From the IMG/VR virus record IMGVR_UViG_3300008267_000006, positions 47,488 through 111,487 of that record: a DNA stretch of 64,000 nt. One strand, 5' to 3'. This document shows positions 1 to 64,000 of the stretch, in pieces; the first letter of the stretch is position 1, and every line of letters starts with the position of its first letter. The DNA is from a virus. The notes beneath the pieces are model-generated. The model saw only the letters and a program-made list of their open reading frames with translations, made no database searches and was not told the DNA's origin. A program made the translations under genes and the position numbers.

Positions 1-2676
1 ATCAACAAGATCTGGTGTTGTAGTGGTTTTATCTAAAATTACTTTAAAATCATCTAATCCAAATCTTGATTTAACACTTGCAAGGAATGGATTAGCAAGA
101 TCTGTAAATCTTTTCCAAGTAATTTCAACATTTGGATCAAATAGAACAGTCGAAGCCATACGGCTGATTTCTTTCTTAACGTAGATCATTAGACGACGAA
201 CGTTAATTCTATCAAGAGCACTTGGTGTTGCTTGTAGAGTCTTTTGACCAAATACAACAATTCCTTCGCTTGGGAAAGTTGCAATTGGGTTTACGTTTGC
301 TGCATAGAGTAGATCTCTATCTTTTGATGTTAATCTAGTGGCGGTTTGAACAACTGGTAGACCAGCAGCACCGTCGCTTAATCCACCACGATTAAATCCA
401 GCTGGAGCAAACCATAATTCAGTCTTGGCTTGTGAGCTAGAGAAAGTACCTAAAGCAGCAATAGATGGTGGTAACCATACTAGAGCACCATTTGAAGCAT
501 CTCTTGCTTGAACCCATGGGAAAAATGCACATCCGTAGCTTGTATTTAATGAACGAAGTTTTAGTTTATTTAATACATTGCTAATATTTGGTTTACGGAC
601 AGAGGCATCTTCTGTATTTGAAGCTTTTGCTTCTTCTGGTACATAATCACCAACTAGATCAACAATTGCTAGAGCATCTCCTCTTTGTTCACAAATATCT
701 AACATAGTAGAAGTTAGTGATTCGTTTTCAATACTTGGAACAGCTAAAATATTCATTTCAAGTGATTCTGGATCTGATACTGATTGAAGCGCCACTTTAA
801 CACTGTTAAAAGCAACATTGTTAAATTCAGTTTTTCCATCTAATAAATTTTTGCTAAAAGGAGTTCTTACAGTAATATCAAGACCGTCAAAGCCACCTTC
901 TAATGGAAGAGTAAACTTATTAAAGTTTGCTAATAGTATTGATCTACCATCAGATGAAGTTACGTTTGCAGCAGTTAAAGATTTACCAGCTGCTCTGTTT
1001 CCAGCGGCCCAAGTTGGAGTAACAGATTGAACAATTGATCCGCTTGAATATGAAGCAGAAACATCATCTAGAGAGAAGAAAACTGAAGCAGTGGTTGCAG
1101 TATTATATTTTGATTCAACTCTTACTAAATCTAATATATCTTGATTAAATCTTTTTGTTTGAGAAACGTTTGTTTGTAGACCAAAATAGACTGATTGTAG
1201 ATTTGAGCCATAAGAGTTTGCTGCTGAAGTTAGCATAGGTAATTGTGGATATGCAAAGCTAGCAGTATATACTTGATTACCAGTTATTGCAGTGCCGTTA
1301 ACAAATGGTAAAGTTGCTGCTGGTATATTTCCGTTGGTTGCATTAACAGTTTGTGGAGCGTATCTGTTTGCAGTATAAAAACCAAATGGTAATAATGTTG
1401 CATCAGTAATACCTAAATCAACATCTTGATTCATTTTTACTCTGATGTATTTTGAATTATTTGGATTGTTTCCATATTCAATAAATTGCTTTTTTGTATA
1501 ATCCCACTTTGAATATTTGTCACCAATAATTTTTGCAATATAATTTGGTGAAGTTGGATCAAGAGTTAAGTTTGCAAAGACTTCAAGGTATTGTGGTGCT
1601 ACATCCGAATCATTCATTGCTCTAACTGCAACGGTAAAAGTTCCGTATCTAACGTTAACATTGTTTGATTCATTGATATCTTGAATAGAAATTTTAATAT
1701 TTGAGTTAGTCCAAGAATTTTCTGTTAGTCCATAAAATTTAAATAATTTTTGTACTGGATATTCGCCATTTGTAGCAACGAAGGAGCCGGTATCTAAGTT
1801 GGTGTGTTGAGAAACAACCCAGCCAGATTCTGCATCTTGGGCTTGTAGTTCAAAATTTGATAATGCACCCTGTGTTGAAGCTAGAGGAACAAGAACCGCA
1901 GCAAAATTAGTTCCATTTACGCTATTTTTATCTAGCCAAGTTTTAAATGTTGGTCCAAGGAAATATTTCTCTGTTCTATCAGAATAATTTGAATTTGATG
2001 TTAATACTGGGCTGGTATTTAAAACTGTGCGAATATATTTTTTGCTTCCATCGTCAAAATTAACAATTTTTGTTTTTCCATCTAATACAATTTTAAATTC
2101 TGGTGAAGTGCTACCGGCAACGTTACGAACAAAAGCCCCAGTTGCAGCTGATCCTTCTGTGGATCCACTTAGTGGTTTTCCTATTAAACCAACAGTGCCG
2201 ATTCCAGAATCAGTATATATAACAGCTGCAAGAGATGCGGTTGCACCACCGGCTGCTGTTGTATACACATCAGTTGAGCTTGCCGAGATTGGCATAACAA
2301 AAAGTCCGTATGCCTTATCTTTAGACCATCCTGGTGTTCCAGAAGAAGCATTTTCATTTAGATAACCAGCTAACTTTATAAAGGTTAGTGGACCAGAATT
2401 TTTTAAGTATGCTTGTGCAGCATAAGCACCATATGTTGGAGCGGTTGGCATACCACTTCTCCAAACATCTCCATTAACAATACCAGGTGATGGTTGTCCA
2501 AAGATTTGAACGAATTCTTCATAATCTCGTACTTTTACAGCTCTCATGGATGGACCACGAACTGATGTACCAACAACAACTGGTCCAATTCCTTCTGGTT
2601 GTTTGCGTACTCCTGATTCGTCTACTTCATTGGTGAAAACACCGGGACTTACAAACTTAAATTTATCAACTGACAT
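1..2676 (-). CDS. Tail sheath protein (T4 gp18-like), 3' end runs off the window
   Basis: Not in the ORF track; read manually. ATG at 2676 after AGGAG. N-terminus MSVDKFKFVSPGVFTNEVDES...GPSMRAVKVRDYEEFVQIFG. C-terminal part has sheath motifs WFAPAGFNRGGL, VVFGQKTLQ, ALDRINVRRL and DFKVILDKTTTTPDLVD. Confidence 0.95.
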   Translation of the reverse strand, partial: MSVDKFKFVSPGVFTNEVDESGVRKQPEGIGPVVVGTSVRGPSMRAVKVRDYEEFVQIFGQPSPGIVNGDVWRSGMPTAPTYGAYAAQAYLKNSGPLTFIKLAGYLNENASSGTPGWSKDKAYGLFVMPISASSTDVYTTAAGGATASLAAVIYTDSGIGTVGLIGKPLSGSTEGSAATGAFVRNVAGSTSPEFKIVLDGKTKIVNFDDGSKKYIRTVLNTSPVLTSNSNYSDRTEKYFLGPTFKTWLDKNSVNGTNFAAVLVPLASTQGALSNFELQAQDAESGWVVSQHTNLDTGSFVATNGEYPVQKLFKFYGLTENSWTNSNIKISIQDINESNNVNVRYGTFTVAVRAMNDSDVAPQYLEVFANLTLDPTSPNYIAKIIGDKYSKWDYTKKQFIEYGNNPNNSKYIRVKMNQDVDLGITDATLLPFGFYTANRYAPQTVNATNGNIPAATLPFVNGTAITGNQVYTASFAYPQLPMLTSAANSYGSNLQSVYFGLQTNVSQTKRFNQDILDLVRVESKYNTATTASVFFSLDDVSASYSSGSIVQSVTPTWAAGNRAAGKSLTAANVTSSDGRSILLANFNKFTLPLEGGFDGLDITVRTPFSKNLLDGKTEFNNVAFNSVKVALQSVSDPESLEMNILAVPSIENESLTSTMLDICEQRGDALAIVDLVGDYVPEEAKASNTEDASVRKPNISNVLNKLKLRSLNTSYGCAFFPWVQARDASNGALVWLPPSIAALGTFSSSQAKTELWFAPAGFNRGGLSDGAAGLPVVQTATRLTSKDRDLLYAANVNPIATFPSEGIVVFGQKTLQATPSALDRINVRRLMIYVKKEISRMASTVLFDPNVEITWKRFTDLANPFLASVKSRFGLDDFKVILDKTTTTPDLVD

Positions 2677-2717
2677 TATTATGTCTCCTTAATTTCATGG
2701 GAATTACTTTTATTTAT

Positions 2718-2727
2718 TATAAATAGT
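2718..2727 (-). promoter_or_regulatory. Putative late promoter ACTATTTATA upstream of tail sheath
   Basis: Copy of the recurrent intergenic motif, ~40 nt upstream of the ATG at 2676. Confidence 0.65.
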
Positions 2728-2750
2728 AGACTAGTGCTACAAAGTTCTTT

Positions 2751-3257
2751 TTACTTTGAATTAAATACACTTTCTCTTGCTTTAATACATTTGGCTAAAA
2801 TTTCAAATTTATGATCTATTTGCCCAAATAATCTTTTTGATTCATTTAAGGATACTATTTCATAAAACGTATCACCATACAAAACATAATCACCCTCTCT
2901 TACATATAATTCTTGATCTTCGATTAATCTACGTCTATGAAATTTAACAACTATAGAGGTTAAACGATCTATTCCATATGCTTCTGCTGTTGTTTTGCTT
3001 CCTTCCCATTCAATAAGAGCATTTATTTTTATTGGGGAAAGAAATGTTTTTTTAACTGCCTCTCCATATATTGGATGATAATTTGTATGTTCTCTGCTAA
3101 TTGGATAATATATAACAGTTTGTCCAATCACTCTTTCTATTAATTCATCATTTACTTGCTTAACAAGATTTCTCTCCTTTTCTCCAAGAAAAAGAGGAGG
3201 TGGAGGTGATTCTTGTGGAATCTCTGCTATATTTTCTGTTTTCTTTTTTCTTGCCAT
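2751..3257 (-). CDS. Head closure/neck protein (T4 gp14-like)
   Basis: ELIERVIGQTVIYY, YGE, GID and REGD.V motifs; lies between the gp13-like gene and sheath. ATG at 3257 (MARKKK) preferred over the TTG at 3272. Confidence 0.7.
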   Translation of the reverse strand: MARKKKTENIAEIPQESPPPPLFLGEKERNLVKQVNDELIERVIGQTVIYYPISREHTNYHPIYGEAVKKTFLSPIKINALIEWEGSKTTAEAYGIDRLTSIVVKFHRRRLIEDQELYVREGDYVLYGDTFYEIVSLNESKRLFGQIDHKFEILAKCIKARESVFNSK

Positions 3258-3261
3258 AATA

Positions 3262-4533
3262 TTATCCAACAAATATCAAGTTAGGAATAAAGCTTTGAGC
3301 TTTTGATGCTTCTTCCATCATTTTAGCACTTGTCTCGCTTACCTTAGAATAAGTCATCTCTTCTAGCTGAGTCTTTAATTCTTCTCTTAGATCTTTTTGT
3401 TCTTCCTTACCTTCAGAAATAAGTTTATCACCGTTAAGTGTAACTTGTTCTCCTGGAATAGGTATATTTGCAAATTTACTTCTTACTTGCCCAAGCATTT
3501 CTTTGCAAATTGCTAATGCAAATCTACGAATCCATTGTTTACCTATTGAATTAATTTTATCATATGGTAAATTTTGGAATGGCATAGTATTCATATTATT
3601 TATTCCATTTATAGTTGATTTAACTGTTGGATCTGAATTTTTCCAAGCATCAGATGGAATAGAGTATTCAAAAAAGAATTTAGTTGGAGTAGCTGCATTT
3701 GGAACAGGAAATATTCTTAAAATATTATTTCTTAATTGAAACGACCAATCAGAAACTCTTGTTTTAATAGCATCTTCGTATGCCATTGCTTGTAGTTTAT
3801 TTTGCCATGTCGGAACAATTTCAAATGTACTATCATCAGCATATTGTCCATATGTACTTAAATTTCCAACAACATTTAGACCACCAAAATAACCATAAAA
3901 ATTCCAGCTTGCACCAATTGTTTTATAAAATACTTTTTTAATTAATACTTTTTTATTATCAAGAGCAATATTATTAGCAGCGGCTGAAGAACTGACAGCT
4001 TTTTGTAAATCATAATCTTGTTGTCCAACAACAGTATCTATAGATGCTGAATATGTTGGCTCGTTACCATTTAAAGATACCTCGTCATTAACTGAATTTG
4101 CTATGCCTTTTATATATGTAAAACTCATTTTAGGAAATGCAAGATTTGCATTTATATTATCTAATGATCCAGTTATTTGTCCGTCACTGTTAAAAGAACT
4201 TGTTGATTGACCAAGAACAAATGGTAGTGCATTTTTTGATTGATGTAGGTTTATTAAATAGGAATATTCAAGACATGCTTCTTCGTATGCTGCGTGTACT
4301 TGATTTTCAACTAATTCAATATCTAGTACATCTCCACCAAGTTTTTTATATACATACGAAACTTGCTCTACTGAGCCTGTTTTATATTCATTGATTTGTT
4401 CATTTGTCCAATAACTTTCATTAACATATACACCAAAAGGTAAATTAAAATTATTTACATTTATTATGTTCCCTGTTATTGGTAAAATAACTTTGCTCAT
4501 TTGTGATAATGGTGAAAGTACTGGTAGGGACAT
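3262..4533 (-). CDS. Neck/head-tail adaptor protein (T4 gp13-like)
   Basis: KLGGDVLDIEL, WIRRFALAICKEMLGQVRSKF..IPIPG.QVTLNG and terminal IFVG motifs; position downstream of the major capsid gene. Confidence 0.85.
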   Translation of the reverse strand: MSLPVLSPLSQMSKVILPITGNIINVNNFNLPFGVYVNESYWTNEQINEYKTGSVEQVSYVYKKLGGDVLDIELVENQVHAAYEEACLEYSYLINLHQSKNALPFVLGQSTSSFNSDGQITGSLDNINANLAFPKMSFTYIKGIANSVNDEVSLNGNEPTYSASIDTVVGQQDYDLQKAVSSSAAANNIALDNKKVLIKKVFYKTIGASWNFYGYFGGLNVVGNLSTYGQYADDSTFEIVPTWQNKLQAMAYEDAIKTRVSDWSFQLRNNILRIFPVPNAATPTKFFFEYSIPSDAWKNSDPTVKSTINGINNMNTMPFQNLPYDKINSIGKQWIRRFALAICKEMLGQVRSKFANIPIPGEQVTLNGDKLISEGKEEQKDLREELKTQLEEMTYSKVSETSAKMMEEASKAQSFIPNLIFVG

Positions 4534-4560
4534 TATTTTTCCTCAAATAAAATATCATAA

Positions 4561-4627
4561 ATAAATAGTTTTTATAATCTTTTAAAGCAATAAAACATTC
4601 CTTAACTTTATAAAGCTTCTATTTATA
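4561..4627. promoter_or_regulatory. Divergent pair of putative late promoters (ACTATTTAT on minus 4561-4569; CTATTTATA on plus 4619-4627)
   Basis: The motif points toward each of the two divergently oriented genes (4533 minus, 4633 plus). Confidence 0.65.
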
Positions 4628-4632
4628 GTACC

Positions 4633-5190
4633 ATGAAAATAAAAATAAATGAAAAAAAGAAATCAGCAGGTAGAGAAAAATTCTGCAAAAGTAAAGCAAC
4701 AAGAGAATATGGTAAAAAAACAAGCCTATATCGCTCAATGGCGCTTTCAAAATGTAGAAAAGGCAAGATCTGGAAAGAAGCCATAGAAGCTGGTGTTCAA
4801 AGTTCAATTCTAGAAGAACAATTATTATTTGAACTAGAATCTATTAAAGATTTAGGCGACGACACAGCAACTCTTGATGATGGCACACATGTTTGCGAGG
4901 CGTGTCTATATGAGACTTTAACTACTCTTGATGAGAATGTATTAGAGGAAGCTGAATATCATGGTCGCAAGGTTACACTAAATAAACCAATGCGTGGCGA
5001 TGTTAAAAAGTTCAAAGTGTTCGTCAAGGATCCCAAAACAGGTAATGTTAAAAAAGTTAATTTTGGTGATCCTAATATGCGTATAAAGAAAAGCAATCCA
5101 AAACGTCGTAAATCATTTCGTGCTCGTCATCATTGTGAAAACCCTGGTCCTAAAACAAAAAGTAGGTACTGGAGCTGTCGCAAGTGGTAG
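4633..5190 (+). CDS. Basic, Cys-containing phage protein; putative capsid-internal protein
   Basis: Only credible plus-strand gene. C-terminal KKVNFGD...RRKSFRARH.C...YWSC..W domain recognised from T4-like phages; own promoter motif and downstream hairpin. Confidence 0.8.
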   Translation: MKIKINEKKKSAGREKFCKSKATREYGKKTSLYRSMALSKCRKGKIWKEAIEAGVQSSILEEQLLFELESIKDLGDDTATLDDGTHVCEACLYETLTTLDENVLEEAEYHGRKVTLNKPMRGDVKKFKVFVKDPKTGNVKKVNFGDPNMRIKKSNPKRRKSFRARHHCENPGPKTKSRYWSCRKW

Positions 5191-5231
5191 TAGTATTATA
5201 ATTTAAACACACTACATATAGTAGATAAAAG

Positions 5232-5265
5232 AAACCCGCCTGACTCGATAAAGAGGGGCGGGTTT
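5232..5265 (+). terminator. Intrinsic terminator (possibly bidirectional) after the plus-strand gene
   Basis: Inverted repeat AAACCCGCC...GGCGGGTTT with T-rich flanks on both strands. Confidence 0.65.
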
Positions 5266-5321
5266 ATTATTTGTAAAGGGTGTTATGACACATTTTCTTC
5301 TTGGCAGTTCTTATTTAGAAC

Positions 5322-5352
5322 AAAAAAGAACCCCCGGCATTTCTGCCGGGGG
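5322..5352 (-). terminator. Rho-independent terminator after the major capsid gene
   Basis: Minus strand CCCCCGGCA-GAAA-TGCCGGGGG followed by TTCTTTTTT. Confidence 0.9.
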
Positions 5353-5385
5353 CCTTTATTAGCAAACCGCTTGTTTTAAGCTAGT

Positions 5386-7161
5386 TTAGCCTAGTAGATC
5401 TTGAATTACTACAAGACCATACATATCTGGGCGAACCATCGTCTTACCATAACGAGTCATTACAGCCTTACGTGGAACGAAGGTGTTAGGATCGAAAATG
5501 GTTGGGGTGCTTTGTAGTGGTACGTATGGGGCATATACGTAACCGCTTTCTAGGAAGCTACCACCTTTACGACCTACTAGGATTACGTTACGTAGGAAGT
5601 ATGGGTGAACAATGATATCCCATTTCTTGTTTAGATCACCAACACGAACAGCACCTACTGAACCTTTTTCATCGGTTGCAGTTACTGATGCGCGGAAACC
5701 GCTGGTGAATTCAAGAATGTTAGCAACTTCTGGACCACATACAAGGAAGTTAGCTCCACCGCGTAGAGTTTTACGATGGATTAGAGCTGAACAATCATTG
5801 ATGGTTTCAACTAGGGTTTCATACCACATTTGAACGTTACCAGTGAAATCTGGAGGAGCAGCATAACCACCTGATAGGGTTGAACCTAGATCAGCGCCAG
5901 TATCGCGGTTAACAAATTTACCTGGACGACGTGACCAGTATTTGACACCGGCAGTTGCGCCCTTGACTAGATCGTTCATGATTTCTTGATCAATTTCTAG
6001 ACCAATTTGTTCTGATAACATTGAAGTTAGTTCTACTTCAGCATCTAGATTGTGATAAGCATTTAGATCTTGACCTAGTTCTGGAGTCCATGAAGCTTTT
6101 AGCTTACGTGAACGAGCAGTGATTGAGTATGAATCGACTTTTAGTTCGATTTCTGGAATTGCTGAAGAACCTTCCATTGTCCATGGGGTTGCACCAACAA
6201 CAGCACCTAATGCGCTATCACCAACAGCAACAACATTGTCCTTGACTGGGTATGATAGTAATACGTGTGAAGCGGTTACAACTGCGGCTAGAGCAGCATC
6301 ACCCTTAGCAGCAACTACAACTTCTAGTGATTTCGCACCAGTTGAAGGATCAACAAATACTCTTGATAGACGACGAACTAGTTTAGCACTATTTGCTAGT
6401 GAAGAACCAGCAGCATCTTGTTCACCAGCGGCTACCGCACCAGCATTTTGTGCAAATGATACTGAGAATACGTCATTTTCAGCTAGTAGTTGGCTGTTTG
6501 CAATATTAGCAAATGGTACGCGTAGTACTGAAGCTGAAACGTAGTTTGAATCAGTTAGTAGATCTGCATCCCAACGTACTGCTTTTTTATCAGCATCAGA
6601 AGCGGTTGCTAGACCAAACTTGGCTACTTCAACAACGTTTGAAGCAGTGGTTGAAGAGTGATAGCGAGCGGTGTGATAACCGTTTGCCATGTTGTAGAAA
6701 CCTTTTTCAGCATTATCTACACCTTCGATACGAACACCGCCGGTGATTTGTACACCTAGACGATCACCGAAGAATGATTCACCTTTGTTGAATACCTTGT
6801 CACCAGTGTTACCGATATCGCTTCCACGGCGGAAATCCATGAAGAATACTAGACCTGATGGTAGGCTCATTGGTTGTACTGATACTAGATCGTTAGCGAT
6901 TAGACCAGCGAATACACGACGAACGATTGGGAACGCTACTGAGGCAAAGCCTTGTACGTCACCATTTGACATAGTGTTGGTTTCTTTTAGTAGTTCTTTT
7001 GCTTGATTCTCTAGTAGAATGGACATGGTGCTTTTTTGACGAGCATCCTTTAGACCTTCTAGTAGACCGCTCTTTTCCCATTTAGAAACTAGAGCAGCAG
7101 TTTCTTTGAGAGTATTACGTTCAACGATACCCTCGGTTAATTTTTCTAATACGTTACCCAT
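5386..7161 (-). CDS. Major capsid protein (T4 gp23-like)
   Basis: PIVRRVFAGLIANDLVSVQPMSLPSGLVFFMDF, SRKLKASWTPELGQDLNAYH.LDAE.EL, YAPYVPL and PRKAVMTRYG motifs; SD AGGAG. Confidence 0.98.
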   Translation of the reverse strand: MGNVLEKLTEGIVERNTLKETAALVSKWEKSGLLEGLKDARQKSTMSILLENQAKELLKETNTMSNGDVQGFASVAFPIVRRVFAGLIANDLVSVQPMSLPSGLVFFMDFRRGSDIGNTGDKVFNKGESFFGDRLGVQITGGVRIEGVDNAEKGFYNMANGYHTARYHSSTTASNVVEVAKFGLATASDADKKAVRWDADLLTDSNYVSASVLRVPFANIANSQLLAENDVFSVSFAQNAGAVAAGEQDAAGSSLANSAKLVRRLSRVFVDPSTGAKSLEVVVAAKGDAALAAVVTASHVLLSYPVKDNVVAVGDSALGAVVGATPWTMEGSSAIPEIELKVDSYSITARSRKLKASWTPELGQDLNAYHNLDAEVELTSMLSEQIGLEIDQEIMNDLVKGATAGVKYWSRRPGKFVNRDTGADLGSTLSGGYAAPPDFTGNVQMWYETLVETINDCSALIHRKTLRGGANFLVCGPEVANILEFTSGFRASVTATDEKGSVGAVRVGDLNKKWDIIVHPYFLRNVILVGRKGGSFLESGYVYAPYVPLQSTPTIFDPNTFVPRKAVMTRYGKTMVRPDMYGLVVIQDLLG

Positions 7162-7184
7162 TTTATTCTCCTGTAGAATATTTG

Positions 7185-8426
7185 TTATTTTATACCTGCT
7201 AAAATTTTCATACGTTCTGATTCATATGCATCTACCGATACATTTTTTGGTCTAGAGATAAAGCCAGAACTACCACGATTTAATGCTTCGCTTAGTGATT
7301 CTTTTGGTTTCTTATTAGAAATACCTTGCACTGCGCTTTGAAGAGTACCGTAAATTGTTTTTGCTTCTAGAACCGTTTTTGCATTGGAAATGTTTTCAAC
7401 AATATTTTCTTTTTGTCGCTCATTCAGGGAGTTATTTCCAAATACTTTATTAATATATAGTAATTTAGCGTTTGAAAGACTTAATTTTTCTGTATGTTCT
7501 TTAAGAGTTATTAAATTATCTTTTAATTCTTCTACGAGAACAGACATTCTTTTATTATCTTTTATTGATTCTTCTAGTTTACATTCTAGATCTTTTACTT
7601 TTTCTTCTTCCTCTTTACGTCTTTTTTCTTCTTCTTCATCTCTAGCAGCAGCAAATTCAACATTTCTATCAATTTCTTTTTCTGCGCTAGTTTGACCTTT
7701 CCAGCCTCTTAATTGGTGTTTTGGATTTAGGTCAACTTTTAGTTCTTCTTCTAGTTCGTTAATTTCTTCTTCAGATAATTCGAACTCTTCCTCTAAGCTA
7801 GCTGCATCATCTTTTAATTCAGATACAGCATCTGGAGAGACAGTTTCTTCTACTGGGTCTGTTGTTTCGTCTAGTTCAAATTCCATTTCTTCATCAAGCT
7901 CTTCTTGCTCTTCAGTTTCTTCTTGGGAGCAATCACTTTCTTCCATTTCCTCTTTTTCTTCAAAAAGTTCTTCATCAAGCTCTAGTTCTTCTGCGATTGG
8001 AGCAGCTGGAGCTAATTCTGGAGCGGCTTGTTGTTGTTCTGGGGATGAAAGGATAGGAGAACCACCAATTTCACTAGAAAGTTGCTTTTTTAATTTATCA
8101 AAGTCTATAGTTATTAATTCATCATCGTCACCATCAAGAAATGATGATGGTACATCTTCAAATGCCTCATCTTCTTCTGGCTGTTGTGTTTGAGCAGCTG
8201 CATCAGGTACTGGTGGTGCAGCTTGTGCATCTGGAACAGCAGCAGCGGCATCTTCTGGAGTTGTTTCTGGTGTATCTGATGATTGTGGTTCATCTTGCTC
8301 TAATAATTTTAGAGTTTGAGTAAACTCATCCTTATATTTCTCTATTAAGGCTGCTTCTGCGCTTTTTAGTGCTGTTTCTCTGAGTGCAGTTGCATCTGCA
8401 ATGGCTTCTTCTAGCAAATTTGACAT
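7185..8426 (-). CDS. Prohead core scaffold protein (gp22-like)
   Basis: Acidic, low-complexity and coiled-coil, with LSNAKLLY and a terminal RMKILAGIK; directly upstream of the capsid gene. Confidence 0.85.
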   Translation of the reverse strand: MSNLLEEAIADATALRETALKSAEAALIEKYKDEFTQTLKLLEQDEPQSSDTPETTPEDAAAAVPDAQAAPPVPDAAAQTQQPEEDEAFEDVPSSFLDGDDDELITIDFDKLKKQLSSEIGGSPILSSPEQQQAAPELAPAAPIAEELELDEELFEEKEEMEESDCSQEETEEQEELDEEMEFELDETTDPVEETVSPDAVSELKDDAASLEEEFELSEEEINELEEELKVDLNPKHQLRGWKGQTSAEKEIDRNVEFAAARDEEEEKRRKEEEEKVKDLECKLEESIKDNKRMSVLVEELKDNLITLKEHTEKLSLSNAKLLYINKVFGNNSLNERQKENIVENISNAKTVLEAKTIYGTLQSAVQGISNKKPKESLSEALNRGSSGFISRPKNVSVDAYESERMKILAGIK

Positions 8427-8465
8427 TAATTAGTCTCCTATCAACGACTAAAAACAGTTTTTTTA

Positions 8466-8475
8466 TATAAATAGT
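8466..8475 (-). promoter_or_regulatory. Putative late promoter ACTATTTATA upstream of scaffold-capsid operon
   Basis: Recurrent motif 40 nt before the ATG at 8426. Confidence 0.65.
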
Positions 8476-8506
8476 GCTTTAATACATCAATTGACTATTA
8501 TAATAG

Positions 8507-8809
8507 CTATTGACGATTATTTATATTTTTATTTATTGTTTTTTTCTTCTTTTTTGATTTTTCTTCTACTTCTGACATTAAATCTTTGTTATGTTTTTGA
8601 GCGTTTCTCTTATATCTCTCTCTTTTTTCACGCTCTTTGACACTTTTCTTCACAAATCTTCTATTCCAAGCACAATTATCATATAAATATTGAACTAAAG
8701 ACTCTTTGCTACAAGCTTTAATAAATTTCTTAATTAACTGATCTGTGCTTTCTTCAGTTGGTCTTACATGATCTGGAAGTTTTACTTCTAAATGTACTGC
8801 TCTACCCAT
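8507..8809 (-). CDS. rpsU: Phage-encoded ribosomal protein bS21 homologue (divergent)
   Basis: Manual alignment to bS21: LEVKL..EESTDQLIKKFIKACSKESLVQ...RRFVKKSVKEREKRER versus V.V...E..D.ALRRFKR.C.K.G......R..Y.KP...R. Basic tail. Location among head genes matches known phage bS21 genes. Confidence 0.75.
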   Translation of the reverse strand: MGRAVHLEVKLPDHVRPTEESTDQLIKKFIKACSKESLVQYLYDNCAWNRRFVKKSVKEREKRERYKRNAQKHNKDLMSEVEEKSKKKKKTINKNINNRQ

Positions 8810-8815
8810 ATTGTC

Positions 8816-9265
8816 CTATTCTTTCTTGCTATTTCCCATAGCACTGTTTAATAAATTCCAAGATTGTTTATTTACATTCATTAATCTGGATATATCCACA
8901 CCAGATCCTTGAATTCCTTCATAAATTTTATTTTTATCTGTTTCTTCGTGCATTTCTGCTGATTCTTGTTCTTCGGCAGTTAAATCAACACCAGAAAACG
9001 GATCAAATCCAGGCATACGAATTTCTTCTAAAAGTTTATTTTTTCTTTCTTGAATAGAAATTTGCGGAGTTGGCGTGTTTTTTTGAATAAATTGACGCTC
9101 TTTTAATTCATAATTTTGTTTTGCTGGAGATGTATCTCTAATTGGCGCGGTATTTTGTACGTTTTCCTGTACGATCCTCATCAAACCTTCTTCATATAGA
9201 ATTTCTTTTATACATTCTTTAATGATTGGTTTCATAACTTTTTTTAATTCTTGTACTTTTGACAT
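8816..9265 (-). CDS. Hypothetical protein with LKK..KPIIKECIKE.L.EE N-terminus (putative head-associated)
   Basis: 149-aa ORF with SD GAGG; late motif ACTATTTA at 9284-9291 upstream. Confidence 0.7.
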   Translation of the reverse strand: MSKVQELKKVMKPIIKECIKEILYEEGLMRIVQENVQNTAPIRDTSPAKQNYELKERQFIQKNTPTPQISIQERKNKLLEEIRMPGFDPFSGVDLTAEEQESAEMHEETDKNKIYEGIQGSGVDISRLMNVNKQSWNLLNSAMGNSKKE

Positions 9266-9311
9266 CTTAACCTCGTTTTGTTTTAAATAGTTTTATATTA
9301 TACAATATCCT

Positions 9312-9707
9312 TTAATATGCAGTAAAATAATAACCATATAAAGTTAATTCAAATACAAGATTTGTAGAATCAGTTGAAGCAGTTGTATTTTTCATATAGA
9401 TACTTGTACCGCGAGAAACAATAAGACTATCAGAACATTCATCTCTTCCATATCCATTTACTGTAGTTGGATATGTAATAGAAGCAATATTATTATACGT
9501 ATTAGCAACTGTTCCAAGTGTCATAATTAAACCGGTGGATATAGTGCCTGATATATGTTTTAATGTAGCATAATAAGGCATAAATGCTGATATTCCGGTA
9601 GACGGAGGTGTATAAAATATTTCTGATCTATTTAGAGTTGACATAGTGGTTACTATTCTTGAATAGCTAAATAAATTTTTATGAGTTAGACCTGCTAAAT
9701 AAGCCAT
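9312..9707 (-). CDS. Small beta-rich virion protein, paralogue 3 of 3
   Basis: Thr/Ser-rich, F.P motif and C-terminal L.LYGYY; stop/start overlap with the upstream gene. Confidence 0.65.
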   Translation of the reverse strand: MAYLAGLTHKNLFSYSRIVTTMSTLNRSEIFYTPPSTGISAFMPYYATLKHISGTISTGLIMTLGTVANTYNNIASITYPTTVNGYGRDECSDSLIVSRGTSIYMKNTTASTDSTNLVFELTLYGYYFTAY

Positions 9708-10144
9708 TATAAATCCTCAAAAAATCCATGAATAATAAACGAACCAGTAATTTTACTAGTTCCTATAGTAAATAGAGAAATTATTAAATCTGTATTATTT
9801 GGAAGAGCAGAATTAGTTATAAATGTAGTAAAATTTTCTATTATATTTGTTTTAACACCCGTACTACCATTTTGTGTTAAACTACCAGATGAAATATATG
9901 CATTTAGATTACCAGCATATCCTAGATGGAATCTTGGTGCAGTAGCTGCTGTACCATCAGCTGTATTATAATGAAAAGTTGTTTTTGTTGGTATAAAATT
10001 TCCAAAATCATCACTACCAGAAAATATAGTATAAGTTCCAGCAGTAGAATTATTAATAATCTGTGACTTTAAATAAGCAAGTCTTGGTGGCGCAAAAGAT
10101 GATGTTAGCGAGCCAGAAATAAAAATAGAATTATTATTATACAT
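9707..10144 (-). CDS. Small beta-rich virion protein, paralogue 2 of 3
   Basis: SDDFGNFIPT motif and C-terminal IIHGFF. Confidence 0.65.
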   Translation of the reverse strand: MYNNNSIFISGSLTSSFAPPRLAYLKSQIINNSTAGTYTIFSGSDDFGNFIPTKTTFHYNTADGTAATAPRFHLGYAGNLNAYISSGSLTQNGSTGVKTNIIENFTTFITNSALPNNTDLIISLFTIGTSKITGSFIIHGFFEDL

Positions 10145-10152
10145 TCATTGTC

Positions 10153-10602
10153 CTATACATATATTCCAAACATCCATGTTCTAACCGATACTGTGTTTGT
10201 AGTAGATCCTATAGAATAATCTAAACCAATAGATGCTCCAGCTGAAATACTTGATGTGCCAGCGGCTGTTATTAAAGTAGCCATAACATAAGAACCTGGC
10301 AAAATAGTAGTGCTGCTTATTACAACAGAAGAATTAGATATTGTTGAATCTACTGCTATGCTTGGAGTAGTAGTATATAATCCAACATTTGTTATATTTG
10401 CTGTTGCTGTAGTTGTTGCAGATAATAAACAATGAACTACTCTTGTTGGTATGAATCTTCCGCGATCACTTTTTAAATTAAATAAAAATATTGGATATAT
10501 TGAAGAAGCATTTGTTGTTTTTGTCCAATCAGCTACATAGCAATCAAATGTACTTTCTAATAAGGATAAATATTTTGCGCTTATTATGGATGAATTTATC
10601 AT
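10153..10602 (-). CDS. Small beta-rich virion protein, paralogue 1 of 3
   Basis: SDRGRFIPT motif and C-terminal WMFGIY; TAATG-coupled to the 1956-aa fibre gene. Confidence 0.65.
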   Translation of the reverse strand: MINSSIISAKYLSLLESTFDCYVADWTKTTNASSIYPIFLFNLKSDRGRFIPTRVVHCLLSATTTATANITNVGLYTTTPSIAVDSTISNSSVVISSTTILPGSYVMATLITAAGTSSISAGASIGLDYSIGSTTNTVSVRTWMFGIYV

Positions 10603-13600
10603 TAAAATACCAACCAGTTAGTTCCATCAGATATAAAATTATATGATGTATATTGAGTATAGATTGTTAAACCGGTAGCTTGACCATCAATTGTCGCAGC
10701 TGAAGATGTAACAAATAAAGAAGAAGTATGTAAATTTTTGATAACAAACGCGCTTCCTTGAATACCAGCTGCGTTAGGCAATGTTCCAGTCAACGAGCTA
10801 CCACTAAATGCTATAATATAATCAGTAGAAGCTGTTAAGTTATAATTAGAAGTTTTTGTTGATATTGCTAACTTAACTCCACCGCCAACTTGTAATCCAT
10901 CTGATGTAATTAGACTTCCAGAAACAACAACGCTTCCAGTGTATACTTCTAATATGTTGCTTCTTGCAGCATTTGAAGTTCCATTACCAACAAGCATAAG
11001 TGCTGTTGAGCTTGTCGCATTATATTTACCTTCAACATGTTGATAAGAAGCAGAAGCAATTGTCCATAAACCTTCTGCATGTGAATAATCACCAGAAGCT
11101 GTTACCCATTGACCTTCTGCGTGCGATCCAATACCAGATGCTAAAGTTCCACTGCCCTCCGAATGCGCATAAGCGCCAGAAGTTACTGTTGAAATTCCTT
11201 CTGCGTGTGATCCTCTGTTGTTTGCAACGTTGCTGTTTCCATGAACAAGTATATATGCTTCAAGTGCTTTATTAGCATTTCCTAATGCAACAGAAGAGTT
11301 TCCACCTTGCGCCATATTGTTAGAACCAACAATTAATGAATAGGTGCTGCTGATTGAATTACCGCCGGTTATCGAACCAATAACAACTCTACCATCAGCA
11401 AAAATAGCTTGTCCCGTTCCTCTTTGTGTTATTTTTAATGCTTGCGTAGAATTATTGACTTCTATACTTGATGTAGCAGAACCTGTAATATTTAAGGATC
11501 CACTGATGTTAACTGACGCGGAAATATTTTGATTAGATGTAAATGTATTTATTGCAGCTAATCTAGCGAATGAAGAGGTAACATCAGCAGATTTAGCATA
11601 ATCAGTTAAATCTACAGTACCAGCAGATGCTGTTATAATACCTGTGTTATAATCTATTGAAATATTTTGTCCTGCAATAAATTGATTTCTTGCGTCTGTC
11701 GTAAAATTATCTATATTTGAAGCAGTAATATTTGTTATGTTTGTTCCAATACCATTAAATGAACCAGTTACGCCACCACTAGAAGAAATATTAGAAGTAA
11801 CTGTTAAAGAGCCTGTTATTATTTGATTGGCAGTAAAAGAGTTTTCATTTGATAATTTTGCATAAGGTTGTAGCGCGCTAGTTATTGCTCCAGATACTTG
11901 AACTGGGGTCGAAAACGAAGAAGAAACTCCGTCTAATGTTGCATAATTAGATAATATTAATCCACTTCCATCTCCATAGAATCCACCAGAAGATGAAATA
12001 GCGGCGGATGACGTTAAACTACCAGAAACTTTTAATCCTGGAAATATTTCTATATAATCTGTTACAAGATCGATTGGCGCATTGCCTTTTCTATACACTA
12101 TATGAGCTACAGAGTTTTGTTCGCCAGTTGTAATATCAGTACTTCCACTTCCATATAATAACCCTGCTCCATCTAAGAGTTCATGAGTATTACTTCCACT
12201 CATTATGGTTATATACTTATCACCAACAATTAATGATTGTTGATTTAATGTATTCAATAAAGCTATACTAGCAGTACCATTTACGATTATATCATTGCTG
12301 AATATGTTAGTTTGAGCAGCAAATGTATTAGCAGATCCTAATCTTGCATACGATGCAGTCAAATCTGTTTTTAGCCCAAAAGAACTGGAAACATCAGAAG
12401 ACTTAGCATATGGGTTAAGAGCACCAGTTATAGCGCCAGATACTTCAGATCTAATTGGAAAATCATTTATCGCTGATGTTATTGCGCTTGAAACTTGTGT
12501 TGGGATAACAAATGATGCAGAAACACCAGCTAATGTTGCGTAAGTTGTATTTGCTGTTGAAATTTCTAAATATGGAGTTAAAGCACCAGTTATTGCACCC
12601 GATACTTCACTTCTATTTGGTAAATTATTGATAGAGCTATTTATTGCACCAGTTACGCTTGCAGTTGTTGCATAAATTAATAATCTTTCATCAATAGCGC
12701 CAGTAACTTCTGATCTGATTGGATATTGCACTAATGAATCATTTATAGCTCCAGTTACACTAGATGTTGTTGCGTAAGGAACAAGAGCGTCATTAATTGC
12801 TCCAGTTACTTCAGATCTAATTGGAAAAGCAACTTGAGAAGCAGTTATAGCACCAGAAACTTGCATTTCAGTTGTAAATGAAGCAGAAACACCAACTAAT
12901 GTAGCGTATGTAGACTGTGCATTAGTTATCGTTAAATATGGAGTTAGCGCTCCAGTTATTGCCCCAGATACTTCGGTTCTTACTGTATAATTTTCTAATG
13001 AAGCTGTTATGGCCCCAGAAACTTGAACCGGTGTTGTGAAAGATGCAGAAACATTATCTGATATTGCATACGAATATAAACTTGATGTTATCGCTCCAGA
13101 AATTTCACTTCTTACTGCATAATTTTCCAGTGAAGCGGTTATAGCCCCAGAAGTTTGAGTGTGGGTTGTAAACGATGAAGATAGATCGGTCTTTGTAACA
13201 TAATTAATTAATGAATCATTTATTGCACCAGTTACGCTAGATGTAAGAGCATACGGAATAAGTGATTCGCTAATAGCACCAGTAATTTCTGTTCTAAGCT
13301 GATTATTAGAAGACGTAATCGTTGCACTTATTTGAGTAGGTGTTGTATAGGTTGTTTGTGCGTTTGATATAGTTAGATAAGGAGTTAAAGCACCAGTTAT
13401 TGCTCCAGATACTTCAGATCTATTTGAAAAATCTCCAATAGCGGATGTTATTGCGCTAGAGACTTGGGTTGGAATAACGAACGAAGATGAAACTCCGTCT
13501 AAAGTTGCGTAAATTATTTGTGCATTATTTATAGTTAAATATGGTGTTAATGCACCCGTTATAGCACCGGATACCTCTAATCTATTTCCAAACGAAGAAG

Positions 13601-16472
13601 ATATTTCATCTCTTGTTGCAAAATTTATTATTGCAAAGTTTATCGCCCCAGTTACACTAGATGTTGTTGCATAAGGTACTAATGCATCGTTTATAGCTCC
13701 AGTTGTTTCTATTCTGGTTGGGAAATTACTAATTGCTGAGTTTATGGCTCCAGTAACGCTTGATGTTGTTGCATATGGAGATAAATCAATATTATAATAA
13801 GACGCAGTAAGAGCAAAACTTGAAGTTCCGGCAAAACTACTTACTGTGCTTGATGTGTATTCATTAAAACTTGAAGTTAATAAGTAATTTGTTTTTTCAA
13901 ATCCTTCTAGATTTGAAGAAGTAAGAGAATTCGTTGCAAAGCTTGAAGTAAGCGGATATCCATTAACCCATTTTGTTCCATTATATACTAATGCTTCACC
14001 TGGTTGTTGTGATTGTAAAAGAACGTCGGTTAGGCTACCTAAATTTGTAATTAATGGTGTGCCAGATGAACCTCCACCGGCTCCAGAAGCTCCTCTAAAT
14101 AAACCAGCTTGATAAATTCTAGCTATTGTATTATTTGTGAAGTTAGCAGCATTTCCTCTCATAACTGCATATCCAACTAATATGGCGCTGGTTGCAGTAT
14201 TAGCTCCTTCTGTAAATTTTTCTGTATTTATGCTTGCTATCGCATCATCTAAGCTTGCATATTTTGCTTGACCATAATATGCAAATAAAGCACCATTTAC
14301 AGCTCTTGGGAACCAATAAATTCTTTGAACTGTATATTCGCTATTACCTACAGAGGATAATACAGATCCGTTTTGATATTGAGTTGGATCAAGTGAAGTA
14401 TATCCAGCATTTAAAACTCCAGTATCTATTTTTGGAGTTGAGCCGCTCATATATTGACGGTAAATCTTAGATACAGTTACCGCTTGATCATTTTCAGATG
14501 TAATTATGTTAGGAATATTTGGATTATTTGAATAATTTCTTCCTTCAACATATGAATCGCCATTTGTTTTTGTAAGAGATAAACTGGTTGATCCGCTTGC
14601 TTCTAATACGTGACCACTAATTTTTAATGGACCAAATGCTCTTATAAAATCAAGAGTATTAGAGCCTATTCCATAAGCACTTGGTGAAGTATTAAAAGCG
14701 CCATTTGTAATAGAACCGCTTTGATGTAAAACTCTTCCTAAATAAATTCTATCTTTAAATTCAGTAAAAGAAGGAGGATTAGTTGATTGTATTATTCCAC
14801 CATTAGAGCCAATGGATACATATGTTATTTCATCCGTTAAAATGTGATCAAGAGATACACCAGTTGATGTAGGCCAAGAAACAAAATTAACAGTAGGATA
14901 AGGATCGGATGAAGTTGATGCATTAAAAGAAACAATTAATCCAGAACCAGATAAAACATTAAACGTAGTGCTTCCATTTGTTGTAGATAGGATACCACCA
15001 TGTAATAGTCCTGTATTAAGTAAACCTTCTAGCCACCTCAATCTAATTGTATTTGTATATGGACCCTGGTATTGAGTAAAATATACATCGTTTGTTGAAC
15101 CCGATGTATAAATATATGAAGCTGTTGTATTAGTCGGTATGCTTGTTACTGTTACTGGTAGTAACTGTAAGTACGTATTTATTGATGCTTTATCTGTTGC
15201 AAAGAATGTTGAAGCGGTTAAGTTTGTAAAATTTCCAGTCGTGCCGCTAATAGTTGTTGCGATAACTGATGATAAAGAAATGTTATCTTTTAATCCAATT
15301 GGATCAGATAATTTGCCGCTTCCGGTTATATTTCCATTTGTTGCAGCACCAGTTATATAATTTGTTAAAGCTCCAGTAATAGCTCCAGAAACTTGTTGAG
15401 GCACAACAAAGGTTCCAGAAACTCCGGTTAAAGTAGCAAAAGAAGAGGAGACATTATCAGATATTGCATATGGATGTAGAGCAGCTGTTATAGCACCAGA
15501 TACTTGAAAGCGATCTGCAAATGAAGCAGATAGATTTTCTATAGTTACAAAAGTTCCAGATACACCACTTAGTGTAGCATATGAAGCAGTGACGCCATTT
15601 AGTGTAGCAAAAGTGCCAGAAACTCCAGATAATGTTGCATATGTTGATTGTGCGTTTGTTATCAATAAATATGGAGTTAATGCTCCAGTTATTGCTCCAG
15701 ATACTTCGGTTCTTACTGTATAATTTTCTAATGATGAAGTTATCGCCCCAGATACTTCTACTCTCTCAGCAAAATTAATTGTTGATGAAGTTATTGCACC
15801 GGAAACTTGATTTGGTGTAGCAAAAGAGCTTGAGATATTATCTGAAATTGCATAAATTTGTAATGCACCAGTTATCGCACCACTTACTTCTGATCTACTT
15901 GAAAAATTAATTATAGAAGCAGTTATAGCACCAGAAACTTGAACTGGGGTTGTGAATGAACTTGAAACATTATCTGAAACAGCATAAATCTGCAAGCTTG
16001 AAGTTATTGCACCGGAAACTTCATTTCTCGTTGAAAAATCTTGTATTGAAGAAGTAATAGCACCAGAAACACTTGATGGAATAACAAAAGTACCAGATAC
16101 GCCTGTTAAAGTAGCATAATTAACTAAATTATTTACAGCTGATTCTGGAATATTATATAATCCAGCGCCATCTCCAACAAAAGATGCGGAAACACCAGAA
16201 GCACTTATATTTGTGGATACGCTTAATGTTCCATTTATTTGTGCAGCCGATGCAGTTAATTTTTGAATACTTATATCGTCTAATAATGTAACAGGATTTC
16301 CAGAAGTTCCGCTTCCGGTTATATTTCCTGATGTTTTTACTGTTATTGAACCACCAGCACCAACATCTCCAGCAATCCATGATTGTTTTGGTTCGGACCA
16401 AACAAGAGCTTGACCATCAGAACCAGTTACATAGGGTATACCATATACTGAAAATCCGTCATTAAAAGACAT
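10602..16472 (-). CDS. 1956-aa repeat-rich fibre/adhesin-like protein with YadA-head-type repeats
   Basis: Dozens of (E/Q)V(S/T)GAI(T/N) repeats in two blocks, four (S/A)HAEG/HSEG 14-residue repeats near the C-terminus, and a terminal TKTSNY...TLP...IKN...IDG...SDGTNW fibre domain. Confidence 0.85.
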   Translation of the reverse strand: MSFNDGFSVYGIPYVTGSDGQALVWSEPKQSWIAGDVGAGGSITVKTSGNITGSGTSGNPVTLLDDISIQKLTASAAQINGTLSVSTNISASGVSASFVGDGAGLYNIPESAVNNLVNYATLTGVSGTFVIPSSVSGAITSSIQDFSTRNEVSGAITSSLQIYAVSDNVSSSFTTPVQVSGAITASIINFSSRSEVSGAITGALQIYAISDNISSSFATPNQVSGAITSSTINFAERVEVSGAITSSLENYTVRTEVSGAITGALTPYLLITNAQSTYATLSGVSGTFATLNGVTASYATLSGVSGTFVTIENLSASFADRFQVSGAITAALHPYAISDNVSSSFATLTGVSGTFVVPQQVSGAITGALTNYITGAATNGNITGSGKLSDPIGLKDNISLSSVIATTISGTTGNFTNLTASTFFATDKASINTYLQLLPVTVTSIPTNTTASYIYTSGSTNDVYFTQYQGPYTNTIRLRWLEGLLNTGLLHGGILSTTNGSTTFNVLSGSGLIVSFNASTSSDPYPTVNFVSWPTSTGVSLDHILTDEITYVSIGSNGGIIQSTNPPSFTEFKDRIYLGRVLHQSGSITNGAFNTSPSAYGIGSNTLDFIRAFGPLKISGHVLEASGSTSLSLTKTNGDSYVEGRNYSNNPNIPNIITSENDQAVTVSKIYRQYMSGSTPKIDTGVLNAGYTSLDPTQYQNGSVLSSVGNSEYTVQRIYWFPRAVNGALFAYYGQAKYASLDDAIASINTEKFTEGANTATSAILVGYAVMRGNAANFTNNTIARIYQAGLFRGASGAGGGSSGTPLITNLGSLTDVLLQSQQPGEALVYNGTKWVNGYPLTSSFATNSLTSSNLEGFEKTNYLLTSSFNEYTSSTVSSFAGTSSFALTASYYNIDLSPYATTSSVTGAINSAISNFPTRIETTGAINDALVPYATTSSVTGAINFAIINFATRDEISSSFGNRLEVSGAITGALTPYLTINNAQIIYATLDGVSSSFVIPTQVSSAITSAIGDFSNRSEVSGAITGALTPYLTISNAQTTYTTPTQISATITSSNNQLRTEITGAISESLIPYALTSSVTGAINDSLINYVTKTDLSSSFTTHTQTSGAITASLENYAVRSEISGAITSSLYSYAISDNVSASFTTPVQVSGAITASLENYTVRTEVSGAITGALTPYLTITNAQSTYATLVGVSASFTTEMQVSGAITASQVAFPIRSEVTGAINDALVPYATTSSVTGAINDSLVQYPIRSEVTGAIDERLLIYATTASVTGAINSSINNLPNRSEVSGAITGALTPYLEISTANTTYATLAGVSASFVIPTQVSSAITSAINDFPIRSEVSGAITGALNPYAKSSDVSSSFGLKTDLTASYARLGSANTFAAQTNIFSNDIIVNGTASIALLNTLNQQSLIVGDKYITIMSGSNTHELLDGAGLLYGSGSTDITTGEQNSVAHIVYRKGNAPIDLVTDYIEIFPGLKVSGSLTSSAAISSSGGFYGDGSGLILSNYATLDGVSSSFSTPVQVSGAITSALQPYAKLSNENSFTANQIITGSLTVTSNISSSGGVTGSFNGIGTNITNITASNIDNFTTDARNQFIAGQNISIDYNTGIITASAGTVDLTDYAKSADVTSSFARLAAINTFTSNQNISASVNISGSLNITGSATSSIEVNNSTQALKITQRGTGQAIFADGRVVIGSITGGNSISSTYSLIVGSNNMAQGGNSSVALGNANKALEAYILVHGNSNVANNRGSHAEGISTVTSGAYAHSEGSGTLASGIGSHAEGQWVTASGDYSHAEGLWTIASASYQHVEGKYNATSSTALMLVGNGTSNAARSNILEVYTGSVVVSGSLITSDGLQVGGGVKLAISTKTSNYNLTASTDYIIAFSGSSLTGTLPNAAGIQGSAFVIKNLHTSSLFVTSSAATIDGQATGLTIYTQYTSYNFISDGTNWLVF
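12400..13780 (-). repeat. Degenerate coding repeat block 2 (VSGAIT/VTGAIN units) of the large fibre
   Basis: Repeated units such as RSEVSGAITGALTPY and YATTSSVTGAIN; boundaries approximate. Confidence 0.85.
15360..16120 (-). repeat. Degenerate coding repeat block 1 (VSGAIT units) of the large fibre
   Basis: Same unit family; shares the exact DNA stretch ccagatacttcggttcttactgtataattttctaatga with block 2. Boundaries approximate. Confidence 0.85.
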
Positions 16473-16490
16473 TCTTTATTTTTCCTTGTA

Positions 16491-16889
16491 TTAACCAACT
16501 CCAGCAGAGCCAGACCAGTTATTTGGTAAATTAGAACTATCAATGCCAGTTAAACCAGCAATAATAGAAGCAGATACTTGTGATCCATTGTTTGAACGGA
16601 TATAGAGTTCTGTAATTCTAATGTCTGCTTGAAAAGATTCACCTTTGGATAAAAGGAAATAATGATTAGTATCTTTTAGGCCATTTGCACTAAAACCAAC
16701 CCGTAAATCAACTGAAGTTGAATTTATATTTTTTATAACTATTGATTTAGTTACATTTGGAAATTTTATTTGTAGAGGTTCAGACGAATTAACTGGGGCA
16801 ACTGAAGAAGTTACCCAAGGCATACCAGAAATTTGATAACTTCCTACGCTTCCTATACCTGGTTGTGGTGTATAATACGGATTTGCCAT
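16491..16889 (-). CDS. Hypothetical small beta-rich virion protein
   Basis: 132 aa, GIGSVGSYQISG.PW motif; coupled to the protease gene. Confidence 0.7.
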   Translation of the reverse strand: MANPYYTPQPGIGSVGSYQISGMPWVTSSVAPVNSSEPLQIKFPNVTKSIVIKNINSTSVDLRVGFSANGLKDTNHYFLLSKGESFQADIRITELYIRSNNGSQVSASIIAGLTGIDSSNLPNNWSGSAGVG

Positions 16890-16890
16890 T

Positions 16891-17496
16891 TTATTTTCTC
16901 ACTATGTCATTAAGCAAACGATTTAAACGATCTGCTTTTGTAAATATTTCTTCTTCTTTTCTTACTTTTCCTTCACTCATCATAAAAGCGCCAGGAGTAG
17001 AAGGTTCTTGTACGAAATCAAAACAAATAAGTTGAAAATCATCTTCAACAATTGTTTTACCACTTTCTTTTCTTGTTGAACCTAAACCACGGGAACTAAT
17101 ACCTAATTTAACTCCACCTTTAACAAGATTTTTTAATATATTGCCAGATGGCGTATCAAGAACTTTTACCTTGCCCATTACGTTATTGCCGTCCCACCAC
17201 ATTTTTGTAACCATGTGTGAAACATTTTTTAAATTAATAACAGAATCGTCTGGATGATCTAATTCTCCTAACGCTCTACTATCTTGAATAATTTTTTGAT
17301 AATTTTCAACTTCTCTATCTAAAATTTTTCTAGAATAAACACGACCGTTACCATTTTCTTGATCACATTTTTGCATTATGCCGGTTAACATTAAACCGCC
17401 GCCTCTAACAAAAACTTTTTCTTCTTCTGTCAAAAGATCTTGACAGACTCCACCTTCACAAAGTGAATAATATTCTCTAAGAAGCTGTTTGCTCAT
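16891..17496 (-). CDS. Prohead core protease (T4 gp21-like)
   Basis: NGNGRVY, ALGELDHP, VSH, LDTPSG, LGISSRGLGS and DFVQEPSTPGA motifs. Confidence 0.97.
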   Translation of the reverse strand: MSKQLLREYYSLCEGGVCQDLLTEEEKVFVRGGGLMLTGIMQKCDQENGNGRVYSRKILDREVENYQKIIQDSRALGELDHPDDSVINLKNVSHMVTKMWWDGNNVMGKVKVLDTPSGNILKNLVKGGVKLGISSRGLGSTRKESGKTIVEDDFQLICFDFVQEPSTPGAFMMSEGKVRKEEEIFTKADRLNRLLNDIVRK

Positions 17497-17750
17497 TATT
17501 GTACCTGAACTCCAAAAGTTTTTAGGTATGCAACAATTTTAGCATGAGATTGCGGATTCATGGATTTAATCGCAGCTAACGCTTGTGCTAGTTCTGGTGG
17601 AGGTGGTGTTGCTGGCTTTGCTGGCTGCGCTGGAGCTGCTGCTGGCGCTGCGGGTGCTGGCGTTCCGGCTGGTGCTGGTGCTGCGGGAGCAGTTGCTTCA
17701 AGCAAATGCTTTCTTACTAATTTTTTTAATATATTTTTAGAAATTTCCAT
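17496..17750 (-). CDS. Pro/Ala-rich hypothetical protein, putative internal head protein
   Basis: N-terminal MEISKNILKKLVRKHLLE followed by a PAAPA linker; SD AGGA. Confidence 0.65.
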   Translation of the reverse strand: MEISKNILKKLVRKHLLEATAPAAPAPAGTPAPAAPAAAPAQPAKPATPPPPELAQALAAIKSMNPQSHAKIVAYLKTFGVQVQ

Positions 17751-17775
17751 TTTATTTTCCTAACTTAAAATTAGT

Positions 17776-17811
17776 TATAGCCCTGTAGATTTTTTTCTCT
17801 ACAGGGCTATA
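17776..17811. other. Perfect 14-bp stem-loop directly after the CC-peptide stop codon (terminator or mRNA stabiliser)
   Basis: TATAGCCCTGTAGA-N8-TCTACAGGGCTATA; the minus-strand U-tract is weak. Confidence 0.7.
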
Positions 17812-17812
17812 G

Positions 17813-17887
17813 TTAATTACCAGAACAACAATGACGTACTGGTCTTACCATGCGACGAACATAAGTAATATCTTGTTTTTCACGCAT
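17813..17887 (-). CDS. Unannotated 24-aa peptide MREKQDITYVRRMVRPVRHCCSGN
   Basis: Preceded by ACTATTTATA (17911-17920) and SD GGAGGTGA; followed immediately by a 14-bp hairpin. Confidence 0.65.
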   Translation of the reverse strand: MREKQDITYVRRMVRPVRHCCSGN

Positions 17888-17910
17888 CGATAATCATCAC
17901 CTCCATTCAG

Positions 17911-17920
17911 TATAAATAGT
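17911..17920 (-). promoter_or_regulatory. Putative late promoter ACTATTTATA upstream of the 24-aa peptide
   Basis: Exact copy of the recurrent motif. Confidence 0.65.
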
Positions 17921-17923
17921 GAA

Positions 17924-18217
17924 TTATTCATTCTTTTTCACTTTTATTGTTAAACCGTCGTCATCTGCCATCCTACTGATTAAATAGGATGTTCCCGACG
18001 AAATACACCCAGATAAAAAGCTACCAATGATAAAATCGTTAAAAAAATCCATATCAAGTAGTAGCATAAGTGTATTTACGAATATACCTACCCAGAAACC
18101 AACACACATCGTGCAATGAAAAAAGTGATGCTTTGGTCTTATCTTTTCAAATATCTTTGAATAGACAAGAACCATTGTCATTCCATAACATGCTAATATA
18201 AAAGCTAATAAATTCAT
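17924..18217 (-). CDS. Small membrane protein with CxxC (DUF1360-like)
   Basis: About three hydrophobic segments and an FHCTMCVGFWVG motif. Confidence 0.7.
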   Translation of the reverse strand: MNLLAFILACYGMTMVLVYSKIFEKIRPKHHFFHCTMCVGFWVGIFVNTLMLLLDMDFFNDFIIGSFLSGCISSGTSYLISRMADDDGLTIKVKKNE

Positions 18218-18225
18218 ATTATTTC

Positions 18226-18750
18226 CTAATAATTATAACGATAAATACCGCGAGTTGGGAAGCCATATTTTGGAATACTTCCTTTAAACTCCTCTTGTGG
18301 AACTTCTCCAAGTTCAGTAGAGTCTTCTAGATCTGGCTCTAGTAGAGATTTTTCATAATCTTCTTCAAATTCTTTTTCTTTATTTAATATTGGCATCTCA
18401 TCTTCTATAAAGTTTGCAACATTATACACAACAACTTGTAAAACATCTTCTCCACCTGGAGATTTTTGTGGATATGAACCTTGTAAAGATCCGTATACAT
18501 TACCAGCAGTTACTGATTCTGGTAAAATAACGCCTTTTTTAACCATATAATTAAATAATTTTTCTTGGAGACTATAAACCTTATCTGTTTGTTCGTCTTT
18601 TGGTAATACAAGAACCTTAAATTTTTGTGGTAGCACAATAACATCTATTTCTGGATGTTCGTGTAATAAATAATCTCCAGAAAGAGTTCTTTTGATCATT
18701 AACTCTTTTTGTAGACCGGTTTTTTTATCTTTGATAGAGATTCTTAACAT
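18226..18750 (-). CDS. Hypothetical protein in head-assembly operon
   Basis: 174-aa ORF coupled to the upstream gene; EDSTELGEVPQ motif. Confidence 0.7.
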   Translation of the reverse strand: MLRISIKDKKTGLQKELMIKRTLSGDYLLHEHPEIDVIVLPQKFKVLVLPKDEQTDKVYSLQEKLFNYMVKKGVILPESVTAGNVYGSLQGSYPQKSPGGEDVLQVVVYNVANFIEDEMPILNKEKEFEEDYEKSLLEPDLEDSTELGEVPQEEFKGSIPKYGFPTRGIYRYNY

Positions 18751-19580
18751 TAATTTGCTACCTCTTTAACAAATTGTTGAATTTTTAGAATTTTTTCAAG
18801 CATGTCTTGAGAAATATCTTTTACATCTTTAAAATTATTTAAAAAATTAAGAGTTTTTAAAGTTTTTTCTTTCATACTTGGATCTTTCTTAATATCCTCT
18901 GAATCCATAGACTCAGAGACTGCTTTTTTTAAGCGATCTAACTCTTCGTTTAGATATACTTTAAATTCTATCATGTTATTTGAGAAAGAATTAATATAAT
19001 TTGTTAATAATTCTTTCTGTTCGCTTAATAAGCCACTGTATTTCTCATTAAATTTTTTTGTGAACGTCTTTAAGAGAAAATTATCAACTGGTTGTAGGTT
19101 TTTTTGCTCTTTTTTATCGTTTACTATCTTTATTTTTTCTAAAATAACTTTTTCTAATAAAATTTTATCTTTTACTTTTGTTTTTGGATTAAAAACAAGA
19201 GAAATAGTTGCTAAATCTTTATAATTTGGAACAAAATTATTAAATACGTTCTGTCCAAGAGATTTATTTATTTTGTTAATTAGTCTGGATTGTTCATTAA
19301 ATATTTTTGTAGGATTTAAGCGAAAATATCTATTTTCAACCTCTTTTAAAAACGATTCTGCTAATTCTTCTTCAACAGTATTATCTTTTAAAGAAGAATA
19401 AAGCTCTAATTCTTTATATAATTCTGTTTTTTGAGAAAAATATTCAACAATAATAGATTTTATCTCTTTTGCTCTAGTAATATTTTTTTCTAGTGCTGCT
19501 TTTGTGCCTTCTCTTAAAAGAACTTCGTAAAGAAAAGCGGTATTTCTTTTCTTATTATGATTCATCTTTTTTGTCTCCAA
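18750..19580 (-). CDS. Hypothetical protein directly downstream of portal (possible prohead core component)
   Basis: 276-aa helical protein starting HNKKRNTAFLYE; overlaps the portal 3' end. Confidence 0.7.
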   Translation of the reverse strand: METKKMNHNKKRNTAFLYEVLLREGTKAALEKNITRAKEIKSIIVEYFSQKTELYKELELYSSLKDNTVEEELAESFLKEVENRYFRLNPTKIFNEQSRLINKINKSLGQNVFNNFVPNYKDLATISLVFNPKTKVKDKILLEKVILEKIKIVNDKKEQKNLQPVDNFLLKTFTKKFNEKYSGLLSEQKELLTNYINSFSNNMIEFKVYLNEELDRLKKAVSESMDSEDIKKDPSMKEKTLKTLNFLNNFKDVKDISQDMLEKILKIQQFVKEVAN

Positions 19581-22500
19581 TTACTTCTTTCTTTTTTGTT
19601 AAAAAGCCGCTCATAGAGCTTAATTTATCTTGCACTTCATTTAATAACTGCTCATCTTTTTCAAAAAGATCGCGTTCATAAGTTTCGCCAACAATTCCTC
19701 TTGATAGTGTTCTTAGTCCAGATGACTTAAATGTATTATTTGCTTTTGTTGTTGTTCTTAACGCAGCTAAAGCTTTAAGACTATTTGTTCTTGATCCACC
19801 AGAATAGTTTGGAGAAGCAACAGGTGTATATTCTTTACCCTTTGCACCTGGTGACGTATGAGAAGGCTTAACTGCATATGGATCTTCGCGTCTAGCTGGA
19901 GCTGCTAATAACGGATTTCCAGGTTCTCCAGGGGGAGGAGATGCTTCTGCTCCACCTTCTGCTGGTGGTGTTTCTGTTTCTGGTGCAGGCGTTTCTCCAG
20001 TTGACGCATCACCTCCAGATGGCATTCCACCACCACCGCCACTAGCGGCAGCAGCTTCTTCTTGACCAGCTGCTTCAAGTGATTTAGTAAATGCACTATC
20101 GTAATATAGATCTCTTTGAATTCTAACGAATTCATCATCATGCATCTTAAATATATTTTCATATATCCAACGCTTGCTGAATCCTTGTTCTTTTGAAGTG
20201 CCTGCTATTTCTAATTGTGCTTTAAAATGCTCAATTTCTTGCATTTCTGCTAATTTTGAAGGATTTTGTAGATTTATTTTAAATTTAATTAAATCATCAT
20301 TTCTAAATCCTAAAGTATATAAGTGAATCATACCTATTTTTTCTAATTCGCTTATAAGTGTTCTTTGAAGACGTTGTATTGTTCTAGCAAATCTCATGTC
20401 TTTTTGAGCAAGGGTTGTTTTATCTTCAGCTGCACCCTCTCCTCTAGAAAGATAAGCTTGTGGAATTTTTATAGCTGAAAACAGTTTGTCTCTTAGGTAT
20501 TTTACGTCTTCAATTGCACTAGTAAATTGACCACCAGGTAAATTTTCTATCTTTGTTCCGCTCGCTTGCCCACGAACTGGAATATAGAAATCTTCATCTA
20601 TACTCATTGGGTTATAACGTAAATCAACTCGACCAGTTGTTGGGTCAACAATTTGATTACGTTTCATTTGTGTAATAATTTTTTGAACATATTGCTCAAC
20701 ATCTGCTGGGGCAATATTACCAACATCAATATAAAACACTCTACGTTCTGGGCTTCTAACAATACGGTAAGCCATCATGGCATCTTCCATCAAATTTAAT
20801 TGACGCCAGATACGACGGGCTGGTTCTAGAACTGATGTACCGTATGGAGCATATTTATCTTGCCCAAGAATACGAAAATGTGCAATTTGCCAATTTTCAA
20901 ATGTTAATCCAGCTGTATTCCATTGAAATTGAACATAATTTGGGTTACTTTCATCTTCACCTTCTATTCTTTCTACTTCTGGGGAAGGCAATCCAAGAAC
21001 GTTTTTGATGCCTAACTTTTCATCAATATCAAGATATAGGAAAAAATCTCCAAATTTACACATTGTACGGCACCAACCATACAAATTTTGTTCTACATTA
21101 AGAATTTTATAATATAGGGTATGTAAAAGAGATCTAATTTCTTCATTTTTACAGTCAATAACAAGAAGAGGTCTAAAAAGATTAGAAGTTGTCATCTCGT
21201 CAGCATAAATATCTAATGCTGATGCAATCTCAGGTGTATTATGAGAAATAATTGAATCAGTAGCAAAATTTTTATAGCCGTCTACAGTTAAATCATAAAG
21301 ATCAATAAAGCCATAATACTCTACTGATTGAACTTTGTGATTTTGATAATTTTCTTCAAAATCCTTAAATGTTTTAAATCCATTAGATTTTATTCTATTT
21401 TTTACTTTTATTTCTGTTGTTTCTAATCTGTGAGCAATGTCGGCCATCTTCATGCCTTTTTCATAGACTGAACAAATCTTTTCAAAATTTAAACTATGGT
21501 CATACCTTGGATTTTTATTGCCAGTATTATCACAACCAGCATTTTTCCAATCAGGACTATACGCTTTTGCAAACATTTCAAAGTTTACGAAACCTTTTGC
21601 TTTTAGTTTGCGCTTGATTGTTGGAGGTTCTGTATCGAGCATTTTACAGATATTATTTTGATGGAATCCATAAATGTCGCAAAGATAGAGTATTTTCTCG
21701 AAAGTAATATCTTTACGCTCTGCCGGATTATTTTGTTTCATATATTCTGAATGCTTTTTACGGAACTCCTCCCACCAGCCACTATTTTTTCTTTGTTCGT
21801 TAATAATAGATTGATGATATGCTAAATGAGCATCATTATTCATAATCTCTAGATTATCAGGGCTATTATCATATTTGATGAAGTTTTTGTGATGTACAAC
21901 TTCATTTGTATCTATTCTACGCCCTGCAATCCATTCTGCTATTAGTATATGTTCAGCAATCCACCCCTTTTTACGACCTTCATCGTTGTGCATAGTATAA
22001 ATCCAGCGATATCCATCACCTTCATCTTTTTGTCCACGTATTAAATCTTTACGATAGAAAGGCATCATAGCATCGCCAGTCTTTAAATCAGATATGGTTC
22101 TATAAGTACCATCCCTCATCATAAGACGATGATCGGCAGTACCAATAATATATTGACCATTTTCAAAAGTTACTTTCCAAGCATGGTCGGTGCGCGTTTT
22201 TCTTGCTTGTCTACCTAGTGCTGGTACTATTTGTTGTTTTGAGTGATCAAACGAATAGACTATGAATTCTTTATCTAGTCCATATTCACTTGTTAATTCT
22301 TTTAATGTTTTGTAACCGCCAGGTACGGCAATCTTAGTATCTCCATGTAAGCAAAATTCCATTTGATCAAAGTCAGAATACCTTTCGGCACGACTTTGGT
22401 TAGCCATAATGTTACTTTGGATAGCTTCAAAGGGATTGTAGCTTTTCTTTTTAAAGCTTTGACCACTGGCGGATGTAAATTTAAAGCGATCTAGATCTCT

Positions 22501-22668
22501 TCTTTTATATCTAATTTGAGATTGTTGTCTATAAGACGTTACAGGACCAGAAAATAATCTTGTTAGGGCAACATAAAGTGCCGATTCTTTATTTTTTGGA
22601 TTCTTTTCAGAAACATCTTGACTTGGTGCGGTGTTTCTATTCATGTTAGACTGTGAATTTGTAGCCAT
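19555..22668 (-). CDS. Portal protein (T4 gp20-like) interrupted by an intein
   Basis: PEIASALDIYAD, PYGTSVLE.ARR.WRQL.LMEDAM..YRI.RSPERRVFYIDVGN, EDFYIPVRG and IENLPGG motifs. Confidence 0.97.
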   Translation of the reverse strand: MATNSQSNMNRNTAPSQDVSEKNPKNKESALYVALTRLFSGPVTSYRQQSQIRYKRRDLDRFKFTSASGQSFKKKSYNPFEAIQSNIMANQSRAERYSDFDQMEFCLHGDTKIAVPGGYKTLKELTSEYGLDKEFIVYSFDHSKQQIVPALGRQARKTRTDHAWKVTFENGQYIIGTADHRLMMRDGTYRTISDLKTGDAMMPFYRKDLIRGQKDEGDGYRWIYTMHNDEGRKKGWIAEHILIAEWIAGRRIDTNEVVHHKNFIKYDNSPDNLEIMNNDAHLAYHQSIINEQRKNSGWWEEFRKKHSEYMKQNNPAERKDITFEKILYLCDIYGFHQNNICKMLDTEPPTIKRKLKAKGFVNFEMFAKAYSPDWKNAGCDNTGNKNPRYDHSLNFEKICSVYEKGMKMADIAHRLETTEIKVKNRIKSNGFKTFKDFEENYQNHKVQSVEYYGFIDLYDLTVDGYKNFATDSIISHNTPEIASALDIYADEMTTSNLFRPLLVIDCKNEEIRSLLHTLYYKILNVEQNLYGWCRTMCKFGDFFLYLDIDEKLGIKNVLGLPSPEVERIEGEDESNPNYVQFQWNTAGLTFENWQIAHFRILGQDKYAPYGTSVLEPARRIWRQLNLMEDAMMAYRIVRSPERRVFYIDVGNIAPADVEQYVQKIITQMKRNQIVDPTTGRVDLRYNPMSIDEDFYIPVRGQASGTKIENLPGGQFTSAIEDVKYLRDKLFSAIKIPQAYLSRGEGAAEDKTTLAQKDMRFARTIQRLQRTLISELEKIGMIHLYTLGFRNDDLIKFKINLQNPSKLAEMQEIEHFKAQLEIAGTSKEQGFSKRWIYENIFKMHDDEFVRIQRDLYYDSAFTKSLEAAGQEEAAAASGGGGGMPSGGDASTGETPAPETETPPAEGGAEASPPPGEPGNPLLAAPARREDPYAVKPSHTSPGAKGKEYTPVASPNYSGGSRTNSLKALAALRTTTKANNTFKSSGLRTLSRGIVGETYERDLFEKDEQLLNEVQDKLSSMSGFLTKKKEVIGDKKDES
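21238..22353 (-). mobile_element. 372-aa intein with HNH homing endonuclease in the portal gene
   Basis: Block A CLHGDTKI, block B GTADHRLM, block F DLYDLTV, block G IISHN followed by Thr+1. Internal EH.LIAE...VHHKNF.KYDN..DNL HNH motif. Confidence 0.93.
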
Positions 22669-22671
22669 ATT

Positions 22672-24249
22672 TTAACCTTTTAACAACCATAAATGTTCTT
22701 TGTATACTTCTTGTGCTTGTCTCAACTTTTGCGAATGCTCGTATTGTCTCATACCATCTATAGAACTGTTAAGATAATTCTTACTTCTAGAAATAGAGTC
22801 TAAAAATGCTTTAGAATATTCCATACCTCTTTCATTGCTGATAATAGCTGTGTCTCTAACCCAGCAAGCTATTGCCAAACTCATGATAAGATCGTCATTA
22901 TATCCTCTTTGAGCTTCTGGTCTTCCATTGACCCAGAGAAATGTTTCCATTTCATTTATTGTTCTTAAAGAATTTACTTTTAACAATTTATTTCTAATAA
23001 ATTCATCTAATTTTGCAACTATAAGTGGTCGTGTTTTCATCGTTGTAGTAAAACCAGGAACGCTATTACTATTATATTGAGCAGATGTTTGATCCATATA
23101 ATCATGAGATGCTTTTGTTGAATAATAGATATTTGAATATCTCATATCTACTAATTTAGTAATAACAGAATAACCTATGTTATTGTTTTCAACAACAACC
23201 ATGCAGCCGCCATATTCCATGCCAACATCATTTATTAATTTAGCAAAGGTGTCTGGATCTATTTTTCCTTGATATTCTGCAACTTGTTCCATTGTTTTTA
23301 CGTCAATAACGTGGAACACAGAAAAGTCTTTTCCATCACCACGCGCAACGTCTGCAACTAATAGGTAACTTCCACCATTTTCATATGGTTTCCAAACATG
23401 ATAATTTCTATCTATCCAAGTTTTATAAACTGGTTCTTTATATAATTCTCTTAATCTTAAAATGTCATCACCGTGTATAACGGTTTCACCTGACGCATTG
23501 AAATTGCATTCAAATTCTTGTGCAATCTCGCGCTTTGACATATTTTTAGTAATACTATCAAACCACTCCTGAGTATATTCAGGATGTACAGTCCAAGGTA
23601 GTTTAGTTGGTTTAAAGTTATTTGAACCGGCTTCTGCATCTACATAAGTTTTATGAAACCAGTTACCAACGCCGTTAGGAGTTGAAAGAGCAATACAGCG
23701 ACCACCAGTAGAAACCGTAGGTAATAACCCAGTCCAAAGCTCATCCATATCATCAACGAATGCAGCTTCGTCAATAATAAGTAAGGAGAGTGCTTGACCA
23801 CGGCCAGCATCTTTTGAAGTTGGAACGCCTTGTATTTTTGATCCATTACTTAATTCAAATTTTGTTCTGTTGTTTGTTGTAACAGTTGCTATTTTTAAGA
23901 AATCTGGTACACTCTCTACCATATCTCTAACTTTATCAACAATTTCAATTGCAGTATTTTGTTTTGTTGCCATGACAAGAACATTTTTTTCTTTATAGAA
24001 CAACATCATCCATGCAACATAACCAGAAACAATTGTTGAAATTCCTAATTGACGACCTTTTAAAATAACGTTATATCTAAAATCATGAAAATCTTTCAAA
24101 AGTTCTTTTTGAAATTTAAAAGTTCTAAATGGAATAACTCCTCTTTCTTGATGAATAATTTTTGCATAATTATCCAAAAAATAAGCAGGATCTCTTCCGC
24201 ATTTTAGAATTTCTTTTTTTATTTCTTCTTTTGAAAATTTATAAGACAT
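22672..24249 (-). CDS. terL: Terminase large subunit (T4 gp17-like)
   Basis: LKGRQLGIST Walker A region, LIIDEAAF Walker B, STPNG coupling motif, ADVARGDGKD nuclease motif and DDLIMSLAI. Confidence 0.97.
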   Translation of the reverse strand: MSYKFSKEEIKKEILKCGRDPAYFLDNYAKIIHQERGVIPFRTFKFQKELLKDFHDFRYNVILKGRQLGISTIVSGYVAWMMLFYKEKNVLVMATKQNTAIEIVDKVRDMVESVPDFLKIATVTTNNRTKFELSNGSKIQGVPTSKDAGRGQALSLLIIDEAAFVDDMDELWTGLLPTVSTGGRCIALSTPNGVGNWFHKTYVDAEAGSNNFKPTKLPWTVHPEYTQEWFDSITKNMSKREIAQEFECNFNASGETVIHGDDILRLRELYKEPVYKTWIDRNYHVWKPYENGGSYLLVADVARGDGKDFSVFHVIDVKTMEQVAEYQGKIDPDTFAKLINDVGMEYGGCMVVVENNNIGYSVITKLVDMRYSNIYYSTKASHDYMDQTSAQYNSNSVPGFTTTMKTRPLIVAKLDEFIRNKLLKVNSLRTINEMETFLWVNGRPEAQRGYNDDLIMSLAIACWVRDTAIISNERGMEYSKAFLDSISRSKNYLNSSIDGMRQYEHSQKLRQAQEVYKEHLWLLKG

Positions 24250-24253
24250 TGAA

Positions 24254-24763
24254 CTACTTCTTTCTTACATTCATTAACCAGCCTTTAGCCATCTCTGCAT
24301 AATGATCTCTTTGGCTATCAACTTGTTTTTTATTTATTTTTTCTTTTGGCATGTCCATATTTTCAATTTTATATGTTTGAACAGCGTTAACATAACAAGT
24401 TCTACGATTGGCTGATTGAACCATGATATTAATATCACCTTGTTCTAATAAGCTAAGTTGTGACTTGGTAACTTTTTTATATTCTGTTTTAATATGGCTA
24501 ATGATATCTTTTACAGTTTTACGAACATCTGTTTCAAAATTTTTATCATGAACTGCTGTTAATGGCATTTCACAATGATATTTTAATAATAGATTATTTC
24601 CTTGGAATTGAACACCAAATCCATCAATAATTCTTGGATCGTAAATTGATACGCCTTGTAGAAGGTTTTCACTTTCTCTTTTTAAACCAAATTCTGTTCC
24701 ACCTTCATGTTTTGCATGAATGGCTTGTTGAATTCCTGTTATTACTTCCATGACATTCGCCAT
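24254..24763 (-). CDS. Hypothetical protein upstream of terL
   Basis: 169-aa ORF tightly packed in the operon; no recognisable motif. Confidence 0.7.
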   Translation of the reverse strand: MANVMEVITGIQQAIHAKHEGGTEFGLKRESENLLQGVSIYDPRIIDGFGVQFQGNNLLLKYHCEMPLTAVHDKNFETDVRKTVKDIISHIKTEYKKVTKSQLSLLEQGDINIMVQSANRRTCYVNAVQTYKIENMDMPKEKINKKQVDSQRDHYAEMAKGWLMNVRKK

Positions 24764-24764
24764 T

Positions 24765-25106
24765 TTATTTGTCCTCTATGTTGCAAACATAACATTTATA
24801 ACATGTTTTAAACTTATTTAAATATAGATCATCTTTTTTATTAAATGAATATTTTTTACACAACTTACAAGTATTATTTTCATTTTTATTTAAAAGATTT
24901 TTTGGTATTAAAATACCATCTACTTCTATTTTTTCTTGCGTTTTGCTGTTTAAATATTCTTTTTTCTGTGCTTCTTTAACACTTTGTATATATTCTTTTT
25001 CTTTTTCATCATCCCAAAACTGCTTTGGATTTATAGTAGCTTCGTTGCCATATTTTTCACGAACAGCTTTTTCTAAACCTTGAATAAAATTAATATCTCT
25101 TGGCAT
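24765..25106 (-). CDS. Hypothetical protein with C-terminal Cys cluster (putative Zn finger)
   Basis: CKLC...CYKCYVC. Confidence 0.7.
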   Translation of the reverse strand: MPRDINFIQGLEKAVREKYGNEATINPKQFWDDEKEKEYIQSVKEAQKKEYLNSKTQEKIEVDGILIPKNLLNKNENNTCKLCKKYSFNKKDDLYLNKFKTCYKCYVCNIEDK

Positions 25107-25108
25107 TA

Positions 25109-26044
25109 TTATCTCATTTTTAATTTTATAACTTTAGCTTTTTTAGAAATTGGTGATAATCCTTCTTCTGCTCTTCCTTTTTGTCGATCAGCATCTTCTG
25201 CTGATTTCTTTTGTTCAGGAGTTCTAGTATCTGGTGCGATATCTTTTGGTTGAACTTGCGGTTGTTTACTAGCATTTGCTTGTCTTTGTTGACCAACAGC
25301 ATCTAATCTTGCAGCTTTTTCAGTATCAGATGCTGTTACTCTTTGTTCAGTTCCGTGATCTTGAGCTAGTTGAAAAATATTTGGGATATTTGCTTTCATG
25401 GTTTGATCAGTTAGTGCATCAATAACCTCTTGTGACTTGGAATATTTACCACCTTCGTACTGTGATAAGAATGTCATTACAAATTTTGAAACTTCCGCTC
25501 TCCCAGTTCCTTCTTTTACTGTGGCAGATTTTTGTTTTATAAATTCATTATAAGCATTTGCAATCATTAGTGCAGTTTTTCTATCTATTGCGTTTGCTAA
25601 ACCAACTCTTCCTTTGCTTGCAGCATTTGAAATTGCTGCCGCTACTGCATTTGCGTTAATAGAACCACCAGAAGATGATGGTGTCGCCGGTGATGCAGTT
25701 GCTTTTGCATCATCTTTTCCTTCCTCATCATCTAAACCTTTGTTAAGTATATCATCTTTAAATGCTATTTTTGTATCAGCACCAGCGCCACTTGTTCCCC
25801 AATTCTTAATTTTACCATAAAGAGCTAAAATTTCCTCTTTTGACATACCAAAAGATTTCAAAAGTTTAGCAACAGTGTCGGGAGTTGCGTTTTTATCCTC
25901 TGGCTTTTCAGCAGAATCAGCAGGTTTTTCCTGTGAAGCAGATGGATCTTGTGGTTGGGCAGCTGCTTCATCTTCAAATACTGCTCCATAACTTTCTTTT
26001 AATAAGAATTTACCGTTTTTAAATCTAAAAGTATATTTTTCCAT
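25109..26044 (-). CDS. Hypothetical low-complexity protein, putative internal head protein
   Basis: Start re-assigned to ATG 26044 (SD AAGGA, MEKYTFRFKNGKFLLKE), which removes the overlap with the upstream gene. Confidence 0.7.
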   Translation of the reverse strand: MEKYTFRFKNGKFLLKESYGAVFEDEAAAQPQDPSASQEKPADSAEKPEDKNATPDTVAKLLKSFGMSKEEILALYGKIKNWGTSGAGADTKIAFKDDILNKGLDDEEGKDDAKATASPATPSSSGGSINANAVAAAISNAASKGRVGLANAIDRKTALMIANAYNEFIKQKSATVKEGTGRAEVSKFVMTFLSQYEGGKYSKSQEVIDALTDQTMKANIPNIFQLAQDHGTEQRVTASDTEKAARLDAVGQQRQANASKQPQVQPKDIAPDTRTPEQKKSAEDADRQKGRAEEGLSPISKKAKVIKLKMR

Positions 26045-26054
26045 TATTATTTCC

Positions 26055-26753
26055 TTAAGCTGTTTCTTCTGGTGATTCTTCTGGCTTTTCAGCTGGTGCT
26101 TCTGCTGGTTTTTCGGTTGGCGGTTTAAAAGGTGGTAACTTGCTTGCCTTACGATCAACTGCATTAGCTAGCATTGAACCAAAAGTAAATAATTGTTTTT
26201 GATCAGCAAATTTTTCTCCAACTTTTGGTTCGGCTTTTAATACTTTTTCATATAAACTATCTGGACCGCGAACAGACATAAGCATTTTAAAATCTAATAC
26301 TGATATATCATTATAAACTTCTACAAAATAAGCGTCAGCCTCGCTCATCTCTTCTATTTGAGGATATTTAGCTTTTGCTTCTCTGATAACTGCTATTACT
26401 TTTGAGAGCGCAGTTGCAATTATTGTACTTGGTCTACCACCTAATGCAGCTGCTTTTGCTTGATCTTGGCTAGCTTCTTTTAATTTTTTTGCAGTTTCAT
26501 TTAATTCTTGTTTAGCGGCATTATATTTTTCTATAAAATCTTTTTTCTCTTGCTCGTTTTCTATTTTTTCTGCACCTTCAGTTGCAGCTTTATCGGCATC
26601 TTTTAATTTTTTATCACCTTTTTGTAGGTCACTTTTCATCATAGCATAAAAAACTCCAAGTGCCATAACTAGAACAGAAAATAATGCCACAACAGCCATT
26701 GCTACGCCAACTATTTCATTTACTTGTTTTTTCTTTCCTATTTTTATTTTCAT
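26055..26753 (-). CDS. Protein with basic leader, one transmembrane helix and coiled coil
   Basis: MKIKIGKKKQVNE followed by IVGVAMAVVALFSVLVMALGVFYAMM; late motif ACTATTTATA at 26779-26788. Confidence 0.7.
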   Translation of the reverse strand: MKIKIGKKKQVNEIVGVAMAVVALFSVLVMALGVFYAMMKSDLQKGDKKLKDADKAATEGAEKIENEQEKKDFIEKYNAAKQELNETAKKLKEASQDQAKAAALGGRPSTIIATALSKVIAVIREAKAKYPQIEEMSEADAYFVEVYNDISVLDFKMLMSVRGPDSLYEKVLKAEPKVGEKFADQKQLFTFGSMLANAVDRKASKLPPFKPPTEKPAEAPAEKPEESPEETA

Positions 26754-26769
26754 TAATTTTTTCCTTAAG

Positions 26770-27204
26770 TTAGTTTTTTATAAATAGTTTTCCAACTACT
26801 AAACCAGCTGTTGCGCTAATAATAATTGCAGAAATTAATTTAATATTGCTCCACATAAGTTCATTTTGATATGAATTTATGACATTTTGTTTTGCTTCTA
26901 GTTGTTTTTGATACATTTGTTTATCAGCAGAAATTTCTACATCTTTTGATTTTATAATTGACTCTAGATTTATTTTAACTCTTTTTAATTCCTCATCTTT
27001 TTCTGTTTTTAACAAATTTAATTTTGTTTGAACTTTAGCTAAAGTATTTGCCATGCCTTCATCTGAAAAAAGATAACCGTCATATGGAGCTGGTTGATCT
27101 TTTAAAACTTCTTGATAATCCCATTCCTCTTTATCTTCAGCGGATACTGTTGGGACATATAGAAATAAAACAGAAATAAGTGCTAACCATGCAGTTTTTT
27201 TCAT
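26770..27204 (-). CDS. Exported coiled-coil protein with C-terminal hydrophobic helix (spanin-like candidate)
   Basis: Signal peptide (…VSA/ED), APYDGYLF motif, coiled coil and C-terminal TM; ATGA overlap with the upstream gene. Confidence 0.55.
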   Translation of the reverse strand: MKKTAWLALISVLFLYVPTVSAEDKEEWDYQEVLKDQPAPYDGYLFSDEGMANTLAKVQTKLNLLKTEKDEELKRVKINLESIIKSKDVEISADKQMYQKQLEAKQNVINSYQNELMWSNIKLISAIIISATAGLVVGKLFIKN

Positions 27205-27563
27205 CTCTTTTTACCTTTCGCACCTATAATATTTTCTATCTCTTTTTTAAATCCTTTTTTATCATTTTTTGACATATCTTTAAATTTGTTTTTATTTTCT
27301 AGCTCTTCAAATTTTATATTGCATTTTTCTAGTTCTGTTTCTTTTGAAACAATTTCTTGTTTTAAATTTTTTTCTAGATTAATTTTTTCATTTTCTAATT
27401 TTGTTGTTATTTCTTTTATTTCTCTTGCGTGATTTTCTTGCTCTTCAAGAATTTTTTTTGAAACTTCATTTTTTATATGAGTTCTCACAAGCATAAAAAA
27501 AACAATTATACATATAATTTGTACAGCAGCTTTTATAATTGTTTTATAATTTTCGGGAATCAT
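27201..27563 (-). CDS. N-anchored coiled-coil membrane protein (i-spanin-like candidate)
   Basis: N-terminal TM then charged coiled coil; follows the holin-like gene. Confidence 0.55.
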   Translation of the reverse strand: MIPENYKTIIKAAVQIICIIVFFMLVRTHIKNEVSKKILEEQENHAREIKEITTKLENEKINLEKNLKQEIVSKETELEKCNIKFEELENKNKFKDMSKNDKKGFKKEIENIIGAKGKKR

Positions 27564-27826
27564 CTACCAGCTCCCTTCCACTTTACTGCAATATCTGCAA
27601 AGCCCTCTATACCAACATAGCCAAGAGTTATAGCGGCCCACTCATCTTGAGATATTTTTCCCATAACAAGAAAAGAGGACGAAACAAGCCAAACAAGAAA
27701 TTTTCTGCTTATAATTTTTTCAGTAATTATATCCAAAAAACCTCTATCGTTTGCATCTTCTCTCATTTCGTCCTCTATTTCTTTTTCAATATCTTTTATA
27801 ACACCTTGGTTTTGTTTCTTTTGCAT
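27560..27826 (-). CDS. Holin-like small membrane protein
   Basis: SRKFLVW..., two hydrophobic segments, YVGIEGFAD motif. Start re-assigned to ATG 27826 behind GGAGG. Confidence 0.6.
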   Translation of the reverse strand: MQKKQNQGVIKDIEKEIEDEMREDANDRGFLDIITEKIISRKFLVWLVSSSFLVMGKISQDEWAAITLGYVGIEGFADIAVKWKGAGR

Positions 27827-27830
27827 CCAT

Positions 27831-30800
27831 TTATTCCTCCACGAATGCGTATCCATCCTTTCTATTAATAACAATTTGTTTGTCTACGCATTCTTTAAGA
27901 CTATCAAGGTGTGAAATAACAATGACAGTATCAAAGTATGTCTTAATTAGTTGTAGAATTTGAATAAAACCATGCATGTTTTCTTCGTCAAGAGCAGTAC
28001 CTGGTTCATCCATCAAAAAGATATTTCCAACGGGAAGCGAAGTAACAGATATTAGAGCTAAACGAATAGCAGTTGAGGCAAGAGTTTTTTCTGCACCGCT
28101 ACCCATTTCTAGTGGTCGTGGATCACTATTATTATGTTTAATCATGATATCAAGCTTATCGTCATCGTTCTCTAGATAAACTGAAAAATTTACAACTCCA
28201 TTAAGTATTTTACCAATCTCTTCATTGATAGCTGGTAGCTTATTTTTAATAATTTCATAAGTAATACCGCTTGGATGCATACATTTTAAATAAAGATCAT
28301 ATGCTGAGTATTCTTTTCTTGTTTTCTCAAGATTTTCTTTTTGCTCATTTAAATTTTCAATTTTTTGTTTGAGAGAGCCTTCTTTTTTATAGAAGTCTCG
28401 TAGTTCACGATCTCTTGCTTCATAAGAACCTTTTGTTAATTGAAGATTTTGCTCTAGATTTTTATTTTGTTTCTTCAATTCATCAAATTTTTCAATAAGT
28501 TCACGATTTTTTTCTTGTTCATCAAACTCTTGTTGATCTTTTTCAATTTGAGTAGTTAATTTTTCAATTAAAAGAAGATTATTGGCTATTTGTAGCTCAT
28601 TTTTTGATCTTTTGTCTTCTGATTCCTTCTTTTTCCTCGTCGCTTCACCATGCTTATTAAGACCATTAGTTGTTTTTTCATCAAGTTCATTAAAACGACT
28701 ATCAAGGTTGTCGTAACTATGCTTATGACCCAACAATATTCCTTCATCAATAGCCATTTTTTCTTTAGCTTCGAAGGCATCCTTAATGAATTTGCAACTG
28801 GTGAATTGATTGCCACAGGGAATATCCTCTAGAAGTTTTAGTTTGTGTGTATATCCTTTAATATTCTTTTCTAGAGATTCAATTTCTTTCTCTAGTGGAA
28901 TCATTTCGCTTCTAATTTTATCTAATTCTGCATTATCTTTTATTAATTGTTCATAATTAACTAGTTTTATAAATTCTTCAAGTTTAGAGATTAATGTATT
29001 TAATTTAGAATTTTCTTCTTTTATAGAAGAATTGCTATTTTTTAGTGTTTCAAGCTTATTTTTATTTAAAGTTAACAAATTGTGCAAATTAAAATAAGCA
29101 GTCACATCAATAGGAGTAGCATTAAGCTGATCTTTTATGTTTTTTATCTGTTCGTTAAAGTTTTCTATTTTTTGTTTAAATTCATCTAGTTCTTTTTGAT
29201 TCTGAAGTATGTTTGCGTGTGTTTGAGATAGTTCTAGCTCTGTATTAATAATATCTCTATCAAAATTGTTTCCCTCTAGCTTCTTTAGAAGTGCTTTTAG
29301 CTCTGCACTTTCTTCCTTAGCAAGCTTAAATTTCTTCTCAAACATCTCTAAATCTAGGAATTTAGCTAGAATCTCCTTACGTTTAGTTGAACCTTCTGAA
29401 ATAAATGAAAGATAGCCAAATTGACTTGCCATAGAGGTCAAAAAGAAGTCATCTACTGTGCCAAAATACTTACGAATAGTGTTATCGGTATCGTTACGCG
29501 CTAATCCATTAAGAGAACCAGCATCAGAAGTAAACTCTACATCTGTTTTGGCTTCTGTTGTTAGTACACCCTTTAGTTTTTTAGTATATTTTTCAGAGGC
29601 TCTATCAATAACGTAATTTTCTCCATCAATTTCAATTTCTACACGTCCAGAACCTTTATCTTTAGCTTGATTAATAACATTTAGGTTCTTTCTGTTGTTC
29701 TTTGATGTAGTATTATAGATTGTATAGAGCAGTGAATCTACAACTGATGATTTTCCACTATAATTTTTACCAAAAACACCAATAATACCTCTTAAATTAT
29801 CAAAATTAATAGAATTACCCTCTCCATAATTAAAAAGGTTATCCCATTGCAGATTTTTTAGCTTCCACTTGACATTTCTCTTGGTTTCATCTGCATCTTC
29901 AACCATAGAGGAGTATCTTTCGTTTAATTTAACTACATTTTGCATAACCTCTTCTTCAGTTTTATAGTCTTTTAAGAAATCGGTAATTAATTTCTCTTGA
30001 ACTTTGCCATCTCGTAGATTTTCATTGTTTAAAACGATTTCTGAAACATGGTTTTCATCAGAACTGCTTGCCAAAGCCTTATTTACGAAGATTACTGATT
30101 CTGGATTGAAACGATTCTTGATAATTTCAGTTGCACGCTTAGTTTTTTCAAGAGAAACATTCTTGGAAGTCATAATTCTGACTCTTGAACCATCTTTTAT
30201 ATCAATATCTGGTAGATTTCCATACTCATCCAGATCAATTGTAAGATACGGCTTAGGGTTTGGAATAGTAAAGTGCTCGCAAGAGAAGTCATCCTTTGAC
30301 TTGATATCCCAAATAAGGAAACCTTTGTCATCGAATTCACCAAAGTTACCTTGAACAGTAGATCCTGGATATCTGACACGGCCTTCGCTATCAACAATTT
30401 GATTTGTTTTATGAATATCGCCTAAAAATGCGTAATCGTGTCCTTCAAGAGCAGCAATATTATGCTCCCCGTTCTCTAAAGTATATCCACCATCAGTTTT
30501 TACACCAGAAATAGCTCCATGATATAGAGCAATATTAATTTTTGATGGATCTGACGGTTTTTTCCAGTTTTCTTCATCAGTTCTGCTAAGAACATTAAAA
30601 GTTAATTCATTATTTACAATTTTTTCATCTGAATACTTTAGTAATTTTAAGTTTGATGAGTTAATAGCGTTAACAATAGGAGAAATAGCGTCAGTTCTTG
30701 TATCATTTTTTAAATTACAATCATGATTACCAAGAATAACATAAGTTGGAGCAATTTCTGACAATGAACGTAGAAATTTTGTAGCCATTTCTACAAATTC

Positions 30801-30962
30801 TGGACTAATTTGTGTTTTTGTGTGAGCAATATCTCCGCAGTGAACAATATAGTCTACCTTTTGTTCGCGTAGTATAGAATAAATCTGATCAAATACCTGA
30901 TTAAACTCATCGTGACGCTTTAGGTTTAATATGTGGGTATCTGCAATATGTCCAATTTTCAT
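27831..30962 (-). CDS. Fused SbcD-SbcC (Mre11-Rad50; T4 gp47-gp46-like) recombination nuclease/ATPase
   Basis: Phosphoesterase motifs DTH, GD, GNHD, HG, GDIH; Walker A GKNYSGKSS, Q-loop, long coiled coil, signature GSGAEK, Walker B FLMDEP, H-loop ISH; one uninterrupted ORF. Confidence 0.93.
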   Translation of the reverse strand: MKIGHIADTHILNLKRHDEFNQVFDQIYSILREQKVDYIVHCGDIAHTKTQISPEFVEMATKFLRSLSEIAPTYVILGNHDCNLKNDTRTDAISPIVNAINSSNLKLLKYSDEKIVNNELTFNVLSRTDEENWKKPSDPSKINIALYHGAISGVKTDGGYTLENGEHNIAALEGHDYAFLGDIHKTNQIVDSEGRVRYPGSTVQGNFGEFDDKGFLIWDIKSKDDFSCEHFTIPNPKPYLTIDLDEYGNLPDIDIKDGSRVRIMTSKNVSLEKTKRATEIIKNRFNPESVIFVNKALASSSDENHVSEIVLNNENLRDGKVQEKLITDFLKDYKTEEEVMQNVVKLNERYSSMVEDADETKRNVKWKLKNLQWDNLFNYGEGNSINFDNLRGIIGVFGKNYSGKSSVVDSLLYTIYNTTSKNNRKNLNVINQAKDKGSGRVEIEIDGENYVIDRASEKYTKKLKGVLTTEAKTDVEFTSDAGSLNGLARNDTDNTIRKYFGTVDDFFLTSMASQFGYLSFISEGSTKRKEILAKFLDLEMFEKKFKLAKEESAELKALLKKLEGNNFDRDIINTELELSQTHANILQNQKELDEFKQKIENFNEQIKNIKDQLNATPIDVTAYFNLHNLLTLNKNKLETLKNSNSSIKEENSKLNTLISKLEEFIKLVNYEQLIKDNAELDKIRSEMIPLEKEIESLEKNIKGYTHKLKLLEDIPCGNQFTSCKFIKDAFEAKEKMAIDEGILLGHKHSYDNLDSRFNELDEKTTNGLNKHGEATRKKKESEDKRSKNELQIANNLLLIEKLTTQIEKDQQEFDEQEKNRELIEKFDELKKQNKNLEQNLQLTKGSYEARDRELRDFYKKEGSLKQKIENLNEQKENLEKTRKEYSAYDLYLKCMHPSGITYEIIKNKLPAINEEIGKILNGVVNFSVYLENDDDKLDIMIKHNNSDPRPLEMGSGAEKTLASTAIRLALISVTSLPVGNIFLMDEPGTALDEENMHGFIQILQLIKTYFDTVIVISHLDSLKECVDKQIVINRKDGYAFVEE

Positions 30963-30974
30963 ATTTTCTCCAAT

Positions 30975-31003
30975 AAAAAATCCCGCTATGGTTAGCAGCG
31001 GGA
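30975..31003 (-). terminator. Intrinsic terminator immediately 5' of the SbcCD ribosome-binding site
   Basis: Minus strand TCCCGCT-N9-AGCGGGA-TTTTTT. Confidence 0.7.
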
Positions 31004-31005
31004 CC

Positions 31006-31034
31006 AGTATACACTACCCTTGGTAGGATTTCAA
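31006..31034 (-). promoter_or_regulatory. Sigma70-type promoter TTGAAA-N17-TATACT for sbcDC
   Basis: 5/6 match at both -35 (31034-31029) and -10 (31011-31006) with 17-nt spacing. Confidence 0.7.
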
Positions 31035-31663
31035 CCCTCTTCTTTATCTTCAACGTCTTCTGGCTCTATGTCTTTTCCTTTTGGCCATTTTTGGAACTCT
31101 TCCGTATCTTCATCCCACTCTTCGTCTTTTTCTTCTTGGTCTTCGCCTTCTAATACTTTTTGGATCTCTTCCATGATTATTTGTTTTATTTTTTCTCTAG
31201 TAAAAGTCATTTTATCCTCTGATATTCCACCTTTTAGGTTTTTAACTTGTTTTCCACGTACATCCATTTGTTTATCAAGTGATCTTGTTTCTTCATCTTC
31301 CGCTTTATTTCCACTTGGTACTTGATATGGATCGTGTCCTATCGACGGAAACCTCTCAAATGCATCGACTGAAATTTCTTGTTCTGAATTTCCAAGAAAT
31401 TTTGCCATTGCATTATGTAATTGCACTGAATCCATATAAAATCTTGAATCGACTTCATCTGCTGTTATCTGCTTTATTGCATCAAGTGGCTGAATATTTA
31501 ATTGTTTAAAAGAGTCAATTAAATTTTTAATTGCAACATCTCCATCCAAATTAGATGTTTCTTTTTCGTCCCTAGCTTTAATAAAAGCTCTTATAATCTC
31601 TTGTTTAGTATTAGTTATTTCTTCAAAAATTAATTTATTATTCTTTTTTTTAACGGAAATCAT
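31031..31663 (-). CDS. Hypothetical acidic-tailed protein, putative internal head protein
   Basis: MISVKKKNNKLIFEE start and internal TREKIKQIIMEEIQKVLE motif. Confidence 0.65.
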   Translation of the reverse strand: MISVKKKNNKLIFEEITNTKQEIIRAFIKARDEKETSNLDGDVAIKNLIDSFKQLNIQPLDAIKQITADEVDSRFYMDSVQLHNAMAKFLGNSEQEISVDAFERFPSIGHDPYQVPSGNKAEDEETRSLDKQMDVRGKQVKNLKGGISEDKMTFTREKIKQIIMEEIQKVLEGEDQEEKDEEWDEDTEEFQKWPKGKDIEPEDVEDKEEG

Positions 31664-31664
31664 A

Positions 31665-32609
31665 TTATATGCTCATTATTTTATTTAATAAAAAGTAATC
31701 TGTGTCTTTAATTAGTCTTGCATTCTTTTTACATTCTAAAAATTCTTCATGAGACATATCACCAACATCTTTATTAAGTGGAATTGGTATTTTGTATACT
31801 TCTGCATTATAAGTTAGTAAATCTTTTACTAAATTTTCTGCTTTTTTTTCTGCATCTGGATCTAATGCAAGATAAATCGCTGGGTCGTTTTTTATAATTT
31901 CTTTAAAAATTTTTGAATTTTCTCTTAGAGTGCTACCCAATAGAGGTATTGCGTTTTTTGCTTTTATCGCATCAAACACACCTTCAACAATAGTTATATC
32001 AGAAGACCAATCAAGGTATAATTCATTAAAAATTATATCTTTCTTTGCTTCTGGATTCATATATCTTTTCCAGTTATTTTCATATGTTCTTGCAATAAAA
32101 TAATTTATCTTTCCATCATTATTAAATGATGGAATAATTACTCTTCCCTCATATGGACCAGAAGTAGCATAACCAATTTTCCAAAATTTTATGTCTTGAT
32201 CAGATAATCCTCTATTTTTTAGATATTTTCTTGCTTTTATAGAAGTATAGGATCTATCTTTATTACATAGAGATTGAAATTCTTCTGGTAGAGTTAATAT
32301 TGTCTCTGTTTCTTCTTGAAACTTATTATCACTTAAAAAGATTTTTTCATATTCAATAATATCAATAACACCAGATAGTTCATTCCATTCTTGTATTTGT
32401 GACCATGAGCCAAATCTTTTGACAATTCTTGTCAAATTTGGAGTTGACCAATCACAAATCCAGCATTTGGCTGCATTTTTATTTATATTTAAGCTAAATT
32501 TTTTCTTGTGATGGTTACAAAAGGGACACTTAAAAAGAAGTTCTTGACCAGATGTATAATATGCACCAAGAATATTATTTAGTATTTCTATCTTTTTTGC
32601 TTCTGACAC
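31665..32609 (-). CDS. DNA primase (DnaG/gp61-like)
   Basis: Zn-binding CPFC..H...CWIC, YLKNRG, GRVIIP, TOPRIM IVEGVFDA and LDPD motifs. Confidence 0.9.
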   Translation of the reverse strand: MSEAKKIEILNNILGAYYTSGQELLFKCPFCNHHKKKFSLNINKNAAKCWICDWSTPNLTRIVKRFGSWSQIQEWNELSGVIDIIEYEKIFLSDNKFQEETETILTLPEEFQSLCNKDRSYTSIKARKYLKNRGLSDQDIKFWKIGYATSGPYEGRVIIPSFNNDGKINYFIARTYENNWKRYMNPEAKKDIIFNELYLDWSSDITIVEGVFDAIKAKNAIPLLGSTLRENSKIFKEIIKNDPAIYLALDPDAEKKAENLVKDLLTYNAEVYKIPIPLNKDVGDMSHEEFLECKKNARLIKDTDYFLLNKIMSI

Positions 32610-33118
32610 TGTATGTAACCTGCTTTAGCAATAACATATGAATCTGCGCGATCATATGTTCCCTTCTTTGGGTTGTTGTGAGCAGTATACTCCACCTTAA
32701 AAGTTGGTTCAAGCGTCAAGATATTTTTTAAAACAATTTCTTTAGCGTTCTGTCCTTTTTCTATTTTTATTCCAAGAGCTTTACGAGCTGTAGATGCTCC
32801 TATATACTGTGGCTCTTTATTGAAAACTTCATGACAGATCCAGCTTACAATACCATTAAATTTACCAAGAGTCAAGATAACTTGAGCGCTAGATAACCCA
32901 GGTCTAAAAGCATTTAAAGATTGTTCTATAAATATATCTTTAATATTATATAAATATTTTAGCTGAGTTAGTCTTTCTTTAACAGCTGTTGCTTTTTTAA
33001 ATACATTATCTAGTTTTTTACTTGTTAAATCTATAGCTTCATTATGAATAACTGTGCCGTCTTCATTTAAAACAGTCACTCCTGTTATTGAAGTACTTAT
33101 ATCTAATCCTATAACCAT
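32588..33118 (-). CDS. RuvC-like Holliday junction resolvase
   Basis: IGLDISTSITG, IFIEQ and DRADSYVIA catalytic motifs. Confidence 0.85.
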   Translation of the reverse strand: MVIGLDISTSITGVTVLNEDGTVIHNEAIDLTSKKLDNVFKKATAVKERLTQLKYLYNIKDIFIEQSLNAFRPGLSSAQVILTLGKFNGIVSWICHEVFNKEPQYIGASTARKALGIKIEKGQNAKEIVLKNILTLEPTFKVEYTAHNNPKKGTYDRADSYVIAKAGYIQCQKQKR

Positions 33119-33465
33119 TATTGACCTTCTTCTGTTAGTTCCGTTGGAATTATTTCTGGAACTGGTTCTGGAACTGGTTCTGGTTCTGGAACTGGTTCTG
33201 GTTCTGGAACTGGTTCTGGTTCTGGAACTGGTTCTATAGTATTTGATATTTGTTCAGATGTTAAAAATTTTTCAGACCAGATAGCTTTTGCTACTGCAAA
33301 TATTTTAGGATCTTCATTTGTAAGATCATCATTTTTATCATAAGCTCTTCTATGATAATTTGATGCAATCTCTACTCCATCTTTTAAAATACATATTTTT
33401 TCTCTTACTTGTATAACATCTCCAAGTATTTCAATTTTATCAATTATTTTTTTTTCTTCTAACAT
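33118..33465 (-). CDS. Putative tail-fibre partner/chaperone with PEPEPV tail
   Basis: DKIEI...IQVRE...KDG.EI...YHR...AVAKAIW pattern, as seen downstream of phage fibre-tip genes. Confidence 0.6.
   Translation of the reverse strand: MLEEKKIIDKIEILGDVIQVREKICILKDGVEIASNYHRRAYDKNDDLTNEDPKIFAVAKAIWSEKFLTSEQISNTIEPVPEPEPVPEPEPVPEPEPVPEPVPEIIPTELTEEGQ
33154..33235 (-). repeat. Coding tandem repeat with 6/12/18-bp period (EPVPEP)
   Basis: tctggttctggaactggt repeated about four times. Confidence 0.9.
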
Positions 33466-33475
33466 AATTTATTCC

Positions 33476-34096
33476 TTATTGAGCTGTTTTATAGGTTAAA
33501 GAAAAACCAATTATACTCCAATTAATTAAATTACTAACCGGAACAGCTAAATCATATGAATATCTAAGAATTAATTTTGTGGGAACCGCAGACGAAGTTT
33601 GAACTCTAAATTCATATGGAGCTTGCGCTCCAGCTGGTAGATTTCCTATATCTAGATAAAAAGCGGCTAAACCACTAAAAGAATAACCAAGATCAGTAGA
33701 AGAATCTACACCATAAGGTAGACCTCCTATCATAATATTTCCAGTACCAGTAGAAGTTAAAGTTTTTATTTGAAGATGACAGCAGATAGTAACTAAATTT
33801 CCTATTTTAATATAAGATCCTAGTCGAGAATTGTATTCAGCTATAGTTGGTTGTGTTGCATCAGAAGCAAAAACTGGAGTCCAACTTCCTTCCTCATAAT
33901 CATTTAAAAGCTGAGAAGTAACTATTCCTGAGTCTGTTGGAGAAGAAGAAAAATCTATACCTTTGCCAGAAGAAAACTTTATATTTCCAGTTGTAGTTAA
34001 GCCTCCATCAAGACTTATGCCATCGCCAGCATCATTTTCATTTAATAGTCTAACTTTATTTCTTATTCTTGAGAATTCAGAGTATTCAACTGCCAT
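33476..34096 (-). CDS. Short tail-fibre tip-like protein
   Basis: GKGIDFS...LNDYEEGSWTP...GSYIKIGNLV...GLPY motifs. ATG 34096 preferred over TTG 34108. Confidence 0.7.
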   Translation of the reverse strand: MAVEYSEFSRIRNKVRLLNENDAGDGISLDGGLTTTGNIKFSSGKGIDFSSSPTDSGIVTSQLLNDYEEGSWTPVFASDATQPTIAEYNSRLGSYIKIGNLVTICCHLQIKTLTSTGTGNIMIGGLPYGVDSSTDLGYSFSGLAAFYLDIGNLPAGAQAPYEFRVQTSSAVPTKLILRYSYDLAVPVSNLINWSIIGFSLTYKTAQ

Positions 34097-34109
34097 AATT
34101 TTACCCAAT

Positions 34110-34142
34110 AAAAAACCTAGCCATAAATAAATATGGCTAGGT
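34110..34142 (-). terminator. Intrinsic terminator with a TATTTAT-containing loop region
   Basis: ACCTAGCCATA-TTTATT-TATGGCTAGGT-TTTTT. Confidence 0.75.
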
Positions 34143-34159
34143 CTAAAATTTTGTATATA

Positions 34160-34939
34160 TTATTTAATTATATACATACTTGGATCTTCATTTACGGCCA
34201 GTACACGATATTTAATGACTGTATCGTCGCTTCCAGCTAAATCTGGTGCCCACATACGAACCCATAATTCATCAGTAGCCCCAGCTGTACCGCTAACAAC
34301 AAGATTTACAGCAAGAATATCATTACACCAGGTTGCTTCTGTGTCATCCGCATCTTTAACCATAACATCTAATAAGATATAGTCTTTTGAGGAAACTGGG
34401 AAAGATTGATAATTTGGATCATCGAGTTCACCTCCAGCATCAATAGTTCCTACTCCGTTTTCGAAAACTGGAGCTGTTGCGAAACCGTTTGCATCTGGGC
34501 TTCCAACTAATGTTGGATAATCATATTGTGCATAATTTGCTGGTAGTTTAAATTCAGCATAACCTTCTGCATTAAATGCACCAGTTTTTTGGTATCTTAA
34601 GCGTTTATATGCATTTTCTGCTTCTTTTGCACGTACAGCATCAAGAGCACCAACGTTATAAAGAGCATCTTCTAGTTTATGTAAAACTCCGTCAACGTTA
34701 TATCTGCTATCTACAACTAGATCTTGAACATTTTGTGATCTAAAGTTGCTAGACGCAGAGATATTTAACTCTGGTGTATATACGCTTGACGCAGTTAATG
34801 GTAGAGAAGAACTAACGTGACCAGCAGCAAGAGTTCCTGAAACAACGAATAATTCAGTATTACCGTCTTTCTTTATAATTTGCTTTTTTGTGACTAAATC
34901 AGCTAAAACTTTAACTGATTTATTGCTTGGAGCAGCCAT
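34160..34939 (-). CDS. Fibre-like protein, WxND family member (259 aa)
   Basis: KVL start motif, YNVDG.L..LE coil, C-terminal DVMV...WCNDIL...YRVLAVNE. Confidence 0.7.
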   Translation of the reverse strand: MAAPSNKSVKVLADLVTKKQIIKKDGNTELFVVSGTLAAGHVSSSLPLTASSVYTPELNISASSNFRSQNVQDLVVDSRYNVDGVLHKLEDALYNVGALDAVRAKEAENAYKRLRYQKTGAFNAEGYAEFKLPANYAQYDYPTLVGSPDANGFATAPVFENGVGTIDAGGELDDPNYQSFPVSSKDYILLDVMVKDADDTEATWCNDILAVNLVVSGTAGATDELWVRMWAPDLAGSDDTVIKYRVLAVNEDPSMYIIK

Positions 34940-34979
34940 TTATTTATTTTCCTTGACATAAAGTCTGATGTTAATATAA

Positions 34980-35234
34980 CTAGTCTTCTATACCGTATTC
35001 TTTCTTGATCTCTTTTAAGTTTTTTAAAAAATCATGCTGTATACCATGAAGACGTATCTTTCTATGTAAGATATCTTTTAGTTTTGTTACTTTATTACGC
35101 TCAGAGGTAAGTAATTGTATTGCTTTTTCTTTACTTATTTCCTCTTTTATGACTAATTCTTTGATTTTTTTGATATTTTCTCTACAAATCAGCAGCCAAT
35201 TAGTAACTTGCAAGAAGTTAAAGCTATATTTCAT
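34980..35234 (-). CDS. Small basic hypothetical protein
   Basis: 84 aa; overlaps the upstream ORF end. Confidence 0.55.
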   Translation of the reverse strand: MKYSFNFLQVTNWLLICRENIKKIKELVIKEEISKEKAIQLLTSERNKVTKLKDILHRKIRLHGIQHDFLKNLKEIKKEYGIED

Positions 35235-35433
35235 CTTCTGATTCCTCTTCTATATCTTCTTGTATATCTTTTATGATATTATCGTATTTTTTTTCTAATT
35301 TTTCGACATTTTCTATTAAATATTGACGATTTTTAAGTAATTGTGCTTGGCTTTTCATATCTTTTGTATGAATTAATATCTCTTTTATCATTTCATCCAT
35401 ATATTTGACCAAATAAGTTACTTTTCTCTTCAT
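35224..35433 (-). CDS. Small coiled-coil hypothetical protein
   Basis: Start re-assigned to ATG 35433 behind SD GGAG. Confidence 0.55.
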   Translation of the reverse strand: MKRKVTYLVKYMDEMIKEILIHTKDMKSQAQLLKNRQYLIENVEKLEKKYDNIIKDIQEDIEEESEDEI

Positions 35434-35442
35434 AATATCTCC

Positions 35443-35477
35443 AAAAACTAAGGGAAGCGAGATCAACCCGCTTCCCC
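35443..35477 (-). terminator. Intrinsic terminator after the 428-aa gene, with TATAAT immediately 5'
   Basis: GGGGAAGCG-N9-CGCTTCCCT-TAGTTTTT; TATAAT at 35485-35480. Confidence 0.65.
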
Positions 35478-35503
35478 TAATTATATCTTAACTTACAAAT
35501 ATA

Positions 35504-36790
35504 CTAAAGAAACATTTGGCCATTCTCATTAACAACTATTAAACGGTATTCCCAACCAGTATCGGCGGCTGGAACGCTGATTTCAACCTTTATTTTAGAG
35601 CTTGCTTCATATATTTGTATAGAAGTTAAGTCATTTGTCCATGGAGCGTTAAATGCTGTACGAATCATAACGTCAGCAACGATATAATCTTTTTGATCTA
35701 CAGCAAAGAACACTGAATCTGCCCCTAAATCAACAAGATCTAGTGTTATAGTATCTCCTGAGATAGAACCGGTCTTCATAAATCTCATTTGACCATAATT
35801 TCTATCTTCTGTATTGATAGCATTATCTAGAGCAGCAATAGCTGAAGCTACATCATATAAGCCATTTGCATCTCTTGTTACTGATGATATGTTTTTAAAG
35901 TTAGCACTACCAGATAATTTTAGATCTTTTTCGGCTATTAGGCTGCTTTCTGCATAAATTGCAGTAGAACCACTTAAAAGTACATCTCCTCCAGTACTGT
36001 ATAGCTTAGAAGCTGAATTATCTATATCTAATTGTACAGCACCAACGTCTGATAACTTAATAAAAGTTCTTGGAGATATAGCTGCAAAAGCATCTTTTGC
36101 TGAAACTTTAACGCCTTCTTGGCCGGTCATAGAACCGCCATAACCAAGATTACCAACAGATATTTTATTTAATGAACTAGATTGTAAGGTTACAATACCA
36201 GAAGCTGATTTTAATGCTTCTGTGCCATGTAATTTATATCCAGTTCCATTTGCTGCATTAAAGCCGTTTGTAGAGGCTTCTATACCGTTAGAAGCAGTAA
36301 ATTGAGCTACTGATGTAACTATAGAGAGTGAATTTTGACCAAGAGTTGTACTTCCGGAAACACCTAAGTTTCCTGGTAGGTAAAGAGAATTTAAATTTAA
36401 TGTATTTGCAGTTAAAGTTGCAAAATGACCAGTACTTGAAGAAACATCTCCGCTTGATTTTAGATCAAATGCTCCACTTATATCGCCATCTACTGTTATT
36501 GTTCCACCATTTACAGATAGATCGCCGCTTAATATTTGTGAGCCGGTAACAATTAAATTTCCACTTAAATTTGTTATACCTTCAACAACAAGAGCACCAA
36601 TTTGTGCATATCCACGGTTAACAACTTGACCGCCGATATATAATTCTCCATCTACTCTTGCATCTTCTTTAACGTGTAGGCCGGTGCTACCACTGTAAGT
36701 ACCAGAAACAATAAGACCGGTCTTCATTGTTGCTGTATTTTTAACTTCTAGATCTGTTAAAACTTTGATATTGTTAAAGATGTTCGACAT
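35504..36790 (-). CDS. Fibre-like protein, WxND family member (428 aa)
   Basis: IKVLTDL start, beta-repeat shaft, YDVASAIAALD coil, WTNDLTS, YRLIVVNE. Confidence 0.75.
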   Translation of the reverse strand: MSNIFNNIKVLTDLEVKNTATMKTGLIVSGTYSGSTGLHVKEDARVDGELYIGGQVVNRGYAQIGALVVEGITNLSGNLIVTGSQILSGDLSVNGGTITVDGDISGAFDLKSSGDVSSSTGHFATLTANTLNLNSLYLPGNLGVSGSTTLGQNSLSIVTSVAQFTASNGIEASTNGFNAANGTGYKLHGTEALKSASGIVTLQSSSLNKISVGNLGYGGSMTGQEGVKVSAKDAFAAISPRTFIKLSDVGAVQLDIDNSASKLYSTGGDVLLSGSTAIYAESSLIAEKDLKLSGSANFKNISSVTRDANGLYDVASAIAALDNAINTEDRNYGQMRFMKTGSISGDTITLDLVDLGADSVFFAVDQKDYIVADVMIRTAFNAPWTNDLTSIQIYEASSKIKVEISVPAADTGWEYRLIVVNENGQMFL

Positions 36791-36866
36791 CTTTTAAGTT
36801 TTCCTTGCCACTACGGGCAGTTAGTTATTATTATCACCTTCTCTCTAATTTAAAATATTCCCATTA

Positions 36867-36876
36867 TATAATTAGT
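36867..36876 (-). promoter_or_regulatory. Putative late promoter variant ACTAATTATA
   Basis: Variant of the recurrent motif in the intergenic gap; similar copies at 45853-45862, 50924-50933 and 56191-56199. Confidence 0.55.
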
Positions 36877-36884
36877 TCTGAAAA

Positions 36885-38318
36885 TTACGAACAGATGATG
36901 AGAACGTAGCCTTTGCCACCGTCGCCGCCATTACCACCATTTGCGGTGTATGGGCCATCATATATTGAACCACCACCGCCGCCACTTCCCCACATTCCAG
37001 AAGAACTATCACCAGCTTTCACTGGAAGAGTGAGTCCTGTCAGTGAAGTAGTCCTTCTTCCACCACCAGAGGCTCCACCTCCTCCAACAAGATCGGGCAT
37101 ATTTTCACTTAATACATTATTTATAAATAATTTATAGAATAAAAAACTTTTTCCTGTTTGCGGCGGACCGCCATCTGTAGCTAATACGGTATTACTACCG
37201 ACAGTTCCTCCTGTTGCGGCAACAGTTAATACGCTTGTAACAAGACCACCAGCTAGGCCGTTTGAAGTTCTTCCAACGCCTCCAGCACCGCCAGCGCCTC
37301 CTAAATACACATTAGCGCCAGCTACATTTAATCCTCCACCGGCACCGCCATTATAAGAATATCCAATACCTCCCGCGCCGCCTGCTCCGTTAACTGGGGA
37401 AGGTGAACCAATGCCTCGCCCACCCGCTGTGCCTCCAAGAGAATAAACATAATTTCCAAAAGAAGAAGAGCCGCCATGATAACCATCCTCGCCCTGGCCA
37501 CTAATGTAACCAGCTCTACCTAATGATCCGCCATTTCCAGCCGTAATTGTTACGTAAGAGTTTATTAAAAGTGCGTTAATGGTAACATCAGAATAGCCTC
37601 CACCACCGCCTCCACCACCAGCACCGGGAAGTATTGCACCATTATCCATACTTGCACCACCGCCCCCGCCGCCGCCGCCTTGGCATATGACCCTTATAAA
37701 TTTACACCCAGCCGGTGGCAACCAATTATTAATAACGGTCGAAGAAGCACTTGAAGTTCCAATTGATCCGGTAAATAAATAAACAACAATTCCGGTCATA
37801 GGAGTAAAACTTGGTTCTAATATACTTTTATCAGCTAAATCCCACGTTCCGTTATTATCAATAACTGCAACAATTTTATCGCTTTGGCCATATGCTGGTC
37901 CACTGCCAGTTGTTGTTATTAGTGAATTTTGCGTATATGTAGTATTTGACGTACCGCCATATAATGAAGATAATACGCCACCAGTTACATTTGATACTGA
38001 TCTTACTTTAACGCCGCTTAACAAGCTTCCCGTTATATCACCAGCAAATTGTGCTAGTTCTGTACGGAACGGTCCAAATCCTTCATCGCTATCATATGTA
38101 AGTACAGACCCGCTATAATTTGACTGTGGATTAACTATACTGCTTGTTGCAACTGGTATTAGCTGACCGTTGCGTATTTGCATTATACTATTACCGCCAA
38201 CATATGAAGCAGTATTAATTGTTAATTTATATGATGATGAAAGTGCATTATTGTCATCAAAGGCAGCAGAGATCTCTTGATAGCTACCTGAATTTGATAC
38301 TAATATTTTTTTAGCCAT
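36885..38318 (-). CDS. Glycine-rich fibre protein without lectin domain
   Basis: W.PP.G...RV..QGGGGGG, GG.SSFG and terminal GG.GGDGG.GYV.I motifs. Confidence 0.75.
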   Translation of the reverse strand: MAKKILVSNSGSYQEISAAFDDNNALSSSYKLTINTASYVGGNSIMQIRNGQLIPVATSSIVNPQSNYSGSVLTYDSDEGFGPFRTELAQFAGDITGSLLSGVKVRSVSNVTGGVLSSLYGGTSNTTYTQNSLITTTGSGPAYGQSDKIVAVIDNNGTWDLADKSILEPSFTPMTGIVVYLFTGSIGTSSASSTVINNWLPPAGCKFIRVICQGGGGGGGGASMDNGAILPGAGGGGGGGGYSDVTINALLINSYVTITAGNGGSLGRAGYISGQGEDGYHGGSSSFGNYVYSLGGTAGGRGIGSPSPVNGAGGAGGIGYSYNGGAGGGLNVAGANVYLGGAGGAGGVGRTSNGLAGGLVTSVLTVAATGGTVGSNTVLATDGGPPQTGKSFLFYKLFINNVLSENMPDLVGGGGASGGGRRTTSLTGLTLPVKAGDSSSGMWGSGGGGGSIYDGPYTANGGNGGDGGKGYVLIICS

Positions 38319-38338
38319 TTAAGTTAAATCTCCCATTT

Positions 38339-41242
38339 TTAATATTTATAACTTATAACGGCGACATAACCATCGCCACCGTTACCGCCTTGACGAGTAC
38401 CAACGAGCGAACCAGTGTAATTTGTTGAAGCACCGCCGCCGCCGCCACTTCCCCAAGCACCGTTGCCACCTATGCCGCCAGCATAAGATCCTTGTATAGG
38501 TGTAGGGTCTGTATAAGATCCCGAACTATTAGCGATAACTGCATTATAATATGACAATATTTCTGCCGCGGATCGTGCTCTATTTATAACTCTAAATTCT
38601 TTGGCATAGCCATTAAAGTTATAAGTACCGTGATTTACAGCTGTTGAATCTCCTAAACTATATCCAAAAGTTCCGTTTACTATTGGTGTTACAGGTGTTG
38701 TGACATATAAAACACCATTCACATAAGCTTGTAAAGCACTACCAGATTTTTGTAGAACAAAGTGATTCCAAGTGTTTAAAGAAAAAGAGTTTGTTGAAAC
38801 TGAACCAACCAAAGCAGCAGGAGTTACTCCATTATTAGCGTACAAACGTACCCTTGGAGTACCAGCTGAAGACGTTACGCCAAGTATTGCTCCAATTGAA
38901 CTTCCGTGATAGCCAGCATTTAAAAGATAACTTGTGACAGTATTTGCACCAGCGACATTACCTATATTTCTTAAATACATCCATGATTCTACAGAAAAAT
39001 CACTTGTTCCAAAATCACGCCCAGGAGAAAAATATAGACTAGAGGCCGTACCAGCGGTATTATTCCACGCAGAACTTGAAACAAATCCGTCTAGAAAAGT
39101 CCCACTAATATTCGCAGGAAGAGAAGAGGAGGATATAATTTTTATTCCAGAAGCTGAACTAGAAAAAATACTGTTGTTATGTGCAGAGTTATCTTTTAGT
39201 GGATCAGTTAAATTAAAATGCCCAAGCGCAATAGTTTCGCTATCAAAAGCTTCTGTTACGGCAGCACTTGCCCCACCACCACCACCAGAAGCTAAATATA
39301 TATCATTAGTCTGAGAATTACCGGCTATATCGGTATCTGAGGGCGGAAAAGTTGAAAATACATCATTTTTTATAGATTCTGTATAAGCGTTACCGGCGTT
39401 TAAATTTGATAAACTTCCACTGTTTGTAAAACTTTTATCTACATAATCAGAAGTAGGTACAGAAAAATCTCCATCATATAACGCCTTTCTTGTTATTCTA
39501 AATGATTTTTTATAGCCTACTAAACAATACATATTATACGCACCGCTAGGAAGCCCAAATATGTTAAAACCTTGATCTAAACGAAGGGGATTATAGTGTA
39601 CTACCCCATTTCCTGAAATATTTTTCCCGTTAAGATAAAATTTCCATACATAATTTTTTTTAACTGCCGCAATATGATTCCATGTATTTAAAGAAACGGT
39701 TTCTGTTGAAGTATAACCAGCATAGGAGACAGATCCATTATAGGACGATAAAAAAACAGTTTGTGTTGTAGTGTTTATTCCACATAAAATTCCATCACCA
39801 GTCCCATAATTGTTTTGACATCTTATTAATGTAGCATAAGCTGATGATATTGCGTCTTGTTTAAATACCCATTCAAGAGTAACTTCATCTGTGGCAGCAA
39901 GATTTGGTCCGACACCAGTAAAAAATTTATATGAAGTACTGGTAGTGTTATTATCATACATGCTATAACCATTATCGTTATATGGAGTAGTTTGTATATA
40001 CGTATTTGGTGCATAATTAGGCCCTGCCGCTATTGAAAATATTCCTCCTTTTAGGTAATCTGGTCCAGAAGAGTTAAAAGAAATATTTTCAATTATATTG
40101 GAAGAGATAACCGCAGCGTTTCCGCCATCGTAATTAGATATATAATTACCAAATATTAAACCGGCACCTGATGCACCATTATTACTTATATTGGTACCAT
40201 TGCTTGTTTTGCAATATTCCGAATTAATTCCTGCGTCTATACCTCCGGCGCTACCTAAAGCAGATTTCTTAATAGAAGTTACATTATATATATCATTATT
40301 ATAATAATTATAGAATAAGCCGTTGCCAGTTCTACCAGAATATTGCGTATTATTGTTATGTTTCCCACCAGCACCACCAACACCACCACTCGCAATAAGA
40401 AAGGCACCAAAGGAACTACTGCCTCCAGATGATCCCGCATCCCCAGCACCACCAGTTGCTGGATAGCTACCACCGGCACCACCAGAGCCAACCACTATAT
40501 ACTCTGGACCTGCTATATTAATTATTTCAGATTTAATATAACTTCCTGCTGCACCCCCACATCCACCAAATGCCGCAACAGAACTTGTTCTATTAGCGCC
40601 AGCGGCACCTCCACCTCCTGCGCCTTGTAATATGATTGTTGCTTTTTTTGTATTAAGTGGTGGAGTCCAAAGATACGTTCCTGGAACATTAAATATTTGA
40701 ACTTCAATTCCTTTATCATATGACTGTGTTATATATGACCAACCATTTGGTGTTGAAACTAATACTGGATTATTTGAAGAAACAGATGCGGTCAAAAGTT
40801 GCATTGGATTCGCGCCATTACCAACTAATAACGATTCTCCAGCTGGATACGAAGAGGTATTTAAGCCAGTGCCTCCGTTAGCAACTGGTAAAGAGTTACC
40901 ACGATTAACATTTGATAAACTTTTTACTTTTATATCCGCAAATGAACCAAATAAATCAGATCCATCTGGTGCAATGGTGTTGCTGGCAACTATATCTACT
41001 ATTGCAGAATTTGATTTCCATAGTTTACCTGAGTTATCCCAACTCATCACCTGTAAATCTGTAGCGTTTGATGATGATATTTGTGATCCGCTAACAAATG
41101 CCATGCCATCTGGAAGATTAATGGACATTGTATTGAATGTAACGTTTTTAAGAACAAGACTATTAGCGGAATCATCATAATAATTTCCTGTTGATTCTTT
41201 TACTTTGCCATTTATATCATATATTATTTTCTTTTGTGCCAT
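38339..41242 (-). CDS. Glycine-rich fibre protein with two LamG/ConA-like domains
   Basis: Gly-rich scaffold plus two T.E.W...LNTWNH...Y.NG...FR motifs. Confidence 0.8.
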   Translation of the reverse strand: MAQKKIIYDINGKVKESTGNYYDDSANSLVLKNVTFNTMSINLPDGMAFVSGSQISSSNATDLQVMSWDNSGKLWKSNSAIVDIVASNTIAPDGSDLFGSFADIKVKSLSNVNRGNSLPVANGGTGLNTSSYPAGESLLVGNGANPMQLLTASVSSNNPVLVSTPNGWSYITQSYDKGIEVQIFNVPGTYLWTPPLNTKKATIILQGAGGGGAAGANRTSSVAAFGGCGGAAGSYIKSEIINIAGPEYIVVGSGGAGGSYPATGGAGDAGSSGGSSSFGAFLIASGGVGGAGGKHNNNTQYSGRTGNGLFYNYYNNDIYNVTSIKKSALGSAGGIDAGINSEYCKTSNGTNISNNGASGAGLIFGNYISNYDGGNAAVISSNIIENISFNSSGPDYLKGGIFSIAAGPNYAPNTYIQTTPYNDNGYSMYDNNTTSTSYKFFTGVGPNLAATDEVTLEWVFKQDAISSAYATLIRCQNNYGTGDGILCGINTTTQTVFLSSYNGSVSYAGYTSTETVSLNTWNHIAAVKKNYVWKFYLNGKNISGNGVVHYNPLRLDQGFNIFGLPSGAYNMYCLVGYKKSFRITRKALYDGDFSVPTSDYVDKSFTNSGSLSNLNAGNAYTESIKNDVFSTFPPSDTDIAGNSQTNDIYLASGGGGGASAAVTEAFDSETIALGHFNLTDPLKDNSAHNNSIFSSSASGIKIISSSSLPANISGTFLDGFVSSSAWNNTAGTASSLYFSPGRDFGTSDFSVESWMYLRNIGNVAGANTVTSYLLNAGYHGSSIGAILGVTSSAGTPRVRLYANNGVTPAALVGSVSTNSFSLNTWNHFVLQKSGSALQAYVNGVLYVTTPVTPIVNGTFGYSLGDSTAVNHGTYNFNGYAKEFRVINRARSAAEILSYYNAVIANSSGSYTDPTPIQGSYAGGIGGNGAWGSGGGGGASTNYTGSLVGTRQGGNGGDGYVAVISYKY

Positions 41243-41259
41243 TTATTTTGTCCTCAGAG

Positions 41260-44200
41260 TTACCAAGAAATTACAGCAACATAACCGTCGCCACCTTTAC
41301 CAGCTAAATAACCTCTATTTAATTCTTGTGAATGTCCTATTGTGCTTCCACCACCTCCACCGCCGCTTCCATAAATACCATCTGAACCCTCTCCTGGGAA
41401 TGTATATGAGAAACCTGTTGGATCTGGGAATGGAGCGGTTGGAACTGTTATGGTAGAACCTGTGTATAGAACAGCTTTGGATAAACGTATTTCATCTAAA
41501 TATCCATAAGTTGTATAACCTTGAGTGACAATAGAAGATCCTAATACCATTCTTGTATCAACGAGATTATAAGTTGATGATATGGTGAAATTTTTTGTAT
41601 CTCTTATACCATCTATATAAAAACAAGAATTTCCGTTCACGCCATTTCTTACGATAGCAATATGTGTCCATCTTCTAAGTGGGACAGATAAATTGGAAGT
41701 TATAAAGTAAGCATTATTAGAATAAAGTTTTATTTGCCCAGATAGACTAAGAGCAGCATAAATACCACCAGCAGATGCTTGAGTTGCTCTAGTATCAAAT
41801 ATACAAGAATCGATAGCGTTTGCATTATCTTTTCTATAAACCCAACACTCAAATGTGAATGGTTCTGTTCTGGTTACTGGAGCACCAACAACTGTTAATG
41901 CAGGAGATGATGTAGCGCTGCCAGATAGTAATATTGAATTACCGCTATTGCTAAATGGACTTCCAACTGTATTTGTTATTGTTGGAGTTGTTGCTTGACT
42001 TTGCACGCCTTGGAAGTAAATATTGCTTTTTAACTTTGAACTATCCGCTGTTGCAGTATAACTTCCACTTGGTTCCATGTGCATTAATAATAATGGATTA
42101 TATGGATCACTAAATCTGGTTGTTGATGGAGTGAATGAAGCTGTATATAATGCTTTTGGTGTTATGCGGAATTCGTCTATGTAACCGTCAATTGTAAAAT
42201 TAGTTGTTCCGATTGCATGACTACCAATTGTCATTCCATTCACGGTGTTGTTTAAAGAAGAAGCCCAGCTTGCAGAAGCAATATCTTTTTGTCCATTAAT
42301 ATAAAAATTAGCAATACCATCCTTCCTTACTAAACTAATATGTGACCACTGGTTTAGTGATATAGATAAACTACTCGTAGCCGACATAGTTGCAGATCCA
42401 CCAATATATAATCCAATTTTAGCATTATCATGTAAGGTGAATGCATATCTTGTACTGTTATTTACAGAGCCTACTCTTGTATCGACAAAATAACCTCTCA
42501 TGCCATTAGGCAAATTAATATCTTTATTACTACCGCTGCTGTTCAAATACACCCAGCTTTCAACAGTAAAATCTCTTGTTCCGATATCATCTCCCGACGA
42601 GACTGTTATAGAGCCAGTTTTATTTGTAGCAGACATTGGTGATAACACATAAGCAGTATCACCAAAAGCAGTTAAGCTTTGTGTTAAGTTTGCTGCACCA
42701 TTAAATGTTACTTGTCTGCCATAATATGAAGAATCTACAGTTTGATTTGATATTGCGTTGCTGTATTGTGGTCCATTAATTAAAAGTATAGTGTTTGAAT
42801 CATTACTAAATGATTCGGTTGGAATAGTGTAATTTCCGGAATATCTTGCAGTGTTACTTAAGCGAATATTACTCATATAACCATCAAGAGAAAGTTGTTG
42901 AGCGACGGCAAGAGTACTATTACCAAAAGTTATATTTGTAGCATCAGTTAGACTCCAAGCAGCAGTATAAGTATTTGCATCTTGAGTACCGTTTATATAA
43001 AATCTAAATGAACCAGCACTTCTAACTAATGCAATATGTTGCCAAGATCCAGTCGGAACAGCAGCAGAACTTGTTAATAGTGAAGATGCACCAGTTCCAG
43101 CATAAAAACCTAACTTTCCACCAGTTGCTGTATAAATAGCATATTTATTTGCACTACTTACAGCATTTCTACTATCAATAAGGTACATCCTATCACCAGC
43201 ACCACCAGCATTACTACCCGTGCTGTTTAGATATATCCAGCTTTCCCAAGTAAAATTACTACTAGTTAAATTATACCCAGGTGTTATTGTGATAGAACCA
43301 GTATCATATGTATTATTGATGCTGTATAGCCTTGGAGCAAGCGATGTTCCACCAGCAAAAGGAGCAGAAGCTGTTGTCCATCCGGCACTTCCAGTATAAG
43401 CCATTGCGGGAGAATATGATGATGTTGATACTATATCTACTTTATTTTCATAAAATGGTTTCATATGTAATAAAACATATGGATCATCATATATATTTGA
43501 TTGATTAACTGTAGGATTGCCTCCTACTCCACCAGTAACAGACATAGTTGGTACTGTATTAGCTATTAAATTATAATCGTATCCATATACGCCGTTAATA
43601 TTAAGAATTTTTGTTATTGTTGGAGCGCTGGAATAAGAGGATGTCCCAGTATAAGCACCGCCAACACCGCCACCTCCAACAACGTCATTTGTAGAATTTA
43701 TAGTATTATATGAATTGCTGCTTCCACCGGTTTTTAATGTTGAACCACCACCAGAAGTACCACCAACGGCAGCAGCAACAGTTGCCGAGCCAACTGGGCC
43801 AGCAGCGCCACCATTTCCATAAATAGATATGCCGGTAGCTGTAAAAGAACTTTGTCCACCAGCGTTTCCAGCAATATATGTTCCAGCAGCTATAGTACCA
43901 GAAGGTTGTGCTCCACCAGCACCAACTGTAACGATTGCAGAAGATATATTAGATACATCAAAAGTTGCTTCTGCAAGTCCACCACCAGCACCTCCACCAC
44001 CAATTAATAAACCAGTTAGTTGTCTTGTGCCGTTTCCACCGCTTCCACCACCACCTTGAGTTATAACACGCGCAAAACGTGCATTTTGTGGTTTTTTCCA
44101 AGTAAAAGATCCTGGTGTTGTAAATATTTGGACATTTGGTTTCCATGCTGGGGTATTGACTTCAAAAACACCATTTGTTGAAGTTAAGATACTACCAGAA

Positions 44201-44658
44201 GCAAAACCACCAAGTCCAGATATTGTAGACCCAGATGCTTTTAAGATATAATTTCCTACTGGTATTGATGTTCCGGTTCCGCCGTAATTAACAGGCAGCG
44301 CACCAGAGTTAACATTGCTTATGTTTTTTACTTGAACATAGCCCGAGTAATTACCACTTAAGTCACCTACAGCTTCGCCAGTATAGTCATTAACTTGTAA
44401 ACCAGAAGCAATCCATTTTGTACCATCCCACGCAATAGCACCAGACATAACAGTTCCCGCTGGAAATGTTGTTAAAGCACCATTTGATGCGCTAAGTATA
44501 CCTATTGAAGTTGGCGCAACAGAAGAAAATGCCACTGCGCTAGCTGAAATATATGAAGCACTTATATTATTTGTTACATCATCCACAGAAAGTGAAGATG
44601 TACTGTTAAGAATAACTTTACCATCTCCATTTGAGAGTACAATTTTTTGTTTAGCCAT
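41260..44658 (-). CDS. Glycine-rich fibre protein with three LamG/ConA-like domains
   Basis: Three FT.E.W.Y...W.HI..VR...FYI(N/D)G...GY....R.S/T repeats inside the Gly-rich scaffold. Confidence 0.85.
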   Translation of the reverse strand: MAKQKIVLSNGDGKVILNSTSSLSVDDVTNNISASYISASAVAFSSVAPTSIGILSASNGALTTFPAGTVMSGAIAWDGTKWIASGLQVNDYTGEAVGDLSGNYSGYVQVKNISNVNSGALPVNYGGTGTSIPVGNYILKASGSTISGLGGFASGSILTSTNGVFEVNTPAWKPNVQIFTTPGSFTWKKPQNARFARVITQGGGGSGGNGTRQLTGLLIGGGGAGGGLAEATFDVSNISSAIVTVGAGGAQPSGTIAAGTYIAGNAGGQSSFTATGISIYGNGGAAGPVGSATVAAAVGGTSGGGSTLKTGGSSNSYNTINSTNDVVGGGGVGGAYTGTSSYSSAPTITKILNINGVYGYDYNLIANTVPTMSVTGGVGGNPTVNQSNIYDDPYVLLHMKPFYENKVDIVSTSSYSPAMAYTGSAGWTTASAPFAGGTSLAPRLYSINNTYDTGSITITPGYNLTSSNFTWESWIYLNSTGSNAGGAGDRMYLIDSRNAVSSANKYAIYTATGGKLGFYAGTGASSLLTSSAAVPTGSWQHIALVRSAGSFRFYINGTQDANTYTAAWSLTDATNITFGNSTLAVAQQLSLDGYMSNIRLSNTARYSGNYTIPTESFSNDSNTILLINGPQYSNAISNQTVDSSYYGRQVTFNGAANLTQSLTAFGDTAYVLSPMSATNKTGSITVSSGDDIGTRDFTVESWVYLNSSGSNKDINLPNGMRGYFVDTRVGSVNNSTRYAFTLHDNAKIGLYIGGSATMSATSSLSISLNQWSHISLVRKDGIANFYINGQKDIASASWASSLNNTVNGMTIGSHAIGTTNFTIDGYIDEFRITPKALYTASFTPSTTRFSDPYNPLLLMHMEPSGSYTATADSSKLKSNIYFQGVQSQATTPTITNTVGSPFSNSGNSILLSGSATSSPALTVVGAPVTRTEPFTFECWVYRKDNANAIDSCIFDTRATQASAGGIYAALSLSGQIKLYSNNAYFITSNLSVPLRRWTHIAIVRNGVNGNSCFYIDGIRDTKNFTISSTYNLVDTRMVLGSSIVTQGYTTYGYLDEIRLSKAVLYTGSTITVPTAPFPDPTGFSYTFPGEGSDGIYGSGGGGGGSTIGHSQELNRGYLAGKGGDGYVAVISW

Positions 44659-44676
44659 GTTATATGTCCTATAAAA

Positions 44677-45801
44677 TTAAGCCATTTGTCCGAATGTTTT
44701 TAGTTGTAATATAACTTTTCCGGAAGTTGGACTGATATAACCTACTTGTGTAATATATTTTCCACTTGGTATGCTGCTATATTGAACAACACTACCATTT
44801 GGACCAACATATACTGGCGTTCCAATGCCACTAACAAGTGAAGCACTGGTTACGGTTACTTCACCAAGTATCTTAACAGATATATCGTTTCCATCAGCTG
44901 CGTAGACTATTCCGATTGCATTACTTTTTAGATTATCTGAATAATCAGCTTTAACAACAGAACCACTTAAGGCAACAACGTTACCAACTGCAAATCCAGA
45001 TCCTGTTAAATATAAAACACTATAATCTTGTCCTTGGGCAGAAAGAGTACTAGATTGAGTTGGCGCAAGGCTTATAATTCCAGTTGAACTATCATATACT
45101 AAACTACCGCCATCAACACTTATTTGTTTTCTAACATCAGAAGAGAAATTAGATAATTGTGACGCTGATAAATTTGTTAGTTTTGCACCGCTTCCACTAA
45201 ACGAAGCAGTCACACTTGTTAGTGATATATTATCTTTTAATGTTAGTTCACTTCCGCTTGTTCCATCGCCTTGTAGATTTCCACTTGAAGAAACAGCTGA
45301 AATACCGCCATCAGCAGATATTGTTGCACTGCCGCCTAAAGAAACTGCTTGACCATTTATTGTTATCGAGCTATTCTGTAATGAAGCATTAGGAATATTA
45401 GTGATTCTTGCATCTATTGCACCATCTAAACCACCAATTTGTGAAGCAGTTAAGTTAGTTATAGCAGAACCATTACCACTAAATGAAGCAGTTACATCTG
45501 TTAATGATATACTTGCTTTCATTGTAACAGGAGAGCCGCTACTTCCATCTCCTTGTAAATTACCACTTGTGTTCACGGTTGATAGACCACCAGATCCACC
45601 ACCGTTATTTGTTGGTTGAGCACCAACCCAAGTACCACTTATAAATGTTAATACTTCGCCTTCTGAACCGACAACTACGTTAACTGCATCAGTACCTTGA
45701 CCGATTAATACACCACCTACAGGTAAACTTGATACACCAGTACCGCCTTGTGGAACCAAAATAGCTGAGTTACTCTTTAATCCTGAGAATGTTACAGACA
45801 T
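44677..45801 (-). CDS. Modular fibre/decoration protein with C-terminal capsid-cement-like domain
   Basis: GGTG module, two SGNLQGDG..ISLT.VTASFSG modules, C-terminal VGNVV..A...AIGIV...G...QVG domain. Start re-assigned to ATG 45801. Confidence 0.7.
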   Translation of the reverse strand: MSVTFSGLKSNSAILVPQGGTGVSSLPVGGVLIGQGTDAVNVVVGSEGEVLTFISGTWVGAQPTNNGGGSGGLSTVNTSGNLQGDGSSGSPVTMKASISLTDVTASFSGNGSAITNLTASQIGGLDGAIDARITNIPNASLQNSSITINGQAVSLGGSATISADGGISAVSSSGNLQGDGTSGSELTLKDNISLTSVTASFSGSGAKLTNLSASQLSNFSSDVRKQISVDGGSLVYDSSTGIISLAPTQSSTLSAQGQDYSVLYLTGSGFAVGNVVALSGSVVKADYSDNLKSNAIGIVYAADGNDISVKILGEVTVTSASLVSGIGTPVYVGPNGSVVQYSSIPSGKYITQVGYISPTSGKVILQLKTFGQMA

Positions 45802-45895
45802 GAAAAGTTTCCTTGGGCGTCTGCCCATGAAAAAAATAAAAAAACTACTATTAATAATTAGTCTTAAAAAACAATAAATGGACTAAGTATTAACT

Positions 45896-46585
45896 TTAAA
45901 AGTTTATGTCTGTTTGTCGCGTTGCTATAAGACGAACTTTTGTTCCTATAACAACTCCTGGATCAGTTGAAAGTGGGGTTGTAAGCAGAAATTTAACATT
46001 GTTTGAGCTATTTTCTTGCATCTCAACTGATATAAGGTCATTCGACCATGAATTTCTAGACGGATTATAGATCATAATATCAACTGATATATACTCTACG
46101 TCTGTCCACGGGAATTGGCTATCGAATTCTGCAAGACCATTTGATGTTAAACCGGATTCAAATTTTTGTTTGTTGTTGTTTAGCTTGTTTTTTAGTTCAA
46201 ATAATTTTGAATCTAGTGAATGTATTGCATTATCAACAAAATATAAGCCTTCACTATTTCTTGTTACGTCTGTAATTGTTTGAAAATTAGAGCTACCAGA
46301 TAATTCTAGACTTCCTGTTACAAGTAAATGACCACTTACCTGTAATAATCCATTTACATCAAGAACTCCAACTTGTGAAAAACCAACCGCATAAGTTTTA
46401 TCTGCTACATATAGGTCTTTTTCGAAATATACGCCCTCTTCTACCTTTAAACCTATCTGTTCTTCTGGGTTACAAGGGCTACTTTCACCTATGCTACCAG
46501 ATACAACCAGTCCTTTTTTAGCTACAGCGTCTTGTTTTGCCGTTATTCCAGTTAGAACTTTTATTGATTTTATTGGATTTGCCAT
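45896..46585 (-). CDS. Fibre-like protein, WxND family member (229 aa)
   Basis: MANPIKSIKVLT, YFVDNAIHSLD, WSNDLIS, KVRLIA. Confidence 0.7.
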   Translation of the reverse strand: MANPIKSIKVLTGITAKQDAVAKKGLVVSGSIGESSPCNPEEQIGLKVEEGVYFEKDLYVADKTYAVGFSQVGVLDVNGLLQVSGHLLVTGSLELSGSSNFQTITDVTRNSEGLYFVDNAIHSLDSKLFELKNKLNNNKQKFESGLTSNGLAEFDSQFPWTDVEYISVDIMIYNPSRNSWSNDLISVEMQENSSNNVKFLLTTPLSTDPGVVIGTKVRLIATRQTDINF

Positions 46586-46599
46586 TATAAAGACCTAAA

Positions 46600-47322
46600 T
46601 TATGCTAACTGACCAAAAACTCTTGGTTGAATGATTATTTTTGAATCATTGCTAAGATAACCAACTTGAGTAGCATAATTTCCTGCAACTAAATAGGAAT
46701 ATGTGCATAAATTACCGCCTGTATATGCCCAAAAAACAGTTCCAGTTGTTAATGTATCAAAAAATAATGATTTAGGAGTTGCTTCTCCACTTGTCTGAAC
46801 GTATACTCCATCAGAACCAGAGGAAACAACTATGCCTATAACATTTGAAAGCGTATTACTTGTATTGTTACACCTTGACAAACCAGTTGAAGATAGTGCA
46901 ACTGCATCTCCAACACTTATACTGCCTGAAGCTTTTGTAAATTTAACTGTTGGAAATGCACTTACGTTTGTTAATCTAGAGCCATCTCCACTAAAAGAAG
47001 CTGTTACGCTTGTTAGAGAGATATTATCTTTTAATCTTATCTCATCGCCACTTAAGCCACTGCCAGTTATATTACCACTAGATGAAACAGACGATATTCC
47101 AGAAGAATTACTGCTGCCACCAGTTGAACTACCGCTAAGACTTCCAGTTAAATTACCATATATGCTACCAGATATATAGAGATTGCCAATCACATAAGCA
47201 TTTGATAGCTGTACTCTTTGTGATACGTCATCATATCCAATGGTGCGAACTCCAGAAGAGTCTAATTCACTCTCCTCTAGATCACCATCACCACTTGATA
47301 TGATAAATTTTTTGATTGACAT
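46600..47322 (-). CDS. Modular fibre/decoration protein with C-terminal capsid-cement-like domain
   Basis: SSGNITGSG..LKDNISLTSVTASFSG module; C-terminus paralogous to the 44677 gene (TQVGY.S...IIQ...FGQ.A). Confidence 0.7.
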   Translation of the reverse strand: MSIKKFIISSGDGDLEESELDSSGVRTIGYDDVSQRVQLSNAYVIGNLYISGSIYGNLTGSLSGSSTGGSSNSSGISSVSSSGNITGSGLSGDEIRLKDNISLTSVTASFSGDGSRLTNVSAFPTVKFTKASGSISVGDAVALSSTGLSRCNNTSNTLSNVIGIVVSSGSDGVYVQTSGEATPKSLFFDTLTTGTVFWAYTGGNLCTYSYLVAGNYATQVGYLSNDSKIIIQPRVFGQLA

Positions 47323-47332
47323 ACGTAGAACC

Positions 47333-47806
47333 TTATAATGCGCTAGAATCTAATTCAATTAATCCAACTTGAATATAAATTTTTCCATTTGGACCTTTAG
47401 AATTTAAATTTGTATCATACCATGTTTCTATTTGAAAATTTTCTGGATTAATACCGGAAAAAAGATATGTTTTTGGTATAGTTTCTATTGGTTTTATAGA
47501 CGGAGAAGGCGTTATTGGAGTTGGCGCTGGAGTTACTATTTTTTCTGAACAATCATATAAATTAAAATTAAAATTTGTAGAGTTTACCGGTTTAACAATT
47601 TTATTTACATCTAATGATGAGTAATGTACGTCTGATACAGAACCAACCGTTCTAGAAATAGATAGTTTTTCTAATTTAATATTATTATTAGCTAAAGCTT
47701 TTTTTATTATATTTTCACTTAAAGAAAACATAGAAAAATAATCTATAGAAAAATTATTAAATTTATATTCATTAAACTCCAAACTTGTAATCTCTTGTGC
47801 CATCAT
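47333..47806 (-). CDS. Hypothetical protein
   Basis: 157-aa ORF with a Pro/Thr linker. Confidence 0.6.
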   Translation of the reverse strand: MMAQEITSLEFNEYKFNNFSIDYFSMFSLSENIIKKALANNNIKLEKLSISRTVGSVSDVHYSSLDVNKIVKPVNSTNFNFNLYDCSEKIVTPAPTPITPSPSIKPIETIPKTYLFSGINPENFQIETWYDTNLNSKGPNGKIYIQVGLIELDSSAL

Positions 47807-47812
47807 ATTTTC

Positions 47813-50455
47813 CTAAATTTCAGGAGCATCATCCGACACCCATGGAAACCAACAACCGCCCCAGTAAACTTTTTTATAGTTTTTTGGACCAATAGTGTCA
47901 GCGACCACAGATCCTTCTTGAATAGAAGTTGGCGCCCACATTATGTCTGTAACATATCCCTTAAAAAGTTGTCTATCTTTATTAATAGAAAATAAAAACA
48001 TTGGTAATTCTAAATAAGAATTTGTAACATCTTTCTGCTTAAGAAAAATAGATGTATTTGAGTTACTTTCATTAATTGTGCCAAATATAGATTTATCTGT
48101 TACGTTTTTAGAATTTTCAGAAAAACTATAAATAGTTGAAACTAAAGGTGTTTGCTGATCTGCATAAGCAGATTTAAATACTGAAAAATAATTTGCACCT
48201 AAATGTTGGCTAATACTTGATGGCACTGTCGACTCAAGATTAGTATCAAAATCACCTTTTTCAGTTGTTTCTGTTGGGTTTCCATCTAAATCACAAAAAA
48301 TTATTTTTGTCAAATCATAAATATCAGTTATTGGAACATCAATATACCATTTATTAAGAGCCGTTTGTTGAATTGATCTTGAACCATTACCAACTTGTGA
48401 ACTTTTTAAAGTTTCTACAATAGCAAGATAGTCTATAGCGTTTGCTGTAGTAATTGTATCATCTGGATTTAACTGTTTAACAGCATTTATAAAGGTAATT
48501 GTAAATGATGCATTTTTCCAAAGTGTTGTTAGACCGGAAGAAAATGTAACATTTGCTCCACTATTAGTTCTAGTTGTAGGTAGAAAGGCTTGTTGGAGTC
48601 CAACATAAAGTCTAACGTATTTATTATTTGATGAATCTGTTTTTTCAAAAATATTTGTATTAAAAAGTGAATGAAAAACTTCTTTTGTTATTACAAGTTT
48701 ATCTCCTTCTATTGTTGTTTTAATTGTCTTAAAAACATCAGCTACTTTTGTTGTATTATTAGTCAACGCATAAAAACAATGTTTTAAAAGTTCTTCTGGG
48801 GCTGTAGTAGTGGCTATGCTCGATAAAGGCACTTGTAAAATTGAACCATTAGAAGTAAATGCTACTCTTTTTTTATCAGTATCGTTTTCTTGATAATAAG
48901 CTGTATATTGTTTACCAGTATTTAAATATTTTATTGAAACCAAGTTTTGATTTTTTGTTCTTTTAGAAAAATTTGATGCAGGTTCTAAAACTTGATTAGA
49001 TTGAATAGAGATAGAATTATTTTCAGTTTCTGATGTAAAACGTTGTGGTGAAGTAATTGTAATCTGGGATGGCATTAGAGAAGTAGGTAAAATATTAGTT
49101 GATTTACATTGCGATAAACTATCTAAAAACAAAGAAGCATCTTTAGGAGAAATGGGGGAATAAATTGGAAAATTCATATACTTTCCTATTTCACCAGAAA
49201 CACCAGCTCTTATTGAAGATATACCATCACTAAAATTATAATTTCTATAGCAAGTATTAAAAAAATTATTTACTGTTGTTTTATTGTTTTTAAAATTACT
49301 TAATTTACTTGTTATATTATTTAAAAATGCGGTATCGGTTGATCCAGATATTAATTCTACTTCATTTCCTAAAGTATTAAAATTAATTGATTTATTGTCA
49401 TATTCATTGCTAGGATCGGAATTAACACAAAAAGTTATTTTAGAAAATTGGTCTGATGGGTTGTTGTTTTGTACTGGTAGCAGACCGAAGCCACTTTTAA
49501 ATTTATTATCTCCAACTTTATATATTTGATATATAAAGTTCCCAAGGTTATCATGATGAAATGCATATTTATACTTTTCTAAATCTACATAATCTATTAT
49601 TTTTTTATTTTTTTCTAGAAAATCAAAGCCCCAACAAACATACCAAGATTTTTCATCATCTTTTCCATTCTTTGGCCTAACTCTTGTAGTAGATGAAGAA
49701 TATTCTGTGCTATTTGTAACTTTTTTTATTTCAGTTCCGTTACTATTACTTGATTTATGAATTGCTATATCAACAAATGATACACATCTTGAAATGTAAT
49801 CTTGTCCATATTTAATAGAATCAGCATCCATATTAAATAAAATATTTTCTGAATCTGTTAAACAAACGCCATCTAATTTAGATATATTTTGTTTATTTTT
49901 CCAAACTTGCGCAGTAGTATTGTCTGGTTTAATTGCATTTGAAATTTTTTCTATAGAAGTGGCTCCTATAAATAATTTCAATTCATTTTGATATTCTACT
50001 TCATCGTAACTAACGACTCCATCGCTTGTTTTTAAATCAACAATCAATCCAGTATTTTTTTTATGAGGAGGTAATGGATATCTACAATCTATTGTTAGAT
50101 AATAAATTTCTGATGTACTAAAATTTCTTTGAAGAGTGACCCAACAATGCTCAGAAGGAGTATATACAAGGCTATCATTAATAAATAATTCTTGTTGAGT
50201 TAAATTATCTGCCATGCTTTTAGGAAATTCTAGGACAGCTGGAGAGGACCAACTTTGAGCAGTATAATATCCATCACTTGCAGAATAAGAAGAGGAAACT
50301 GGTACCCAACCGCTTGATGTTAACTCAGCGTATAGATTCCAAACGTGATATTTCATAAGATCTTTATAACTATAAGTATCAGTATAATTTTCTTGTGCTA
50401 TATTAATTCTTGATAAGGAATCTTTATTAACACTACTTGTCCACTGTAAAATCAT
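47813..50455 (-). CDS. Large putative virion protein
   Basis: 880 aa, Asn/Ser-rich, C-terminal FKG...DI.W...G.WFPW pattern; sits within the fibre array. Confidence 0.6.
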   Translation of the reverse strand: MILQWTSSVNKDSLSRINIAQENYTDTYSYKDLMKYHVWNLYAELTSSGWVPVSSSYSASDGYYTAQSWSSPAVLEFPKSMADNLTQQELFINDSLVYTPSEHCWVTLQRNFSTSEIYYLTIDCRYPLPPHKKNTGLIVDLKTSDGVVSYDEVEYQNELKLFIGATSIEKISNAIKPDNTTAQVWKNKQNISKLDGVCLTDSENILFNMDADSIKYGQDYISRCVSFVDIAIHKSSNSNGTEIKKVTNSTEYSSSTTRVRPKNGKDDEKSWYVCWGFDFLEKNKKIIDYVDLEKYKYAFHHDNLGNFIYQIYKVGDNKFKSGFGLLPVQNNNPSDQFSKITFCVNSDPSNEYDNKSINFNTLGNEVELISGSTDTAFLNNITSKLSNFKNNKTTVNNFFNTCYRNYNFSDGISSIRAGVSGEIGKYMNFPIYSPISPKDASLFLDSLSQCKSTNILPTSLMPSQITITSPQRFTSETENNSISIQSNQVLEPASNFSKRTKNQNLVSIKYLNTGKQYTAYYQENDTDKKRVAFTSNGSILQVPLSSIATTTAPEELLKHCFYALTNNTTKVADVFKTIKTTIEGDKLVITKEVFHSLFNTNIFEKTDSSNNKYVRLYVGLQQAFLPTTRTNSGANVTFSSGLTTLWKNASFTITFINAVKQLNPDDTITTANAIDYLAIVETLKSSQVGNGSRSIQQTALNKWYIDVPITDIYDLTKIIFCDLDGNPTETTEKGDFDTNLESTVPSSISQHLGANYFSVFKSAYADQQTPLVSTIYSFSENSKNVTDKSIFGTINESNSNTSIFLKQKDVTNSYLELPMFLFSINKDRQLFKGYVTDIMWAPTSIQEGSVVADTIGPKNYKKVYWGGCWFPWVSDDAPEI

Positions 50456-50457
50456 TT

Positions 50458-50919
50458 TTATTCCTCTTTTTTCTCTAAATAAACTAAATTTATATTATTT
50501 GGAACAGTTATACTGCTCTCATTTATAGCATACGCAGTTATTAATATTTCTGTATTGTCATAAGTATTAGCAAAATATAACTCTTTTGTAAATAAATCAT
50601 TAAAACCTTTTTCTAAAATACCTTCATAAATATCATCACTAACTATAACTGTTCCGCCTTTCAATTTTGCTTCATATTTTATTTTTAATCTACTAGTTGT
50701 AATTGCTGTTGATGAGTTAACAGAACATTGAAAATTTATATTTGCTTTAAATTCTTTATTTTGCTCAAGTTTTCTAATTAATCTACCTATTACAATATAC
50801 GAACTTTTATCCAAGCCAGAAGATATTTTTTTATCATTAACAAATGGATAAACTGTTTTTGAAACTATTGGTATTATTAAATTAGTCTTAGGGTTTGGTA
50901 TATATCTACTTTTTGACAT
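50458..50919 (-). CDS. Hypothetical protein
   Basis: 153-aa ORF; ACTAATTAAT motif immediately upstream. Confidence 0.6.
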   Translation of the reverse strand: MSKSRYIPNPKTNLIIPIVSKTVYPFVNDKKISSGLDKSSYIVIGRLIRKLEQNKEFKANINFQCSVNSSTAITTSRLKIKYEAKLKGGTVIVSDDIYEGILEKGFNDLFTKELYFANTYDNTEILITAYAINESSITVPNNINLVYLEKKEE

Positions 50920-50935
50920 TTTTATTAATTAGTGT

Positions 50936-52849
50936 TTATTTAAGTTTCCACAACTTCCGGAAATTAATTTCTAATTTATTTTGTTCTGATATTTTTCCTA
51001 TTTCAACAACAAATGAATTTATTGGAATAGAAGAATATAATACACCATCTCCATCTTGTCCTAAATATATTATAGTACCACTTGTTTGCGATATTAAAGA
51101 ATTTGAAAAAAATGTATTTCCATTAACTTGGACAAAAATAGAATTATTGTTGACACTAGAAACTACTCCAATCGGAACTGACGTACTTTTTAATAAATTA
51201 CTTGCTTTTTGTATGCCATCCGTTGTCATACATACGATATCTCCAACATTAAAAGAAGCTGTTGTTGAATAATTACGAATTGGGCTTGCTGGTATTTCTG
51301 AAGCGATTTTACTAATAAGCGAGGCTGTATTTATTAATTTATTAGCATCAATGTCTATCAGACCAGTACCACTACCAGAAATTGAATAAACATCTAGCTC
51401 TACAATATAAGCTTTCGGAGAATATATATTTTGAACATTTATACTTTCTGTAAGAGACAAGACTCCATTGTTAAAAATAATATTTTGTTCATCTACTGGA
51501 ATTAAATTAGAAATACTTGCAATATTTGAAATATTAATATTTGTTAATCCACTTCCATCTCCAACTATCTGCGAAGAACTAAGATAATCTGTTGTTAAAT
51601 ACGGAATATCTAAAACAGTGTTTAAATTAACAGTAACAGTATCGCCAGAAAGAGATGTTAATATTTTATTATCAGAAGAAGTTACATTTGATATTCCGCT
51701 TACTTGTATGGATTGCCCCAATTCAACTCTATTATTATTTATATTTATAAAATTATTTTTTAAAGAGCTATTTTCTATTGAATTAGAATCAATATTTGTT
51801 CCTGGTCCTGTGTAAATACCGTTAAAATTGCCATAAATATTTCCACTTAAAATATTTGAATATATATTATTTGATGAAATATTAACTAGATTTGCTGTAC
51901 TGGCAGAAATAGAATTAATAGATACATTTTCGTTTAATGAAAAAATTTTATAATTTCCAGAATTTAAAATATTAACATTTATATCTGAAGAAGTTATCTG
52001 GACAATTTCAGAATCAACAGATATTGTTCCTGAATTTATTGTTACACCATTCCCTCCAGAAAAAAAAGTTTCTATATAATCATATAAACCACTAATTGAA
52101 TTAATTGATAAATTTTCTATTTCGGAACCATCGCCAATTAATGTTCCACTAACAGTTCCATAAAAAGTGCCGTTATTTATAACTGCATTTTGGATTGTGC
52201 CAGTTAATATATCTATGTTATTAAAAGTAAGTTCTTCATTAAGTAATATATCTTGAACTCGATTTTCAAAATCATTTACTTGAGAGCTAGATAAGTTATA
52301 TAAGTTAGACCCATCTCCATAAAGACTCTCAGCATAAATACTACCAGTAAATGTTCCACTTAAAAAAGAATTAAATAAATTTTTATTATATAAATTATCT
52401 GGTAAATCAGAAGAATATATTGCTCTAAAACTAGCAGTTCCATCGTTATTTTCTGGGGATCCTAAAAATAACGATTTTTCTACTGTATTATATACAATAT
52501 TATATGTTTTTGTACTTCCACTAGAATTATCAATTAAAGAGAATAATTGATTGTTATCTAAAAAAATATTTAAAGATTTAATATTATCTGTTTTTTTTGA
52601 TATCCAAGAACTAGAATCACTAGACCAAGATAAAAAATCTCCATCGCTACCAGATAAAAATACAGGTGGAAGTATTCCATTTCCAAGAAGTAATCGTCCC
52701 GATGGTAATGAATAAGTGCCTAAACCACCATTTTCAACACCTAATATACCAAATTTAACATTTGAAATCGAAACAACATATGGGTTATCAAGAGTTCCTG
52801 ATAAATCATTATCTAATAATATGTTTGATATATTAATTGTAGATGGCAT
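50936..52849 (-). CDS. Asn/Ile-rich modular fibre with C-terminal capsid-cement-like domain
   Basis: DLSG...SNV..G.L.V.NGG module, GDGS.L.N repeats, C-terminal FNVGDIV...A...PIGVV...G domain. Confidence 0.7.
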   Translation of the reverse strand: MPSTINISNILLDNDLSGTLDNPYVVSISNVKFGILGVENGGLGTYSLPSGRLLLGNGILPPVFLSGSDGDFLSWSSDSSSWISKKTDNIKSLNIFLDNNQLFSLIDNSSGSTKTYNIVYNTVEKSLFLGSPENNDGTASFRAIYSSDLPDNLYNKNLFNSFLSGTFTGSIYAESLYGDGSNLYNLSSSQVNDFENRVQDILLNEELTFNNIDILTGTIQNAVINNGTFYGTVSGTLIGDGSEIENLSINSISGLYDYIETFFSGGNGVTINSGTISVDSEIVQITSSDINVNILNSGNYKIFSLNENVSINSISASTANLVNISSNNIYSNILSGNIYGNFNGIYTGPGTNIDSNSIENSSLKNNFININNNRVELGQSIQVSGISNVTSSDNKILTSLSGDTVTVNLNTVLDIPYLTTDYLSSSQIVGDGSGLTNINISNIASISNLIPVDEQNIIFNNGVLSLTESINVQNIYSPKAYIVELDVYSISGSGTGLIDIDANKLINTASLISKIASEIPASPIRNYSTTASFNVGDIVCMTTDGIQKASNLLKSTSVPIGVVSSVNNNSIFVQVNGNTFFSNSLISQTSGTIIYLGQDGDGVLYSSIPINSFVVEIGKISEQNKLEINFRKLWKLK

Positions 52850-52850
52850 T

Positions 52851-53954
52851 TTACTTTGTTTCTGTCACTCTAACAGTTAACAACTTATTATCGCTTGATG
52901 GTTTTATAAAATATCCAAACATAGCTAAAGTTGCTTCAGAGTCAGTTATCGTTAAACTATCTTGAGAATAAACTATATAAGAAAATTCTTCAGGAGCTAT
53001 ATTTTCTTTATCTTCGCTAGCATCGCTTAAATTAAAGCCATTTATTAGCAAATATGGATCTTTATATGATAAACTATTGCTTATAAAAGTACTTGAAGAA
53101 ACTCTTGTATAGATATTATATTCTCTTGATATATAATCAACAGACGAACTAATATTAAAAATAACAGGCGTCGTTTTTCCAGACGAGCTAGAGAGAGAAA
53201 TAAAAAAAGAACCAGAATCTTTTGTATTATATTGATTTATTTTTTCAGAAAAATAGTCTGGTGTTAGATATAAAGTAAAAACAGAGCTAGTTCCGCATGT
53301 TATTAAGGAGTAGTTTTTTCCATATCCAATTTTTGGTTTAATTGCTGCGGGATCATCGCTGCATGTATGATATGAGTGAAAATCTATTAAATCTTTGTAT
53401 TTATAATCAAATAAAGTATAAATAGAAGAATTTTTTTCATATTTATATTCTATATTTAAATCTTTTAGATCTTTTGAATCATCAAATTTTATAGTAATTT
53501 TTGGATTTTCATCATTAGCAACAGAAATATATAAATCTTGTTCAGAATCATTAAAAATAGTTAGATGTTTTTTTGATGGATCATAATTACTAATTCTGAA
53601 AGATCCAAGAGAACTATTATCCCAATCTATATTTTTATATTTTGCATTTGCAAAATCTTTATTTGATATTCTTCTTTTAAAAACTTCTTTAGGTGTATTG
53701 TCTGCTGGGGCTAAAACTATATCTGGAACATCTCCAACTCCAGTGCCTGTTCCACCAGTTGGATCTTTTGCAATCCATGTTTTTAATGTATTATCCCAAG
53801 TCAATACTTGACCTTCAGAACCAGTAATGCATCTTACTGCATCTGTTCCGTTCCCTAAAACTACACCGCCATTTTCTAGAGATGTTTGTCCGGTCCCGCC
53901 ATAATATACCTTAAAAACTGAAGTACTTCTAAGGTTCGGTAAACATATTGACAT
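52851..53954 (-). CDS. Modular fibre-associated protein
   Basis: N-terminal GGTG...GGV..G.GTDAV...GSEG.VLT module nearly identical to that of the 44677 gene. Confidence 0.65.
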   Translation of the reverse strand: MSICLPNLRSTSVFKVYYGGTGQTSLENGGVVLGNGTDAVRCITGSEGQVLTWDNTLKTWIAKDPTGGTGTGVGDVPDIVLAPADNTPKEVFKRRISNKDFANAKYKNIDWDNSSLGSFRISNYDPSKKHLTIFNDSEQDLYISVANDENPKITIKFDDSKDLKDLNIEYKYEKNSSIYTLFDYKYKDLIDFHSYHTCSDDPAAIKPKIGYGKNYSLITCGTSSVFTLYLTPDYFSEKINQYNTKDSGSFFISLSSSSGKTTPVIFNISSSVDYISREYNIYTRVSSSTFISNSLSYKDPYLLINGFNLSDASEDKENIAPEEFSYIVYSQDSLTITDSEATLAMFGYFIKPSSDNKLLTVRVTETK

Positions 53955-54042
53955 TAAGTATTTCTCTTTCTATACCATTTTATGTTTTTTCTTTAAATGT
54001 ACCAATTATAATATATATATGAATACTTTTAAAATTCTACGA

Positions 54043-54051
54043 ATAAATAGT
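54043..54051 (-). promoter_or_regulatory. Putative late promoter ACTATTTAT
   Basis: Recurrent motif just downstream of the terminator at 54063-54100. Confidence 0.6.
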
Positions 54052-54062
54052 CATATAATAAG

Positions 54063-54100
54063 AAAAAGCGACAAGGCATTTCTGCCTTGCCGCTTTTTTT
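54063..54100 (-). terminator. Intrinsic (bidirectional-looking) terminator after the 662-aa gene
   Basis: Minus strand AAAAAGCGGCAAGGCA-GAAA-TGCCTTGTCGCTTTTT; same GGCAGAAATGCC core as the capsid terminator. Confidence 0.85.
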
Positions 54101-54121
54101 GGCTTTAATTAAACTAAATTA

Positions 54122-56110
54122 TTAGTTAACTAGTGAACCGCTTTCTTTAACAGCAATTATACGTACTTTATCAGCGTTGCTCATTGCTGGAGCACTTATT
54201 TCAAATGCTACAACACCAGCAACAGCTTTAACTTGTACTGAAACTAGATCATTGGTCCATGGACCAGTGCTTCCAGCTTGTACTAGTACGTCAACAGTTA
54301 CTTGGTGAATTGCTGAATCAGCAAAGCTTGAAGTAAATGAAGCCATACCATTGTTATCAAAGCTACCTGATGCTAGGTAACGTAGAGCAGCATATGAGCT
54401 ATTGATGTCGCTTGCTTGTTGACCAGCTTTTGCATCTAGGGCACGAATAGCGTCATTGACGTTATATTTGCCAGAAACAATTGGAGTTCCGATATTAAGG
54501 AAGGTTGAACCGCTTAGATTTAAAGCAGCATCCATTCCAACGTCGGCGTGGAAGCCAGCGTCATCTTGGAAATCAGCAACACCGTCAACATTTAGAGTTG
54601 AATCGAAATCAACACCTTGTGCTACGTGCATTGCACCAGCAACATCAACACCTGCTGAAGCGGTAATAGCAGCTCCGAAAGTTGCAATACCGTCTACTGC
54701 TAAGGTGCTGTTCATATCAACTGCACCATCGAAGTTTGCAGCTTGATCAACATCTATTTGACCAGCGATATGAGCATTACCAGTTAGATCTAGACCAGCT
54801 GAAGCTGTTATTGCGCTTGCAAATGAAGCGACACCAGCGATTTGTAGTTGTGCTGAACCACTGATATTGCCTACTGCCTTAACATAACCAGCAGCATCAA
54901 TTGAGCTTTGGAAGTTTGCTGCACCTTGAACGTCTAATTGACCGTTTAGATCTGCATTTCCAGCAACTTTTAATTCAGCTGAACCGCTGATGTCACCAAT
55001 AGCTTTGACATAACCAGCTGCATCAATTGAGCTTTGGAAATTAGCAGCACCTTGAACATCTAATTGTCCATTTAGATCTGCATTTCCAGCGATCTTTAGT
55101 TCGCCTGAGCCACTGATTTCGCCTACTGCTTTAACATAACCAGCTACATCTAGGTCATCAGCTAATGCTAAGTCACCTTTGATGGATACTGCGCTTGAAG
55201 AAACGGCAACAAATGCTGTACCAGCACCTTTTGACATAACAAATGCATCGCCAGCACCATTTTCAGCAAGTACTTTTTCGTTATCTAAACGATATTCTTT
55301 GCCACTTGCTAGATCCATATGTTCGCTTGAGGTCCAAGCAGCAGTAGCTTTTAGCCATTTTAGTTCTTTATCGGTTGCACCCATAACAGTGATACCGGCA
55401 CCATCTGCGGTATCATTGCTTGGCATTGAAGAACTAGCGATTAGAACATTCTTATCTTCTACTCTTAGTTCTTCGGTGTTTAAAAAGGTTCTCTTGCCTT
55501 CTACGAATAGATCGCCGTAGACGGTTAGATCACCAGCGATAGAAGCAGATGCTTGCATGGTAACATTACCAGCAACATCTAGAGTGCTATCGAAGTCTAC
55601 AGCACCATCAACATCTAGAGTTGAATCTAGTTGTGCACCACCTTTTAGATGGGTAAGACCACCGATATTTAGGTTGTCTGAACCGCTGATTTCGCCTACA
55701 GCTTTTACATAACCACCAAAGTCAGCATCGCTAACAACTTGTAGTTTTGCATCTAATTTTGCATCACCAACAACTTCTGCTTTGCCAGCAACACGTAAAC
55801 CAGCTGAAGCAGAAACATCTGAAACAAATGTTGCAACTCCGTCTACATTTAGTGTGCTGTTTAGATCAGCAGCTTGATCTACTGATAATTGACCATTGAT
55901 TGTAGCATTTCCAGCTACGCCTAATGTTGAACCTAGTGTTGCAGCACCGGCGTTCTTGAAAGCACCTGAACCGCTAATTTCACCACCGCCCATTACTTTA
56001 AGATCAGCTCCATCAGTAATAGATACGGCTTTCTTTAGTTGGACCGCCTCTGAGAATTGAGCTTCTCTAGAAGCACTTAATTGCGTTAAAATCTTTAATG
56101 GGTTAGCCAT
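54122..56110 (-). CDS. Long beta-repeat fibre, WxND family member (662 aa), probably abundant
   Basis: MANPLKILT, many (D/N)S.L.V.G.A.F beta-repeats, VEDKN...ADGAGI motif, YNVNDAIRALD, WTNDLVS; SD AAGGAG; capsid-like codon choice. Confidence 0.8.
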   Translation of the reverse strand: MANPLKILTQLSASREAQFSEAVQLKKAVSITDGADLKVMGGGEISGSGAFKNAGAATLGSTLGVAGNATINGQLSVDQAADLNSTLNVDGVATFVSDVSASAGLRVAGKAEVVGDAKLDAKLQVVSDADFGGYVKAVGEISGSDNLNIGGLTHLKGGAQLDSTLDVDGAVDFDSTLDVAGNVTMQASASIAGDLTVYGDLFVEGKRTFLNTEELRVEDKNVLIASSSMPSNDTADGAGITVMGATDKELKWLKATAAWTSSEHMDLASGKEYRLDNEKVLAENGAGDAFVMSKGAGTAFVAVSSSAVSIKGDLALADDLDVAGYVKAVGEISGSGELKIAGNADLNGQLDVQGAANFQSSIDAAGYVKAIGDISGSAELKVAGNADLNGQLDVQGAANFQSSIDAAGYVKAVGNISGSAQLQIAGVASFASAITASAGLDLTGNAHIAGQIDVDQAANFDGAVDMNSTLAVDGIATFGAAITASAGVDVAGAMHVAQGVDFDSTLNVDGVADFQDDAGFHADVGMDAALNLSGSTFLNIGTPIVSGKYNVNDAIRALDAKAGQQASDINSSYAALRYLASGSFDNNGMASFTSSFADSAIHQVTVDVLVQAGSTGPWTNDLVSVQVKAVAGVVAFEISAPAMSNADKVRIIAVKESGSLVN
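54836..55144 (-). repeat. 126-bp (42-aa) tandem duplication, ~2.5 copies
   Basis: acataaccagc recurs at 54882, 55008 and 55134; unit AGYVKA.G.ISGS.ELK.AGNADLNGQLDVQGAANFQSSIDA. Confidence 0.9.
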
Positions 56111-56226
56111 TAAATAATTCTCCTTGCCCCACGGGCTGTTATAATTCTATAAAAAATATGATTTTGCCGCAAAACAAAATCACGCTTTAAATAATTAGTT
56201 TTTTTATTATAAAAAAGCAAATATTT

Positions 56227-57282
56227 TTAGCCAAGGATCATAACGGAGTATTGCCCCTCTTCTATAACCTCACCCATATCGATATCAATATGTTCAGCAT
56301 CACCATAATCAATAGCTACTTCTACCTGATCATAATTACCAAAATTTTCTCTAACTATAACCATGATATCTCTTGAGTTAAAAGAATGTTGCACACTGTA
56401 TTGACTATTAATGCCGTCGCCTATTAAATATACTTCTTTACGTAAAATACTACTTTTTACAAAAGTACCTTGATTTGATTGTTTTTTAACTGGTAGATTT
56501 TTCTTTTCTGCTACAAGAAATACGTTTTCTCTTGGAAATTTTACTTCTACAGCATTTTCTACTTCTTCTATTTGCTTTTTCTCTTGATTTAAACCTTCAC
56601 CTATTAAATAACCAAGAACTTTTACAGTTATTGTAGATTTATATTTTCGCTCTTCTTCATTTAGGCCAGCAATGCTATCTTGTTGAAAATTTTGGTCCAT
56701 AAAACACTCATATCTATGACCATCTTTTTTTATTAAAAAGTAATTTTGTGCCACTCTTGACATAAAAGGCTGAACAATCTCATTCATCTGGGATTGGTAG
56801 TTTGTCAATATGTTTATTTTATATTCAACTGTTACATATATTGGTATAAGAACAGCTTGGTGTTTATAAACTACTTTTTGTTTTTTTCTATTGTTTACAA
56901 AGTTGATTTGACCAGTGTTTCTAAGCGAATCTGCGTTTTCAAAAGTGGAGGTCTTATCTTGATTTAGTATTTTTGTGATAAAAACTCTATCATTTCGTGG
57001 TGATAGGTTTGCTTGCCAAATTCCCTTTTTTTGTGGGTCTTTATTTGTGCTAACTCTATCTATAGAAATAATTGGAGGTATTAGAGATCCATTTTTATCT
57101 CTAATTTCTTTGTTATTTTTTATCTGATATGATCTTTCAGCAGAAGCCCATATAACTGGTACTTTTTGTATACCATTAATTGTATTGCATTCTAAATTTA
57201 AGCCCTCAACATAATCAAGAAATGCTCCATCAATTGTTTCTATGGAGCTAGGAGCGATATTTATAGAGGGATTATTATCCAT
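56227..57282 (-). CDS. Tail terminator / sheath stabiliser (T4 gp15-like) with an extra C-terminal domain
   Basis: KVPVIW...ER, PIISIDR, IPIYVTVEY.INI...QMNEIVQPF pattern. Confidence 0.65.
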   Translation of the reverse strand: MDNNPSINIAPSSIETIDGAFLDYVEGLNLECNTINGIQKVPVIWASAERSYQIKNNKEIRDKNGSLIPPIISIDRVSTNKDPQKKGIWQANLSPRNDRVFITKILNQDKTSTFENADSLRNTGQINFVNNRKKQKVVYKHQAVLIPIYVTVEYKINILTNYQSQMNEIVQPFMSRVAQNYFLIKKDGHRYECFMDQNFQQDSIAGLNEEERKYKSTITVKVLGYLIGEGLNQEKKQIEEVENAVEVKFPRENVFLVAEKKNLPVKKQSNQGTFVKSSILRKEVYLIGDGINSQYSVQHSFNSRDIMVIVRENFGNYDQVEVAIDYGDAEHIDIDMGEVIEEGQYSVMILG

Positions 57283-57283
57283 T

Positions 57284-58369
57284 TTATATATCCAACTTAA
57301 GTTTAAAAGTAAAGCTTCTATTTTCTGTTTTTCTTACTGGTTTTGCTAATTTAGCTATTGCTATAAGGTTTTTTTGATCATCATATATACCAATTTTAGA
57401 TATATATGTTTGTTTTTCTAAACTACCGCTATAGTTTTCATATGGATATTTTGTTATATTTTTAATTTTTACTACATCTGATTCAAAATATCTATCTGAA
57501 GAGGTCAATGGTGAAAGTGATATACGATCTGAATAATCAATATACGTTGGATTATTAGAATGATTTAGCTCTCCTTTGTCGGCATGGGCTAAAATCATTA
57601 AATTTTGTATATAATTTACGCCATTATAGCTTAAATCATAGCTTCCACTGTTAACGAGCAAACTTGAACCATTTCCAGATACTCCAGCAGACCAGTTTTT
57701 CCATGTAGCGGAAACACTTGGGATGTTTAGATCCCAAGATCCAGTTAAAACTATGACTCCATAGTTATATAGAACAACGCCAGCTACATTCCCAGCCGCC
57801 GATCCAGTTGTTTCTATTAATTCTCCATTTAATTTATTGTCCTCTAGTTTTGCAATAAGAGAGCCACTATAGTTAAATGATAGTTCAACTGATCCTTTTT
57901 CTATTTTTGAACCAAAAAGAACGGATGGGATGCTGACAATTGTTAATTCTTGATTCTCTTTGTTGCCATAACTTGAACTATATGAAAAATGCGGACTTAA
58001 TATTTGATTATATTCAAGAGCATTTCTTAAAGCATAAATTCTTTTTCTATTTGAAGTTATAAAAGAGGAATATGGCAAATATTCCACAGCTATTGATGCT
58101 GTTTGAGAGTAATTAAGTGTTACAGCATCCCCAAATTCAACAACATTTCTTTGTAAATTTGTTGTTGTCCTAAAGAATTCATCTCCGCTTTTTATTTTAT
58201 AAGCATAATAGCTGGAAGTGTCCGGAATATTTAAATAATTTAATCTTGCTTGTGGTTCATATGAATTATTTAAATAAATATTTTTCCCATATATTTTATA
58301 TTCAAAATTAGGGGTTGTTTTTATAGTATTTTTAAAAATATCATTTTTTTCAAATTTTTTCAAAGACAT
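57284..58369 (-). CDS. Baseplate/tail structural protein with tail-collar-like C-terminus
   Basis: GE.N.S.NPTY and TYISKIGIYD...LIAIAKLAKPVRK...KLD motifs. Confidence 0.7.
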   Translation of the reverse strand: MSLKKFEKNDIFKNTIKTTPNFEYKIYGKNIYLNNSYEPQARLNYLNIPDTSSYYAYKIKSGDEFFRTTTNLQRNVVEFGDAVTLNYSQTASIAVEYLPYSSFITSNRKRIYALRNALEYNQILSPHFSYSSSYGNKENQELTIVSIPSVLFGSKIEKGSVELSFNYSGSLIAKLEDNKLNGELIETTGSAAGNVAGVVLYNYGVIVLTGSWDLNIPSVSATWKNWSAGVSGNGSSLLVNSGSYDLSYNGVNYIQNLMILAHADKGELNHSNNPTYIDYSDRISLSPLTSSDRYFESDVVKIKNITKYPYENYSGSLEKQTYISKIGIYDDQKNLIAIAKLAKPVRKTENRSFTFKLKLDI

Positions 58370-58371
58370 TT

Positions 58372-59508
58372 TTAATAATCTAATCTAACTCTTAATATCA
58401 TTTCCTGGGTTGGATCTTTTTTGATTGGTTCTGATAATTTAGCAACTGCTAATAGTTCATTATCTGGTGAATATAGACCAACTGTAGTTATGTATGAACA
58501 AGGAGCATCTGCAACATTATTTTTGACTCTTATTCTGCTACCAGTCAAATAAGTTGGATTAGAACTATAATTAAACTCATTGTGACCAACGCGGCAGAAA
58601 TATATAGTTGAATTAAGTTCTGTTGTATTGTTTAGAGTTAGATTCTGAATTCTGTTACGGAACGCAGAAGCTGCATCATCAATACTACCAGTTTCAAATA
58701 GTTTTTGAACATTAGTATATACTGAACCTGTTCCTCTCATATCAACAGCATAATTTGCTGCTAATTTACCTTGTACGTTTCCTGATATAGATGACGTAAC
58801 AGCGTTTGAGCTAGTCATGGCAAAGATTGCTGTTGAGATAGCTGCAACACCAGCTTGATAGAAAATTAAGCCCACAGCCCTATCTGCTGGAGTTCCAGTT
58901 CCACCATTGTTTGATGCGCTGGTAAAGGAGCTAGCATATAGAACTCCATATTCGCCAGTTGGAGAATTAATTTTATAATTGGAACTACCGTTTGAATCAT
59001 TTATTAGACAGGTTGCATTAAATGGAGCAGCACTTGAAGAATTTATACCAAGAGTTAATTTAAAACTACCCTTTTTAATTTCATCTTTTGCGAGTAATCT
59101 ATTGAAATTAAGGAAGAATACTGAATTAAACTTATCATTTACTCCTCCTGTGGCTTGATCCCCGTCTTTGTCAAAGGCCATAATTGATCCAGTTGTATCA
59201 AAACCAACAAGAATTTGAGCCATTTGATTATATATATTTACTTTTTTAGATGCAAAAGAGTTAGAAGAGTTATAGCCAGGACTTCCGCTAACTACTCCAA
59301 TTGTCATATCCATTAATTGATTTGCCGATGAGCTTAAATATGGATAATCATAAACACTTTGAAACATTCCGTGTGCATATGATTTTACACTACTTGTTCC
59401 ATAAGTAGAACTAGAAAGAACAGAGCCAGTTAATGGTATGTTTTCGTAAAGAAGTGTCTTAGTTGTAACAACGTCGTCATCTAAAAAAGTCTTATAGGTA
59501 GTAGCCAT
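58372..59508 (-). CDS. Baseplate/tail structural protein, paralogue of the 57284 gene
   Basis: EFNYSSNPTY and YITTVGLY...LLAVAKLSEPIKK...RLDY motifs. Confidence 0.7.
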   Translation of the reverse strand: MATTYKTFLDDDVVTTKTLLYENIPLTGSVLSSSTYGTSSVKSYAHGMFQSVYDYPYLSSSANQLMDMTIGVVSGSPGYNSSNSFASKKVNIYNQMAQILVGFDTTGSIMAFDKDGDQATGGVNDKFNSVFFLNFNRLLAKDEIKKGSFKLTLGINSSSAAPFNATCLINDSNGSSNYKINSPTGEYGVLYASSFTSASNNGGTGTPADRAVGLIFYQAGVAAISTAIFAMTSSNAVTSSISGNVQGKLAANYAVDMRGTGSVYTNVQKLFETGSIDDAASAFRNRIQNLTLNNTTELNSTIYFCRVGHNEFNYSSNPTYLTGSRIRVKNNVADAPCSYITTVGLYSPDNELLAVAKLSEPIKKDPTQEMILRVRLDY

Positions 59509-59525
59509 TATATATAACCTCTATT

Positions 59526-60527
59526 TTAAGCAATGTGTTTGAAGATTACTACTGGGACTTCTAATGAATAACCAGTAGTTAAGCCAGTAATTCTTACTGT
59601 TGTGTTTATTGTTCTTAAGTTTGTAAATGGTGAACCATTATATAAATAATTTTGTGATACGTTATTTCCTATTTGTTGAAATAAATAATCGCTTAAAATT
59701 ATATCGTCTTTAGAAGTCAAAGAAAACTCTAAAGAAGTACCTCTGGCTCCCTTAATTATATCTGTATTAGAGTTAACGCTGGTTGAATTATCTGGATCTA
59801 GGTTTTTTACAAATGAATTACTACCATCTAAAGAAAAGAAATAAGCAGCAATATTGTCATCGTCTACATATGAATATTGAGCGTCAGTAACTGTTGAATT
59901 ATCACTTTGTATAATTCTAACTAATCTATTATCTACTTCAACAAGATATTGAGTTTCTTTTAGTTCTGGATCTATTGGTTTGGTTGCTGGAACATTTGTA
60001 TTATCTATGCCTTGATCAACTCTAATCCAAGTATTAGGATAAAGCGACCAACTTCCATTAATCATACCAACTCCTGATACTGGAGTTCCATCTACAGTCT
60101 TTATATTTCCAGCCTGTGCAACTGGGTCTGTAAAAAAAGTATATGCAGTTTTAGCATCTGCTGTTAATAAAAATCCATTTGTAACAACTGATTTATTTGA
60201 AAGGGTATTATTTTTTGCCTGTAGGTTGTTTAATTTTAAAATAGGTAGATACATATGAGTGTTGCTGGCAATAGTCATAAGTCTACTGTTAAGAGAGGAG
60301 ATGTTATTTGTAAACGCTTCAAATACTGGTGTTGTTAATATATCTAGATCAAAATAAGCACTGCCTCTAGAATCATCTCTATTGTAGAGAGCATAATTTA
60401 TTTCGTCATCTCCAAGAGCATATTTACTGATTCTAAAAGATCCATCGCCTTTCGCTAAACGCATTCTGCCGGTATCAGTTAAAACTGCATCTAATATTAT
60501 ATCTCCGCTATTATCTAAAAACGCCAT
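59526..60527 (-). CDS. Baseplate/tail structural protein with tail-collar-like N-terminus
   Basis: DAVLTDTGRMRLA.G...ISKYALGDDEINY; SD GGAG; late motif ACTATTTA at 60556-60563. Confidence 0.7.
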   Translation of the reverse strand: MAFLDNSGDIILDAVLTDTGRMRLAKGDGSFRISKYALGDDEINYALYNRDDSRGSAYFDLDILTTPVFEAFTNNISSLNSRLMTIASNTHMYLPILKLNNLQAKNNTLSNKSVVTNGFLLTADAKTAYTFFTDPVAQAGNIKTVDGTPVSGVGMINGSWSLYPNTWIRVDQGIDNTNVPATKPIDPELKETQYLVEVDNRLVRIIQSDNSTVTDAQYSYVDDDNIAAYFFSLDGSNSFVKNLDPDNSTSVNSNTDIIKGARGTSLEFSLTSKDDIILSDYLFQQIGNNVSQNYLYNGSPFTNLRTINTTVRITGLTTGYSLEVPVVIFKHIA

Positions 60528-60576
60528 TTATAATCTCCTATTTCTATATCTTCCTTAAATAGTATTAAAAATTAAT

Positions 60577-62457
60577 TTATCCTTTATTTACGTCAAATTT
60601 AACATTTAAGTCAATTTTTTTACCAGTTGAAATAGATGTTATTCTTATTTTAAAATTTTTGCCCCAGACAGAAGGTGTATAAGCTCCTACGTTTATTTTT
60701 TGCAATAAAGCTTGTCTATTTTGTCCCATAGGCTGATCTTCTAAAATTAGATGAGGCATTGATGGTTGGATAAAAAGATTTTTTTTAAGTTTTTTTGTTG
60801 ACTCTCTTAAAGAAGTTGGATCTTTAACAAAATCATATTCTCCTATTAAATGATAAATAACTCCACCATTATTAACTATCTCAAGAGTTAAAACTTTAGA
60901 AGGATTAGAGAAATGACCATGATAATCTATACCTCTAAATGCATAATAATATTTAACATTTGGTCTTAAATCGTTTTCTTCCCATGAAGCTCCAGAGCTT
61001 CCATTAGTTTCAACGGTAACTTTTTTACCTAAAACAAAGCTTTGATAATCATCTGGAGGCTGCTGTAATCTGTATATCTCAAATGTTTTATTTGGCTCAT
61101 CGTTAGAAAAAAGAACTTCTGGCTCTCCTCTATCAGCAGTTAAGCTTTGAGCTGAAAAAATTTTATCTCTTATTGACAATTCAGCTGGTGATAGAGTTAA
61201 TAAATTCTCTTTTGTTGTACCAGCGCCAGTATTTAAAAAAATCTTTACTTTTTTATCTTCATTTGCATAAGGAATAATTTCGACACCTGGTGGAACTGGT
61301 GGTGTATCGTATATAATACCAGCATATTCTGGTCCGTCTACTAAACGTAGATCAATAAAATTAGATGTAGAAAATTTTAATTTTGTAAGATCGGTATCTA
61401 TTTTATCTACAAAACATTTAACTCCAACACTAAGAACAATTAAAGATATTTTATATCTATATGTTTTATCATATTTTACTTGAGTGTCAACAAAATTCAT
61501 TATTGATTCTTGCGTGTTTGGTATATACCATTCTTGTAGTGAAGTGACACCAGATAATGTATCGTATTTTGTTATTTTATATGCTATAACTTCAGAATAT
61601 GTTTTTTTATTTTCTAAAACAATATCTTTATATGATAAACTTAAATTTTTTATAATATTATTTATTTTATGACTAAATTGTAAAAAGTTTTTTATATTTT
61701 TTTGATTTTCTTGATTTAATATCCAATTATCAAAACGAATTACATTATTATTAGTTAAACTTTTTTTACAAACATCTAAAACTTGGTCATATATTAAATG
61801 TTCTGTAAATAAATCATAAAAATGAGATAATTGTGAATCATTTTGCCAAGTAATATCAACATACATTGGAAATAAAATTTTATAATTATTTGTCTTCTTA
61901 AAAAATTCTTTTAAGTTTTGTATGTTTTCTGCTGCTATATTAATTGAATTACTAAAAATTTTTATTTTATCAGATGGGCTGACATTAAATGTCATATTTT
62001 CAAATATATCGTTATTGATGATATTTTTTGAATTTACTCCACCATAAATATCTTTAAACATTTCATATACTGATGGAAGGTTTGTCTCATGAACATTTTT
62101 AATGTTTTCTTCATATTTTTTTATTAAAAAATTATATATAAAATTAAAATTAGCAGTATAATAATCACCAGTGTCGATATCTAAATTCTTTATTTCTCCA
62201 TAAACCTCAGTAGAACTATCCGCAAGTGCTGCTATTTGCTCTGGTAATTCTTTTTTTGCTTCATATGGCACATTAACACTTGAATTTAAGTATTCAAAAC
62301 TTTTTGTCTGCTCAAAAAAGGACTGTTCATATCCAATATTATTTATTGTCCATTCATTATATTTTATTTTATCCCAAGAAGAATTATACCCATAAAAAAT
62401 TTTTGAAAAAATATCTTTTGAAGCTTCTGAGATAAAATCTATTTTTTTACCTGCCAT
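60577..62457 (-). CDS. Putative structural protein with fibronectin-III-like segments
   Basis: FVDTQVKYDKTYRY and FEIYR...L.PNVKYYY.FR.ID.HG..SNPS patterns. Confidence 0.6.
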   Translation of the reverse strand: MAGKKIDFISEASKDIFSKIFYGYNSSWDKIKYNEWTINNIGYEQSFFEQTKSFEYLNSSVNVPYEAKKELPEQIAALADSSTEVYGEIKNLDIDTGDYYTANFNFIYNFLIKKYEENIKNVHETNLPSVYEMFKDIYGGVNSKNIINNDIFENMTFNVSPSDKIKIFSNSINIAAENIQNLKEFFKKTNNYKILFPMYVDITWQNDSQLSHFYDLFTEHLIYDQVLDVCKKSLTNNNVIRFDNWILNQENQKNIKNFLQFSHKINNIIKNLSLSYKDIVLENKKTYSEVIAYKITKYDTLSGVTSLQEWYIPNTQESIMNFVDTQVKYDKTYRYKISLIVLSVGVKCFVDKIDTDLTKLKFSTSNFIDLRLVDGPEYAGIIYDTPPVPPGVEIIPYANEDKKVKIFLNTGAGTTKENLLTLSPAELSIRDKIFSAQSLTADRGEPEVLFSNDEPNKTFEIYRLQQPPDDYQSFVLGKKVTVETNGSSGASWEENDLRPNVKYYYAFRGIDYHGHFSNPSKVLTLEIVNNGGVIYHLIGEYDFVKDPTSLRESTKKLKKNLFIQPSMPHLILEDQPMGQNRQALLQKINVGAYTPSVWGKNFKIRITSISTGKKIDLNVKFDVNKG

Positions 62458-62468
62458 ATTTTATACCT

Positions 62469-64000
62469 TTAATATTGATCTCTTGTGCTTTTAATATTAT
62501 TTACTTTTCGTAATTTATAAGATCGAATTTGTTGCTCGTTTCTTATTTTTTGAAGTGTCGTTAACGATGCATTTTGTGGAGCAGTTAACGATGGAGCATT
62601 TGGAATAACAACGGAAGCAGCCCGAGGAGGAGAAGTTGTCTGCGACGGAATAAATGAAGCAGATCCTTGAGAAACAGGTATACTATCTTTTAAAAAGATA
62701 AAATATTGTCCATAAATTGGAAGTTGAATATTATGAAAACTATCAGTTTTAAAATGTATTGATGTAGTATACTTGGTTAATCTACAAAATATTTTTTCTC
62801 CATCAGACATATTAATGCTTTTTTCTTTTGAAAACATTTTCCATGAATTATCTTGCTGATCAAAAAACTCTATCATATGTATTGAATCATAATAAAATAA
62901 AAAATTACATGTTTTATCTAGATTTGTTCTTGGATCTAAATTATTTTTATTAATAAAGCTTGTTGATGCTTCTGATACATCAAAGTACGATTTTCCAATT
63001 GATATTTTATTATTATTTGTTGTTCTTGGAATAGGAATATTTGATATTTCATTATAGTTTTTAATAAATGATTTTATTTGATAAGGAGCAGTTTCCGCTA
63101 CTTGTTTTGGTATCTCTATATCTAAATTTACTTTTAATAATGTGTGAAGATTTGTTAAATCTATTTTATCGTTTATTTCATAAGAAGTAACTGATGCCTC
63201 TTGCTTAACTGTAGAGTTAGGTTGATTAAATGAAGATATAGCAGAATCAAAAGTTCTTTCTGGGATATAAATTGGATCGTTTTTTACTGACTTTTTTCTA
63301 TAATTTTCAATTGATACATTATAAGATGATAAATTTTCTAAAAATATATTATTTTTTATATTTGTTTCAGATAGTTCTTTTTTTGAATTATATTCTTTTA
63401 TTCTAGAAAAAATAGATTTTAAATCTATATCAAATCTTGAAGTAAGACTTGTTTTTTTTCCTTTTAAAGAAACATGAGTAGGAGTTTGAAATGTAATGTC
63501 TACTCCTCTCGATTTACTAGTGTCATATCTATCATCATAGTGATTTATATTTGTATTAAATAAGTCAGCTAATCTTGAATATCTAACAATTCCTTTTGGA
63601 TCGTCTTTATCTGTGCGATATCTTCCCGCTTCGTCTACAAAAAATGTATACCCGTAAGATAAGTCTTCTATTGAAACTATATCATTAAACCAATAAGTAT
63701 ATGTAAAGTTGCTTGATTTTATTGTTTTTATTGTTTTTTCTAATTCTAGACAACATTTTTGTAAAAATGAAACAAATAAATACATATCATCAATTGACGA
63801 GCCTGACGCATATGGATCATATATTGCTACATACATCCTAAATATTTCATCAACATCTCGTATATTATTTCCAGTATTTAATTTTTTTAAATTTTCAAAA
63901 GTTATTCTTAGGTTTTCAAAAAATTCTTCATTATTTTTATTGTATGTACTTTGATTAATATCAGTTGTTTTATTGCTACTATTAATAATATTATAATATA
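62469..64000 (-). CDS. Large hypothetical (probably baseplate-region) protein, 5' end outside the window
   Basis: The frame of ORF 62469-63836 remains open up to the window edge (checked codon by codon). Confidence 0.65.
   Translation of the reverse strand, partial: YYNIINSSNKTTDINQSTYNKNNEEFFENLRITFENLKKLNTGNNIRDVDEIFRMYVAIYDPYASGSSIDDMYLFVSFLQKCCLELEKTIKTIKSSNFTYTYWFNDIVSIEDLSYGYTFFVDEAGRYRTDKDDPKGIVRYSRLADLFNTNINHYDDRYDTSKSRGVDITFQTPTHVSLKGKKTSLTSRFDIDLKSIFSRIKEYNSKKELSETNIKNNIFLENLSSYNVSIENYRKKSVKNDPIYIPERTFDSAISSFNQPNSTVKQEASVTSYEINDKIDLTNLHTLLKVNLDIEIPKQVAETAPYQIKSFIKNYNEISNIPIPRTTNNNKISIGKSYFDVSEASTSFINKNNLDPRTNLDKTCNFLFYYDSIHMIEFFDQQDNSWKMFSKEKSINMSDGEKIFCRLTKYTTSIHFKTDSFHNIQLPIYGQYFIFLKDSIPVSQGSASFIPSQTTSPPRAASVVIPNAPSLTAPQNASLTTLQKIRNEQQIRSYKLRKVNNIKSTRDQY

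Follow-up and report, generated by a model that had tools for sequence, protein, structure and literature searches.

A diverged bS21-like protein encoded beside the scaffold and capsid genes of a T4-like phage lineage

This study focused on S21L, the name given here to a small open reading frame in the head gene cluster of a T4-like phage. On the evidence of sensitive sequence methods, the only ones through which the homology holds, it represents a phage-only subfamily of ribosomal protein bS21 that has diverged strongly. Of all ribosomal proteins encoded by viruses, phage bS21 is the commonest. The best explanation of the observations, and one in which we place moderate confidence, is that S21L is a strongly diverged bS21 that descended in place and acts on the host 30S subunit in late infection. 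The DNA analysed (the window) covers 64 kb at the right-hand end of an IMG/VR virus contig of 111,487 bp with a CheckV completeness of 59%, and the genome of this T4-like phage is estimated at about 190 kb, complete relatives being 187 kb.

The S21L gene and its locus

S21L is a real gene and more than a chance reading frame, as its related protein clusters, its dN/dS values and its fixed position all attest. A word-indexed search returned 59 S21L-related protein clusters and a profile search at least 196 (E ≤ 0.01; clusters at 90% identity), and in an exhaustive phmmer search of 1.8 billion representatives the relatives fell into 8 clusters at 50% identity. The gene is under purifying selection, with a median pairwise dN/dS of 0.26 over unsaturated pairs and values of 0.08–0.3 for the closest pairs. 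In all 23 of the related IMG/VR contigs that were collected with S21L as the seed, it lies directly before the scaffold and capsid genes and on the same strand. The family was absent from the 185,579 prokaryote species genomes searched, and so provides no prophage or host clue, and tblastn of S21L and two relatives against 50,697 phage records gave no match.

The minus strand carries nearly every gene of the window. The upstream border of the head block containing S21L is formed by the head maturation protease gene, and the order of transcription is protease, a 132-aa ORF, a 1956-aa fibre-like protein, three small ORFs, the 149-aa protein p149, S21L, scaffold and capsid (Table 1). The first-pass annotation of this DNA had described the ORF as lying just upstream of the scaffold and capsid genes, and the two do adjoin it in that arrangement on the same strand. 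No Pfam or PHROG family was matched by p149. Between the protease block and p149, positions 9312–16472 (minus strand) hold the repeat-rich 1956-aa fibre-like protein and the three small Ser/Thr-rich ORFs (131, 145 and 149 aa). In the 23 related contigs the three small ORFs have no match and the fibre-like protein has partial matches only; this part of the head operon is a variable insertion hot spot.

Table 1. Features of the head gene block discussed in the text (positions within the window).
Feature	Position	Strand	Remarks
Major capsid protein, Gp23 family	5386–7161	minus	PF07068 E 5e-70, phrog_138
Scaffold gene, gp22-like, acidic	7185–8426	minus	pI 4.2, AGGAG SD
ACTATTTAT motif	8467–8475	minus	in the 80 nt that separate S21L from the scaffold gene
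S21L	8507–8809	minus	100 aa, ATG start, pI 10.0, 28 K+R
p149 (149-aa protein)	8816–9265	minus	conserved, phage-only, mostly disordered; TAG stop 6 nt before the S21L ATG
ACTATTTAA, one-mismatch variant of the repeated late-type motif	9284–9292	minus	19 nt upstream of the p149 start
Head maturation protease, gp21-like	16891–17496	minus	phrog_207 E 1e-60; synteny

Relationship to bS21 and the genes in the same slot

Standard annotation does not recognise S21L. The ORF had been labelled bS21-like, with a search by the Ribosomal_S21 HMM put forward as a check, and this profile (PF01165) is not matched by S21L at E ≤ 1; the label was borne out by profile–profile and bridging evidence, not by any standard profile. 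Neither S21L nor the relatives scored reach the Pfam gathering threshold of PF01165 (27 bits), the best member, P0067, attaining 23.1 bits, and a six-frame PF01165 search of the whole contig was empty. Scans of S21L against NCBIfam and PHROGs found nothing related to S21, no precomputed Pfam domains were present among the best 120 of the 196 relatives, and PDB sequence searches with S21L and both family profiles gave no S21 chain.

Among the relatives, PF01165 was the family matched most often, if weakly (5 of 40, best E 0.011), and for the two most distant representatives it was the sole Pfam match (E 0.0098 and 6e-5). The distant member P0067, which matches S21L at E 9e-4 in a search of 1.8 billion proteins, itself matches PF01165 at E 6e-5, has bS21 chains as all of its top seven PDB matches, and carries the JGI name S21. 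When the family was compared by hhalign with a set of 31 S21 sequences (30 from Pseudomonadota genomes and that of phage HTVC008M), the two aligned at E 2.3e-4 (residues 8–77 with 3–64 of 71), and the core family aligned with the S21 genes found in the head slot at E 2.2e-5 (probability 76%, 65 columns, 1–76 with 6–70). With an HMM made from the 31 sequences, 31 of the 127 family proteins scored at least 8 bits (maximum 21.1), a level reached by none of 1270 shuffled copies and by no reversed copy. In the ESM Atlas, the ten nearest family-bearing clusters were all viral PF01165 clusters (score 0.88, 196/256 shared features), and a model search gave TM values of 0.50/0.61 for S21L and a viral S21 cluster.

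Two AlphaFold models of S21L (pLDDT 78 and 74) predict an extended N-terminus and helices at residues 19–32, 35–44 and 55–99, with a short extra helix in an insertion, which fits the plan of bS21, a strongly basic protein of small size in which three helices follow an extended N-terminus. Fold searches with both models (Foldseek against PDB and BFVD, and VIA-align wide) returned no S21 chain and only generic long-helix matches, an uninformative outcome that is to be expected of a protein with an extended, helical shape when not bound to the ribosome. A weak, repeated resemblance of residues 22–68 to Gloeobacter phycobilisome linker repeats (PDB 9k9w chains, E 0.0018) disappeared when family profiles were used, and is probably due to chance.

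These failures to match PF01165, NCBIfam and the S21 chains of the PDB, whether by S21L or by its profile, together with the generic fold matches, would suit the view that S21L is not an S21 relative but a basic phage protein, small and helical, that resembles S21 through its composition. We give this view hardly any weight: no shuffled or reversed control scores as high as the real proteins, each of three independent comparisons yields an alignment that runs collinearly along the whole of S21, and there are bridging sequences that score with both HMMs and occupy the same genomic slot.

At the residue level, the three peculiarities pointed out in the first-pass annotation are all present, namely the extra YDNCAWN segment (a 4-residue extra segment, in the YDNC/AW region, relative to canonical S21), KKS in place of KP(S/T), and the Lys/Asn-rich tail. 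Compared to canonical S21, S21L has two insertions, one of 5 residues within the N-terminal loop and one of 4 residues before RRF. At the first S21 core motif, the (L/I)(K/R)(K/R)F helix and the Cys or Lys position behind it, its LIKKFIKAC aligns with ALRRFKRSC of E. coli, and the second S21 motif, (F/Y)xKP(S/T), reads RRFVKKS, with the proline lost; KPS is kept in about half of the relatives, the rest having KKS, KAS, KTS or KRS. The columns that are invariant in the family include core positions of canonical S21 (I26, F29, K31, C33, K35, K54 and K67-R68-x-A70). The Lys-rich tail following KKS has 44 residues and a net charge of +10; the family averages are 50 residues and +10.1, and those of Pseudomonadota S21 are 30.5 residues and +9.8.

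The slot between the protease and the scaffold and capsid genes also holds canonical S21 genes. Microcystis phage Mel-JY01 has its RpsU there (PF01165, 45 bits), and in the 484-kb phage LR756508 a PF01165 gene (40 bits) is found 2 kb upstream of the capsid gene on the same strand. Among 80 contigs collected by capsid protein (53–74% identity), an S21-type gene follows the p149 homologue in nine out of nine loci where p149 was seen (L144–L147, L149, L160, L168, L201 and L203). It is canonical in L201 and L203 (44–47 bits with the S21 HMM), and a bridging form that scores with both HMMs in L160 and L168, and the series ends in members of the diverged family. The aligned head-slot S21 genes have in common the N-terminal motif SKRPVN(V/L)E. 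A p149 homologue also directly precedes S21L in 20 of the 23 S21L-seeded contigs; in the other three it was either not reached by the contig or missed by the search, and no contig lacks p149 where the region is covered. The S21 start usually lies within a few bases of the p149 stop, in lineages with canonical and with diverged S21 alike. Two relatives with complete or near-complete genomes (187 kb, IMGVR_UViG_3300008267_000004, and 174 kb) contained no other S21.

In two other phages the slot between protease and scaffold is filled by small genes that were considered as possible S21 and found to be unrelated, an acidic 75-aa protein in Flavobacterium phage immuto (L025:6340–6567) and a 116-aa Ala/Lys-rich protein in HTVC008M (L026:6683–7033).

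The constancy of the pairing with p149 invites another reading, in which S21L is an exapted S21 derivative that has left the ribosome and, by means of its long Lys-rich tail, either joins p149 in assembling the head or is packaged as a nucleic-acid-binding protein. It would agree with a protein that is beyond Pfam detection, has two insertions and has lost the KPS proline, with the tight, obligate pairing to a disordered head-cluster protein (9/9 capsid-seeded and 20/23 S21L-seeded loci), and with a family tail averaging 50 residues and a charge of +10. Because the KPS proline is replaced and the two insertions lie near rRNA-facing parts, 30S binding could indeed have been lost. We consider exaptation unlikely, if the likeliest of the alternatives. 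Canonical, Pfam-positive S21 genes follow p149 in this slot too, so that the position says nothing about a function in the head; the invariant columns of the family include canonical S21 core positions; and the N-terminus has no conserved protease site of the T4 type, (L/I)xE. The conserved N-terminal LE was examined as a site of this type and rejected, since its P3 residue is neither L nor I.

Slightly further down the scale of likelihood is that S21L and the coupled p149 make up a two-protein module that goes beyond a plain substitute for a ribosomal protein, either as a head-assembly or DNA-packaged protein or as a platform-binding pair. If the last were true, such a pair would offer the late messages of the phage exclusive access to the 30S subunit where the host bS21 differs or is missing.

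The explanation we prefer keeps S21L on the ribosome. S21L would descend in place from a canonical S21 that a wide T4-like lineage has kept between the prohead protease and the scaffold and capsid genes. Its most likely function, which we infer with about the same moderate confidence as the explanation as a whole, would be incorporation into host 30S subunits late in infection. There it may bind the platform, replacing or adding to the host bS21, and once bound might tune translation initiation during the mass production of virion proteins; both ribosome binding and any effect on translation are put forward on this reasoning. The one precedent for entry into ribosomes is the bS21 of HTVC008M, which enters E. 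coli 70S ribosomes (PMC6375957).

Expression and Shine-Dalgarno use

The motif ACTAWTTAT occurs 10 times in the window against 4.8 expected, always on the minus (coding) strand (2719, 4561, 8467, 17912, 26780, 36868, 45854, 48128, 54043 and 56191), a number reached in none of 100 shuffles, and it is a candidate for the core of a late promoter. The copy ACTATTTAT in the gap behind S21L is a candidate late promoter for scaffold and capsid, and the variant ACTATTTAA ahead of p149 is a candidate promoter that would serve the p149–S21L pair. The Shine-Dalgarno (SD) site of S21L itself is weak (−3.9 kcal/mol), and the mean in 22 relatives is −2.9 compared to −4.7 for genes of the clade. The 6-nt gap to p149 and the weak SD together suggest that translation of S21L is coupled to that of p149, as is probably the case. 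S21L is also probably transcribed with the head genes and would be expressed late. In published examples, phage bS21 is transcribed together with late structural genes (PMC9723584).

Two other places in the window have unusual signals. The first is at 17810–17920 (minus strand), where a ACTATTTAT motif comes ahead of a 24-codon ORF that has a very strong SD (GGAGGTGA) and a pair of neighbouring Cys codons close to its end. The ORF gives way to a perfect 13-bp hairpin whose loop is A-rich, and the 84-aa gene at 17496–17750 lies just beyond it. The 24-codon ORF, near 17885, could be a micro-gene or a leader peptide. The sigma70-type promoter reported in the first-pass annotation is present as TTGAAA-N17-TATACT at about 31034–31006 on the minus strand, and in the interval 30975–31034 a GC-rich hairpin that has a T-run comes immediately after it, ahead of the SD and start of a 1043-aa gene. 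This places a promoter-like site directly before a terminator-like hairpin.

SD use was measured as the presence of a 4-nt SD core at −22 to −4, with one simple gene caller for all genomes. The strong motifs that had drawn attention to this phage are real, with AGGAG before the genes starting at 2676, 7161, 8426 and 56110, and GGAGGTGA before the 24-codon ORF. From them it had been proposed either that S21L enters host ribosomes and favours SD-led late phage messages, or that this is a bS21 phage of a different, SD-using host. The first of these, stated fully, has S21L swapping into the ribosomes of a host with few SD sites, of the Bacteroidota type, and freeing or favouring the anti-SD, so that late mRNAs led by an SD are preferred. 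The strong SD motifs before the capsid, scaffold and several tail genes would fit such a selector, as would the finding that bS21 governs access to the anti-SD in Flavobacterium (PMC7797042).

The distribution of SD cores makes this very improbable. In the replication and nucleotide half of the contig they precede 55% of 62 genes, and in the structural half 54% of 54, the value at an internal control position in the same contig being 11–13%; 5-nt cores, at 34% and 20% respectively, are if anything more frequent in the replication and nucleotide half. With no bias of late over early genes, the premise of an S21L that promotes SD-led late mRNAs is lost. Nine related contigs have SD cores before 59% of genes, the related contigs ranging over 59–69%, and across the wider capsid lineage the figure is 45–69% irrespective of S21 type. 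Pelagibacter phage HTVC008M reaches 52%, Microcystis phage Mel-JY01 38% and LR756508 15%, whereas Flavobacterium phage immuto, whose GC content matches that of the contig and which is its closest cultured relative by coverage of the capsid, has only 6%, below its own internal control of 17%. SD use is a genome-wide and lineage-wide property, neither marking late genes nor tracking the divergence of S21. The Tyr at KPS+14 and the weakly basic C-terminus of the Bacteroidetes protein are, moreover, both absent from S21L.

The second proposal, a bS21 phage of an SD-using host, is favoured, given a genome and lineage rich in SD sites compared to the 6% of immuto. Judged by these sequence statistics, the host would be an SD-using bacterium and is probably not a member of the Bacteroidota. 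The accompanying view that phages with a late bS21 belong mainly to Bacteroidota was too narrow, as the published bS21 phages with head-gene neighbours have hosts in the Proteobacteria, Bacteroidetes and Firmicutes (Chen et al. 2022, PMC9723584). Neither psbA nor NblA was present in the contig, in three relatives or in Mel-JY01, which is uninformative about the host.

Significance and comparison with known systems

That phage bS21 genes can lie beside protease and capsid genes, and that their hosts extend beyond the Bacteroidota, is already known (PMC9723584, PMC6375957). What is new here is the series of S21 genes in one slot, from canonical to diverged, the constant p149 partner, and a controlled demonstration of genome-wide SD use. 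At least 196 clusters of phage S21 (at 90% identity) are invisible to standard annotation, so surveys will undercount them. The drift from canonical to barely recognisable forms within a fixed slot offers a natural series for asking which features of S21 a phage needs. Since head-cluster bS21 genes are also found in lineages with heavy use of SD sites, sequestration of the anti-SD as in Bacteroidota cannot serve as a general explanation.

The phage bS21 proteins described by Chen et al. 2022 (PMC9723584) are likewise small bS21 homologues, encoded no more than a few genes away from the prohead protease and the major capsid protein, and their proposed role is likewise a late-stage takeover of the ribosome. 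The phages of their clades a–e come from fresh water, as the S21L phage probably does too, and both are low in GC (31–34%). Those clades, however, have genomes of about 290–330 kb, compared to about 190 kb for the S21L phage (complete relatives, 187 kb and 174 kb), and their bS21 gene is opposite in strand to the flanking structural genes, whereas S21L shares the strand of its neighbours in all 23 loci. S21L also differs from them in being probably coupled to p149, falling below the Pfam cut-off, having two insertions and residing in an SD-rich genome.

The cultured phage Mel-JY01 (PP395634.1; RpsU, WWT39311.1) shows the same slot order, with protease, small protein, S21, scaffold region and Gp23-type capsid gene, all on the same strand, in a genome of similar size (190 kb), and its capsid protein is 46% identical (tblastn against phage records). 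Its S21 is canonical, with 75 aa, a score of 45 bits, KPS kept, and a tail of 20 residues with a charge of +3, and has no significant direct pairwise similarity to S21L. No literature on Mel-JY01 was found. HTVC008M (Mizuno et al. 2019, PMC6375957) is also T4-like and has an SD-using host (52% SD cores). Its bS21 is canonical (65.7 bits) and closest to the S21 of its host and, unlike S21L, is encoded outside the head cluster, about 16 kb from the capsid gene.

The bS21 of Bacteroidetes (PDB 7JIL chain z) belongs to the same protein family and occupies the same ribosome site, on the platform at the 3′ end of 16S rRNA, that is considered here for S21L. In F. johnsoniae, Tyr54 of bS21 stacks on A1534, the C-terminus is weakly basic, and the anti-SD is sequestered (Jha et al. 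2021, PMC7797042). In 7jil_z and 9i5v, KPS occupies positions 40–42 and Y54 comes 14 residues after its K (the F. johnsoniae sequence was taken from the PDB target lines of the alignment). S21L has K54 and then a Tyr66, near-invariant in the family, at +12, or at +13 with the hhalign gap, compared to +14 for the Bacteroidetes Tyr; an equivalence of Tyr66 and Tyr54 was rejected, the two being in different columns. The C-terminus of S21L is strongly basic (+10), in contrast to the weakly basic Bacteroidetes type, and in this respect its tail is like that of S21 from SD-using phyla, or goes beyond it.
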